Assembly: GCA_001642005.1 (NCBI GenBank)
Contig: LWCA01000034.1
Coordinates: 8,462 to 72,461 of the forward strand
From: Intoshia linei
Lineage: Eukaryota > Animalia > Orthonectida
Reading direction: 5' to 3'
Length of the DNA stretch: 64,000 nt
The notes below the pieces were generated by a model, which saw nothing but the letters and a program-made list of their open reading frames with translations, did no database searches and was not told where the DNA came from. Below are positions 1 through 64,000 of this stretch, piece after piece. The position numbers and the translations under genes were made by a program. Position 1 is the stretch's first letter; each line of letters begins with the position of its first letter.

Positions 1-240
1 TTTAAGATTGGACTGTTTTTACTTTATTTTAATATTATACACACATTTTGTCTAACAAATTAAAAAAATGGGATAATAATTGTTTATAAATTCTTTACGC
101 AAATGTTAACAAAACAAAAAAAAGGATTGATAATAGTTAGTAGAATTTTTAAGTTAGATTTTCAACGTGAATTTATTTTTTTGGTATAATTAAAGAGTGC
201 CCTCGGCAGAGCTAGGTGCTGTTTGTACGTAGTACAAAAC
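1..240 (-). repeat. Dispersed repeat family A, partial copy (reverse orientation)
   Basis: Reverse complement matches about 4589-4905 and 9383-9730 (TGTACTACGTACAAACAGCACCTAGCTCTGCCGAGGGCAC...AAATAAATTCACGTTGAAAATCTAAC). Confidence 0.85.
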
Positions 241-849
241 TGCCAAGATAGTATAATATATTAATATAATAAGTATTAAATAATTTTTTAAAGAATCGGA
301 GACTTTGACAATTTTATTATTTTATAAAGTTAACTACTTTGGTTATAACCTTTAATTTAAAATTTAATGTCAATGAATTCTTCGCTCATATGTTTAAAAT
401 CCAATGCTTGTCAATTTTTCATTTACAAATTGGCGAAACGTTTTTGATCAAATCTCGTAGTCTAGATTGATGACCTCGCATGGCCTGATCGCCGTCGGAA
501 CAAATACCAATATATTTTTCCATCTAAATCGCTATTTTGTTCTCCGATATAAGTTTACAAAATATCATGTTGTTATTATTAACATCATTATTTATGAATC
601 TCACATTAGCAATTGTCTAATTTAGTGTTTTGTACATTTATGTCTAAATTAGCATTTTCTAATTTTTTTTAAAAATTTTTTTAAAATAATGTTCAAAATA
701 TCTAGCGCCACCCACTTTGGCGAACACTAAAATAATACTTTTTGTATTCTATAACTATATTATGTATTACAAATTAAATTATTTGGATTGAAATTGTGAA
801 TTTTAAATAGAATTTAAATAATAAATTTATGAAAATTACTTTTAATTAG

Positions 850-3800
850 CAAAACGCGATACATGTTTTACTCCAGAAGTTTATAAGGAATGTAAAAAAG
901 CTAATAAAAATGATTGTGATGAGAATAATTGTCAATGGTACGAGCATCAATGTGAAAGTATATATTAATCTATATATATATATATATATATAAATACATT
1001 AACATAATATTACTTTAGATTATTAATTATACAATTGTCCATTAACACGTGTTATTGAACAACATATTTTGCCTATGTAAGAGTAGTTAGCATGTAAATA
1101 TGAAACGAAAAGTTGTATTTCGAATAAGACGTTATAATTAAAAATAATATAAATAAATAATAATCTGAATACCTCGCTAAAAAAATGGATGAATATAACG
1201 CAATTTTTAAATGCAGGTAAAATGTACAGCTTTTAAGTTTTTTTGATAATATTTTACTTGGCTTAAAGTTAATGGCTTTGTAAACCCGCCTAATTTTTAC
1301 TTTTATCAAAAACTTCACAACTCGATACATAAGTCAAACTGTTGTCAAATGAGATAAATACAATATCACGTACATGAATTTGTTTTAATTTCAGTTTGTC
1401 AATCTATATTTTAGTTAAAATGTTCGTGATAGCTAATTTTTTGACTTTACTAGGTTAATTTGGGTCGATTTGTTCCCATATTGTCAATAATATTTTTATA
1501 TTTTCTTGTTCCGTATTTAAAGGGCTTTGGAATGATATAAATTATAATATTCTATACAAAAGTTGTTTTCTAGTCTTATACAGAGCTGTTGAGAGCCAGT
1601 AGTAGACCCGGGCCAAATGGAAATGTAGGCCCTATAAAAAATTTTTAAAAAATGGAACCTCTATACATTGTTTAATCAATTGTTCATTATCTTAAAATTA
1701 AAAATAACCGTTAGAAATTCCATTGGGTATTTGAAATTTTGGTATAATTAAGAAATTCCCAACATTACCTATTAATAAATTAAAAAAGTAGGCCCTCCTG
1801 ATTGTAGACCCGGACATATGGCTCCAAGTCCCATTTCCAGGGTCCGGTTCTTATAAAAAATTGAATTTGATGTTACATTATATCTCGTAAAATGTATGTA
1901 GCGGAATTATTATAATAATGCTTATAATTATTAACTAAAATAATATTTATATCAAGATTTGAAATAAATTGCGGAGAGAAAAATTGCTTAATTTATTAGC
2001 AAAGGATAGAGATGACCTTAAAGTTTAGACATAAAAAATTTGATTTTGATTTCTTCATAAAATATTGATTAATAAAATTGTAATTTTTGACTATGAAGGT
2101 GCAAATTTCTGATACTGAAATGTATCATACAACAGTCGAAGGAAAAAAATTGCATTATAATGTTTTTTCAAGATTCTAAGATTCTTAATTTTTTATATAA
2201 TCGGTAACACGTGGGACATGAATTGGTAAATAGCCAATGTAATTAATGTGTGTTGTTATTATTTGATATGTATTTTTTTAAGTGTTTTGCCATGGACATT
2301 AAGTTTATTTGGATTCGATGTGTCTAAATCAGGGTGGTCCAAACACATGGCGATTGAAGGCCAAAAAGTCAAAATTTCACAAATTAATCAGAAAATTATT
2401 ACCGTATCATAATATAAATATTGTGCCAATTAAAAATATAATTAGAATTTTATAAAGTTATCATAATATAAAAGGTCCCAAAAGTTATTATCGTAAAGTA
2501 CAAAATTACTTAATTATTAATAGTTACATTATACATGTAGTAGTAATAAATGTACTTTAAATGGGAGTTTTTAGGAAATTTTTTTTGAACCTAACTTTCA
2601 AAAGGGGTTTTTAATATTTTTTTTGGAATTTATTGTTTTTGGCATATATACATGCAATTGTCTCGTAAGGGTTAAATATGCCACTACAATCGAAATATTT
2701 ATTGATAAGTCTAAACTGGTAATGTCCCTTGTGTTTAGAACATTGTCTATGTAATTTTGACCATTACGCGTGAATTATACTGTATTAAAACAATTTAGAT
2801 AAGATTAGCCCCATTATTTGTAATGTTTGTGATAATCAAGACGAATGTGATGTGAGGAAGGGGTGTTTTTGGAGAAATACGAATCAATGCGGTATCATTT
2901 TATTCATTAGAATATTAGTTATTAAAAAGTATCATTTACATAAATATAAAGATAAATTAACATAACTAAAAAAGTTAATAAACTATTATGATCTTATATT
3001 AGTGAAATTGATAGTGATCGATTAGTAAATTTAGATATTTTATAAAAAATTTTTTGAAATCATTTCAATTTTAGTAATACATTTAATTAGTACCTTTAGA
3101 TAGCAGCGATTTTAATTAATAATTACTATTATAATTATGTTGTGGTTTTAGGTCACTTTGAGTATGTTTTTAACAACTTCCATTTTATACATTCCATATT
3201 AATACAGAATTTTATATAAAAAATATGGGACGTTGAGAGTATACAGAAAACGGTCCAAGGCTAATCGTACTCATAAGTTGACTTAAAATAAATATTAAGT
3301 TAAAAGAAACCATTTAGATCAGGGGTGCACAACCTGCGGCCGTGGGCAATCCATGTCATCATAATCCAATATATCATTTTACTTCAAATTCAAGGGAAAT
3401 GTTTTTATCAAAATGTTAAATTTTTGACCACTTTCTCAAAATGGATTTAAACTCTCTCAATGTAAAATTAAATTTTGTGCGACCGTAGTATCAATGAGTA
3501 AAGTAGCTTTGCGGGTGAATTAATGGAAAGGTTGTGCACCCTAACCTAGATCAACCATTTTCAACGGTATCCATGTGGACCCCAGCTGTACACAGCGGTT
3601 TTTTGAGTCCACGAAAAATTTTACAGTTATATTATTGAAAGAAATAAAAAAGTGAAAATTGATATTTCAACAGTCATTTAAGTTTTTGTGTGTTTCGAAA
3701 AAATCATTTAAAAATCACATAATGAAAAAGGTGGATAAATTTCAATTGTTAATATTACAAAGTTAACAAAGTTTAAAAGGAATGTTAGTCTTGAACGCTT

Positions 3801-5818
3801 TAAAATTTAAATGTGTAACTTTTAATTTTTTTTAGTAATTGTGAATAGTTGTACTGATATAAATTCAAATACTGTTTGCAAATTAAATGATTGCAACTGG
3901 AAAGAAGACTTTTGCGATATAGGTTACTTTTAAATAATTTACCCCAATCATAAATTTAATTATCAAAACATTGCAAGAATAATTAATTAGGGTGTTATTA
4001 ACTGTTTCAGATTAAAAAAAAATTATTTAAAATTTTAGTTGAAGCCACCTGTCCAACAGATTTTGAATTAAATAAATGTAAAAGTCAAACTAAACAATCG
4101 GATTGCGAAGATAAAAAATGCAGCTGGCATACAACCCAATGCAGAGGTTTTGATAATTTTCAAATTAAAAATTGAATCCATTTAAACAATTCAGATAATA
4201 GCCTTGAAATCAAATGTAGTTTATGTGATTATGATAAATGTTTGAATTTAAAAGGTTGCATGTGGAACGATGATGTTTGTGGTAATAAATATAATATTTA
4301 TATATTGTATTTTTGTATTTCACAGTAAATTTGACAAAATGTAAAGAAGCCAAGAATAAACATTCCTGTCAAGTAAATGGTTGTTGGTGGAATAAACCTG
4401 TTTGCGTTATTAGTGGTTATTAAACGTAAATACACGTGTATATAATTATATTAGAAGATGAAGTAGATGCCAAAATATGTTCCCTTATAGTGAATACACA
4501 TGACTGTGAACAACAAAAATGTAAATGGAATGAAGATTTCTGTCGAGGTTAAAATGTTAATAATATAAAAAATTTGAGTGACTGTACATTGTACTAAGTA
4601 CAAACAGCATTTAGCTCTGCCGAGGACACATTTTTATTCTACCAAAAAAATAAATTCACGTTGAAAATCTAACTTAAAAATTCTACTATTCACTATTATC
4701 CATAAACAAGTGGTTCCCAAACTTGTTTCAGGTGGAACCATCATATGACATTACTTTTTACTTTAAAGTGAATTATTCCATTTTAATTTTTTGTTTGTTA
4801 ACATTTGCGTTAAGAATTTTAAAAACAATTGTTATCTTATTTTTTTAATTTATTAGACAGAATGTGTGTATAATATTAAAAATAAAGTAAAAACAGTCCA
4901 ATCCTAAAAATTGTCATAAATAGCATAAATTCCAAAAAAATAAAATTAGTCCAATACTAAAAATTGTCATAAAGGTGTGAGTTTTGGAAATTGAAATTTA
5001 TATTATTATATGTAAAATTTGTCATAAATAGTATAAAATCCAGGAAAAATAAAATTATAAAAACATATTTTGTAATTTTCAATGTGATGATATATATTCA
5101 GTACCAATTTAATAAATACTTAAAAATACCCAATATATATCATAATTAACCGAATCTTCATTTTATAAATTATTTTACTGTGTAAACTTAACAGCATGGT
5201 TAAAATTTTTCTACCACGGGCTAGTAATTTCACGTATCACTTACTAAGTCAGTGACATATCGGTCAGTGATTTTTATATCAGCCTCAAGGACAATCCAGA
5301 CGATTTATAAAATATTTTAAATTGTATTAAAAATTTTTATATTTTTTAAAACAAAAAGGAGTTCTCATTCTAGCGTGGTCAACACATGATCCTTATAGAT
5401 TCGGCTAAAAATGAACAATTAAATTCATAATTAGTAATGGTACAATTAATAGGGTCAAAAATCTATTTATATGAATAAAGAAAAATAATAATAATCCATC
5501 GTGTTCAACCCTTTATTAAAAGTGTACCTATTAAATTTGCTAGGATTTTATTTATAAATATTTGATAAAATGTAATTTAAATATTTAAATAGATACAACT
5601 AAATGTGATGGCATTGACTGTAAAAACTGCGATAGTACCCAAGGTTGTTGTTGGCAAAAACATGAATGTGTCGGTAAGTTAATTATATACAATCATTATA
5701 CACATTTTCTAAAATTAATTTTATGATAGAAAAAGATACCTGCGATACTGACAGTTTTGCAAATAAATATACATATTGTGGAGTTTTCATATTATATTCA
5801 ATACTCATAGTATACTAA
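850..5818 (+). CDS. Cysteine-rich modular surface protein, probably GPI-anchored, 5' incomplete
   Basis: Exons bounded by AG/GT, all phase 1: 850-957 (KRDTCFTPEVYKECKKANKNDCDENNCQWYEHQCE), 2799-2891 (KISPIICNVCDNQDECDVRKGCFWRNTNQC), 3836-3922 (IVNSCTDINSNTVCKLNDCNWKEDFCDI), 4039-4146 (EATCPTDFELNKCKSQTKQSDCEDKKCSWHTTQCR), 4195-4281 (NSLEIKCSLCDYDKCLNLKGCMWNDDVC), 4326-4415 (NLTKCKEAKNKHSCQVNGCWWNKPVCVIS), 4455-4547 (DEVDAKICSLIVNTHDCEQQKCKWNEDFCR), 5593-5673 (TTKCDGIDCKNCDSTQGCCWQKHECV), 5730-5818 (KDTCDTDSFANKYTYCGVFILYSILIVY*, hydrophobic C-terminus). Start exon not found. Confidence 0.85.
3320..3543. mobile_element. hAT-type MITE (CAGGGGTGCACAACCT TIR)
   Basis: CAGGGGTGCACAACCT...AGGTTGTGCACCCT, flanked by ATTTAGAT/ACCTAGAT. 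Related ends at 31758 and, inverted, about 57060-57128. Confidence 0.7.
4589..5130 (+). repeat. Dispersed repeat family A with about 53-bp tandem units
   Basis: High similarity to 9383-9955. Contains AATCCTAAAAATTGTCATAAATAGCATAAATTCC units. Confidence 0.85.
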
Positions 5819-5909
5819 TGCTTTCTCGTTAAATTATTATTTATTAAATAAATATTCATCACATTATATATTTATATTTATAAAATTTTAATTTATGAAT
5901 AATATATAT

Positions 5910-8900
5910 TTAAAAATAATTATCATCGTCTTCAGGATTATATCGCGGTTTAGAAGATTTGGCTCGGTTTATTCTACCAGATTTTGCGTTTCTAGGAATT
6001 TCAGTTTCATATTCAGAGTCTGAATTTTTATCGTAGTCTACAGAGATATTTGAATTCTATAATTTTATTTAATTTTATTTTTAATTTTAATTACGTCACT
6101 ATCCAAGTTGAATTCGATATCATTATTTTCATTTGAATACTCTAAAAATAAATTAATATATATTTATTAGTGTTGCGATTCGTAATTTTTTTTGGAGTGC
6201 TCTGAAATTTTTTATAACAAAATCTGATATTATTACCTCCAATGGAGGTATAAAATTTCGATGAAAGAATAATGGAATCAAAAAATTGATATTAAAGTAA
6301 AACGGTTGGAACCATAACCCTTTTGCAAGCCGAAATTTACATATACATTGTACGTTATTGTATGTAAGGATTTTAATTTATAATTATCAATTAAAATCTA
6401 TCAAACTATAAAAATTATAAATATCTACTACATGTTAATTTTTAGCCTCTCTAATACCCTAAATTGAGAATGGTGCAGCATATCGTGATGTACCGTATTA
6501 TCTAAATACATTACTTGATTCACTCGATGAAGCATCAGAAGAAATTGAGGCAAGATTTTCATTACTTGATAATCTAGATATGCGGTTTTGTATTTCCTAA
6601 AGTTTAATATATAATTTTTTAATGTATATAATTTAATTTAAAATTTAATTGCATCAATTTAAAAAAAATTATTTTTTTAATAATTTTCAAAGTAGATTTT
6701 TTGGAAAAAACGTTTAAAAAAAAAAGATTTACTGAAACATAGAACTAAATGTAGTAATAATGTATAATATTAATGTACCTTTTGGAATTCAATATTTTTC
6801 TTAGTATATTCTTGAATCAATACTTCATATTGGTGTTTATTACGAAAAACATCCATATATCTCTCATATAAAACTTTTAATTCTTCTTCATATGTTTCAA
6901 ATTCGTCCATGTAAGCAGGTCTAAAAATGATACAAATTTAAAATTAATATGCATTAAATTAAAAATCTTAAAATTTAAATTGTAATTTTAATTGTTTTAA
7001 CTTAAATTCAATTTTCTTAAAACACTATAAATAAATCCATTTAAGTATGGATTGAACGATTCAATTTGACACCAGCAAAAGATGATGAAATTATCAGATG
7101 GTATATTATAATATTGATATCCTTTACTTAAATTTTACATAAAATGGAATGTTCATTTTGTCTGTTTGTTATTGAATATTAAAAAAATTAAGAGTCGTAA
7201 ATTTAAAAAACCCATTTAAAATTTCCCATAAATTTTTCCCATACGCATAGGGCGTGTGTATGTCTATTTTTCTGTTAAAGAATTTGAGTACTTCATGGTA
7301 TAAAACCCAATTTGCCCTTTTAAATTTGCCAATTAAAAATAAAATGAAATTAAAATAGTCTAATTAATTAGAATAGAATAATTACTACACAAAGTAAAAG
7401 AATCTAATATTTCTAAAATATTAAAGTCAAATTGAGATTATCAATCATAGTTTGATTTGAAGAAATTTGTATCGCTTGTTTAAACTTTATTATATGAGCA
7501 CACTTTTTACATTTTTAATATGAAAAATTTATATAAAATTTAAGTGTGCGATTTAAAATGAACACCCTGTAGATGCTGTTTGCACATAATACATAACAGT
7601 CAACCCAGTATTTTATATAAAGCATATAAAATTTTAAATTACCTCACATTTTGCAAGGTTTCAAGTCTTTTAGAATTCCTAGTTAATTCAGCCGTTTTTT
7701 TATTTATTTTTGATTCAATATTTTTACTGTCACCTTTGACTTTTTGTGTATCTTTTTCAATATTCTCAATAGATTTCTAAATGTTTAAATCAAAATTGTT
7801 TAAATTCTCGAGCCGTATTAATTAATTTTAAACAGATTGTAATGTTATTAAAACTAGTTAAAATGATGATATTGTCTAATTTTTTATCATTTTCACTCTA
7901 TTAATCACTATTTACTTCATACATAATAGTAGTATATATTTTTTTGGATTATAATCGAATTATTATTATATATTGAAGTTTAAATTATAAAATACGTAAT
8001 TTAAAAATTTCTAATGTAATTATTGAAATTCCTGAGTCAAGACTGTTAACTAATACCTTTAAATGTATATAAAAAAGGTATGATTCCGAGAAAACATTTC
8101 TGAGGTAAACACCATAAAATTTTTCTATTTTGTAATATTGGTTGGTTGTGCAGCATTTCATTCTTAACTGGGGTTTGAAAAACCAATTCTATCTTTTAAA
8201 TGTATGCATATATTTCGTTTTAACTGCTTTATAATAATCTATTCATTTCCATGTTTAATTAATTATATGTGACTATAATAGACTGGTTATAGTCAGTATT
8301 TATTTTTAAAATTCTAATGCAATAATTTTTCTACAAAACCGTAGACCGAATTCATATTTGTATACTAATTTTGAATTAGTTAATATGTATACATACCTAC
8401 ATACATACATACATACCTGATACAGGTTGTCAAAGAGCATAGAAAAAAACACCCAAAAGCTAAAAAATCAGATTATGTAAAAAAATAAATATTACCCTTA
8501 CCGGGGCAGGGGAAATTTTTATAATTTTGAAAAAAATTTTTTGTGGTATGCTCCTACTTATACAAAATGGGGATGGTATGCAAAAATAGTTTTTGAAATT
8601 CAAAAAAAAAACTCAAAAATGAATCACCCTAATATGTATATTCCAACAGTACAAATTGTTTCAGATCTCAAAATACAGTATTTAAGCCAGTGTTCGTCAA
8701 ATTCTTTTATTAGTCCACTTCTACAGGACTAAAAAAATGTCAAAAAATTCAAAAATAATTAATTAATTTCAGTTGTAAAAACAAATTTTAAATATTTTGT
8801 AGTACAATTCACATTTGATTTTAATTTAATTGTAATTTATGCCTTTAATTTAAAGGTTTTATCTGCTTTTTCTAATTTTAAATTCTCTATCTCGCCAACC

Positions 8901-11900
8901 TTATCTAAATTTAATCTAATCTAAGAATGACAAGTTATAGAAAAAATACTGTAGATACAGTATAAATATATTAATGAGACAGTTACTTTTTTATCACAAC
9001 TATTTTCTAACAAAAAATTTTAAAAATAATATTCAAAATATCTCCCGCCACCAACTTTAACGAACTTCGATTTAAGCCTTATTTTAAATTAACTTTTATA
9101 TTTTAAATTTAAATTAAATTTTAATCGAAATAAATACAAATTAATTTATTTATACAGTTTGTATCTCAAAAATAAATTAAAATTTTAATTTAAATATACA
9201 AAATTTGTGTATTTATGATATTTATAATTTATTTTTTATTATTAGATAATAAATTTACATTTTAATTTAAATTAATTACAATTTCTAGCTAATTAAAATT
9301 TTTAAAAATATTCTTAACATAGATACAATTAAAGCAGGTCAATATTAAATTAAAAAAATATAATAATACTAGGTTGACTCTTATGTACTACGTACAAACA
9401 GGACCTAGCTCTACCGAGGGCACATTTTTATTACACTTAAAAAATAAATTCACGTTGCAAATCTAATTTAAAAATTCTATTGTTCACTACTATCAATTCT
9501 TTAAAGGAATGGTCTCAAATTTGTGTCAGATGGAATCATCATATCACATTACTTTTTACTTTAAAGTGAATTATTCCATCTTAATTTTTTGTTTGTTAAC
9601 TTGTTTTTGTTATTGATTTGTTAACATTTGCGTAAAGAATTTGGAAAAAAACAGATTGTTATCCCATTTTTTTAATTTATTAGACAGAATGTGTGTATAA
9701 TATTAAAAATAAAGTAAAAACAGTCCAATCCTAAAAATTGTCATAAATAGCATAAATTCCAAAAAAATAAAATTATTCCAATCCTAAAAATTGTCATAAA
9801 TAACATAAATTCCAGAAAAAATAAAATTATAAATCCTAAAAATTGTCATAAATAGCATAAATTCCAGAAAAAATAAAATTATAAACTATTTTGTTATTTT
9901 GAGTGTGGTGATATATATTCAGTACCAATTTAATAAATACTTGAAAATACCAATTGTGTATCAATAATTCTTCACTTAATAAACATATTTTCGTCGAATT
10001 TTACCAAATTTGCACAGGATTGTAATAAATATAAAAACGATATTAACATAATTTTTTTAGTTTCGTTGTTTAGTTTCTATTTAAATTTATATTCAAAATA
10101 CTTTGAAAATGAGAATTTGAAATTTAAAAATTGCCTAGCAATGAAAAAAATTACGAAGGAATGAATTGTATAGATTTTCACCCATATTTCTTTATTGGAA
10201 ATGTGTAGACGTTCACTGCACATTTTTTTTGAAATTGTAGCATCAATATTTAAATTTTCCATTTTTATTTTAATTGAAATATTTAAAAAATATTGGTTGA
10301 TAATATATTAAAAATTATTTTTCACCGGGAATGCGTAGATTTCTCGGGTTGAACTTTTGTATTTATATCAACTGGAATAAGCTCTACAGAAAAATCTATT
10401 TTTTTAAATTTTCGAACCGTTAATTATTTCACATTTTTTGTTTTAATAAAATATTTCGGAAAAAAAATAGACCTTTAATTATTTCACATTTTTTGTTTTA
10501 ATAAAATATTTCGGAAAAAAAATATATGAAAATTAAATGCTTTGTTTGACTATGAAGTCGTCACTTAATTAGATTGAAATTTTCGGTGTGTGTTAACAGG
10601 ATACAACTGTATATATTTTTTTAAATTCTTCAACTCGTTTGATTTTCAAAAAGAGGGACAATTGGGGTTTTGAACCCGTAAGATGTGAATTTGGGAGGTT
10701 AAAATGTATCTTATTATACGTCCCGGAAAAAACTGTGATTGAAATGTGGACTTTATAAAATACTAAGACTGGTAGTTATTTCAATAAAGTGGAACACACA
10801 CACAAACAAAAATCGCGTAGCATATTATATAAGTTAAGATTGCATCCAAATCAATTTTAGAAATTAGTGTAAAAGTGAGTGGAAATGTTAACAATTTTAT
10901 TACAATCTGTGTAAAAGTAAGTAATATTGACTAAACATTATTAACACTGTAAATTATAAAAATATAGCGTATAAATTTATTATTACTCGTTTAAAATTTA
11001 AAACTTTTTAATTTTATGATTAAAAATTACTTGAACCAAAACAATTGCATTTTTCAAAGATTTTTCAATATCTGTAATATTTATTTGCTTATTTAATGTA
11101 AATTCCCGAATCGACTAAAAGAGTACGTTTAATATATTATATTGTAAATTATTTAATAATGTAAGCACATTTATGTTCACTGAACATTGTTCAGTCCTTA
11201 CTTATATAACATAAAACGTTTAATATTACTCTTTGTTCAATTTCTTTATTCAACATTTCGTAAATCAATGTACCTGTCTCAGTTATTACATCAGATAGTC
11301 TCCGCAATTCACGTAAATCTTCAATCTAATAATGAATTTTAGATTACTGTTGTAATAACAGTATTGTATAGGTCATATGTACCACGCTATGTGTATAAAC
11401 TATTTACTAGACGTTACGACATATGTCTGTGATAGTGAACCGGTTACCCGTAAGAAAAATCGAAAATACAAAATGAACCGCTACGATATTTTTAAGACTT
11501 GCAAGATAGTTTTCATTTTTTCAGCGGAATACATTTCTATAATGTATATAATGTACTTTAATGCACTTGCCAAAAAATCAATTTCTAAAAATGCAGACAT
11601 TACCGTGAGTGAATATTAACTTGTTTTTATCAGGTAACCATTTTGGTACATTATGGGTCCCAATGCTTAAAAAATTTTATCATCACTGATAGTACTTCGT
11701 AAAATATAATGAATTGGATATGTGATTATAATATAACTTTAATACCTTTCTAGATATATCAAATGGTACAAATGCTTCGTTTTTATTTAAAATATCATCC
11801 ACACTTTCTTTAGTAATACATTTTGTTGTTGCTTGATACAAAACCTTTGCTAATTTCAATAATTCTCTTACAGCGTAGCCATCAGCCATATATAGGCGTT

Positions 11901-12496
11901 TTATGTTCACTTTTAGCTGAGCTCTCGATATCTAAGGACATAAAAATTGTACAATGTACATATTCCTTTTAAATCTATTGGTTAAATTACCATAAATGAT
12001 TCAACTGATTTTATAAACAATATTCTGCCTTGTTCCGTACTTATATTTTGGTGGAGTTCATAGGTTGGATCATATCTAATCCTGATTTATAATTCATCAC
12101 AGTATAATACCATCAATGTTGAGTAAATTTACCTTTCGATGAGCCATTTTAATGTCCTAACGACAAGTGGAAAGTTGGGTTGAGTAAAACTTTGATATGA
12201 TATAATTTCAGGCATCCCCAATGTTCGCATGCATTCAATAAAATCTAATTTTTTAAAAAAATATCAAGGGCAATAATAGCTATTATGATATTAATCTATT
12301 AATTTTATAACATGATTTCTATTAATAATCAAGTAAATGTGAAGATGAACAATTTTTCATAATTATGAATAAAAATGATACGGTAGGACCAGGTCCATTA
12401 GAAAACTTGTTCATTAATTGATAAGTTATATATTAAAATTTAAGTTAAATGTTTATTATTAAATATCAAATTACTTCGTCGTTCTCGATAAGACAT
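5910..12496 (-). CDS. CLUAP1: Clusterin-associated protein 1 / IFT38 (intraflagellar transport complex B)
   Basis: Spliced exons 12496-12475, 12244-12133, 12075-11991, 11931-11746, 11325-11230, 11114-11031, 7776-7643, 6920-6779, 6596-6515, 6141-6095, 6056-5910 give MSYRERRNFIECMRTLGMPEIISYQSFTQPNFPLV...KRLYMADGYAVRELLK...KRLETLQNVRPAYMDEFETYEEEL...EDDDNYF*, matching the CLUAP1 motifs MSFRDLRNF, LYQADGYAVKELLK and RPxFMDEYE. Confidence 0.95.
9383..9955 (+). repeat. Dispersed repeat family A with three tandem about 53-bp units (about 9727-9885)
   Basis: Direct similarity to 4589-5130 and inverted similarity to 1-240. Lies in the large CLUAP1 intron 7777-11030. Confidence 0.85.
10270..10640. 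repeat. Dispersed repeat family B
   Basis: Inverted copies at about 60470-60750 and 61080-61270 (GATATAAATACAAAA...CCCGGTGAAAAATAATTTTT; AATAATTAACGGTCCGAAAATT). Confidence 0.7.
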
Positions 12497-12724
12497 TTTA
12501 GATTTCAAATTTATCAATTTGTTTATTTTATACTTGGTTATGAATCTGACATTTTCTTATTTCATAATTTTTTAAATTTTACGTATCCAATATGATATCA
12601 ACATAAATTTTATATTTGGATACATTAGTTATGTATTATTTTAAAAATCTAATAGCTACATTCACACTCACTTATTCAATTTTTTCTTTTAAAACGGGTG
12701 TCTACTTAAATCCAACCATTTTTA

Positions 12725-13152
12725 TTAAAATTCCAGTTTTACCTACCCTAAAAGGAAAATTCTACTTTTACCAACCTTTAAAGGAAAAATCTGGTTTTAC
12801 CAACTCTAAAAGGAAAAATTCCAGTTTTATTAACCCTAAAATGAAAATTCTAGTTTTACCAACCTTTAAGGGAAAAATCCAGTTTTACCAATCCTAAAAG
12901 GAAAAATTCCCGTTTTACTAACCCTAAAAAGAAAATTCTAGTTTTACCAACTTTTAATGGGGAAAATCCAGTTTTACCAATCCTAAAAGGAAAAAATCCA
13001 GTTTTACGAACCCTAAAAGGAAAGATCTAGTTTTACCAACCTTAAAGGGAAAATCCAGTTTTACCAATCCTAAAAGCAAAAATTCCTGTTTTACTAACCC
13101 TAAAAGGAAAATTCTAGTTTTACCAACCTATAAGGAAAAAATGCAGTTTTAC
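12725..13152 (+). repeat. Minisatellite, about 31-bp unit (GAAAATTC[C/T]AGTTTTACCAACCCTAAAAG), about 13 copies
   Basis: AGTTTTACC/AGTTTTACT recurs every 30-32 nt. Located between divergently transcribed CLUAP1 and SMG5. Confidence 0.9.
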
Positions 13153-13674
13153 AGAATTGCAGTTTATCCCATAAAATTTATATTTATTTATATATAATTT
13201 ATTTTTATATTAACCATTCCTGAAAAAATGGTGAACTATTTGCTACAAAAGCAATTATATATAATAATTTATAAAAAAGAAGAACCCTCAAACATTAATT
13301 ATATGATTAGGAAGTAATTAAATTTATAATTTCATATTTTTCCTTATTTGATTCTATTTTTTTAATAGTGAACATAAGAAATTTTTGAAATTTTAGTGTT
13401 CCTTATATTTGAGTCTCACTACTTCATAACTATTAAATTTTACTTTAAATTTTTTCATCAAAAAATATTTAAAATTTTATTTTTCTATTTTATATTCGAA
13501 ATTAAACGTATTTTTGAATATTTTTTTAAAATTTAATTAATATAATATCTAAATAACAATTAAATTAACATACACTTAATTACAATCTATTATAGTATAT
13601 GCACTTAATTATAAAAAAAACGTAATAATAATATAATAATAAATTGTCACTTAGAACTTAGTTGAAATTTTTCA

Positions 13675-13897
13675 TCTCATTTTGGATGTAATTATTCTTA
13701 CATTGATTTTAATTGTAATCACTATGTCGTTAATTATTCTTCGATTGAAACTAGCTATTTGTACATTGATTCTGACTATTCTTACTTTGAATTTAAATAT
13801 AATAATTTCAAAATGAATTTATATTTTTATTTTGAAACTATATTATGGTTAAATGAACCTGCGAATAACAATGATATTTTTAACAATTTAAACTCAG
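13675..13897 (+). repeat. Dispersed repeat, copy at about 32268-32492
   Basis: Near-identical CTCATTTTGGATGTAATTATTCTTACATTGAT...GGTTAAATGAACCTGCGAATAAC...TTAAACTCAG. Confidence 0.8.
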
Positions 13898-13907
13898 GAC
13901 TTCCATC

Positions 13908-14742
13908 TAGTGATTGTGCCGGGAAAAAAACCGGGACAAAATTTCCGGCATATTTAATAATTTCCGGAAATTAAATTTCTCGGAATTTTTACGATTATCC
14001 GGGATTTCCCGAAAAAAATTGAAACATTTGATTTATGTTTGTTATTACTATGATTATATTATAATATTTAAAATTTACCATTTCAAAAATCCCACCACTA
14101 ATAAAATTTAATCAAAAATTCATTCAATCATTTCAAGCCCTCATGGAAAAATTGACTTACACCGATATTCTTTTCAAAAATCCTATTTTACAAAATCTTA
14201 TGAAAAAAATTCATTTCATCTTACCACAAATAAAAAATCTAATTTTCCAGCCCTTAATGGAAAAATATCCTTATTCTAATACTTTTTTTAAAAGCCTCTT
14301 ATTCCAACCACAAATTACTAACGCTTAAGGGAATTATCCTCCTTATCCAATATCATTTTAAAAAATATTATGAGTTGCTACGAACTGTAACGCTATCATC
14401 AAGATTGTTAAAATTAAAGGAAGCCTTTATGACCGTTCAACCCACGTCAACACAAAATGAAAGAAATTTCTCTACTGCTTCTAATTTCATTACAAAACGT
14501 AGAACGCGTTTAAATGACGAATCTATCAATATTATGTGTGTTTTGAAACACTTTTTCAACAATCTAAAATAAATACATATTTTCTAATTAAATTTCTTTT
14601 TGTTTCGACAATTAATTAAGGTCTAAAATTTTTAATGCTTCTATATTATATATAAATCAAAATTTTTTATTTTTCCAGTGAAATTTAATTTTTAATTTCC
14701 CGGTTCTCGCTTTTGTCATTTCCCAGGAAATCACCATCACTA
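13908..14742 (+). mobile_element. Non-autonomous hAT element retaining a transposase C-terminal dimerization-domain fragment
   Basis: TIRs TAGTGATTGTG...CACCATCACTA. ORF 14375-14572 contains PTSTQNERNFSTASNFITKRRTRL, an ERxFS...RxxL hAT dimerization motif. Second copy at 36903-37561. Confidence 0.85.
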
Positions 14743-14898
14743 CTTCAGCCTAAAATTAAAAGTAACAATTGAGGCAATATCCATGAAAAGTAAACTAATT
14801 TTTCAAACTTAAGACTTAAAACTGAGTGACAAATTAAACGAAATTTAAATATTTTTAAAATAAAGTTGGCTTGAATAATTAAGAAAAATAAATAATAA

Positions 14899-17800
14899 AT
14901 GAGTCGCGAAATTTACAAGTATACCTTTAAATTTTAATAAATAATAAAAATTAATGTTATTATACAATTTAGGGAAATTTTGTGCCTGTCAGATGTAATG
15001 AACTGTAAGATGAATGAAATGAATTTCACCTGTGATGATTTGACTCAACCGAATATGGCCCACCTTCGCAAAAAGTATTTATCAGTTTAAATTCAGTAAT
15101 TTATAGATCGATAATATGATATAACATAAGTAGAAGGTGTGGTGTAAAGAGAAGTTAAATTTACTTTTGTTTAATATGCGAAATGTATTAATTTCTAATT
15201 TTTTCGTTTAATGCAGCTCGAGTAGAGATTGTTGTTAAATAAAATCTTTTATTAATATATTTTTCACTAAAATACACCATTTATACGCTAACCGTCCTTG
15301 ATTCTTCGATAGACTTGACACCCTAATCTACATGTATTTTAAATTTAGAATCGCACAATTTTGTCAAGATTTTTTACTTTTAAATATCAATACAAAGTTT
15401 ATAAAAGTTGTAGATATATTATGGAAATGTTATGCATATCAGATGATTACTAAATATCGAAAAGACGTAACATTTAATTTTTAAAATTAAACTTAAATTA
15501 TATTAAATTTAATAAATTTCCGTATAATTTTATAGAAACTAAAGTCTCCAAAATTGAAATACAATTTTTTTAAATACCAAAATTTTTTGAGTGAATGTGT
15601 CTGCTTTTATTTGAAACTATTACATCGATTGAAAAGTCGTTATATTCTTGAAAATACAATTCAATTCTCTGCAAAAATTGAACAAGACTATATATTTATA
15701 TGTAATAATTTTAAAATGTATTTGTTACTTATTTTTAGGGGACGATTCAGCACTTAATAAATTACCTCTGGAAGATTTTACCATTTTAAATGAAGCCATT
15801 TGCAATATTTATTGTCACATTGGACATTTATATAGATACATGACAAATGAAATCAAGAAGGGTCCATCAATTGAAATGAATAAATCTATTCTTATGTACA
15901 ATTTTGCTATATTTGCTTACCCAATGAAAGGAATCACCTTTAATTATCTTTCCATCGTAGCTCAATCGACAAATAATTATCTTGATGCGTTATATTATTA
16001 CATGAGATGGTATTTTATTTTTTTATTGTATTTTTGATTGGTATAATAATTAACTATTGATTTGCTAGCATGGATTCTTATCAACCTTATGACGGCCTCA
16101 AAACGAATATGTTAATGTATCACAAATGTATGCGATGTGACATTGCAAATTGGTATATTTTTCATTGTATTTCTTATTACTTTTGTGTTTAGTGCTTCCT
16201 CTATATGGAAAATCGACGAAGTTAATAAAATTATATTACTGTTTACAAGAAACATTATAAAAATTTTTGACGTGTACTTTACAAATGAAATATAGTTGAT
16301 TTTTTCAATTTAGCGATAAAATCAAAAGTAATTTCCACAATGTTAATGATATTTCTTCGCCATATATTAATGATCAAAAGTTTAAACAACTATTGTGTGA
16401 AATTACAACAAATTCAATTATCAAGGTTTATTTTTAAATTTTAAATTTCAAAATTTAGATTTCTACATGTACATTAATAATGTTGGATAATTGTAAATCT
16501 ATCGGTATTTTGGGGCTATCTTAGTTTTATTAGTTGTTTTTTAGATTATATTTTCAATGAGAGCATGCGATTTATGTATTGGTTATTTATTTTACTTGTT
16601 GATAAGGCCAATGATGTTTTTAAATCTTTATATATTGAAGATGTTATTTATAGTAATTTTAATTTGTTTTTTTATTAATTTTTTTAGATTTACAACAAGA
16701 TATTTCAACGCTACATTATTTACAATGTTTTGAATATTGTCCTAAAATTAAAAATGCGATTTTGCACAGTATTTGTGGTTTATTTTTAGTTTAAATTAAA
16801 TAATATTCAGAAAAAAAAGAGTAAATAGTTAATGTAACGTGACATTGACATTTTTTATGTATGTTAACTGGAAAAACCTGTATTAAATGTGATATTTTTA
16901 AACCTAAGACTTATATTCTATATTTTTATAAAAAAGGAAATTTGGGTTTTGACATCAATTTCTGAAAATGAAATTTAAGATAAAATATCACTCAAAAATC
17001 TTTAGAAATTGATGTTTTTAAAACCCTACACTACTTTTTTTAAAAAAATGAAATAAAAGGAAATAAGTTTTATTTAAAATTTTGATTAATTCGACTTTTA
17101 CAACACTTGGTGGACTGTAGTATTTTTATAAATCTTTTACTTATCCAGTAAACGAGTGTATGTCATGTATTATTTTAAAAACTATCCAGGATTTATGTTT
17201 TATAAAATTATAGTACGTTTCATTTTTTAAAAATGGGATAATTTGTGGTTTTGACCATGAAGGTGTGCGTTTCTGAGGCTGAGATTTACGACAATGTTAA
17301 TCGTTTTAAAACGCGTCTAAGAATGTATGTTTTATTAAATTTTTGTGTTGATTTATTGTTAAAAAAAAGGGAAAATTGGGTTTTTCACCATAAAGGACTC
17401 AAATTCGGAAACTGAAAAATAGATATAAACACGCACTGTGAAAAACGGTATTAGAAATTTATTTAAATATATTTATATATTAAATTCTACAACAGTCAAT
17501 GTTTTAAATAAACGGTTACGACACACACAGACATTCAATTTTATATAAGTCAAGGATACTTTTTGGCAGCTAGCTCTGCCGTGAGCGTAGGGTTGCCAAC
17601 TGCGTTATTTTCCCCCTGAGAATTCGGTTCAACTTAATGTTGGTAACCCGACGTGAGAGGAATTTTTAATTTTAAGACAAATCTTTTTTAATTGGTATAA
17701 TTAAGAGATTAAAAACTATTCGTTTTTTAATGTATTTATAATTATTACTTTTTGCATTATTTAATCAATATCTAGTAGATAATACATCAATTGACGATGA

Positions 17801-20800
17801 ATCTAGTGACGTTTCTTCAAAATCATCATCTATGACATCTTATGAATATCTTTCTGATGGCGAAAAAGACGTACAATATGAGTAATTTTTAAAATTTGAT
17901 TATCATATTTGATTGATATTTTTAATTCTGTCGTATTCAGTATTGGTCCAAAGTTGATTTTTTAATGGGTATGAGGAAATTCGGTGAAATGCCATTACAT
18001 TGTATTTAAAAGATCATTTTAGGTAGCCACTTAAATCTTGACTCTTAAAATTATAATCATCAATAAATACAATAGTGTACTACATGTATTTAGTAATTAA
18101 CATTACATAATTATGTAAAAACAAAATTCGATATAGTTTTTATTTTATTAAAATTGTATTATCTAAATCAGTGGCTCCCAAATTTTTTACATCATGGACC
18201 ACTTGTCAAAAAAAAAGAAGTGTCTGTGGACCACTTAATTTTTATAAAAATCGATTTAATCCGAAAAAATATTACTATGGTAACTTTTATTATTTATTCC
18301 TCCTTAAATCGAAAATTTTAAATATTAACTGTGGGATAGAGAAGATTTTACATTAATTAAAGTGGTTCTATGTCATAGTGAAATCTTAATTATGATCACG
18401 ATAACCGACTCCAGTGTCTTTCCCGAATCTTTTCTTTGAAGTTTAAACTCTACGAAATTTTGGTAAATGGGCCTTATTTTTCAAAAGTAAGTACTAATAA
18501 AATTATTTTCTTAAATATCAGCTATTTTATGTATCTTTTTTATTATTATTTTGGTTGCCTCTAGCTATTTAGATTCTAAATAGAAGGGTCACCAATGCTG
18601 ATACTACGGTTGACTTTTTTGTAAATTTTGGTAGTGGATACCGTTTTCTAGATTGAATATTTTCTTTAAAAATTATGAGAATTTTGTTTTTATTAATAAT
18701 ACATTTAGATACCTTGTAAATTTTCCTAAATATAACATTAATAACAAGGTTTTACTTTTTATGAACCCAGTTAAATCTGCCATTGTATCAGGTAATTAAA
18801 TTATATGATTTCAAATTAATTTTCATATTAAACTTTAGATTTTGAATATAATGAAGAAATTGTGAATATATGCATGGACGAAATTGAAAAAAAATCTAAA
18901 CCATATGACGAAAAGATCTATTTACGTAATTCAAAATTAAAAGATGGTAAGATACTACTGTTAAATATTAATTTAATTTATTAGAAAAAAAACTCACAGT
19001 TGACGTATTAAGGTATTTTCAATGGTATATAATTATAATTAATATATTTCCATTTTAGTTTAAAGAAAAAAATTGTTGCAGGAATAAACAATTTAATTGA
19101 AATTTTTTCAAGTGCTTCAATATTTGAAATTAATCTTTTTGTTACTTATTTATCTAAGGCTGACACTAAAATTTTGGATTTTATCGGAAAGGTAATATTA
19201 CAATGGAGTCTTAAATTTGAACTAAGGATAACGTTAAACAATAACTGATATGATTCAGTGACGACTTTCTAACTTGGGCTAGTCGGGCAAAACCCGAGTT
19301 GATATTTTTATATTTTTTGAAAAATTATAAAAATATTAAAAAAAATAAAATATTTAATATTTTCGAGTGTTAAATTTTTTAATAATTGTTAAATTAATTT
19401 CTAATTTGTAAATATGAACACAATTATATATTCAGTCTGAAATTCAGAAAAGATTATTCACTTGACAATCATTTGTAAGCGAAATATTTGCATAAATGTT
19501 TAAATTAAATCAATTTAAATACACATAACTCGGGCACATTTTCATTTGACTAGTAATAAATCTAAAGATTAAATTTATATTTACATCTAAAATTTTATGA
19601 GAAATTATTTATATTTTAGTTATGTCAATTTTAAATATCGTTACAAAAAATTTGAATCTTCATTTTATATTTATAATTTTCAGATTTAGTTTATATAATT
19701 ACTTCTTATTTGTAAATTTTTTATTGATATTTATTATTTTCAAATATAATTTGAAAAAAAAAATGTGTGGTTGTCATAGAAATTTTAGCCAGAGTCGCCA
19801 CTGATATGATTCTGTTATGTGACCATTTTTATTTAGAAACAATATGAAAAATCTTGCTTATTATTTAATTTTATCAATAAAATTCCATGCAATGAGATAC
19901 TAAAGAAAATTGGTTGATTTAATTAAACTGTAATGTTATTATTTTAGTCAAAACTTTTTTAAAATTTAAAACTGAATCAAATGAAAACATTATAAATTTA
20001 AATTGCGACTTTGATGAACTAAACGACATAAATTTAAATCTATATGCTACGGGAATGAAAATTTTCAATACGGACTCAAATGCGGTCACGTTTTCTAATA
20101 CAAAATTTGAAAATGAAAGCTTTTTTGATTCCAATTTTAGTATGGTATAAATATTTAAGACCTTATTGTATATGTCTAATTGCGAGTTTTAGAATTGTAA
20201 GAGGTTAATCAATTGTAAAAAATTTGTCGATAAAATGTATGAAAACTATTATAAAGATAAATATGAAAAAAATGAATACAAATTTTACACACGATACGAA
20301 GTTTTGATGTTATTATAAAATATTATTTTTGTTAGATGAAACCACGCACAATGCCGGTAAAAGGAGTCGGGTTAACAGAAAAAACAATGGAGAATTTGGC
20401 TGCTTTACGATTAAAAGATGACATTAAAAATTTGAAAATGAAAACAGATTACCAATATTTAAACAAACCGTTATTGGTATATATTCACTCTTCTTGTTTT
20501 TTCGAAGGAATGGTTAAATTGAAAAAAATTTACGATGTCATCGAGGAATGTATATTAATTATTCCATCGTGTGGTATTTAAAAGTACGACTTTTTCTTAT
20601 AAATGTAGCTATACAACAAATTGATCACGATAAGAAAACTGATGTAAATTGTCGAGAAGCAAACCGCTGGTTAGAATCTAAATTAGAAAGAGGCTTGTAA
20701 ATTAACCTTTAAATTTTTTAATATTATCTTTAGGGCAATTTTAACTCAACCAGATATGATTAATGTGGCTCATTTGAATAAAAAGTTTGTGTCAATTTAT

Positions 20801-21061
20801 GAATTTATTGAATTATTAGTTTTGAATTTATTTTGGATTGCATTTCATGGTGTAAGGAAAATAACGATTTAATTGAAATGTACAACGGAATACAATTTTT
20901 GTCTAGTTTTACAATGACAATGACTCAGTCCCTAAGGGAAAAGACTAAAAAATCTAGTATTAATTTTTTTTCCGTGTTTAGTCAGTAATTGTTTAGATAT
21001 TTCATTTTACAAATTGAAAGACTTTTATGATATTAACATGAAATTAGCAAATAATCGATAA
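14899..21061 (+). CDS. SMG5: SMG5 / EST1B nonsense-mediated decay factor (14-3-3-like TPR region plus degenerate PIN domain)
   Basis: Multi-exon. N-terminal ...PNMAHLRKKIAQFCQDFLLL...VVDILWKCYAYQMI; EST1 motif HIGHLYRY...YPMKGITFNYLSIVA...DALYYYMRCMDSYQPYDG; C-terminal MENLAALRLKDDIKNL plus PIN-like ILIIPSCAIQQIDHDKK...CREANRWLESKL; ends ...KLKDFYDINMKLANNR*. Internal exon boundaries only partly traced. Confidence 0.88.
19256..19803. mobile_element. hAT MITE in an SMG5 intron
   Basis: TIRs CAGTGACGACT...AGTCGCCACTG with perfect 8-bp TSD ATATGATT. Confidence 0.88.
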
Positions 21062-21112
21062 TTTTGTGGGTTGTATCATTTAAAATTGTTAATAAATATT
21101 TCTCGATTAAGC

Positions 21113-23087
21113 ATGTCTTATTTAACCGATAGAATTTACAAGGCCCGAAACAAATTTGAGAAACAAAAGTATAAAAAAGATACGGAATATTTTTATAGAA
21201 GATGCTTGGGATTGTATGAAAATGCAGCATTAGATTATGAAAATTATCAAGAAATGAGCAAAGATAAAAATATTGATGAGAATAAAATTAAAGGAAGGTC
21301 TTTTATTATAATTGTATTAGTTGAACTTTTTTCCTTCATTATCATGAATTTTATAATTGGAGCTCCAGTAATTTTTTATACGTATACTGGTGGTATAATG
21401 TTTTCATATGTTGAAAGTGAAAATGCTATTAAGGTTTGTTATGAAACGAAACAAACGTTTATTGATCTACAACTTTCCACGATAAATAATATTTTTGATA
21501 TTTATGATGCTTTTGGAAAGGATGATCTGCATAATGACAGTTTGAATATTAACTCTTTGATTAGTAAGGTTTTTTCTTTTTATTTATATTTTTGATAGAT
21601 AACGAAAATTATATTATGACTGCTACGGAATTAGCAAATTTTAATGTTACTTTGGCTCAAAATTCGACAAATACAAATACCAATGAAATTGATAATCCTA
21701 CGAGTGCCATGAGGGAAATTTTGGAAAGATTTATTATTAAAGTGAACGAAATTAACTATCGGTCTGGTTTATGTGAGGAGATATCGATAAAGGAATGGGG
21801 AGTAAAATCTGGATTCCTTTATGCATTGAGTATAATGTCTACTATAGGTATGTTTATTTGTATTTATACATTTTCTATTTTAAGGTTACGGACACGTAAC
21901 TCCAAAAACAATTTATGGTCAAATAGCGACAATATTATACGGAATAATTGGAATACCAATATTTTTGATATGGATTGCAATACTTGGAAGTTATGCGGCT
22001 CGATTCACTAAATTTGCATTATATTCAATTACAAAAAGTTTGTTTTCTTTGATATACTACACTTCAAAGCAAGAAGACAATGACCACCAAGAAAACGTAA
22101 TGACTATGGCTGAATTGGAGGATGAACAATACTGTCAAGATGATGTCATGGGAAGTACTAAACTAGCTTCTTTTCCTATATCTCTTGTTTTGATTATATT
22201 GGCTTTAAATTTTGTAGTGGGAATGTTCATATTTGTTAAAATTGAAGGAAGGTCATATTCAACAATGTTATACTTTTGCTTTATTACTCTTTCAACCATT
22301 GGATTTGGAGATATTGTTCCAGGGTTTAGAAATGATAGTGAAGTGTATTTGTATATTACTATTGCTTACATTATCATTGGAATCGCGCTTGTTTCTATGT
22401 GCTTGTCCCTCATTCAGGATCAATTGTATTCTAGCTTTGGTAATTTTTTATTATTCTATATAGTGGATATATTGTGTCTCAGGCTTGTCAACTGAGGTTC
22501 ATATGATATAAATTTTTAACTTTTTCTACCTTTAACCCAGTGACATGTTAGCATGTACATGAGTGTTCGCCAAATTATTTTTGAGTGCTGCCCTTGAAGG
22601 ACTAAAAAAATGTCGCGTCACCCTTCTAAAGAATTTAAAATTTGTTTTGTGGCATAGAAACCTGAAAAGATGCAGAAAACTATGCGAGAAGCTCTAAATG
22701 TTATTTTCTATCAACTCTTAAATATTTTATTAAGGATTGGCGCAAACACGAGCCTATCCAGTAGTATTAGCAATGCTGATGACATCATTGAAATACACAA
22801 TTAGATTTTCACACGTCATTACATGGACTGTTTACTTGTGCTGTCGTAAAAATGTTTAGGCTTTAATCGTTCCAATTTTATCATGTTCGATGACCCAAAT
22901 TCGGTCGTGAAGTTTGCAATGTAAAGTTTGCGTGATAGTATTTTTTTTAAATATTATCATGTCATCTAAATATTAATATTTTTATTTAGCTACATTAATG
23001 ACTAAATTCAATAAATTGCAAGTGAAAGTACGCAAAATGTTTGATAGGGGTAGCAAAACCCGACAAGAAATTGAAAGAATTTTATAA
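21113..23087 (+). CDS. Two-pore-domain (K2P/TWK) potassium channel
   Basis: Exons 21113-21568, 21599-21847, 21885-22439 and a probable last exon 22990-23087. Pore 1 STIGYGHVTPKT...LYGIIGIP is split by a 37-nt intron; pore 2 is YFCFITLSTIGFGDIVP; four TM segments. Terminal exon less certain. Confidence 0.93.
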
Positions 23088-24651
23088 TTTGATACGTTAA
23101 TTTCATCTCTAAAACTTGCACTTTAATTTATTTAAATTTGATATTCTAAATAAACTTTCATTTTATTGGATGGTAAAAATGAATCATTAGTAAGGATTCT
23201 TTACTTATTTATTGTAGGTAAAAGTTTGTCTGTGTGTAACGATTTAATTAGAAAAACAACAGCGTCAAAACTTTAAAGAATAAATGCCAAGTCATTTTTT
23301 CTGCTTCAGAAAGTAACATCATAAACAGAAGTTTAGAGCTTCACGGTAAAAACACCAAATTACCCATTAGTTTAAAAAATGAAATAAACATTGTTCTAGA
23401 ATTTTAATAAAATCGTATTGTATTGACTCACAGCTGAGATTAATATAATTCAATATAACATAAAATTAACCTATGGCAAGTTAATAACGAGGAAAATTAA
23501 TTGTTTTTCACCATTTATAAAACTTAATTATACAATTAATTCTGAACCGTACAGGATATTTTTGGTAAATTTAAAATATACTAGGCTCTATCAGCACCCT
23601 AAACCATGACTGGCGAATTGTATCATGGCCGTATGGAATCTATTTGAAACTTGAGAATAATTAATAAAATTTTGTTTGAAACTTTTCAAAAGATCTCGCC
23701 ACATCTTATTAGCCTAATATGATGTTGCTAAAAATTAGCAGCGAAATGTATTATGTACTATATATATCTATCTAGTTACTGCCATGTAAATTTATTTTTA
23801 CAAAGTAAACTTGACCAAAATAATTGATTATCTCTAATAAGTTATTAAATAACGCATGTATGTATTAATGAAATGCTTCAAAATGTTAATTCATTAAAAA
23901 TAACAATGTTTTTAACTAACAATAATAAATATTTAATGATAATAATATTAACGATTTAATTTCTCGAATTCTGGTTATTCACATTATTTAAATTGTATTC
24001 AAACAAAAAATAAAGCTAGAAACAAATTTAAAAAAATAAACTGTATAACTAAACATGGAGAACAATATTATAAAGTCGGTACCACGTTTAAAAGCTTAAA
24101 CGCCAATTTCCATTAAATTCAAATGGTCAAGCTAACTTCACCGTTAGGATTTGGCCGAAAATATTTTACAATAGTTATTATTTTAATAATACTATAATTT
24201 TAAGCCATAAGGATATTTTTTCTAAATACTCATGAGACACCTTAATGTACATTGTGCAATGTAATATAAACATCCATTTCAATGCCATAATAAAGTAATA
24301 AAACATATTGTTATTTATTAATTTTAATAATTAATACGTTCACTACATATGCATAAAATATATTTAAGTAGTAAAAATACAATAATGATTGGTAATAAAT
24401 TAATATTAATAAATATATCTAAAATTTAACAAATTGATAAAATATCCAGCAACGTAAATTTAAAATCCTAGCAATCTAAATAAAAATATTTCTTGTAACC
24501 AACAAATTTTAAAATGTTATTCGAATGGTTTACGTTTAAATGTTTGTGTATGAATCGCTTCAGTTTGTAAATTGACATAATTAGATTTTTTGTGAATCGA
24601 TTTTCAGTTACCGTATTAAGTATTGTTTATTTTATAGTCAAATTGTGAAAT

Positions 24652-27600
24652 ATGGAAAAGTATAAAACTGCCGAAGAGTATGAAAAAATTATTAATCAAT
24701 TGGATCAAGACAGAAGACGGATATTATCAAATACTTATGACAAGTATCCAAATAACAATTCTCATGATTTTTCAAAATCTCAGTATATATCTGCTCCTAT
24801 ACAAAAATGTAATTCAGTGTCAAGTTTACGTAAGTATTTTTCCATTTAGTCATGTATACTTTCATTTAAATGTTAAATTTTATAGAATCAAAAATATAAT
24901 ACTAAAATAATGAACTATTAATTTTAAGTTTAAACAAACCATCCAGGGTGTAAAGTTTTCAAATTGAGTTGACAATGTTATTATATTGTATACATATTAT
25001 GTATGTATTATAGAACTGTGATCCTTATATAATAATAGTTTCATTAATATTAATTAAATTTGCGCTATAGATAAAACATACCCACAAAATTCAAATTTCA
25101 AGCATTCTTATGAAAATATTAATGATATTAAAAATGAAGTATACGAATTAAAATCAAAAAATCAAGTATTTAAAAATTTGTTAAATTCGGTAAATACTAT
25201 ACATTATAATACAGTGATGTCTAACTCATTCCAGGGTTCTCATTCTTGTCCAAAAATTTTGTTTTCCTATAAAACAGAGTTCTCGAAATTAAAGCGGTTT
25301 CTTCTGGGAAATGGTTATAAAATATTTCATACTCTTTTATTTGACTTTTTTCTTTCTTTTGCTTTAATTTTGAACCGCTGTTTTATTATGACTAGTGACA
25401 ATTAACCACATTAAACACATTTCTGAATAATTCGACCATTAGCTACATCTACAGTGTAAACTCTACACATTGTATATTGGGATCCTAATATCTTGTTTAT
25501 TCAACTTTAAGTATAATTTTAGAGAGATTTGAATTACTCTGCTAAATCTGAATTAATGACACCTAATGAAGAAATTTTTAAAAAATCCTATATCAGTGAA
25601 AAAAACGTTAAACTAAAGTAATGATTTCAAATAAAATTAATTAATTATCTTAATTTAGACAACATGAAATTGAAGTATTAAAAATGGATTTAAAGGATAA
25701 AACAACAAAAATAGACCAATACGAAAGATTAAATGAAAAATTGATGCAGGTATTATTACTTTTATTTAAATTCAATTTAAATTTTCTATTTAAAAATTTG
25801 AATACTGCAGTTATTCAACAAAATATACAATTAATCTCATGATGTCATATAACCTAACAGGATGTACATTGTAAGAAAAATTTTAAATAAAATAAAGATA
25901 ACCTTTTTTTAACAATAATATTAAATTATAATATTATTAAATATCGATTATTTATTATTATGATTAGTGAACGTAAACATCATTTAATCAAAATGAAGTA
26001 AAAATTTACTAAATAACGTGAATAATTTTCACGTGCGTTAAATTTAATCTATATAACGATTTAACTTAGTTTGATTGTAGTTCCCGGAACCGAACCTAGC
26101 AAGCTCGCGCCACTCCAAAAATAAAAAATAGCCCCTTAAAAATTTTGTAAATGAATTATAATGTCATATAACTTATTCACCTTTCTAAGACTCTTGAGTT
26201 GTGATTTTAAATTTAACACTTAAATTCGTTGATATTCAAGAATTTTTGTAATGCTCAATTTAGTAAATTAAAGCCTCCATTTTAGAAAAAATTTCGTCGA
26301 GATCCCTCGATGAAAGTATCTCGCATACGGTAGATTCGGCACTGGTAGTTCATCATAAGTATGTTTGAAATTAATAATTTTTTTAAACACGTTATTGAAG
26401 CTACCATGTTAAAATTAATGTAAAATTTTCGATTCAAGGAGGAATGTATAAAAAAAATTAAAATATTACCTTAGTGACGTGTTCAGTATTAAGGGGATTT
26501 TTATAAAAAATTATATCGTCCATACACATTTTTTTTTTGACAAGTGGTCCATGGTGGACAAAGTTTGAGAACCACTGTATTAGTGTGTCAACTTTTGTAA
26601 AAAGTAAGTTTTTAAACTCAGTACTTTTAAGAGTAAACTTATTTTTAAAAATGATTAATTTTTTCAATCAGATTGGTTTTTCAATCAATGAATTGGAAAA
26701 TGGCATTAAATAAATAATTAAATTTTCAATACTATATACCAATAGCAACTAACGCATCAGTTAAAATATTATTTTTTTACATGGTTTATTCACGTTATTA
26801 ATTGAAACTGAATTTTAAAATATAATAAAAACTTCAGTTATACAAAAATTAATATATAACAAAGTATCTATTCTACTAAAAAATTTAATTATCTACTTTC
26901 AATGATACTACAAATGTAGTCTATTATAAAATTGGAATATTATCTTACGAAAAACATCAGTTATTCATTTATAATATAATTCATTTCCTATTTCCATCGA
27001 AAATTAGAAATATTAATTGTATGTTTTGAATTTTTTACATTTTGTGAACGAAAACTGAAAATTCATCAAATTTTTTAAACTTTTACTAAAATTTGAAAAA
27101 AAAAGACTTACTGATTTTTTTATTTTGTAAAACTAAGTACTTAGTACTTACTGAGTTTTAAAAAAAAATTTTACTGTGTTTTACTGTACTAAGTTTCCAA
27201 AAAAACTAAGTTAAACACACTAGTACAGAGGTCTAATTGGTTTTTCGTAGATTCTTCCAATTAAAGTTAAATCTTATCAATTTAAATTTATTTAAATTTT
27301 ACGTGAAATGGTTTCTCCGCCCCTGCACTAAATTATTCACAAATTGGAAACTCTATTTGTATAGGAAAATTAGTTTAATATTATAATTACATATCAATTT
27401 GCAATTAAAATTGGCCATAATTATTCTACCTTTCTTTGTTTGCTCAATGACTTTGACTTCAAAAATCGAAAATATCCATTGCATTAAAAAAGAAAAATAA
27501 ACAAATAATTATAATATTACCTGTTATAATATTGCACCAAATACTACCATACTATTAGATAACATTTATCTAATAATTATGTTGAACATTATATTACCTG

Positions 27601-30371
27601 TGCATAAAATATTATTTGGCGCAATTAATGTTTTATTTTTTAATATCATTTTTAAAAAATATTCAATTTATTATTAATCCTACGACTAACTAGTATACTA
27701 TACATTGTAATTATAATAATTATTGTAATAAGGAATTGAAAGAAAACAAAAAACACCAAGATTTATGCAAACAAAGTCACGATTCATTATTTGAAAAATG
27801 GTTACCAAAATTTGCAAACATTTTACAAGACTCGAATATTCATCATTTTGATGATTCGTTATTGGAAAAATTGAACAATTATCTCAATCGCATTATTCAG
27901 GATAATCAATATTTGGAAGAAGATATCATTAATGTAAAATTTTATAATAAATTTATTAATATGTAAATTTGATTATTGAAATTTTAGCTAAAGAATAAAT
28001 CACAAGCAAACTTGACTAACAATGAGAAATTGTAATTTTGAAATGTATACGTTTTAAAATGTTTTAGTAAATCCAACTTGACTAAAAATTACGAAGATCA
28101 AATTTCAAAATATATCGTAGATTCTAACAAAGATGAAGAAAAAATAAAATTATTACAAAAAAATGTTGATGCATCAAAGTAAAAAAATTGTAAAATTTTA
28201 TATTAGACTTTCCTAGAAAACTCTCTCTAGACATTGAATATGAAAAAAATAATATTATTAACCAATTAAAAAACGAAATTACTAAAAATACAGAAAAATT
28301 TGAATGGGAACAAGAAAATTGGAATCGAAAGGTTCATTTTTAAAAAATACCATTTTTTCAGGAACTTTGTTTTGATAAAATATTAATTTTAGAGAAAAAG
28401 TTTGGAAGATGCACTAGATGATATTCAATCAAAAATAACGGATAAAAATGTCTCTGAAAATGATTATAAAATACAAATAAAAGATTTAGAAAATGACAAT
28501 GCTGAATATGAGGTTTTTGAATTAAAAATTTAGTTTCATTAAATTTAGAAAACTGTAGATATTCTGACTAAAGAAAGAGAAAAAATAGAATCAAATTTAT
28601 CGTATTTTGAGTCTAATTTTAAATTGGTTGAATCTCACTTATTAAAAGAAAAAACTCAAAATTTACTGATTCAAAATGACAACAGATCTTTAAAACAAGA
28701 AATTGAAACGTATGAAACTAGAATTCGTAAAATTAGTAGCGATCAGGGCAAAAATCAACCGTTTTTAGCCCAACAAATCTCGGCATTGAGTGATCGTTTA
28801 AGAATAGTTACAAATGAATGTGCTGATAATGCTGCAACAGTAGTTAAACTTCAAACAGAACGGAATCATTTGAAACGTCAGCTCGATGTCAAAATATTAG
28901 GTATGCATTTAAAGTTTCAATTATCTTAATTTTTTATCGTTTTTAGACGAAAATACAGAAAAAATATACATTAAAAATGAAGACAAGACAAAGCTGGAAT
29001 CAATGATACAACAGGGGAAAATGCAAATTGATAATTTAAAAATAAAATATAATGATTTGCAAAAAAAGTATAATGTGCTAGATATAGAATCTAATGAAAA
29101 ATCCGACTTAATTGATCAAGTTAGAAATGATAGAGACGTTGTAATTGAAAATGCTGAAAAATCTAGAATTAAGTATGAGAATATGAAAAATAATATTGGC
29201 AATGGGTTGAAAAATAGAATAAAATCTTCTAATCAAGAAATTCAACATTATAAGCATATGAATAGTACTATTAAATTACAGTATAGAAAATTAAAGAAAC
29301 GGTTAGAACAAGAACAGTCTTCCAATAGTGAATTTAGAAATACTTATAATAATAATGTTGAAACTTTGAAATGTAAATATGAAAAATTGAGTAAACATCA
29401 CAGTAAAGCTCACGGGGCTTTTGCTTTTGAACAAAGGCAAATATTATCTCAACTTAAACGTAATTTTTTACTTAGTTTGCGTCAAAATGAACTGTTTTAA
29501 TTTGGTATAAACTGGTCTTGGGTAGAGTATGGATGGTCCGAGGCATAACTTGCATTGTAAACTTTGTATTGTATTTATAATTTCTTATATTACATGAACG
29601 TCACTTCTGGGCAAATATTTGTCAATAAATCGGGGAATAAAGAAAAACCTTGTTTGGTTCTCAGTCTGCAACCGATACGCCGAGTTTTCCAGAAAATTAG
29701 CCTATGGAAATTTTTTTCTATTAGATTTCAAAAAAAAAAGAGGGACAGTATTCACTAGTTTGATAAAAGCAAAATGTTGCACCGTTGAGGCCCCATGTGT
29801 TAAATATAAATTAAAACGAGAACCGTTTATCCAGGCATTTATTTTTTAATTTAGTCAAAACCAATGAACTGAAATTAACTAAAAAGGCATTGATTACTCG
29901 AAATAAGTTAAACAAAAGTGGTTTATTAAAATTTTATTATCATTTATCAATATCTAGCAGCTGTATTAAACAACCGATTACAAGGGTACATTTCACCGAA
30001 TGTAAGGAAAGAACGATTTATTTTAATAAAAGATGAGTGTGAACAATTAAAAGTTTTGCTCGATGTGGCAAATAGTGTAAGTTAAAAATTTTTAGCAATA
30101 TTTACTAACTGCTGTATATGATTAATATATTATTTAAATTAATTATAAATACGTTTAATTATAATATTTATGTATTAACTTTTTGAGAAATGTTGACGAG
30201 GTTGTAATTAAAACTTTTATACAACTTTACCAATGATAGACTCTCTCTACAGCTTTACACTACCATACTTGGGTTTACACGTGTTATTGTGTATGTTGAA
30301 TGGAAGAGAGATGAAAATCTTTTTTACATTTTGGATACTTGAAAATCTTTTTCACTTGCTAGAAACCTTAA
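24652..30371 (+). CDS. Multi-exon coiled-coil protein, family unassigned
   Basis: In-frame spliced exons from ATG 24652 (24652-24829, 25071-25189, 25523-25617, 25659-25749, several at about 27733-29459, 29855-29919, about 29958-30076), all E/K/Q/N-rich heptad-like. 3' end uncertain. Confidence 0.7.
26085..26344. mobile_element. Degenerate hAT-type MITE
   Basis: Ends CGGAACCGAACCTAG...TAGATTCGGCACTG; flanks GTAGTTCC/GTAGTTCA. Confidence 0.55.
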
Positions 30372-31164
30372 TTGGCCTTAAAATCAAATTAAATGTTTAT
30401 CAACATCAATTATTACATTATGTACATTAGTGACAAAATAAGCTGATAACATTACTATGGAACAAAAAGAAGACATGAACCAGTTGTGACAAGTAGATCA
30501 CTTTTTTAAAGATTTAAAAATGTTCATTAATTTCTATATTTTAATTCTTCTATATGAAATAAGTTATATCCATGCAAAAAGTAAACTTTCGACCAAAAAA
30601 AGCGAACATGCGCTTTAAATAATCTGAAAAAAATTGAAACTGAAAAAATATAAAATAAATAAATTAAATCATTATCATCAAATTACATTTTTAACGATTT
30701 AATTGTATATTATATTCATTGTCACACGAATAAAGAAGGTTAAAAAATGGAACAGTTGCTAAAAGTGGACCAAATTTTGGAAAAGTGACCCGCTTAATCT
30801 GTTCTTGTTTAAAATAACATAAATAATATTACAATTTTCTCAGAGAATTATTGGTTCTATGGGTCGATTCTTAAAAAAATTGAGCAACAGTAACAACTTG
30901 TTACTATCAAGTAATTGAAAAAAATTATATAGTAAATTTCATCAATCTAAAATTAAGTTATTTTTATTTTTAATTATGGAGGGGGCGATTTTAAAAAATG
31001 TTGAGGAAAACTGAAAAAAAACTAAAAAGCTAGAGTCTAGCCTAAGAGTACAATAAAAAAATAAAAATATTTATTCCAGGGTTATGTGATATACAATTTT
31101 GTTGACATGAATTTTACAATACTAAATTTAACCTAACTTAAAAAAATATACAAAATTAAACCTT

Positions 31165-34100
31165 TTATAGAACATGAAAATGATGTCTGATGAAAATAGT
31201 TACTTGTACAATACCATAAAGAAAATGATTAGCGAAAATAAATACGAAAATGAAAATAAAGAAAAAAATCAATATAATAACATTAACAATTATAAATGTA
31301 TAGAATAAAAAAGATATTAAATTTATAAAAAATTGTTTATACATATGAAATTTTATAAATTTAATGTCTTTGACGCATTGACGGAAATGGTGAGCTTTCA
31401 ATATACGCTTTTTCTTGTGATTGTTTAGATTTCTAAAAATTAATAAAATTTTTAAATAAAAAAATATTAACATTGTACATAAAAACTGGATCAGCGGTCA
31501 CCAATTATAGTGTTCGTATATCAAAGAATGTGATAAATGATTATGGGTTCATATAAACTGATTCATGTACATCGGCGGGCTGCAACCAGTGGCCCACATA
31601 ATAATTTTGGTGGCCCTTTGAGTAAATATGTAAATTATTTATTTTTCAACTTTTAAACACCATATTAAACATTTTCTACTACAATTGGCTCATTATAATC
31701 ATTTTAATACGGAATTTTCAAATCGTCCTGGATTTTATTTTGTTGGATATACTAGAACAGGGGTGCACAACGTGCGGCCGTGGGCAATACATCTGATCAT
31801 AATGCAATATATCATTTTACTTCAAATTGAAAAGTTAAAATGAGATTTTATGCAAGGTCTATTTAAAATATTTTAATCAAAAAGTTACATTCTTGACTTT
31901 GTCCCAGTTTCTCAAATGTTAGCGAAGGGCACACAAAATCAAGGCAGTCACTGATATCTTTTTTATGTCATTATTAATATTTACATATTTTTTATGTTTT
32001 CCACTCTAATGTATCACAAATCGGTTTTTAATGCAAATTTTTTCTGTTGTCCAATTATTATTAATTATTTACCGAAAAATTAATGATTAATGTTTTTTCA
32101 AAAAAAAAAATTAGTAAAAGTAGATTTTTCAAATTTTTTTAAAACAAGGTTTTTTCTTATGGAATAAGTCAGAAGAATTAATGCTCTAAAAATTTGGTGA
32201 AATGGGATTTTTCATAAAAATATTGGTAAAAGCGATTTTTTTCCTTAAGGGTTGTTAAAATTTTTCCTCTCATTTTGGATGTAATTATTCTTACATTGAT
32301 TGTAATTGTTATCACATTGAGAATCGTTATTCCATTTTGAATTTAGCTATTTTTACATTGACTGTGACTATTCTTACTTTGAATGTAAATATAATAATTT
32401 TCAAAATGAATTTATATTTTTATTTCGAACCTATATTATGGTTAAATGAACCTGCGAATAACATACGGATATTTTTAACAATTTAAACTCAGAAAATTAG
32501 AATATTTTTCTTAAATATACACCTTAAACGTAAAAAAATATATTATAGGTAGTGCGATTCAACCATGTTACGTTTCCCGTTAATTACAATTTAAATGTTG
32601 GTCGAAATATACCAGAAACCCTTAATAATTTGATTATCACTTTGAATATAGCAATCATCACATTGCTTGTGGTTATTTTATTGTGTTCCAAAATGTTATC
32701 ACATTGAATTTAATTATTATCACATCGGTTGTAATTATTATCATATTGATAGTGAAATGGTATAGTTTCAACACTAGAGATGCAAATTTTAGCTAATCAA
32801 ATTGATTAGACTGCATATTAAAATTGAAAATGTGTGTCGATTTTTTTAAGTACTTTTAAAAAGAGTTTAAAAATTTTACTTAATGTTTCAAAAAAACTTA
32901 ATTTGTAGTTTTTACCAAAAAAGTAAATTTATCTTACTTGGTCCGTCCCCAAAAAAAAAAACTTAGAATTTCTGGTATTCTGGAACTCAGTTTTACTTTA
33001 TATATATAACAGAGTTTTAACAATGAATATTTGTAAAACTCGCCAATGATGCAAAGTAATATAAAATTATTTATAATTCAATAGCATAAAGTCCCTAATC
33101 TATAAGATAAAATTACCTGATTTTTGCGTTTTTTAGATTTCTTTTTATGCCTTTTTCCATAATGTTCAAATTCAATATTTTTAGTAGTGGAGTTATCTTC
33201 AACATCTAAATGTTTAAAAGTATGCAATTCAGGTTCAGGGTTTGTTAAAACTTCTTTAACATTCGCTAATTCAACATTTGATTGAATTTGAGATACTACA
33301 ACAATATCAATATCATCTTTTAAAAAATCTGGTTTTTCGTCTTCTCTATCACTCTTAAGAGAAATAGAGAGGTCGAGTGACGAATTAATCAAACAAAATT
33401 CATCAGTAACTGCACTACCCTTGATATCATCAGATTCATGGATATGCGAATCGTATTCTTGAATATCTTGTAAATTGGCATCTTGAAGTGGTTCATTTTG
33501 TACCAAATTGGATATATCACCCTGTTTATTTCGACATTCAATTTCTTCAACTTCACTTTTAACTTGAACAGTCAACGTATTAGTACCATAAATATCCTTA
33601 TCCTCTAAATTTTCATCTAAAAGTGATTCAGTGGACGAAATAACCATCACATTTTTATCGACACTAAAATTAAAGTATTTGTCTTGATAAAAGTAATATA
33701 CAATTTTTTTAAGAAAGTCATCAAGTTGATCAAAAAATTTAATAATATTCAAACTATTGGATTCATCATTTTTCAAAAATTTTTTAACAGTATCCTTAAT
33801 ATCTAAAATATTCTTGGGAAAATTAAAAGTCATGTCATAATCCTTTTCAATATACATTTTAATTTTATCAAATTTGTCAAAATCCAGGGAAGAATTTTTC
33901 AACAAGAAAAAATCATTGGAAACATCATTAAGACATCCATCCACAAATGACTTTATAGCATAATTGCTCTTCATTAAAACATCTTCAGCTTGAATTTTTA
34001 ATATAGTAGCAGTTTGTTTTTGAGCAGTAATTGTAGAAATTATTTTTCCTTTTTCATCAATATCCTTTTGTTTCAATAACAAAACTTTACGCATTTCCTC

Positions 34101-37100
34101 CAATTCCTTAGTATAAGTATCTAAATCCATTATGGCTGACCAGTCATCAGAAGTACATGTACTTTTTTTGCCATTTTCATCTATATTTTTATTGTTTGAA
34201 TTCAACTCATTGGAGTCATTTTTGTCGTTTTTATTATCCAATTCATTTAATAAATCTTGTTTTTCAAGACGCAATTGAGTGATTTGCACGCCCAGTTCAT
34301 TTAAACTATTAATTAAATCTTCACAGTTCATTTTTTCTTGGATAAACTTTTTATCCAACTCATCATATTCGAATTTAATAAATTCTAAATCTTCCTGAGC
34401 AGCTTCAAAATCTTCATTCAAAAATGAGTTTTCCGTTTGAATTTTTTCAATTTTATTATCCTTTTCATTTACTAAAGTAGTCAATCGATCAATTTCGTTT
34501 TCATCTTCAGTTTGACAATCAATTGAACTAGATTCAAATTTTTTAGAAACGGAAGATTGAATAATTTTATCCAAAACATCCTTTAAATAAAATGAATTAC
34601 AAACATTGATTGTAAAATCACCAACATTGAAATTTTCCAACTTAATAATGGGTACAGTTAAATTATACAAGTCTCCAAAAAATGTTAAAATGACATTGAG
34701 ACTTTCAACTAAAATACTAAAAGTATCATTTTGCTTTTCCAATAATTTCAAAAAATCCTCATTCTCATCTTGATCTTCCTTTTGAACTGAAGCTAATTTA
34801 TTTTTTTCCTTTTCCGTTTCATTGTATTTATCAGACAATAATTTATAATTTTGAACCAATTTATTATAGCACTCATCCCCATTAGATATACTGTCCTTTA
34901 AAAACGCATTATTTTGGCGCAACAGTAAATTTTGAACATTAAAGTATCCAGCAATATTAAAAACAACCAATTCAAAATGTGCGTCCAATTTACTACACAA
35001 CACGAGAAATGCTGATAAATTAGACTCTGCCGTTTTTTTTAAATTCAATTTTTCACTTTCCACACTATTTTCAAGCATACAAAATTGACCGATAATTTTT
35101 TGAGCCAGAGATTTAATATTTTGAATAACATTAAATTTATATTCTTTAAAATAATTTTGATCCAAATCTGATTTATTCTCCTCCTCCACACTTTGACTAG
35201 GTTTATGAAGACAATACGATTTTAAATTTAATTCGTCAATAAATTTTTGAGTCAAATCGACATAATCATCTACAGAATAAAAAGTTTTGCATTTAACAGA
35301 GTCATCAACCACCTTTAACAAATCAATAAGTTGACTAAATTGATTTTCACGTTCTAGATGCTCAATTGAAAAAATTGAATTAGAAAAGGACACAACCCGT
35401 TCCATCGCCAAACAAATTTTCAATTCCCTATTCTGTAACTCCAAATTTTTATCAAAAATCCTAGACAAATGCATGACACCATCATTATCAGTTTTAAGTC
35501 CCTTCAAAATTGAATAAATGTCTACCATGTCATTTTTAAGCGACCGCAACATTGATAAAACTGAATTTTTATCAAAATTTTTCAAACCCTTATATTGACC
35601 ATTCTGTCGACACAATTCAATATTAGCATTACAAATTTGAGCGTATTTTGTAATAAATTTAGAATAAAAAGATAAATTATTTTCAAAAACCACAAAAACT
35701 TTTTCATACAAAGCATTCATCCCGTCGTTCAAACGTCCAGATAATTGAATCAAAAAAAAATCAATTTTATCATTTTCAAATTTCACTTTTTCGCCAAAAT
35801 TTTTGAAACAATCTTGATAATTTGTAACAAGTCTCAGACTATTTTCAAGTTTTAAAAAAAGCTCATTCCTTTCAATCAAATTTAAAGACATTTCAGACTT
35901 CATTTTTTCCATTTCCAAACATTGTTTAGACATTTCTTCATTTTCACAAAAACTTTTTTCCATTTTAATTATTAAACCATCTCTATTTTCTAAAATGTCA
36001 CAATTTTCTTTTTTCAACTCTTGATAATCATGATACAATAAATTGTAATCATTTGAAATTTTTTCGACATTTTCATTACAATTTTTTTCAAAATTTTTCA
36101 TGTTTTTTTCAATTTTTTCAATAATTTCAATCTTTGAATTCAAAAGACTTTGCAATTTATTACATTCTTCGTTTTTCAAATTCAATTTATTTGAAAATTC
36201 ATTCACATTAAATATACTCGATTCCAATTGTATATTCAATGAATCAAATTCTTTTGAATATGACTCAAAGTTCTTTAATAATTTTTCATTTTTACTGTTG
36301 ACGTTTTTCAATTCTTGATTATAAAAATTATTATTATTTATCAATAACTCATTTTCGTTTTTTATTTTTTCAACTTCTTGTTGATAGTATTGACTGTTTG
36401 ATTTTAAAATTTTAGTTTCTTGTTCCAGTGTCTCAAATTGTTGAATGCATACTGATAATTGGTTTTTCATTTCATCGTTTTTTTTTTGAGTCAAATTCAC
36501 TTTTTTAACTGTTTCAATGTTTTCCTTTTTTAAGGAATCTATTGTATAATTTGCATTTACAAATTTTTGATTTAGTTGCTGGTTATCGTTTTTTAGGTTT
36601 TCATTATCATTTGATAGGGAAATGTTTGTTTGTTTGATGGTTTCTAATTGTTTTATTATTACATTCTTTTCATTTTCATTTGATTTATATTTCATGTCAT
36701 TTAATTTTAAATTTTTAATTTCAGATAATAAATATTTTTTTTCATTTTCTAAATTTGAATATGCAGTGCATGTTGAGGTGTAATTATTATTTGCGGTTTC
36801 ATATTTTGATGTCATTTCCATTAAATTTGAGCCAACTTGATTCAATTTTGAATTTTTGAATTCCATTTCCTAAAATTGTAAAAATTAGTATATATTAATA
36901 ATTAGTGATTGTGCCGGGAAAAAAACCGGGACAAATTTTCTCCGATTTTTACTATTTCCCCAAAAAAATTGAGACATACTTGTATTTGATTTATGTTTGT
37001 TATTACTATGAAAATATAATTATATTATAATATTTAAAATTTACCATTTCAAAAATAACATCACTAATAATCTGTAATCAAAAATACCATTTCAAGCCCT

Positions 37101-40100
37101 CATGGAAAAATTGACTTACACCGACATTCTTTTCAAAAATCCTATTTTACAAAATCTTATGAAAAAAATCCATTTCATCAAATCACAAATTACTAACGCT
37201 TAAGGGAATTATCCTCCTTTTCCAATATTATTTTGAAAAATATTATGAGTTGCTACGAACTGTAACGCTATCATCAAGATTGTTAAAATTAAAGGAAGCC
37301 CTTATGACCGTTCAACCCACGTCAACACATAATGAAAAAAATTTCTCTACTGCTTCTAATTTCGTTACAAAACGTAAAACGCGTTTAAAATTTGTAAATT
37401 TCAATCTAATATTCGCGTTATTTCATTAATTAAATTTCTTTTTGTTTCTAAAATTAATTAAGGTCTCTAAAATTTTTAATGCTTCTATATTATATATGAA
37501 TAAAAATTTTTTATTTCCCGGTTCTCGACTTTTGTCATTTCTCGAAAAATCACAATCACTATTAATAATACGTTTAAACCAACTTTTTTTGTTGTGTAAA
37601 ATTAAAAAAACGGATAGCATTTTTATAAATTTTTATTTATAGTAATCAGAATTTATTGTAATAAATGTCAGTCCTATTTTTCAATTTTCTCAATTAATAA
37701 TATAAGTTAGGTTGTTAAACTTTAAACTCATTTCATTTTCAATTTGAATTACAAAACTACCAAAAAAAGCCAATATTATCAAACCTTACGAGAAAAATTC
37801 ACTTTAACCAAGCCACACTAGGAAAAATACAATTTTAACATTGCTAATTAATTGTTATCAATATTTTTTGCAAAAATTCAGTTTTACCAAACATTATGTG
37901 AAACAATTCATTTCTACAATCCATACCAAAAAAAATCAAATTTTAACAATATTATCAAAACTTTGACAAAAAATTGATTTTTAACAAAATTTAAAAGAAA
38001 AATCCAATAGTAGCAAACCTTACTAAAGAAATTAATTTTTACCCAATCTTGTATAAAAAATCCGCTTCTACCAAACCATATAATAAAAAATCAATTATTA
38101 TTAAATCTTAGTACAGTGTTTACCAAATGCTGTTCCGCGGACCAGTACTGGTCCCTGAAAATTTTACCAATTAGAAGTCTTATCATTACGTGTTTTATCA
38201 AATTTTTTTTAATTTTGGCTAGGAATTTCGCTTTAATGACTCGCGACAAATTTTATAATTAAATATCGTTCTGACGTGAAAAAAGTGTGGTAATCTCTGC
38301 CATGGAGAAAGATTAATTTTTACTAAACCCCATCAGAATTTTACAAACATTAAATAAAAAACCAAACATCATACAAACTCAATGTTAAACTCAATAAATA
38401 TAACCTTAATGCACACTTTTTTACATACATTACAAAAATGAAAATTTTTAATCTCTAAAATTGACATTTCCTCTATATAAAACGAAATTAATATAATATT
38501 CTAAATAAACACAATTCAGATTTATAAAATAAAAAAAATCCCTAACCTTATTAAAACGGACGGATTTTTCATCAATTTCTTTTTCAAGTTTAGAAATATT
38601 ATTTTGATAATTAATTTCATCATATTTGTATTTTTCCAAAACCTCATCATCATGTTCATTACATTGAAATTTGAGTTTGAAATCATCGAGTTGAGAATTA
38701 CTTTCATCAAGTAAATTTTGTAAAGTTTCCATATCCGTAGAATACTGAGTATTTAAATTCTGTAAACTAGTACATTTATTCAAAGATTGAACTTCAATTT
38801 CCTTTTTCATTTGCAATTCATTCTGTAAACGAGTATATGCTTCAGACCATTGAATATTGGCGTCTTCATATTTTTTAGCATTTTCTTTCAATTCAAGATT
38901 TTGTTGAATCAATTTTTTTTGTTCAATTTGAATTTTATTAAAATCCAAATAAAGTAATTTTCGTTTTTCAGTTTCATCACGTAAATTTATTGATAAATTT
39001 TCCGCACCAACTTGAAATTCATTGATGCGCTCCTTTAAAATGTCGATTTGAGTTGAATACTGACAATTTAAAGTTGAAACTGAATTTAAATTATTTTTTA
39101 AAGTGTCATTTTCTAGGGTTAAAGTATTACCATTTTCAATCAATTTAGAATTTTCATTTTCAAAACGCGCAATCTTGTCTTGACAAGTTTTATAAACATT
39201 ATTCAACTGAGAATATTCATTTTTCAAATTAATTAAAATTTGATTACCATTTTTAATTTTATTTTCCAAATTACAATTTTCATGAGATAAAGTATCTACC
39301 TGATTCTTTAATTGCACTAAACTAGCATTATCGACTTGTGAATATTTATTCAATGACTTTTCTTTTTCCAAGTCAATGTAAGCTTGAGTTAAATCTTTTT
39401 TTAATGCTATAAGGGTATTTTCTTTGGATTTTATTGTAATTTCATATTCTGATAATTTATAATTCAATCCAATGTCAGAATTTATATTATTTTGACTAGT
39501 GTTAGTATTGCATGTTTTTAGTTGGTTGGTTAAATTTTCCAATTCTTTTTTCAATTTGGTGTTTTCATTACATGTCCGCTTTTCAGATAAATATATTTTA
39601 CCATATTTAATTTTTTGTAATTTTAATTGTTTTAATAAGTCTTGATTTGTTTTTTTCTCAATTTCTATATGATTAATAATCATTAATAAATAATTTAAAC
39701 TTTTAAAATTTATGTCTCAGTTTTCGTACTTTTCGGAATGCACTACGAAATTTGAACGTAAAATAACGTTTGTAACGTTCAAGTCCTTTTGTGCATTACA
39801 AAAATGATATTAGTCAGAATTTATCCAATATTAATATTGTAGTTATCATCTATCCAATTACTACAAATTGGATATTTTAGAACCATTTTCATAATGGTGA
39901 CACACTTATTAAAAATATAATAATTTCGATATAAAAAAAACTTTATTGGTTTTGATTAAAAGATTTAATGGTACATTTCATGCAAGTATTTATAGTTAAT
40001 AATTCGTAGACTAAAATTTTCAGATGATACCAAGAGTCTAGAACCAACACAAATTAATTTACTAGGGTGATTTAAATCTTACAGAAAAATTTCAACCGCA

Positions 40101-40243
40101 TTTACAACATAATTTTCGAGTATATAAACTTGTACGGTATTTATTACTAAAAATATTAATTATTTAATCACGTGTCATGTTTTACATGTAATTAAAAATT
40201 AAATATTTTATTCAAAATTACCCAGTTTATCCGTTTGTTCCAT
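31165..40243 (-). CDS. Very large coiled-coil protein (about 1650+ aa), golgin/centrosomal-like, unassigned
   Basis: Exon 1 40243-40222 (MEQTDKL), exon 2 39664-38547, exon 3 36869-33117 (3.75 kb, ends KRHKKKSKKRKNQ|GT), and a last exon starting at 31432 whose reading frame is uncertain. Confidence 0.8.
36903..37561 (+). mobile_element. Non-autonomous hAT element (copy 2), intronic
   Basis: TIRs TAGTGATTGTG...CACAATCACTA with perfect 8-bp TSD TTAATAAT. High similarity to 13908-14742 with internal deletions. Confidence 0.92.
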
Positions 40244-40725
40244 TTTATATTTAATTTTTCTAAATATGTAAAGTAATAAAGTTTATTTACGTTTTTATAT
40301 TATTTTGATGACAATGTAATCATTATTCAGTGTTTATAATAAAATGTTAACATGAATATTTGAAAATAATCCATACAAACAGATTATATACATTTTGTGG
40401 GTTATCCGCTACTATTTATTCTCGTATCTGCTTGGATTCGTACACAAAATATTGAGTAAATCGAGATTTAAACTATTTATGTATTTCTAAGGAAACTACC
40501 CGATGTTATAAAGATGGATATCTATTTCTCAATTAAATGTTCCTTGAATTTCTACAGGATAGCGCCTAAAAAATCTAAACCATAGTACTAGTCAATATTG
40601 TTTATTTAAACACATTTCATACACAAATTTAAAAAAAATGGACACATTTTTTAGCCTAAACTAAGTAAAAACTAAATAACCAAATGTAGATCAAATTTGA
40701 TTAATGAATCATCAATTATGCACAC

Positions 40726-42129
40726 TAGGGGTGTGAATTTTAGTAGTTTTTTTTTGAAATTTTATGGGACAGGAACTGATAAATTCGCGTATGACAGTTT
40801 TATGGCTACATTAAAAAAAATAATGGGTCTTGTTCAGTTTAAGCCCGTAAAATAGTGTGGCCTGAAAAAAGACGTATTATCACTTTTAGTTTATTTGGAT
40901 TAAATTTCAAGTCAAAAATTTTTATTCGTCAAAATAGATAAATAGTTTTGGCTTTACGTTTATCATCAAATAAACCAAAATTGATAGTACGTCTTTTTTC
41001 TGGCCATACTACGTAAAATGAACTTTAGAAAATGGAACTTTTTTGTCAAATTTTAAAAATTATTTATTTTGATTTTTAAGAAGTTATGTTGAATAATTCA
41101 AATTGTATGCATTCATGATTAATTATTAATTTATTAAAGTATTAATTGATTTTTGAATACATTTTTTAGTTGAATATGCATTTATAACAAAATAATATAA
41201 TAAATAAGGGGTCTCACTAAACAGTGAATCACTATTGTGACCAATAAATAAGTTTGTATACCAATAAATAAATAAGGTTGAAAGGAGCCACCTCTTATGC
41301 CCATAAATGAATCATTTTCAAGAGTTGGGGATGGTTAGACGGCTATTGTCCAAAAATGAATCTATTCGTCATATCCATCACCTTATACATTTTAACTTTT
41401 TACTAACGTTGATAATGAATGTGATTTTTACAAGTTTTATACACTTTTTAGAATTTTAGACATGACAACTACTTAAAAATCAAAATAAATAATTTTTGAT
41501 AATGTTTTGCGGAGACGCTTTTCATTTTAAAAATATAACTTTATTTACTGGAATGTTACGATGAGACACTGTATCTATGTTTTGAGTCGTCATGTTTAGT
41601 TGTTCACTTTGCATCTTTAAATTCAAGTCTACCTCATTTATTTTTGTTTTTAGTGAAAATTTTTACAATGAAAAATGATAATTTTTATAAAATTATAGCA
41701 AATTTAAACATCAATAAAATATAAAGTAAACGAGGTTGAATTGAATTTAAAGATGTAAAGTGAACAACCAAACATGACGGTCAACATAAGGCCACTCAAA
41801 ACATAGCAAACACATTCAATGGTAACATTACATTAACCCTTTCACTGTCTGTGTATTCTATACTATACACAGCAATTTCACTTCACACGTCTGTGTATTT
41901 TATGATATAACAGCAAATTTTGAAAAACTTTATTCTTTTATTTTCATAAATTTTCACATAGGTAATTTAAAAATAATACAAGTTTAAATTAAAACATAAA
42001 TTCCAGACGTGTTTGATGATGCATCATAAAATAGTATTAGACAGTGAAAGAGTTAACATGGATGAAAAAGGATGGTAACATCCTTTTCCCGATCCTGGAC
42101 TTAATTTAAAAAAATTTGGCACACCCTTA
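40726..42129. mobile_element. Composite hAT-type element with nested inverted-repeat elements
   Basis: Ends TAGGGGTGTGAATTTT...AAATTTGGCACACCCTTA; flanks ATGCACAC/ATGCACAT. Internal foldbacks at about 40846-41012 and 41575-41805. Confidence 0.7.
41837..42052. mobile_element. piggyBac-like MITE
   Basis: TTAA|CCCTTTCACTGTCT...AGACAGTGAAAGAG|TTAA. Related end at about 49735. Confidence 0.8.
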
Positions 42130-42577
42130 ATGCACATGTTGAATATATAGTTAAATTGAAATACCTAATTTCGAATATACCGAATGTTTTTACTGTCAAG
42201 CAGATGAAAGTATGACTACTGTATTATATGGAACAATTTAAATATACAGCCTTCAATTAAACTATCTAAGCTAGTAATTGCAAATCTTTAAGCGGAAAGT
42301 AGAGAATGAGAATATAAGAGTAGAACATTTGAATGAAAAAATCTGAGATTTAATCTGATAAAAACAAAAAACTATAAATCATTTAAGCATATGTAGTTAA
42401 ATGTAACATTTATCAGATTCAATCATTGAATCTTTTCAATTTGAATGTAAAAAATAATAACCAGGACATTTATTACCATATTTATGTATAGTTATAAAAT
42501 AAACAAAATAATTTCCATTAGAAACAATATCTGGCATTGAAATTAAATTTTATCTAAATTGATATATTCTGATAAAA

Positions 42578-43688
42578 ATGTGTGAAGTCTACGGAAATAC
42601 TAAAACAATGAACCTGAATAGTTTAATATTGACAAATATACAACAATCACCATATTTTCGCGATAAATTGTTAAAAATAACGACATATTCTGATCTTATC
42701 GATGAAATTTTCTACAAGGCAAGTACATAAAACTTATTTATATAAATTGTGATATTTAAATTAAATGAATTAAATTTTCATTATTCTTTAGGTTGATCAT
42801 TTGGAGCCATGGCAAAGAGGTACCAGAAGCTTGGCGAATAATAAAGGAATGTGCGGCGGGGTAATATTACCTGCATTAATTTTTTTTAGATTATATATCT
42901 ACATGTACATTTATAGTGAAGATAATAGATTGGCTTCATTTTACTTGACATTATTTTATTATCATGCAAAATATCATTTTAATTAAAATTAAACTAGACA
43001 TGAAAAAGGATTTTCAGATTTAAAAATTTAAATTTTTATTGAATTGTCAGTGTAAACTCAATTTTTTTATATTTTCAAATTTTAATATAATTTTAGGTAC
43101 GTGGCGTCGGAACCGGAGGTAATGGAATTCCTGATTAAGGCTAGAATTTTATTTTTCATTTAATGTATTTATTTTAAATTATACTTTAGGTGTGGTATCT
43201 AGTTCATTTTGCCTTCTTTATCGATTACACACACTTAAACCAACTAAAAACCAAATTCAAAACACTTTAAACCACATTGATTCACCTTACATTCGCGGAA
43301 TCGGATTCATGTATTTAAGATATACGTTAGATCCGAAAAAATTGTGGAAATGGTTTTCTAGATATCTTAAGGATGATGAGGTATTAAATTTATAATTTTT
43401 TTCAATTTAATTTAGCCCATTGATGTTCGTGCTGGTGGTGGCAATGAAATGACTATTGGTCAATTAGTCCGCCATTTTCTGGAAAATATTGAATGGTACG
43501 ATACTTTATTTCCCAGAATACCTGTACCAATACAAAAAGAGGTTCGACAACAATTGACAGAATATGATAAAAAAAACCAGCAAAATCAAAAAATTGACAA
43601 AAATGTCATAAATAATATCAACGTTAAAGGATTTCGGACACGATCCCGTTCTCCGTGTAAAAATTCTCGACGTCATTATATTCACTAA
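42578..43688 (+). CDS. PRPF38B: Pre-mRNA-splicing factor 38B
   Basis: Exons 42578-42718, 42792-42860, 43097-43118, 43190-43380, 43416-43688 give YGNTKTMNLNSLILTNIQQSPYF...DEIFYKVDHLEPWQRG...GMCGGVRGVGTGGVVSSSFCLLYRL...DSPYIRGIGFMYLRY...EWYDTLFPRIPVPIQK, diagnostic of PRP38B. Confidence 0.96.
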
Positions 43689-43727
43689 TTTTATTTTTGT
43701 ATGATAATAACATGGTGTATTTACATA

Positions 43728-46700
43728 TTAAATTATCAAAGTTGTGTAATTTTTTCGACATAATGGACAGTTGTTGGTGTTTCTTGATTCAATTTGGAGA
43801 TATGTTTCATATGAATTTAAACAATTTGCATGAAAGTAGTGGGAACATGACAGCAATATGTTTTTGGAATTTTTTCGGTTTAATTTTCCTAAGCATATTG
43901 GACATTCTGTGGTTTTACGTAAAACCATCTACATATCAAATGAATAATATAATTTTGATAAAATATTACTTAACAAAAAGCTTTTAAAAAATTTTTTGTT
44001 TCGAAAGGTTACTGTTAGGCAATTTCATTGGAAATTTTCCAACCTTTTAAATGTTTTTAATTTGTCATGGACCCAATCGTAAATCAATTTTAATGTGTTC
44101 ACAAAAAATTTTTTATTGGACCTTTTTAGCGGTTGAGAAAAACTAAATTAAATATTGTTTCCTAAATCAAAACTTCACAATGAAAAAAATGAATCGAAAA
44201 TATTCAAATTTTTCTGAGATCAACTACCACGTTGAGAATGTCGACTCTAGACAGTGTTTCCCCAAATTTCTTCCATATATTCGCTAAGACAAAACTACCA
44301 TACCAAGACTCCTCTTTTTCTTCCGGGAGGGGTTTAGAAGAAAATTTTGTATAATCAAATTTTTAAATTTTATATTTTTATGCTAGAATGACAGTTACAT
44401 ACTTTGTACAAACAGCATCTATTTTTGCCGAGATCTGACTTTTTTAATTCTACCAACAAAATAAAATGCTACATTCACAATTATCAACCCTTTAAAAGAA
44501 TGGATCCTAAACTTATTCCACCATGGACCCGTCATTTCACTTTACCTGATAATTTGAAGTTAATTATTCCCACTGAATTTTATTTCTATTATTTTATATG
44601 ATTTTGACGACGACTGCATGAATTTACCTTTTTGTAAATAAAATTCCAATTAACATTCGAATCTATTCTAAGATCTTTAGATTTATCAATATTATTTTGA
44701 CAAATTTGAAACAAATCTAAGGTAACGCCTTGTAATCTTTCTTGATTTTTTTCGAGCTTATTTGTTAAATTTTCAATCTAATTTACAGAAATATTAACAT
44801 AATTTTTAAATTTTTAAACCTTTCTGTGACAATCAAATTGTTTCAATTTTTCGTTTTTTGGGTAACACGTTTCTCTGTAGTTTAAATAAAATTTTCGTGT
44901 TTTTACTCCACGTAGAAAATTTTTTATTCTAAATTACTAATTTATTAATTTTATGTTACAAGGTTTTAACTTCAAAGTCGCCATTTTTTAATGTAATGTA
45001 GCAGGGCAATGATGGCAATTGACATAATGTTACCATTATAAGGAATTTGTTGAAATAGATAAACGATAATCAGATAAATAATAATCAGTTCATTTAAAAT
45101 TTTTAATTTCCTCTTAGATTTTAAAAACCACAAACTTATAGAGAACTTTATATAACAATATGAGAAAATATTAGTTGCTTACCCAAATTGGATTTATTTA
45201 CCAAAGCTTACTTATCACTGCATAAATTTCGATAATATTTTGCCGCATCATCGATATAAATCCATTCATAGTCTGGTTGTCGGCATATAGGGCAAATGGA
45301 TTGATTTGTACATTTTTGAAGTTTTTTAATGCAAATCTATATGAATTTTACACATTCTACTTTATTCAAGCAATTTTAACAGCAAGTAGATCAGTTTCAC
45401 ATAATATTTATTAGCGTGATCACTGATCAGTAAAGGTGTTACCAGTATTTCTGGTTCTATTTCCAATTAGAATTAATTTATTTCTGTAAAATATATTACT
45501 TCAAAGTTGCCAGATGTTGGGATTTTATCACAAAGCCTAGACGATTGCTAAATTTTTATTTTAAAATTCCACTTTTATCACACCATTAACAAAATTTAAT
45601 AAAAAATACTCTTTCAAGCCCTTTATGTCAAAACCACTTCTTACCAATTTTACAATAAACCTTGTGAGAAAAAACGTTTTAATCCAACCACAAAATAAAA
45701 AATACAATTTTATCAAACCTTAAGACTTAAGTTACAGTAAAATCTATCTTCCTACACTCTTGAAAACTTGGATTTTATCAAATCTTACAAAAAAACTCTT
45801 AATCCAACTACAAAATAAAAAACCAAAATTTTAGCAATCATGAAGGAAAAATCCCTTTTTCGGTGTGCTTAATTCCAAACATTAAAAATTAGTCATTTAT
45901 ACATTTAATAAATTTTCTGGTATCACCAAATCGACCACCCTTGCTGATCAGTGACTAGGAATTAAACCAATTGAAAAATTTTTTATAAATTGGATTGATT
46001 AATAGACCTTTTATAAGCACATGAAAAATATCTGCTAAATATAGACCATAATGGCGCCCAGTTTAATAAGTAATAAGAATAAAAAAATGTAAATTATGGT
46101 CATTGTTCAAGGAAATTTTAAAGATAATTTATATATTTATTTTGTATGCATAGATTTAGAATAAAGAACCGATATGAAACCAAACTATAAAAATAACTCT
46201 TTTACATTTCCGCTTCTGTCGGCTACCATACTCTCATCAAAACCATGGGGTTTTAATTTTTAAATAGATAAAACTTACATCATGAAAACTATGAGAGCAT
46301 GACAGCAAAACCTAAATATTTCAATAGTTAAAATTGTAAATTAAAAAAATATATAAAATGAAAATAACCTGATATCAAAATAATAAAATATTAACTGTCA
46401 CAAATTATTGCAAAAGTGTGCCATTTTTAAATTTGCAATTAAAGAGATTAAGTGTAGATGTTTTTTACACAAATTACATTTTAAACATAATAATAATATT
46501 AATAAGTTTCATTGAGACTTTTCCACGAAAAATAATTTTCAAGTTACCACATTAACAAAATCAGTTTTACCGCAATTTAAAAAAATTTACGTTCAGGTAA
46601 TATTATTTAATGGTTTTTAATTCTTATTAAAAATGATTTAAATTTAAATTATAAATTAACTTCTATCGTCTGAATTTCTCTTAATTACAAGCTTTCAAGA

Positions 46701-48811
46701 TCACTTTGATTAATGCTAACTTCCACACTGGTAATTTATTATTTAATTACACTACACTTAGATTTTAAATAATTTATGTAATTATGAAATGTATTAGAAT
46801 CTACATCAGCGGTTCTCAAATGTGGGTACTGGTATCCACTAGGGCAGTGGTGGGCAAACTACGGTCCGCGAGCTACTATGTTGTGTCCGCGAGATCATGC
46901 TTCATACTTATGTTTACATCGAATTTTAAAATTGATTGTATACATAGTATAATTTTACAACATGTCACATTAAATGGAATGTGACATGTTAATTATCTAA
47001 ATTTCAAATAATTATTAATTATATTATTATTATTAGTTAATTATATTTACGCATTATATAAAATTTTCCTATCTTTATCTCCTTTAAATAAAATAATTGT
47101 ATATTTTTAATTAGATTAAACTAAATGCAATGATACAACAATTAAATTTTTTGGTTGGTTTTATCAATGGTTGAACAAAAAAATTATTTTTATTATTTAT
47201 CAATAATAGGATAATTTTTGTTCTAATTTGATCAAATTCTATTTTATTGTTTGCATAAATATCATTATGAATACGTACAATTTTAAAACTTTATAATAAA
47301 CACAATTAATAATTAAAATGCACTCCAAAAATAATAATTGTTAATTATTCAAATGGAATTTTGACAATTTAATATTTAAAAAAAGCAATCAAATGTATAA
47401 GCCAAAATAGAATTTCATCAATTTAAATTGTTTCCTGTGTATTCACGATATTTGTGCGGCCCGCATATCAATAAGTTTGCCCACCACTGCCCTAGGGGTA
47501 CCATACATTATTTTGGGGTACCAGTTCGTCTCATCCTATGACTCACACTTTATGATTCATAAATTAGAAATATTTTTAAATATTAAATATTATTTAATAT
47601 TTCATAATACATTTATGTACATTTTTTTCATTCTCAAATTATAAAAAAAGTATACATAATTATACAATTTAAAATTCAAGGCAATAACTGATATACCATA
47701 TTGTTTTAGTATTGAAAAAATTAGATTATAATTCCTTTTAGTTTTTCTTATATTTCAATATAATATAGGTGCTCAAAGGTTTTGTCGGGGTGTATCTATT
47801 TTTGATGAAGTAGAGTTTAACTAACAATTCATTTTATTTGATTTTTTTTTAATTCACATGGTATCATAGTTACAATAAATAGAAATTATTATAGGGTACC
47901 AAATTATATTTTTTTTAGTTTAGGGGTACCAATTGCGAAGTAGGTTGAGAACCGCTGATGTACATGTTGTACATGTAGTAAAATTATATTTTATTTACTT
48001 TGGTATACAAATGTATTATAATTATTCATTACTTGTTTTTTATCTCTAAAAAGATCACAACAGATGGAACAAGATTTTTCAGAGTCTTTACGGTTCAATG
48101 ATATCATTTTAATTTCGCACCAATTTACAAGATTGCTATTACTAATTAATCCCATTCTTTCCGCTAAATATACATAGTATAATCAGGGGCGGATTCAAGG
48201 GGTTGCAGAAGGTGCAGTTGGACCCCCTAAATTTTAATTAATGTTTTGTAAAATAACTGAAAAAGGTTTTAATTTATTAAAACAATATAAATGGCGCATA
48301 ACATTACATATCATTATATGAACAATTGATCATGTGACTTGAAGCCTTTTGTTACCTGCACATTCACATGAAATTAAAAGAGACGCCCTAAAAAATTTTT
48401 TGCTTTCGGCGAAGTTAAATATATTGTTCGCTGCGCTCGCACCCTATTAACTAGCCTCTTGGATCAGTCCCTCATAATCATAATTAATGTTATTGTTTCT
48501 TATTAGATAAAAAATATTAAAATTTTGTCGTGAATTAAATTTATTATGCTAATTTATTTAATTTTCAGACTATTATTGTATTCCCATGTGCATAATTATA
48601 TTTAAAATTTACCTAGTGTCACATTTGATTTTTTATATACCTTTATATTATCTAAATGACCAAGTAAATAATTTTTATTCAATTTTATTAAAAAGATAAA
48701 TTAACCCTGTAAATAATATTTATATTTTCTAATTTTTCGACCATTATCAAGATTATGTTCATTTTCCAAACGATTTTGATAAGCTGCTGCAATATGAGCC
48801 AGTGATGTATT
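43728..48811 (-). CDS. RNF32: RING finger protein 32 (two RING-H2 domains flanking an IQ-like motif); first exon not located
   Basis: Exons about 48811-48706, 48652-48613, 48163-48033, 46311-46279, 45336-45212, 44928-44820, 44777-44628, 43929-43728: TLAERMGLI...CSICCDLFRDKKQVLLSCSHSFHDICIKKLQKCTNQSICPICR...KIKNFLRGVKTRKFY...CPICLGKL...LLSCSHYFHANCLNSYE...CPLCRKNY. Confidence 0.9.
46807..47957. mobile_element. hAT MITE (outer) in an RNF32 intron
   Basis: TIRs CAGCGGTTCTCAA...TTGAGAACCGCTG; TSD ATCTACAT/ATGTACAT. Confidence 0.85.
46845..47489. mobile_element. hAT MITE nested in another MITE
   Basis: TIRs CAGTGGTGGGCAAACT...AGTTTGCCCACCACTG; TSD CACTAGGG/CCCTAGGG. The same end recurs at about 61551-61567. 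Confidence 0.88.
48184..48473. mobile_element. MITE (CAGGGGCGGATTCAAG terminus)
   Basis: CAGGGGCGGATTCAAGGGG...CCTCTTGGATCAGTCCCT imperfect TIRs. Confidence 0.6.
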
Positions 48812-50298
48812 CTAAAATTAATTAATTATATATATACACTAAAATTATAATTTATAATTATCTTAAAAATTATAATAAATTTAATAATTAATAGTCAAAA
48901 TAAAGTTATCTTTTTAATTTAATTTGTGGGTTTTACAAGTGTTACACCTCTGTTCGACGTATTTCTCTATTTCACTCAAAAATAATTCATCAAAAAATAA
49001 AGATATTTGCGTGTAATATTCATATTTGTTGTTAATTTTGATATATCAACTAATGAGAATTCAGATAATAAACTATTTTTCAATATTTTTTAGGAAAATC
49101 TTTATTTTCAGTGCGCAACTCGATCCAAAGGCCAAAGATAAATAAATAATGTGAAAGGGTCATACTGGGTTTCACAGTGTGACAAATATTGATAATGTAC
49201 GAATGTAATGATAAATGTAAGGTATGCTATATAGGAAATTTCTATTATTTTATAAAATATTTATTTACATTTTTGAAGTGCATATTGTCAATATATTTTC
49301 AGAACACGATCGGTAATATTAGAATTGCAATGTTTACTTTTTTCATCGCAACACATTTTTGTAATAGTAAAATATAAAATAATTCTTATTTCATTCTTAA
49401 TATCAATAACTGAAATTCTAAAGGCCGTACCATGAGATTAACCCTTACGAGACAATATTATGTATAAATACCAAAAACTACACTCATAAATTTACATTGG
49501 TTTGTAAAAAAATCAAATTAAGGCTGTACCAATACAAATTATGAACAAATTGCTGTTCATACATTAACATGTAATATGCGTAAAAATTAATTTTATTATC
49601 AATGCTTTACTTTGCCAACAATAAAATAAATTATATATTGAGAATACAATAGACGTGAAATGATATAATTGCGTGTCATAAATCTATTTTATTGCTATAA
49701 ATGTGAATTTTATTGCTAATTCTTAGCCAAATATTAACCCTTTCACTGTCTGATGCATTTTATGTACTTTCACCACACGCCTGGAATTTAAAATTGAAAT
49801 TAATTTTATGCAGGCTAATTCCTTGTTAACGCAATCATTTGTTCAGAAAAAAAATCTTATTTTGTTTAAGAGGAATTTTTATGGAAAAACATTCTCGTTA
49901 ACGGAATTTTTTATAAATAATCTACATTAAAACTGGTTCCCGATTATCGTCAAAAATTATATGCTTGGGGATCCGTGAGTTCAAATAAAATGTAGAAAAA
50001 TTTTCATTAATTTTTGTTTATGTTAATAGGAGAATAAAATTTTCTATTTTTGAATATATATTCTACCTAATAGTTGCAAACAAATGGTGAACGTTTGAAA
50101 AGTTCAAATATTTAACATTAAAGATTTTGAAATATTTGAACTTGTTTTATATGTAAATTATAAATTTTAAATGTACATACCTACATACATTACATTTACA
50201 TACATAGTTTATCATAAATTAAATAAATGAAAATTTATTCATAAATAATTTATAATTAACCTCAACATCTGAAAACTATATTTTTACTTTATAAAAAT

Positions 50299-51341
50299 AT
50301 GATTATTTGGTGTTTAATAATGTTTCCAGGAATGTATTCAAAAGGTTTCACTCAATATAATCCATATTGGTTGGATGAAAATGTTGATATGTACTTTAAC
50401 ACAACGTTACCAAAAACCACGAAAACTGAATTCAACAGAAAATTTGGCAACGCTATTATTCATACATTAGGCACATGCTTTATTACCATGTTTATAGAAG
50501 CACTTCAGCATTGTTTTGACAGAAACCTGTACCTTTTACAAGCAATAAAATTATTTAATGTAATAATGGAATGTTCAGTAATGTATCATGTGTATTATTT
50601 CCAAAATGCAAATTTAGATAAAATTTTAAACAGTAAAACAGATATTTTATATTACAATCAAAGTATACTATTTATGAACATGGCATACATGATTACAAAA
50701 ACTGTTGTAGACTCTACATTATACTTAGACGCGTCGAAAATTGAAGCTGTGAAAAGATCAAATAAAAAAAAAGTCTTAAATCTTGCATTGTACATACTTG
50801 TCCCTGTCGTCATTGTAAATAGTTTTATAAATGTACAAGTAATTATTATTGAAATTATTATAATGTCTGGCATATTTCTCAATTTTAAAATGTTTTATGA
50901 AAGTCCATTGTTTAATTTTTTTCATGCATCAATTACAGTTATTTTAATTACATTAGAAATTTGCAGTTTGTGGAAATTGTCATATTTACCTCATTTAATA
51001 GCAGAGGTTTTTGCCTATTTTCAAAAAAAAATTTTAAAAGAGAGAATCAGAATAAACGAAATGATTTTAATATTTTTTTTTCAAAGCTGTCTCGCTTTGA
51101 TTCACAATTTCAGTATAAACAAAAATCAACGCACGCATTGATTATATTATTGACTTTTTTTGGCATCATGATAGTTATATTAATAGTCATACGTCTTAAA
51201 CTTGAAAAAAAAGTTTTGTTTAACAAATTGCATATAAAAAATAACGTTGATAGATCCAATGGAGGAATACAAAATATGATTTCTTTGCAAATCTTCTCCA
51301 ATTCAATTAACAATCCTTTAAATCATTTAGCACATAGATAA
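50299..51341 (+). CDS. Unknown intronless multipass membrane protein, apparently frameshifted near 51120
   Basis: 280-aa ORF with a hydrophobic N-terminus and several TM-like segments. An overlapping frame continues with a further TM (ALIILLTFFGIMIVILIVI) and a basic tail. Confidence 0.6.
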
Positions 51342-51672
51342 TCATTTTAATGATGTATGCATTATATAAATTAAATATATTTTATTAGTTACAAATTCTT
51401 AAACATGACATGTACACTAGGGGTATTCCATTTTTCTAATATAATAATGAGGTACGTTGAATTTTCTGCAAAATGATTTGATAAGTATATAGTTTATTAT
51501 AAAGTTGAAAATATATACAAGACAATCAATGTAAACTAATTATCGTTCATCAGACATGTTCGTCAATCGAGATATAAAAACCTATATTAAAAAGTATACT
51601 TTATGATAGAGTATTGTAATAATTTTATTTAACCATAATCTTCATGTACATTTAAAAAATAATGATAATTAG

Positions 51673-51967
51673 GCCTTTAAGGTATTGAATGGGTCTCAAC
51701 TAGACTTTGATTTCAAAAGTTATTACTATAAAATTTTTACTGAGCACAATGTCAAAGTGAATCAAACCAAGTTCAAAAATACAAGAAAAATGATGCACAG
51801 TATGAGATATGTGATAATTGTATTGGGTGTGTGTTTTATAGTATTTATTTTGTTGTTGGTTGTTGTGAAATTAATTTTCGCTAAATGCAAAAAAGTATGT
51901 TTTATATATTCACTAACCTACCAATTTTGTAGAAACAAAACCAGAAATTGCCTTTGATGATTGGAGG
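51673..51967 (+). CDS. Exons of an unknown single-pass membrane protein (partial)
   Basis: AG|AFKVLNGSQ...YVIIVLGVCFIVFILLLVVVKLIFAKCKK|GT, a short intron, then KQNQKLPLMIG|GTAAG. Start and stop not resolved. Confidence 0.45.
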
Positions 51968-53398
51968 TAAGATTATTTGTTACGAAGCTAAAAAAAATGA
52001 CCCTGAAGAACAATGTATTCATTATTAATGAATTATATGTATAATATACCTGTCACTAACTTTTAAATAAATTTTAAAACAATGTTTTGAGATATTGTCA
52101 GATCTCAATATTTAACATCTCACCAACAAAAATATGATTAGTTTGTTACTGTAAGTGGAGTAATTACCACTGGTGTAAAAGTTTGTAACTAACCTAGAAA
52201 TCGAAGATTCGCATCGAGGTATTGCTCGGCGTTATATATTTATTGAGATAACAGTAAGTGGCACTGACAAAGTAGTAAATATATTTTAACCATGTAGTAT
52301 CTACAGTGTAGATGAGTGGTTCCCAAAGTGATCCACATGGTTCACAAGAAAAATTTTTAATAAAATGAAGATAACCTTTTTTAACAATAATATTACATTC
52401 GAATATTATTCATTATCAATCATTTATTATTATAAATCTTCTCTATTTATATAGTCTATATTTATATTTAATAATTTATATGTATATTACATTGCATTAA
52501 AATATTATTATATTTTGATTTTCAGTTCCATGCATTACATTTCAATTTTCCATACTCCTTCCTTCCATATTTCCATAAATTAAATATAACAATTAAAAAT
52601 ACAAATTAATATATTTAAGAAAATTTGAATTCATATCAAATCAATGCAATAAAAAAATGATATTAAAAATCGCAAAAATATGATCCATTAATGGAAATTT
52701 AAAATCCAAAAACATTAAAATTTAACTTAATTTAAGTCTTAAAAGTAAAGTCAGAACTACTTATTTATAATGACAAACAAAAATTTTCGGCTTAAAATTT
52801 ATTCCAAATAAACTAAAAGTGATAGACGTATTTTTTTGGCCACTTTATATTAAATGCAAACATGACCATTTTAACTACAAATATGATTATATAAATAGAG
52901 AACATCTATATCTTTAAAGATGTAATATAGTAGAATTTATAATTATAGAAACATTAGATAAAACCTTTAAATTTAAGGCTAAATTCCAATAAAATTTAAA
53001 TTGTAATACAGAATACTGTACAAATAGTAAATCAATAAATAGAATATAAAGACAACTCTTTGTAAACGTAATACATTTGTAAATGTATAATTATTCCCAT
53101 TTTTTAACATTTGGTAAAGTAAAAATATTATAATAAATTGAATAATTATCCATCTGCCATATTATTAATAAGCTATTAAACAATTAAGTTTTCTTTAGCG
53201 ATTTTAAGTTAAAGAATTAATTTGAATTTGAAGCATTTTAAAGTTAAATTAAATAAATATCAAAAATTTATCGTGATGAAAACGCATGTGTAGCATATAA
53301 AGATTTTATGGAATTTGAAAAATCGTTTAAAAAGTTGTTGTTGGATACAAATAATCTTTTTATTGTTCAATAAAATTACTGCCGTATGGTATGAGAAA

Positions 53399-54123
53399 CA
53401 GAGCCGTTTAAAGGCATGGGAAATATGGGCTGTAGCCCAGGGCCCCTCATTAAAAAAGATTAAAATTAATAAAAGTACTTCACACTTATATCTTAAAAGG
53501 GGGCCACCAATTTATTAAAAAATACTTCACATTTATATCTTAAGAATCAGTTTATAAGTGTGGAAATTCAAATAGCTAGAAAGAAAATGGTTTAAACAAT
53601 CAAAGTTCTGGTAATTATTCAATTTAAAATATATTCTAAAATGTTGATCATATAATATTGACATAAAACTGTTTCAAATGATAATATTAAACATTAAAAC
53701 CTTTATATTAAAGTGAATATTCAAAAAATAAAGTAGGAAATCTTTGATTTTTTCTTATTAATTTTTAACTGTTTATATAATCAAACTTTCATGATAATTG
53801 AATAATACAGAATTAAAAATAATATTGACAAAAAAACTATTTCAAATGAGGATTACAACCATTCTAAAAAGTAAATATTCAAAAAAGAAAGTAAACTTTG
53901 TTCATTAATTAATATTATAAAAGTTACTAGAAACCTACACAATATCTTTTAATGTTTTTATTAATATCTTTTAATACAATAAGACTCTAAGTCTCCAACA
54001 AACAGTATGCCCTGTCTTTTTAACAGAAGTCCTATTTTTTTATCGCTTCGCTCGAAATTTTAAAGGGCCCGGCCCTTTACTTTTGCTTACCCTAGAGCCC
54101 CGAAGTGGTTTAAGACGGCTCTG
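53399..54123. mobile_element. hAT MITE
   Basis: TIRs CAGAGCCGTTTAAA...TTTAAGACGGCTCTG with perfect 8-bp TSD ATGAGAAA. Confidence 0.92.
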
Positions 54124-54239
54124 ATGAGAAATGCAATCAAAATAAAATTTTTAGTGTTTGTTTTTAATATTAGAGTAATTCCATGTGAAAACGACTAATT
54201 TTTATAAAATTGTGGCTATTTACATTATTCAAATCGTAT

Positions 54240-54475
54240 TTAATGCAAAAATTAAATCGTTAATAAAATCCAAAAAATTGAGGTAGATTTAAAAAAATAA
54301 ACAGTATAACTAAATATGGAGAACAATATTATAAAGTCGATACCACGTTTAAAAGCTCAAACGCCAATTTCTGTTAAAATAAAGTTCAGTTTTAGTTTCT
54401 CCATAATATTTTTAAACTGATATTTAAAATTTCAAACGCAACTCGAATAGATAGCGTTAAATGTTTTTGATGGCG
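54240..54475. repeat. Dispersed repeat family C
   Basis: ATGGAGAACAATATTATAAAGTCG..ACCACGTTTAAAAGCT is shared with about 24020-24115 and inverted at about 61275-61495. Confidence 0.75.
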
Positions 54476-56569
54476 AATTAGTTTTTCTATTTTAAAAATG
54501 CACAGTTTTAGTGTTAAGTGCCCTTGATTCTTTGATGGGTGTGACACTTTGATAAATAAGATACATTTATATTGGTGCCTTTTAATTATTTCTTGAACTG
54601 CGCGTCTGGATACAGAAAGCTCTCTAGCAATTTTGGGTATACTTAAGTATACCCTCTATTGAAATATGTGACAACTAATTCGCGCTTCTGAATATTTATT
54701 TGACGCATCTAGTTGAAATTTCACAGAAGAATAATATTAATTACCTATATTGCAAAAAATACGTTTTTGAAAGTAATGAAAGTAAAAATGCTCAAAATAT
54801 TTGAAAGAGTAAATATTGTTATTTATAAATAAATCAGTTTTTATTAAATTTAATGTATCGTAGCAACCAAAACAATTTTTTAAGGAGTGGAATTTCTGTT
54901 ATTAAGTACGTTAGCTAATTAAAAAAATTATAAAATTAAAAATTTTTACAGATTGCGGCGATTTTACTAAGTGCTCAAAACATATGGACGGGTCTGTACT
55001 ACATTGTATACCAGTTTTATACTAATTATTATTAATAAAAAATTAACCAATTAATATTCAAATAAAATATTATCATTAAATATGTGGTATCAATTAAAAT
55101 CAATATAATATTTAAGAATGTATCCATATTAATACCAAAAATAACGCAATATATACAAATAAATATAAAAACCTCATAATTATTAAATTATGCATTTTAA
55201 AGTAGATAATGTCATGAATTGCAAAAATCAACTATTTTTCAAGTGGATATAGGTATTACATGTAGTCGTATTATATTATAAAAATATTAATTAAACTTTT
55301 ATTGTAACAATAATAGTAGTTTCAACTACTCAATGAATAAATACAAAAATAATGTAACATTACAATTTATTTCAAATCGTTTACTACATAATAAACGCAT
55401 AAATAAGATAAATAATTAATAATATTTAAATATTATCAATTACTTACGTTAGTATGTTAAAAAATTTTTAAAAACAAAAATACATGGTAATAATATTTTT
55501 TAAGCCTAAATTTTTAAACATATCGACTTGCTCAACGGAAAAAGTTTTCAAAAATAAGATTTATAACATTCTATGTCACCTTGCCATTACATTTATATTA
55601 TTTTTTGAAATCATTTCTATTGATAACAATTTTACCTCCGCGAAAAAAAATTAAAATAGATCTAATTAATGACAAGAAAATAATAAAAAAATAAAATCTA
55701 GGGCGATCAGAAAATTCATATTAAAATGATTATAATAGCCAATTATAATTATAGTTGAAAATCATTAAAAGTTGATCAATAACGCTAAAAATTTTGACTG
55801 TACGTCTATATTTTTTAAACTTTGTAAAATAATTATGGTTTCAAGGATTGTTTTTTAAATGAGTGTGAATGAATCAATAAATGAATACCTTATATTTTAA
55901 AAACGCTATCACAGCTTCCATAAAATTACCAGTCTTCTCCGACTAGTATCTTTGAAAATCTAACTTACCTCAGTATGAGTAGAAATATTTTTGACATGTA
56001 AATTTATCCTCACAAAGTGTAATTAATAATTATACTTTCGACTATATTATAATATAGTTGCATACTATAAAAGTTAAGTAGAGATAATAAAAATTTTTAA
56101 TTGATATATTTTAAATAATATATTGAAGCTATATGAGGAACACCAATATTTTTCTTTGGATTATTAGAAATTCTCTGTGGACCACGTTGAGAATCACTGA
56201 TGTATAATAGAATTATTAATAGTTAGTGATAATCAATATACAATAGTATATACTTTTACAAATTTACATTGAAAACATTTAATTTATATTTTAATAAGGC
56301 AGAATAAATAATTGATTATATTAAATATTGTCTTACGACTCAACTATGTGTCGATATCAATCAACTCAATATAAATTAATTTTACAAATTTAAAATTATT
56401 TTATGTACATTAAATATATGTACATTTGTATTGTATAATTGTACCTGGAAAAAATTGATATTTATAATTAATATTCTTTAGGTAATACTAACTGTATCAT
56501 AGTCTATATAAGTAGTTTCTAAACTTTTTTGTAATATTTTTTATATATATATTTTTAATATGTAATATA

Positions 56570-58204
56570 CAGTGCCGGTAAAAATTCTTGAACCCCCAAC
56601 AGAATAATATATTTTGTTGGATAGCGCAAAAACTACTAAATCGTTTTTAAAAATTTAAAAACCATTATGTAAACAAATAAATATTCTATTGAAAAATATT
56701 TATCAATTTAAATGATATAATTATTATTTAAATATATCATTGGTCAAAATTTTACTTTTTTTATTGATACTACGGCCGCACAAAATTTACTTCGACTTTG
56801 ATAAAGTTGACTTTGAACCTAAATTTTAGGTCTAATAACATAGTTTTCTTTAAATTTTAATATCAGCAAGTTTAATTAATAATTATCAATTAAAATTAAT
56901 CCTTAATTCACTTTAATTTCACATTTTAAAATCATTATTTAAATAACATTTGTGAAACTGGGGCAAAATTAAGAATGTAACTTTTTGATTCAAATATTTT
57001 AAATAGTCCTTGAATAAAATCTGATTTAAACTTTTCAATTTGAAGTAAAATGATATATTGCATTATGATCAAATGGATTGCCCACGGCCGCACATAAATC
57101 CTCTCATGGTCGTACGTTGTGCACCCTGATATAATGCAACCATCCATAAGTCTTCGACATTGCTTGGTAGTCTGATTTTAATATTTTGTTTTAATATGTG
57201 TCACATATTTTCTAGGTCATTTATATTAGGACTCTGTGGCGGCCAGTTTTCTAAGAGTTAATCTTTCTTAAACGTAAATATTTCATACTTTTTAAAGACT
57301 TATGGCAAAATGCATTATCCTGCTGAAAAAAGAATTTTCTCAAAAAAAACTTGACGTTATGGTAGACAGAATTCTGATGTATTCGTTGGAATATATATTA
57401 CAATTGACCTTGCAAGAATTCGTTTTCCATCATGTCGAATACCACCAATACCATTATGGAGGGATAATATTTTAATGTATTTGTAGAGTATTTGGAATCA
57501 AATCTTTTACTTTTAGGTCTTTTTACGTACAATATTGTGGTGGATATTAGTTGGATTTTGCTTTCGTCGGTAAATATAACCTTGGCCAATCCAAATCACT
57601 CCATGCTAAATGTAATCGACACCACAACAATCTTTTTATAATATTACGCTTCGATAATAATGTTTTTTAGCAGATATTCTTCCGAATAGGTTGTTTTTGC
57701 GAATACGTCTTTTTAATATATTTGTGAATATGGTCACGGATGATTCAAATTAGTCTTTTTTCACATTAGATGTAGTTTTACTAGAAAACTTTTGAGACTC
57801 ATTGCATAAAAGATGTTCATTTCTTATAGATAGTATAAGAAGATGGTCCGACCTTGGCTTATCTTCAACAGATTGTATACTATTGTATTTTTTGATTATT
57901 TCGATAACAGAATGTATTGAAATTTTAAGGTTTCTAGCAATTTTGTGCTTAAAAATCCCTTATTTGTGGAGCTCAATAATTTTTTTTTAATTGTTAATGA
58001 TATGCTAGTCATGATGTCTAATCTTTAAAATGAAATATAATTTGTAATGAATAAAATTACAAAATCAGAATATGTACATTTAAAAAAAACCGTGTGACTT
58101 TCAATTGTATTTATGCTTATTTTAACAAAATTGTTAGGGGTTCAAGAATTTTGACCAATGATATATTTAAATAATAATTATATCATTTAAATTGACCGGC
58201 ACTG
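56570..58204 (-). mobile_element. Degenerate full-length Tc1-like transposon with inserted MITE
   Basis: TA|CAGTGCCGGT...ACCGGCACTG|TA. Minus-strand transposase remnants VIFTDESKI, QQDNA and WPPQSPNINDLENM, with frameshifts. A hAT MITE fragment is inserted at about 56760-57128. Confidence 0.9.
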
Positions 58205-59483
58205 TATTTCATTATAATTTATTTATTATATGATATTTTATAAATAATTAATAATTAATTAATTAAGTGTAATAATTTTTTTTCTTTATATGTAAAAAAA
58301 TTTATTAACAATTCAAATCAATTTGTTTGAAAAATTTTACAGGAATATTTTCTTAAACTTTGTAATTGGTTGGATACTATAGAAAAAAATATATATAATT
58401 TTTATAAATATCTAACAGTAAAGGCTTAATAACTAATGAATACGATCATCAATTATATAATGTTATATATCATCGTAATCAACATTCAATTATCAACAAA
58501 ATGATATCATTTTTTGTGAAGATCTGTTTTTGAGTGTTGACTGGTGTTATATAACATTTATAATATATTTTATAATATATAGTCCGTATACTAATATATC
58601 TGTATTTCTTAATAATTACTCATAATATTATATTCACGATTAGATTCAACATTAAATAATTTTTGGAAGATGTGGAATAGTAGGAATAAGAAATACAATT
58701 ACAAAAAAACAATTTTACCATTGAATAAGGTCAACCCCACGGATGAAAACCTATTCAATAGATTTCTTCGACAATCTACAATTATGTATGTAATACCAGT
58801 GATGATAAAATGTGTATTTTCGTGATAAAATGTACGCTTGACATAATTTTGAATACACAAAATTCTAAATGTTAAAAATTAAATTTTCATTAATAATAAT
58901 GTGAAACACATAATAAGAAAAAAATGATAAAAGTAATCGATTCTATAAGTAAACAAGATTAACTTAGGTATCTTTAAAATATAAAAGGTATGTTCAATGA
59001 ACATTCTTCATTAAATTGAAAAAGTTGCTAGAAAATAATCATCGAATATTATCTCAAAATCAACACACCACATTTTATTTTGTTGTCATCATTTTTATAC
59101 ATGTTATACGTGTACTGCTATTTGTATTAACAGAATTATAGTTGATGGAGAAAGTTGCATTTTATTAACTATAAGTATATCCGCGATAAATTATATATTT
59201 TATTACTGGGTCCCCGTCAAAACATGTGGGAACCCATGGTAATGTATCATGAAAATCTCTACATTCAATTTAGAATTGACAATGATTTTATCGATCCTAC
59301 AATGAATATCATTGAAAATAGTAAAATAAAATTTAAAGATTCTGTAGACTATATTAATTCACCAAAAATATTACATTCAATGGATATTAAAATGAATGTA
59401 ATTATTAATTATGTATATGTTGCAAATATTATTATAAATTATTTTATATTTATTATTTTGTCGTGAATAATATTTTAAATTTA

Positions 59484-60250
59484 CAGACCCGTGCAAAAGT
59501 TTTAAGCACCTAGATAAAAAAATTTCAGTTCAAATGATAACGTTTATTCATGTTATTTTTAGTAGGTAAATAATATACACAATTTTCATTACATTCAAAT
59601 GCTTTGAAATTAAATAATTAAATTAAGCACTTTGTATTTTCAACCATTTATTCTTCATTGACACCTAAATAATTTTGACATAAATTAGTCATAGCTATAA
59701 ATTAATTTTTTTAAAAAAAAATACTCGCAGACAAAAATTCCATGGTAGCTATCAATATCGCGATGTGCGGTTCAGGAAACTATTAAAAAGTATAAGAAAG
59801 ACATTCCTCTCCAAGATAGAAAACAACTTGGCCGTCCACATGTTTTATGTGTTCGACAGTAACAGTTGTTAATACGTTTAAATAATCCTTCCTTGACAGA
59901 AACTGATCTAAAATGACAGCTTCCGAGTGGATTAAATGTCAGTCATACATCTAAGACGGCTGGATGTTTTAGAAGAGTTGCAATGAAGAAAAATCTACTA
60001 AATTCTGCTGAGATTGAAAAGATTACAATTGTACTTAAATCATACCATTCATCAATTGAACCGGAATTTAGTTGTTTTTAGAGACGAAAGTAAAATCAAT
60101 GTATCTTCAAGGGCTTGCAGTATTGTGTTAAAAGTTCAAAAAAACGGCAATGTAGATACCCATCGATAGTACAATCAAGTTTAGCAGCCCTATTATGTTA
60201 TGAGTGCGATTAGAAAAGATGGACACAGAATAATTATAATTGTTAAGTGT
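59484..60250 (+). mobile_element. Degenerate Tc1-like transposon fragment
   Basis: TA|CAGACCCGTGCAAAAGTTTT terminus; remnants AVQETIKKYK...GRP and VVFRDESKIN with stops and frameshifts. Confidence 0.7.
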
Positions 60251-60750
60251 GCAAATTAGGGTTAGCAATTTACCGAATAAAGTTTTAACGGTAAATTACT
60301 TTTATATTTTATTTTTACCGGTAAATTTTTTTTAAACATAAACTCTGGGTTAGTTTATAAAATCATAAACATTATCATAAATGGAAACTTCACAAAAAAT
60401 AATTTTCACGATCAAACCCAACATTACCATTTTTTTTTAAAATGAATACGGCCTAGAATTTAATAAAATTTACAGATGGTACAGTTGTATCTTGTTAATA
60501 AACACAAAAAATTTCAATCCGAATAAGTGACGACTTAACGGTCAAAAAAGCATTTTAGTATTCATATATTTTTTTTTCAAAATATTTTATTCAAACAAAA
60601 AATGTAAAATAATTAACGGTCCGAAAATTAAAAAAAATTCTGATAGAGCTTATTCCAGTTGATATAAATACAAAATTTTAACCCCAGAAATTTACACATT
60701 CCCGGTGAAAAATAATTTTTAATATATTATCATCCAATATTTTTCAAATA

Positions 60751-60938
60751 CAGTGGTTGCCAAAATGATAAAGCCACTCTTAATTCCATCATAATTTAGT
60801 GAATAACATTCGTAATAACTCAAAATGTTACAATGTGATAGTATAATACATTTTTATATTAATTAGCTATTATAATTTTAATTTCCATGATTTAATTAAA
60901 AAATATTATAACTTTTATGATTTTACAATAAAATTTAA
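60751..60938 (+). mobile_element. Left-end fragment of the Tc1/Tc3-like element at 63223
   Basis: Near-identical to 63223-63410; ends at the N at 60939. Confidence 0.8.
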
Positions 60939-62201
60939 NCAAACGAGTTGGAGAATTTAAAAAAATATATACGCTGATACGGATTTTAAAATCATAAACA
61001 TTACCATAAATTTAAATTTAAAAAAATTATATCTTCAGGGTCAAAACCTCAAATTACATTTATTTTTTTAATGAAAACAGCCCTAGAATTTGAAAAAATT
61101 TACTGGTGGTACAGTTGTATCTTGTTAACACACATAAAAAATTTCAATCCGAATAATTTACGACTTCACGGTCAAAAAAGCATTTTAGTATTAATATATT
61201 TTTTTTCCAAAATATTTTATTAAAACCAAAAATGTGAAATAATTAACGGTCCGAAAATTAAAAAAAAGATTATCAAAAACATTTAACGCTATCTATTCGA
61301 GTTGCGTTTGTCATTTTAAACATCACTTTAAAAATATTATGGAGAAATTGAAACTGAACTTTATTTTAACGGAAATTGGCGTTTAGCTTTTAAACGTGGT
61401 ACAGACTTTATAATACTGTTTTTCATGTTTAGTTATACAGTTTATTTTTTTAATTTGTTTCTAACTCAATTTTTTGGATTTTATTAACGATTTAATTTCT
61501 CAAATCTGACTATTTACAGTATTTAAATTTTATTATTATTGGAGAGACGTAGTTTGCCCACCACTGCCCTAGTGTCTAGTGCATAAAAGTTACACAATGT
61601 TTACGAATTTTATTCTAATGCATGATCTCCAAGAGTGAGTGGATTACAAGTTATAAAATGATGAGTGTGAAACTGATGCCTAGATACGTATTATATTTTA
61701 GAAATTGTCTACCAAAGACGATTAGAAATTGACTACCAAATTTAGCTTTAGTAACTATTAGGCAAAACAGTGCATAAAGCGGGCTACTTTATGCACTAGT
61801 AACCATATTTCAGATTATTCCGAATTAACGACGCAATAAAGACAGCATTATTGCTAAAAGGTTTCTAAAGAGTCTTTATTAAAGACTAGTTTATTTTTAT
61901 TCACTACTAACGGTGTTGACTGTAGTTGGAGAATATAGAAATGTTAAAAAATTGCGAATTCTACCACACGCATAGTGTTAAAGTACCTAGAAAGCATACA
62001 TTAGTGCAAAAATGACATGTGGTGTAATAAATACAATGCAATTCCACATAGCTTGTTTTAAATTTTACAACAAATCTCATTTTAAATAACGAATATTACT
62101 CGAAGCGTTAATAAAACATTTAGTAATTCGTGATTTCTAAGAATAAATGTAAATTATAATAAATTAAAAATAACTTTGTAAACAGTATAATTGAATATAA
62201 A

Positions 62202-63064
62202 ATGTTGACTCCGGTTTCCAGAAGTGTGTTTCGAGTGTAATTATCTTTTTAAATATATATAACTGTATTAAACACCGGTTTATCATATTATATATAAAAT
62301 CTATATGAGTATCATTAAATTGTTTATTATCTCGATTTTGTAAATATTTATCATATTTTTATGTAAATTTTAGGTTTATACATAAGGTAGAGGTCGAATT
62401 AAGTGAATTTTGTGTAGATTCGATAGTTCAATAAAATTCATCGATATAATTGACTAAAATGTAGTCACTACATTATAGCTAGCTATCGTGGTTAATGATC
62501 GCTGTGTTATCCATCTTTTAAAAAGATTTTTTTTTATAAACTATGAAGATTTTTGAACCAATTAATTTTAAAGTCAAATGTGCTATTGTAATTTGATGAA
62601 TTGATCAATGCAATTTAGTGCAGTGATTTCCACATATCACTCCACGTATCACTACCGGTCCCTATGAAAAAGTTACTGATGGCCAGATAAAATATGAAGA
62701 CTTTAATTTAATTGAATGAATTAAGAAAGTAAAAAGTTCTTAGAAATTGCATTTTGAGTGGTGAAAGAGTTAATGTAAAATTACGGATAGGGTGAAAAAA
62801 TTGGGACCCCTGATTTAATTAATTTGAAATAAAAGTAAATTTATTTTCTAAAATTAAAATTTTAGAAACTCATGTAGAAAAAATATTTTATGCTTTAATA
62901 AATTTGCTTCATTTTGGTCAAATGTCCCGTTGCAGCCTCCAGATGTAATTTTCGGGTTATCTGAAGCATATAATAAAGATTCTAATCCAAATAAAATTAA
63001 TTTGGGAGTTGGAGCCTATCGTCAAAATGATGGATCAAACTATATTCTTAATTCGGTTACAAAG
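62202..63064 (+). CDS. GOT2: Mitochondrial aspartate aminotransferase, first two exons (gene continues beyond the window)
   Basis: Exon 62202-62236 (MLTPVSRSVFRV) plus exon 62866-63064 (NSCRKNILCFNKFASFWSNVPLQPPDVIFGLSEAYNKDSNPNKINLGVGAYR...): an Arg/Ser-rich presequence followed by the AAT N-terminal motif. Confidence 0.92.
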
Positions 63065-63222
63065 GTAATGTTTGTATTTTTTATCTTTTTATTCGTTGAA
63101 TTAAAGTGGGTAGATTTTTAACGTACTAAATACGTACTAGTTACTTAGAAACCAAAATGAAATTAAATTTAAAATCTCAGTCGAAATTGAATTTAAAATT
63201 AATATTTATTTATACATTTATA

Positions 63223-64000
63223 CAGTGGTTGCCAAAATGATAAAGCCACTTTTAATTCCATGATAATTTAGTGAATAACATTCGTAATAACTCAAAATTT
63301 TACAATGTGATAGTATAATACATTTTTATATTAATTAGCTATTATAATTTTAATTTCCATGATTTAATTAAAAAATATTATAACTTTTATGATTTTACAA
63401 TAAAATTTAAGCGACAAAATGATAAAGCCACTGGCAATTAATAACGTTTATTGCACCATACCATTTTTATTAATTTTCTGTGTCTAATTTATATCGTAAG
63501 AGAATATAATATTTTTTTTTATAAAAAAATTTTAGATTAAAAATATATCAAATGGGTAAAGGTAAAAAATTAAATAACTTTGAAAAAGGGCAAATCCTAG
63601 CTTTATACAATGAAGGTAAGAGTTATATAAAAATTGGTATTATTATTGGCCGATCCAAAGATGTAGTTAGAAATTATTGTATAGATTCCGAAGGATACGG
63701 TAAAAAGAAATCAAGTGGGAGGCCTAAATGTATATCACCACGAGATGAAAGAAGGCTTTTGGGACTTGTTACACGCGAAAAATGTACTGCAACTCAGATA
63801 TTTATTAAAATGAATAATGTTATATCTATTCGCTCCATTCAAAGAACACTCCAACATTTCGATTTATTTTTATTTTCCAGAATTAAAACAATACCTAGAT
63901 TATTAAAAAAATACAAAAAAAGCAGAATGATTTCGCTGAAATTAATATATTAGAATCGACGGATTGGTCCAAAATTATTTGGAGCGATGAAAAGAAGTTC
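63223..64000 (+). mobile_element. Tc1/mariner (Tc3-like) transposon in a GOT2 intron, truncated by the window end
   Basis: TA|CAGTGGTTGCCAAAATGATAAAGCCACT end with an inner direct repeat at about 63415. ORF 63552-63953 has an HTH and SSGRP motif; a frameshift precedes DWSKIIWSDEKKF. Confidence 0.9.

What the first reader, a model, noticed from the sequence alone, without database searches (positions are those of the whole stretch)
850..5818. Hidden exon-per-module cysteine-rich surface protein: candidate variable surface antigen
Seen: eight consecutive internal exons (108, 93, 87, 108, 87, 90, 93 and 81 nt), all multiples of 3 and all phase 1-1. Each encodes one mini-module C-x(4-8)-C-x(4-5)-C-x-W-x(4-5)-C with highly divergent non-Cys residues, and the last exon ends in a hydrophobic tail with no cytoplasmic segment (GPI-signal-like). 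None of this appears in the ORF track. Known: symmetric phase-1 exons typify shuffled extracellular domains, and CxW..C repeats resemble PSI modules and ciliate surface-antigen repeats. Inference: any exon can be skipped, duplicated or swapped in frame, so this could be a diversifiable coat or host-interaction protein system in a reduced animal genome.
Basis: partly seen in the sequence, partly recalled or inferred. Interest (0 to 1): 0.85.

Follow-up and report, generated by a model that had tools for sequence, protein, structure and literature searches.

The report
Expressed cysteine-module surface protein gene, orthonectid
The stretch holds a real, spliced and expressed gene of the parasite Intoshia linei for a secreted, probably lipid-anchored protein made of ten tiny disulfide modules, one per exon; it is already annotated as a hypothetical protein, and nothing yet shows that it is a variable antigen.

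Summary
Eight internal exons of 108, 93, 87, 108, 87, 90, 93 and 81 nt, all GT..AG and phase 1-1, are followed by a terminal exon with a hydrophobic tail. Spliced contigs from three public runs confirm every junction.

The gene is longer than reported. A signal-peptide exon and two more module exons lie upstream of the window, giving 12 exons and about 345-350 aa. It is already public as OAF71652.1, a hypothetical protein of Intoshia linei.

Each exon encodes one module, C-x7-8-C-x3-5-C-x-W-x4-5-C. No Pfam family reaches its threshold. The best matches by sequence profile and by fold are the structured regions of the trypanosome VSG C-terminal domain, followed by PSI. All these matches are weak.

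About 23 further modules, mostly 81-nt phase 1-1 exons, lie on six other contigs, so the family is small. Similar modules also occur in unnamed metagenome proteins.

The variable-antigen idea is not supported. Only one isoform is seen, and genome and RNA contigs differ at about two exon positions. Between two duplicated copies the exons are more conserved than the introns.

Earlier scan notes cover the same stretch (s1-778097) and report a similar 31-exon gene elsewhere in this genome (s1-778016), which I did not locate.

The parts
850..957 (+). Module exon M3 (108 nt, phase 1-1, 5 Cys). It is spliced directly to module M2, which lies upstream of the window at contig C2212:4425-4493. M1 is at C2212:3003-3089. 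The signal-peptide exon is C2212:2860-2920, or 2909-2954 in the public model.
   Evidence: The RNA contig pieces and the loose end before 848 match the end of M2.
2799..2891 (+). Module exon M4 (93 nt, phase 1-1, 5 Cys)
   Evidence: Records 9 and 14 run on from 957 to 2799, and the joint 2891>3836 is seen.
3836..3922 (+). Module exon M5 (87 nt, phase 1-1, 4 Cys)
   Evidence: joints.
4039..4146 (+). Module exon M6 (108 nt, phase 1-1, 5 Cys). It is the closest relative of M3.
   Evidence: joints. Weak Pfam hit to Trypan_glycop_C, E=0.12.
4195..4281 (+). Module exon M7 (87 nt, phase 1-1, 5 Cys). It is the closest relative of M4.
   Evidence: joints.
4326..4415 (+). Module exon M8 (90 nt, phase 1-1, 4 Cys). 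It carries the only N-x-T sequon.
   Evidence: joints.
4455..4547 (+). Module exon M9 (93 nt, phase 1-1, 4 Cys). This is the module that was folded. All three runs show G>A at 4490, a Val>Met change.
   Evidence: AlphaFold model with pLDDT 80.9.
5593..5673 (+). Module exon M10 (81 nt, phase 1-1, 6 Cys, with GCCW)
   Evidence: joints 4547>5593 and 5673>5730.
5730..5818 (+). Terminal exon. It has two Cys, a polar spacer with small residues, then 11-12 hydrophobic residues up to the stop (5816-5818). This looks like a GPI signal. RNA contigs end at 5846 and 5866.
4589..4892 (.). Dispersed MITE-like repeat inside the M9-M10 intron. An inverted copy lies at window 16-237, in the M2-M3 intron. Such repeats explain the long introns.
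   Evidence: depth spikes and many 90-95% contigs.

Best explanation
This is an expressed 12-exon gene of the orthonectid parasite Intoshia linei, public as OAF71652.1 (hypothetical protein, 345 aa). The product enters the secretory pathway through an N-terminal signal peptide. It consists of ten tandem mini-modules of 22-35 residues. Each has four invariant cysteines (presumably two disulfides) and one invariant Trp, predicted to fold as a short helix plus a beta-hairpin.

The protein ends in a short hydrophobic tail with no cytoplasmic part. The most likely fate of that tail is replacement by a GPI anchor. The result would be a rod- or bead-string-like, acidic, disulfide-stabilised protein on the outer face of the parasite's cell membrane, serving as a coat or adhesion protein.

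It belongs to a small lineage-specific family. All members use one module per phase 1-1 exon, and the family grew by duplication of exons and multi-exon cassettes.

Shown: the gene model, its splicing, its expression, the module pattern, the paralogs, and the presence of GPI-transamidase genes.

Inferred: GPI anchoring, the surface location and the role.
For: - Gene model: exon ends, phases and splice sites. Every junction in the window, plus the M2-M3 junction, is seen in spliced contigs of 1066 and 1085 nt from three runs.
- Public protein: P0001 = OAF71652.1 has 10 profile matches.
- Membrane signals: the only hydrophobic segments are at the N-terminus and the last 12 residues; the protein has 48 Cys (13.9%).
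- Module pattern: invariant C, C, C, W, C across 31 modules.
- Fold: the single-module model has pLDDT 80.9, with a helix plus a hairpin.
- PDB by sequence: two independent module profiles each have VSG C-terminal-domain subdomains as their best or only PDB hit.
- PDB by fold: an all-against-48,161-chain search gives only three chains at Z>=2, namely two VSG C-terminal domains and one plexin PSI.
- VSG literature: the structured regions of the VSG C-terminal domain are described as four conserved cysteines plus a conserved aromatic residue, next to the GPI anchor (PMC12226131).
- GPI machinery: PIG-T and GAA1 are present, and there are two collinear weak C13-peptidase matches.
- Paralogs: 81-nt phase 1-1 exons, and a signal-peptide exon on C2556.
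Against: - No GPI predictor was available. The omega site is only guessed, and the hydrophobic tail is short.
- The PIG-K matches are below threshold.
- No localisation or stage data exist, and the runs are coded.
- All similarities to known domains are below curated or conventional thresholds: E 0.011-0.96, Z 2.2-2.6, and Pfam 13.2 bits against a 21.4-bit cut-off.
- The full-length AlphaFold model is poor, with pLDDT 40.
- Exon 1 is ambiguous between two canonical phase-1 donors.
Confidence: 0.72

Rival explanations
1. This is a diversifiable variant-antigen system. Because every internal exon is phase 1-1, exons are skipped, duplicated or swapped. The parasite would thereby display changing coat isoforms to the host.
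For: - All internal exons are symmetric.
- Cassettes were duplicated together with their introns: C249 and C520 are 91% identical, and both run into the module that ends contig C2556.
- Non-Cys residues are very divergent between modules, about 30% identity.
- The modules resemble part of the trypanosome VSG.
Against: - Only one full-length isoform appears in three runs, although contigs drop rare forms.
- The exon sequence of RNA contigs and assembly differs at about 2 positions.
- Only about 33 modules on 7 contigs were found.
- Between the duplicated copies, exons are more conserved than introns, and pN/pS is 0.76 on only 5 changes.
- The VSG part it resembles is the conserved, buried C-terminal domain rather than the variable part (own knowledge; PMC3025347 title and abstract seen).
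Confidence: 0.07
2. This is a secreted structural protein, for example of the cuticle, extracellular matrix or egg/larval envelope, and it is not membrane-anchored. The hydrophobic C-terminus would be retained or trimmed without GPI addition.
For: - It has a signal peptide and tandem disulfide modules typical of matrix proteins.
- The tail is only 11-12 residues long, and no omega site has been verified.
- The catalytic transamidase subunit was detected only weakly.
Against: - A polar spacer containing small residues, followed by a purely hydrophobic stretch ending exactly at the C-terminus, is the classic GPI-signal layout (established knowledge).
- The GPI-transamidase subunits PIG-T and GAA1 are present.
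Confidence: 0.18
3. This is a chance pattern or a pseudogene, with no functional gene.
For: None found.
Against: - The motif is about 20-fold enriched and clustered on one strand.
- There is an open frame across 12 exons with canonical sites.
- Fully spliced contigs are seen in three runs.
Confidence: 0.01

Closest known systems
Structured regions (S, S1, S2) of the Trypanosoma brucei VSG C-terminal domain (Pfam PF10659; PDB 2JWG, 2JWH, 5M4T, 1XU6)
   Same: - Both are small domains of about 25-35 residues with four conserved cysteines and one conserved aromatic residue. The spacing is the same, C-x7-8-C-x4-5-C-x-W-x4-C.
- Both lie directly before a GPI signal.
- They are the best or only PDB hits for two independent module profiles.
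- They are the top two of 48,161 chains by fold: Z 2.6 and 2.4, rmsd 2.6 and 1.8 A over 30 residues, and 37% identity to 5M4T.
   Different: - VSGs have one or two such regions below a large variable N-terminal domain. Here ten stand in tandem and no other domain is present.
- The Pfam score is below the cut-off (13.2 against 21.4 bits, in 1 of 31 modules).
- The host organism is an animal rather than a kinetoplastid, so common descent is unproven and convergence is plausible.
PSI (plexin-semaphorin-integrin) domain, PF01437
   Same: - Both are extracellular and Cys-rich, with a Trp-centred C-x-W motif.
- Weak fold matches: plexin A2 PSI2 at Z 2.2, rmsd 1.6 A over 26 residues, and a Foldseek match to the MET receptor chain.
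- Phase-1 exon modules are typical of animal extracellular domains.
   Different: - PSI has about 50 residues, 8 Cys and a C-x-W-C motif. These modules have 4 Cys and C-x-W-x4-C.
- Pfam PSI finds two true PSI domains in this genome but none of these modules.
- hhalign probability against those two PSI domains is 0.5% and 7.6%.
Unnamed tandem repeats (C-E-D-Y-T-x4-C-E-A-A-G-C-Y-W-Y-N-G-S-C-H type) in metagenome proteins P0002-P0008 and P0012, and the protist-like P0010
   Same: - The Cys/Trp spacing is the same, with shared N-x2-[DE]-C and G-C-x-W positions.
- There are 6-10 tandem copies and a C-terminal membrane segment.
- Profile E-values reach 1.5e-14. hhalign probability is 61% and 48% over the whole module.
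   Different: - These proteins lie in intron-less, prokaryote- or virus-like contexts. They are often fused to beta-propeller or PKD-like parts, and they end in a true TM helix plus a basic tail.
Trefoil (P-type) domain, PF00088
   Same: - Seven of 31 modules give weak hits, best E 0.0046.
- The top Foldseek row is maltase-glucoamylase. From my own knowledge, not verified in the alignment range, this protein has an N-terminal trefoil domain.
- Both share an E-C-x3-G-C-C-W-like centre.
   Different: Trefoil has six cysteines in a three-loop pattern and about 40 residues. The hits are below threshold, and the module lacks the first and last trefoil cysteines.
Cys-rich repeat surface antigens of protists (Giardia VSP PF03302, Paramecium surface antigen repeat PF01508)
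   Same: The general design is shared: signal peptide, tandem Cys-rich repeats and a membrane anchor at the C-terminus.
   Different: - Neither family matched any exon or the whole protein.
- There is no CXXC periodicity.
- Those systems have large repertoires and controlled switching, which is not seen here.

Membership tests
PSI domain (PF01437) | Score over the Pfam gathering threshold | tested here: not met
   No PSI hit at E<=10 for any exon or module, or at E<=1 for P0001. A genome-wide PSI search hits only C2005 and C1879.
PSI domain (PF01437) | About 50 residues with eight cysteines and a C-x-W-C core | tested here: not met
   Modules have 22-35 residues, four invariant Cys and C-x-W-x4-5-C. 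hhalign probability against true PSI domains is 0.5% and 7.6%.
PSI domain (PF01437) | PSI fold | tested here: inconclusive
   Plexin A2 PSI2 gives Z 2.2 and rmsd 1.6 A over 26 residues, rank 3 of 48,161 chains. Foldseek E is 8.3 to the MET chain.
VSG C-terminal domain (PF10659) | Score over the Pfam gathering threshold | tested here: not met
   Only M6 matches, at 13.2 bits against a 21.4-bit cut-off (E 0.12). There is no hit for whole P0001.
VSG C-terminal domain (PF10659) | Structured region with four conserved cysteines and a conserved aromatic residue (PMC12226131) | tested here: met
   C, C, C, W and C are invariant in all 31 modules. The definition was read.
VSG C-terminal domain (PF10659) | Significant sequence similarity to solved C-terminal domains | tested here: inconclusive
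   2jwg gives E 0.011 with A1 and 0.1 with A3. 2jwh gives E 0.96 with A2 and 7.3 with A3. These are the best, or the only, PDB hits of each profile.
VSG C-terminal domain (PF10659) | Same fold | tested here: inconclusive
   2jwg at Z 2.6 and 5m4t at Z 2.4 are ranks 1 and 2 of 48,161 chains. The Z values are low because the domain has only 30 residues.
VSG (whole protein) | Large N-terminal variable domain (PF00913) | tested here: not met
   P0001 has no Pfam hit and consists of modules only.
Trefoil (PF00088) | Six cysteines in the trefoil pattern, and a score over threshold | tested here: not met
   There are four invariant Cys. Seven of 31 modules give weak hits, best E 0.0046.
Giardia VSP / Paramecium surface antigen repeats | Match to PF03302 or PF01508 | tested here: not met
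   Neither is listed. A genome search with PF03302 gives nothing over the cut-off, and nothing at these loci.
GPI-anchored protein | N-terminal signal peptide | tested here: met
   Both candidate first exons give a hydrophobic N-terminus ending in phase 1. This was judged by sequence only; no predictor was run.
GPI-anchored protein | C-terminal signal: small omega residues, polar spacer, hydrophobic end, no cytoplasmic tail | tested here: inconclusive
   The tail layout fits by eye. No GPI predictor was available.
GPI-anchored protein | The organism has the GPI transamidase | tested here: met
   PIG-T at 94.9 bits and GAA1 at 49.9 bits are over their cut-offs. For PIG-K there are only two collinear sub-threshold matches.
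GPI-anchored protein | Lipid anchor demonstrated biochemically | not testable with these tools
   Needs PI-PLC release or mass spectrometry.
Variant surface antigen system | Large repertoire of alternative genes or isoforms | tested here: not met
   About 33 modules on 7 contigs, several of them fragments of one array. One isoform is seen in three runs.
Variant surface antigen system | Diversifying selection or high polymorphism | tested here: inconclusive
   Exons are 97.6% identical against 92.4% for non-exon sequence between C249 and C520. pN/pS is 0.76 from 5 changes. There are about 2 exon differences between RNA and assembly.
Variant surface antigen system | Switching or mutually exclusive expression | not testable with these tools
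   Only contigs of three coded runs were available, with no stage or time series.

The most novel reading that the evidence does not exclude
An animal parasite, an orthonectid, coats itself with GPI-anchored proteins built only from VSG-C-terminal-domain-like mini-modules. It diversifies this coat by duplicating or skipping symmetric exons. The same uncurated module would be an ancient or repeatedly invented extracellular building block, shared with kinetoplastid VSGs and with surface proteins of uncultured prokaryotes or their viruses.
Probability: 0.1. Interest if true: 0.75.

Novelty: new variant of a known kind. Interest (0 to 1): 0.42.

Why it matters
Almost nothing is known about the molecules that orthonectids display to their hosts. 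This gene is a concrete, expressed candidate for a surface or coat protein, and it comes with a small family of the same exon-per-module design. That makes it a practical handle for localisation studies in the plasmodium and in free-living adults.

The module itself is not covered by any curated family. Its nearest solved structures are the GPI-proximal regions of trypanosome VSGs, and it recurs in many unnamed metagenome proteins. Defining it as a domain family would annotate those proteins. It would also allow a test of whether the VSG C-terminal fold is older and more widespread than thought.

As a claim of antigenic variation, the finding is currently weak.

Tried and rejected
- **Pfam, exon by exon and on the public protein:** no family over threshold.
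- **Word-based homolog search with P0001:** only the protein itself.
- **phmmer of P0001 against the PDB:** nothing.
- **ESM Atlas:** only unnamed clusters at 0.90-0.92, and structural TM scores of 0.32 or less.
- **Full-length AlphaFold without an alignment:** pLDDT 40, not usable.
- **Foldseek on the module model:** three rows, all with E above 5.
- **PSI membership:** rejected.
- **C-terminal tail exons of the paralogs:** a crude script search gave nothing convincing in this AT-rich DNA.
I tried to locate it with a Pfam VSP search of the genome and failed.
- **Literature:** no hit for the accession numbers, and nothing on orthonectid cysteine-rich surface proteins.
- **Which first exon is used** (ATG at C2212:2860 with donor after 2920, or ATG at 2909 with donor after 2954): this could not be settled. 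The single read-laying run covered only the window, and the contig-length arithmetic fits both.
- **Joined model:** Exons were searched one by one by reference. Whole-protein steps used only the public database entry P0001 that a search returned.
Full report
**Where the window comes from.** The window is G000:C2212:8462-72461 of a 41,603,068-base assembly in 3520 contigs, with about 25% G+C. A profile search returned the public protein of this locus, OAF71652.1 / A0A177BDF9, 'hypothetical protein A3Q56_00547 [Intoshia linei]', on a 72,461-base contig. The organism is therefore the orthonectid parasite Intoshia linei.

**The observation.**
- Six-frame scans find C-x-W-x(4-5)-C nine times in the window, against a mean of 0.46 (maximum 3) in 200 shuffles. 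Eight of the nine lie on the + strand between 850 and 5670.
- Around each motif there is exactly one AG/GT pair that gives a phase 1-1 exon: 850-957, 2799-2891, 3836-3922, 4039-4146, 4195-4281, 4326-4415, 4455-4547 and 5593-5673.
- The terminal exon is 5730-5818.
- A scan of both strands of the 64-kb window for phase 1-1 AG..GT pieces with four or more Cys returns these eight exons (several with alternative ends) plus three unrelated places that lack the motif.

**RNA evidence.** One search found three small runs from 2024, all from one study and held as contigs, that carry exon words. Laid on window 600-5900, contigs of 1066 and 1085 nt join all exons at exactly the predicted GT..AG borders. 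The loose end before position 848 reads the end of an upstream module exon.
- Only the full-length form is seen. Contigs cannot exclude rare isoforms.
- The exons differ from the assembly by G>A at 4490 (Val>Met) in all runs, and by one more letter in exon 2799-2890 in two runs.
- The contigs end 28-48 nt after the stop codon.

**The whole gene.** The 8.4 kb of contig upstream of the window (L003) holds two more module exons, C2212:3003-3089 and 4425-4493. Both are phase 1-1.

A first exon with a hydrophobic N-terminus ends in phase 1. There are two candidates:
- ATG at 2860 with the donor after 2920 (my reading, G at position -1);
- ATG at 2909 with the donor after 2954 (the public model).

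I could not decide between them. Either way the gene has 12 exons and encodes a 345-350 aa protein: a signal peptide, ten modules and a tail.

The short introns are 39-116 nt. The long ones (0.9-4.8 kb) carry dispersed repeats: window 16-237 has an inverted copy at 4589-4892, and depth spikes there.

The public protein has 48 Cys (13.9%) and one N-x-T sequon, and is net acidic. Its only hydrophobic segments are at the two ends.

**The module.** Alignment of the ten modules shows five invariant positions, C-x(7-8)-C-x(3-5)-C-x-W-x(4-5)-C. M3, M4, M6 and M7 each have one extra Cys, and M10 has two. M3 is closest to M6, and M4 to M7. This fits the old cassette duplication noted in s1-778097.

**Paralogs.** Profile searches of the whole assembly find no further copy of this exact type. 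They do find a second subfamily, C-x8-C-x4-C-x-W-x6-C, usually followed by G, on contigs C2556, C249, C520, C2692, C3414 and C3017. That is about 23 modules.
- Nearly all are 81-nt phase 1-1 exons.
- C2556 starts with its own signal-peptide exon ending in phase 1.
- C249 and C520 are 88-91% identical over their whole length, introns included. Both run into the module that ends contig C2556, so the assembly has broken a tandem cassette array.
- Between these two copies, exons are 97.6% identical and the rest 92.4%. There are 4 non-synonymous changes and 1 synonymous change. This indicates constraint on the exons rather than diversification.

**What the module resembles.**
- *Pfam:* nothing passes a Pfam threshold. 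M6 gives Trypan_glycop_C at E 0.12. Seven subfamily-II modules give weak Trefoil hits, best E 0.0046. There are no PSI, Giardia VSP or Paramecium antigen hits.
- *PDB sequences:* the A1 profile (this gene) has VSG ILTat1.24 C-terminal subdomain 2jwg as its best hit (E 0.011). The A2 profile (paralogs only) has the second subdomain, 2jwh, as its only hit (E 0.96). The joint profile hits only these two.
- *Fold:* a single module (M9), folded with the 31-module alignment, gives pLDDT 80.9 with a short helix and a hairpin. Aligned against 48,161 PDB representatives, only three chains reach Z 2:
  - 2jwg: Z 2.6;
  - the VSG M1.1 C-terminal domain 5m4t: Z 2.4, rmsd 1.8 A over 30 residues, 37% identity;
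  - plexin A2 PSI2: Z 2.2.
- *Foldseek:* the three weak rows are maltase-glucoamylase, 2jwg and MET.
- *VSG literature:* the structured regions of the VSG C-terminal domain are defined by four conserved cysteines and a conserved aromatic residue, and they sit next to the GPI anchor (PMC12226131).
- *True PSI domains:* those of this genome are found elsewhere and align to the module profile only locally, with probability 0.5% and 7.6%.

My conclusion is that the module works like, and looks most like, a VSG-C-terminal-domain or PSI-type mini-domain. It is not a demonstrable member of either family.

**Wider distribution.** The A1 profile against 1.84 billion representative proteins gives 27 hits at E<=0.001.
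- Besides the protein itself (2.9e-73), the best are unnamed metagenome proteins with 6-10 tandem modules of the same spacing and a C-terminal TM segment.
- One of them lies in a contig of small co-directional ORFs that looks like a virus or mobile element.
- hhalign of the module profile to two such proteins gives probabilities of 61% and 48% over the full module.
- No Pfam family covers these repeats.
- No animal ortholog was found.

**Anchor.** The tail has small residues (S, A, N), a polar spacer and 11-12 hydrophobic residues ending at the stop codon. That is too short for a transmembrane helix and matches the layout of a GPI signal (established knowledge; no predictor was run). The genome encodes PIG-T and GAA1 over threshold, and shows two collinear weak C13-peptidase matches.

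**Verdict.** The most likely reading (about 0.7) is a secreted, probably GPI-anchored string of ten disulfide mini-modules on the parasite surface. It is one member of a small lineage-specific family that grew by exon and cassette duplication.

The variable-antigen system is possible in principle, because all exons are symmetric. It has no positive support and several indications against it (about 0.07).

Whole-protein steps used the public entry returned by a search.

Noticed in passing
window 16-237 and 4589-4892; also L019 about 3350-3620: A dispersed MITE-like repeat lies in inverted orientation in two introns of the gene, with arms 92% and 77% complementary. It is also present in an intron of the paralog on C2556. 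RNA contig depth there is 10-40 times that of the exons, so many transcripts or loci carry it.
   Followed up: partly
L003 about 1520-1826, minus strand (contig C2212, upstream of the window): A divergently oriented single-exon ORF of about 100 aa has a signal peptide, a Thr/Asp/Asn-rich stretch, one TM segment and a short basic tail. It is a small membrane protein next to the module gene.
   Followed up: no
P0002-P0008, P0012, P0032 (metagenome proteins); L037/L038: This is a large, unnamed class of proteins with 6-10 tandem C-x7-C-x4-C-x-W-x4-C-H modules and a C-terminal TM plus Lys-rich end. No Pfam family covers them. One is encoded in a virus- or mobile-element-like contig of small co-directional ORFs with an RHH protein.
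   Followed up: partly
G000 contigs C249 (1-1166), C520 (1-1294), C2556 (13623-13703): Two short contigs are 88-91% identical copies of a four-module cassette, introns included. Both end in the module that ends contig C2556. The assembly has evidently broken a tandem array, so the gene and module counts of the family are lower bounds.
   Followed up: partly
window 5819-6980 (downstream): In run X1 an 1800-nt contig continues 1082 nt past position 5900 into the region of a minus-strand gene. The 3' ends of the two convergent genes may overlap, or the contig may merge two transcripts.
   Followed up: no
My module profiles did not hit it, so it probably uses a different module. Exon-per-module Cys-rich surface proteins may be a wider theme in this parasite.
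   Followed up: no
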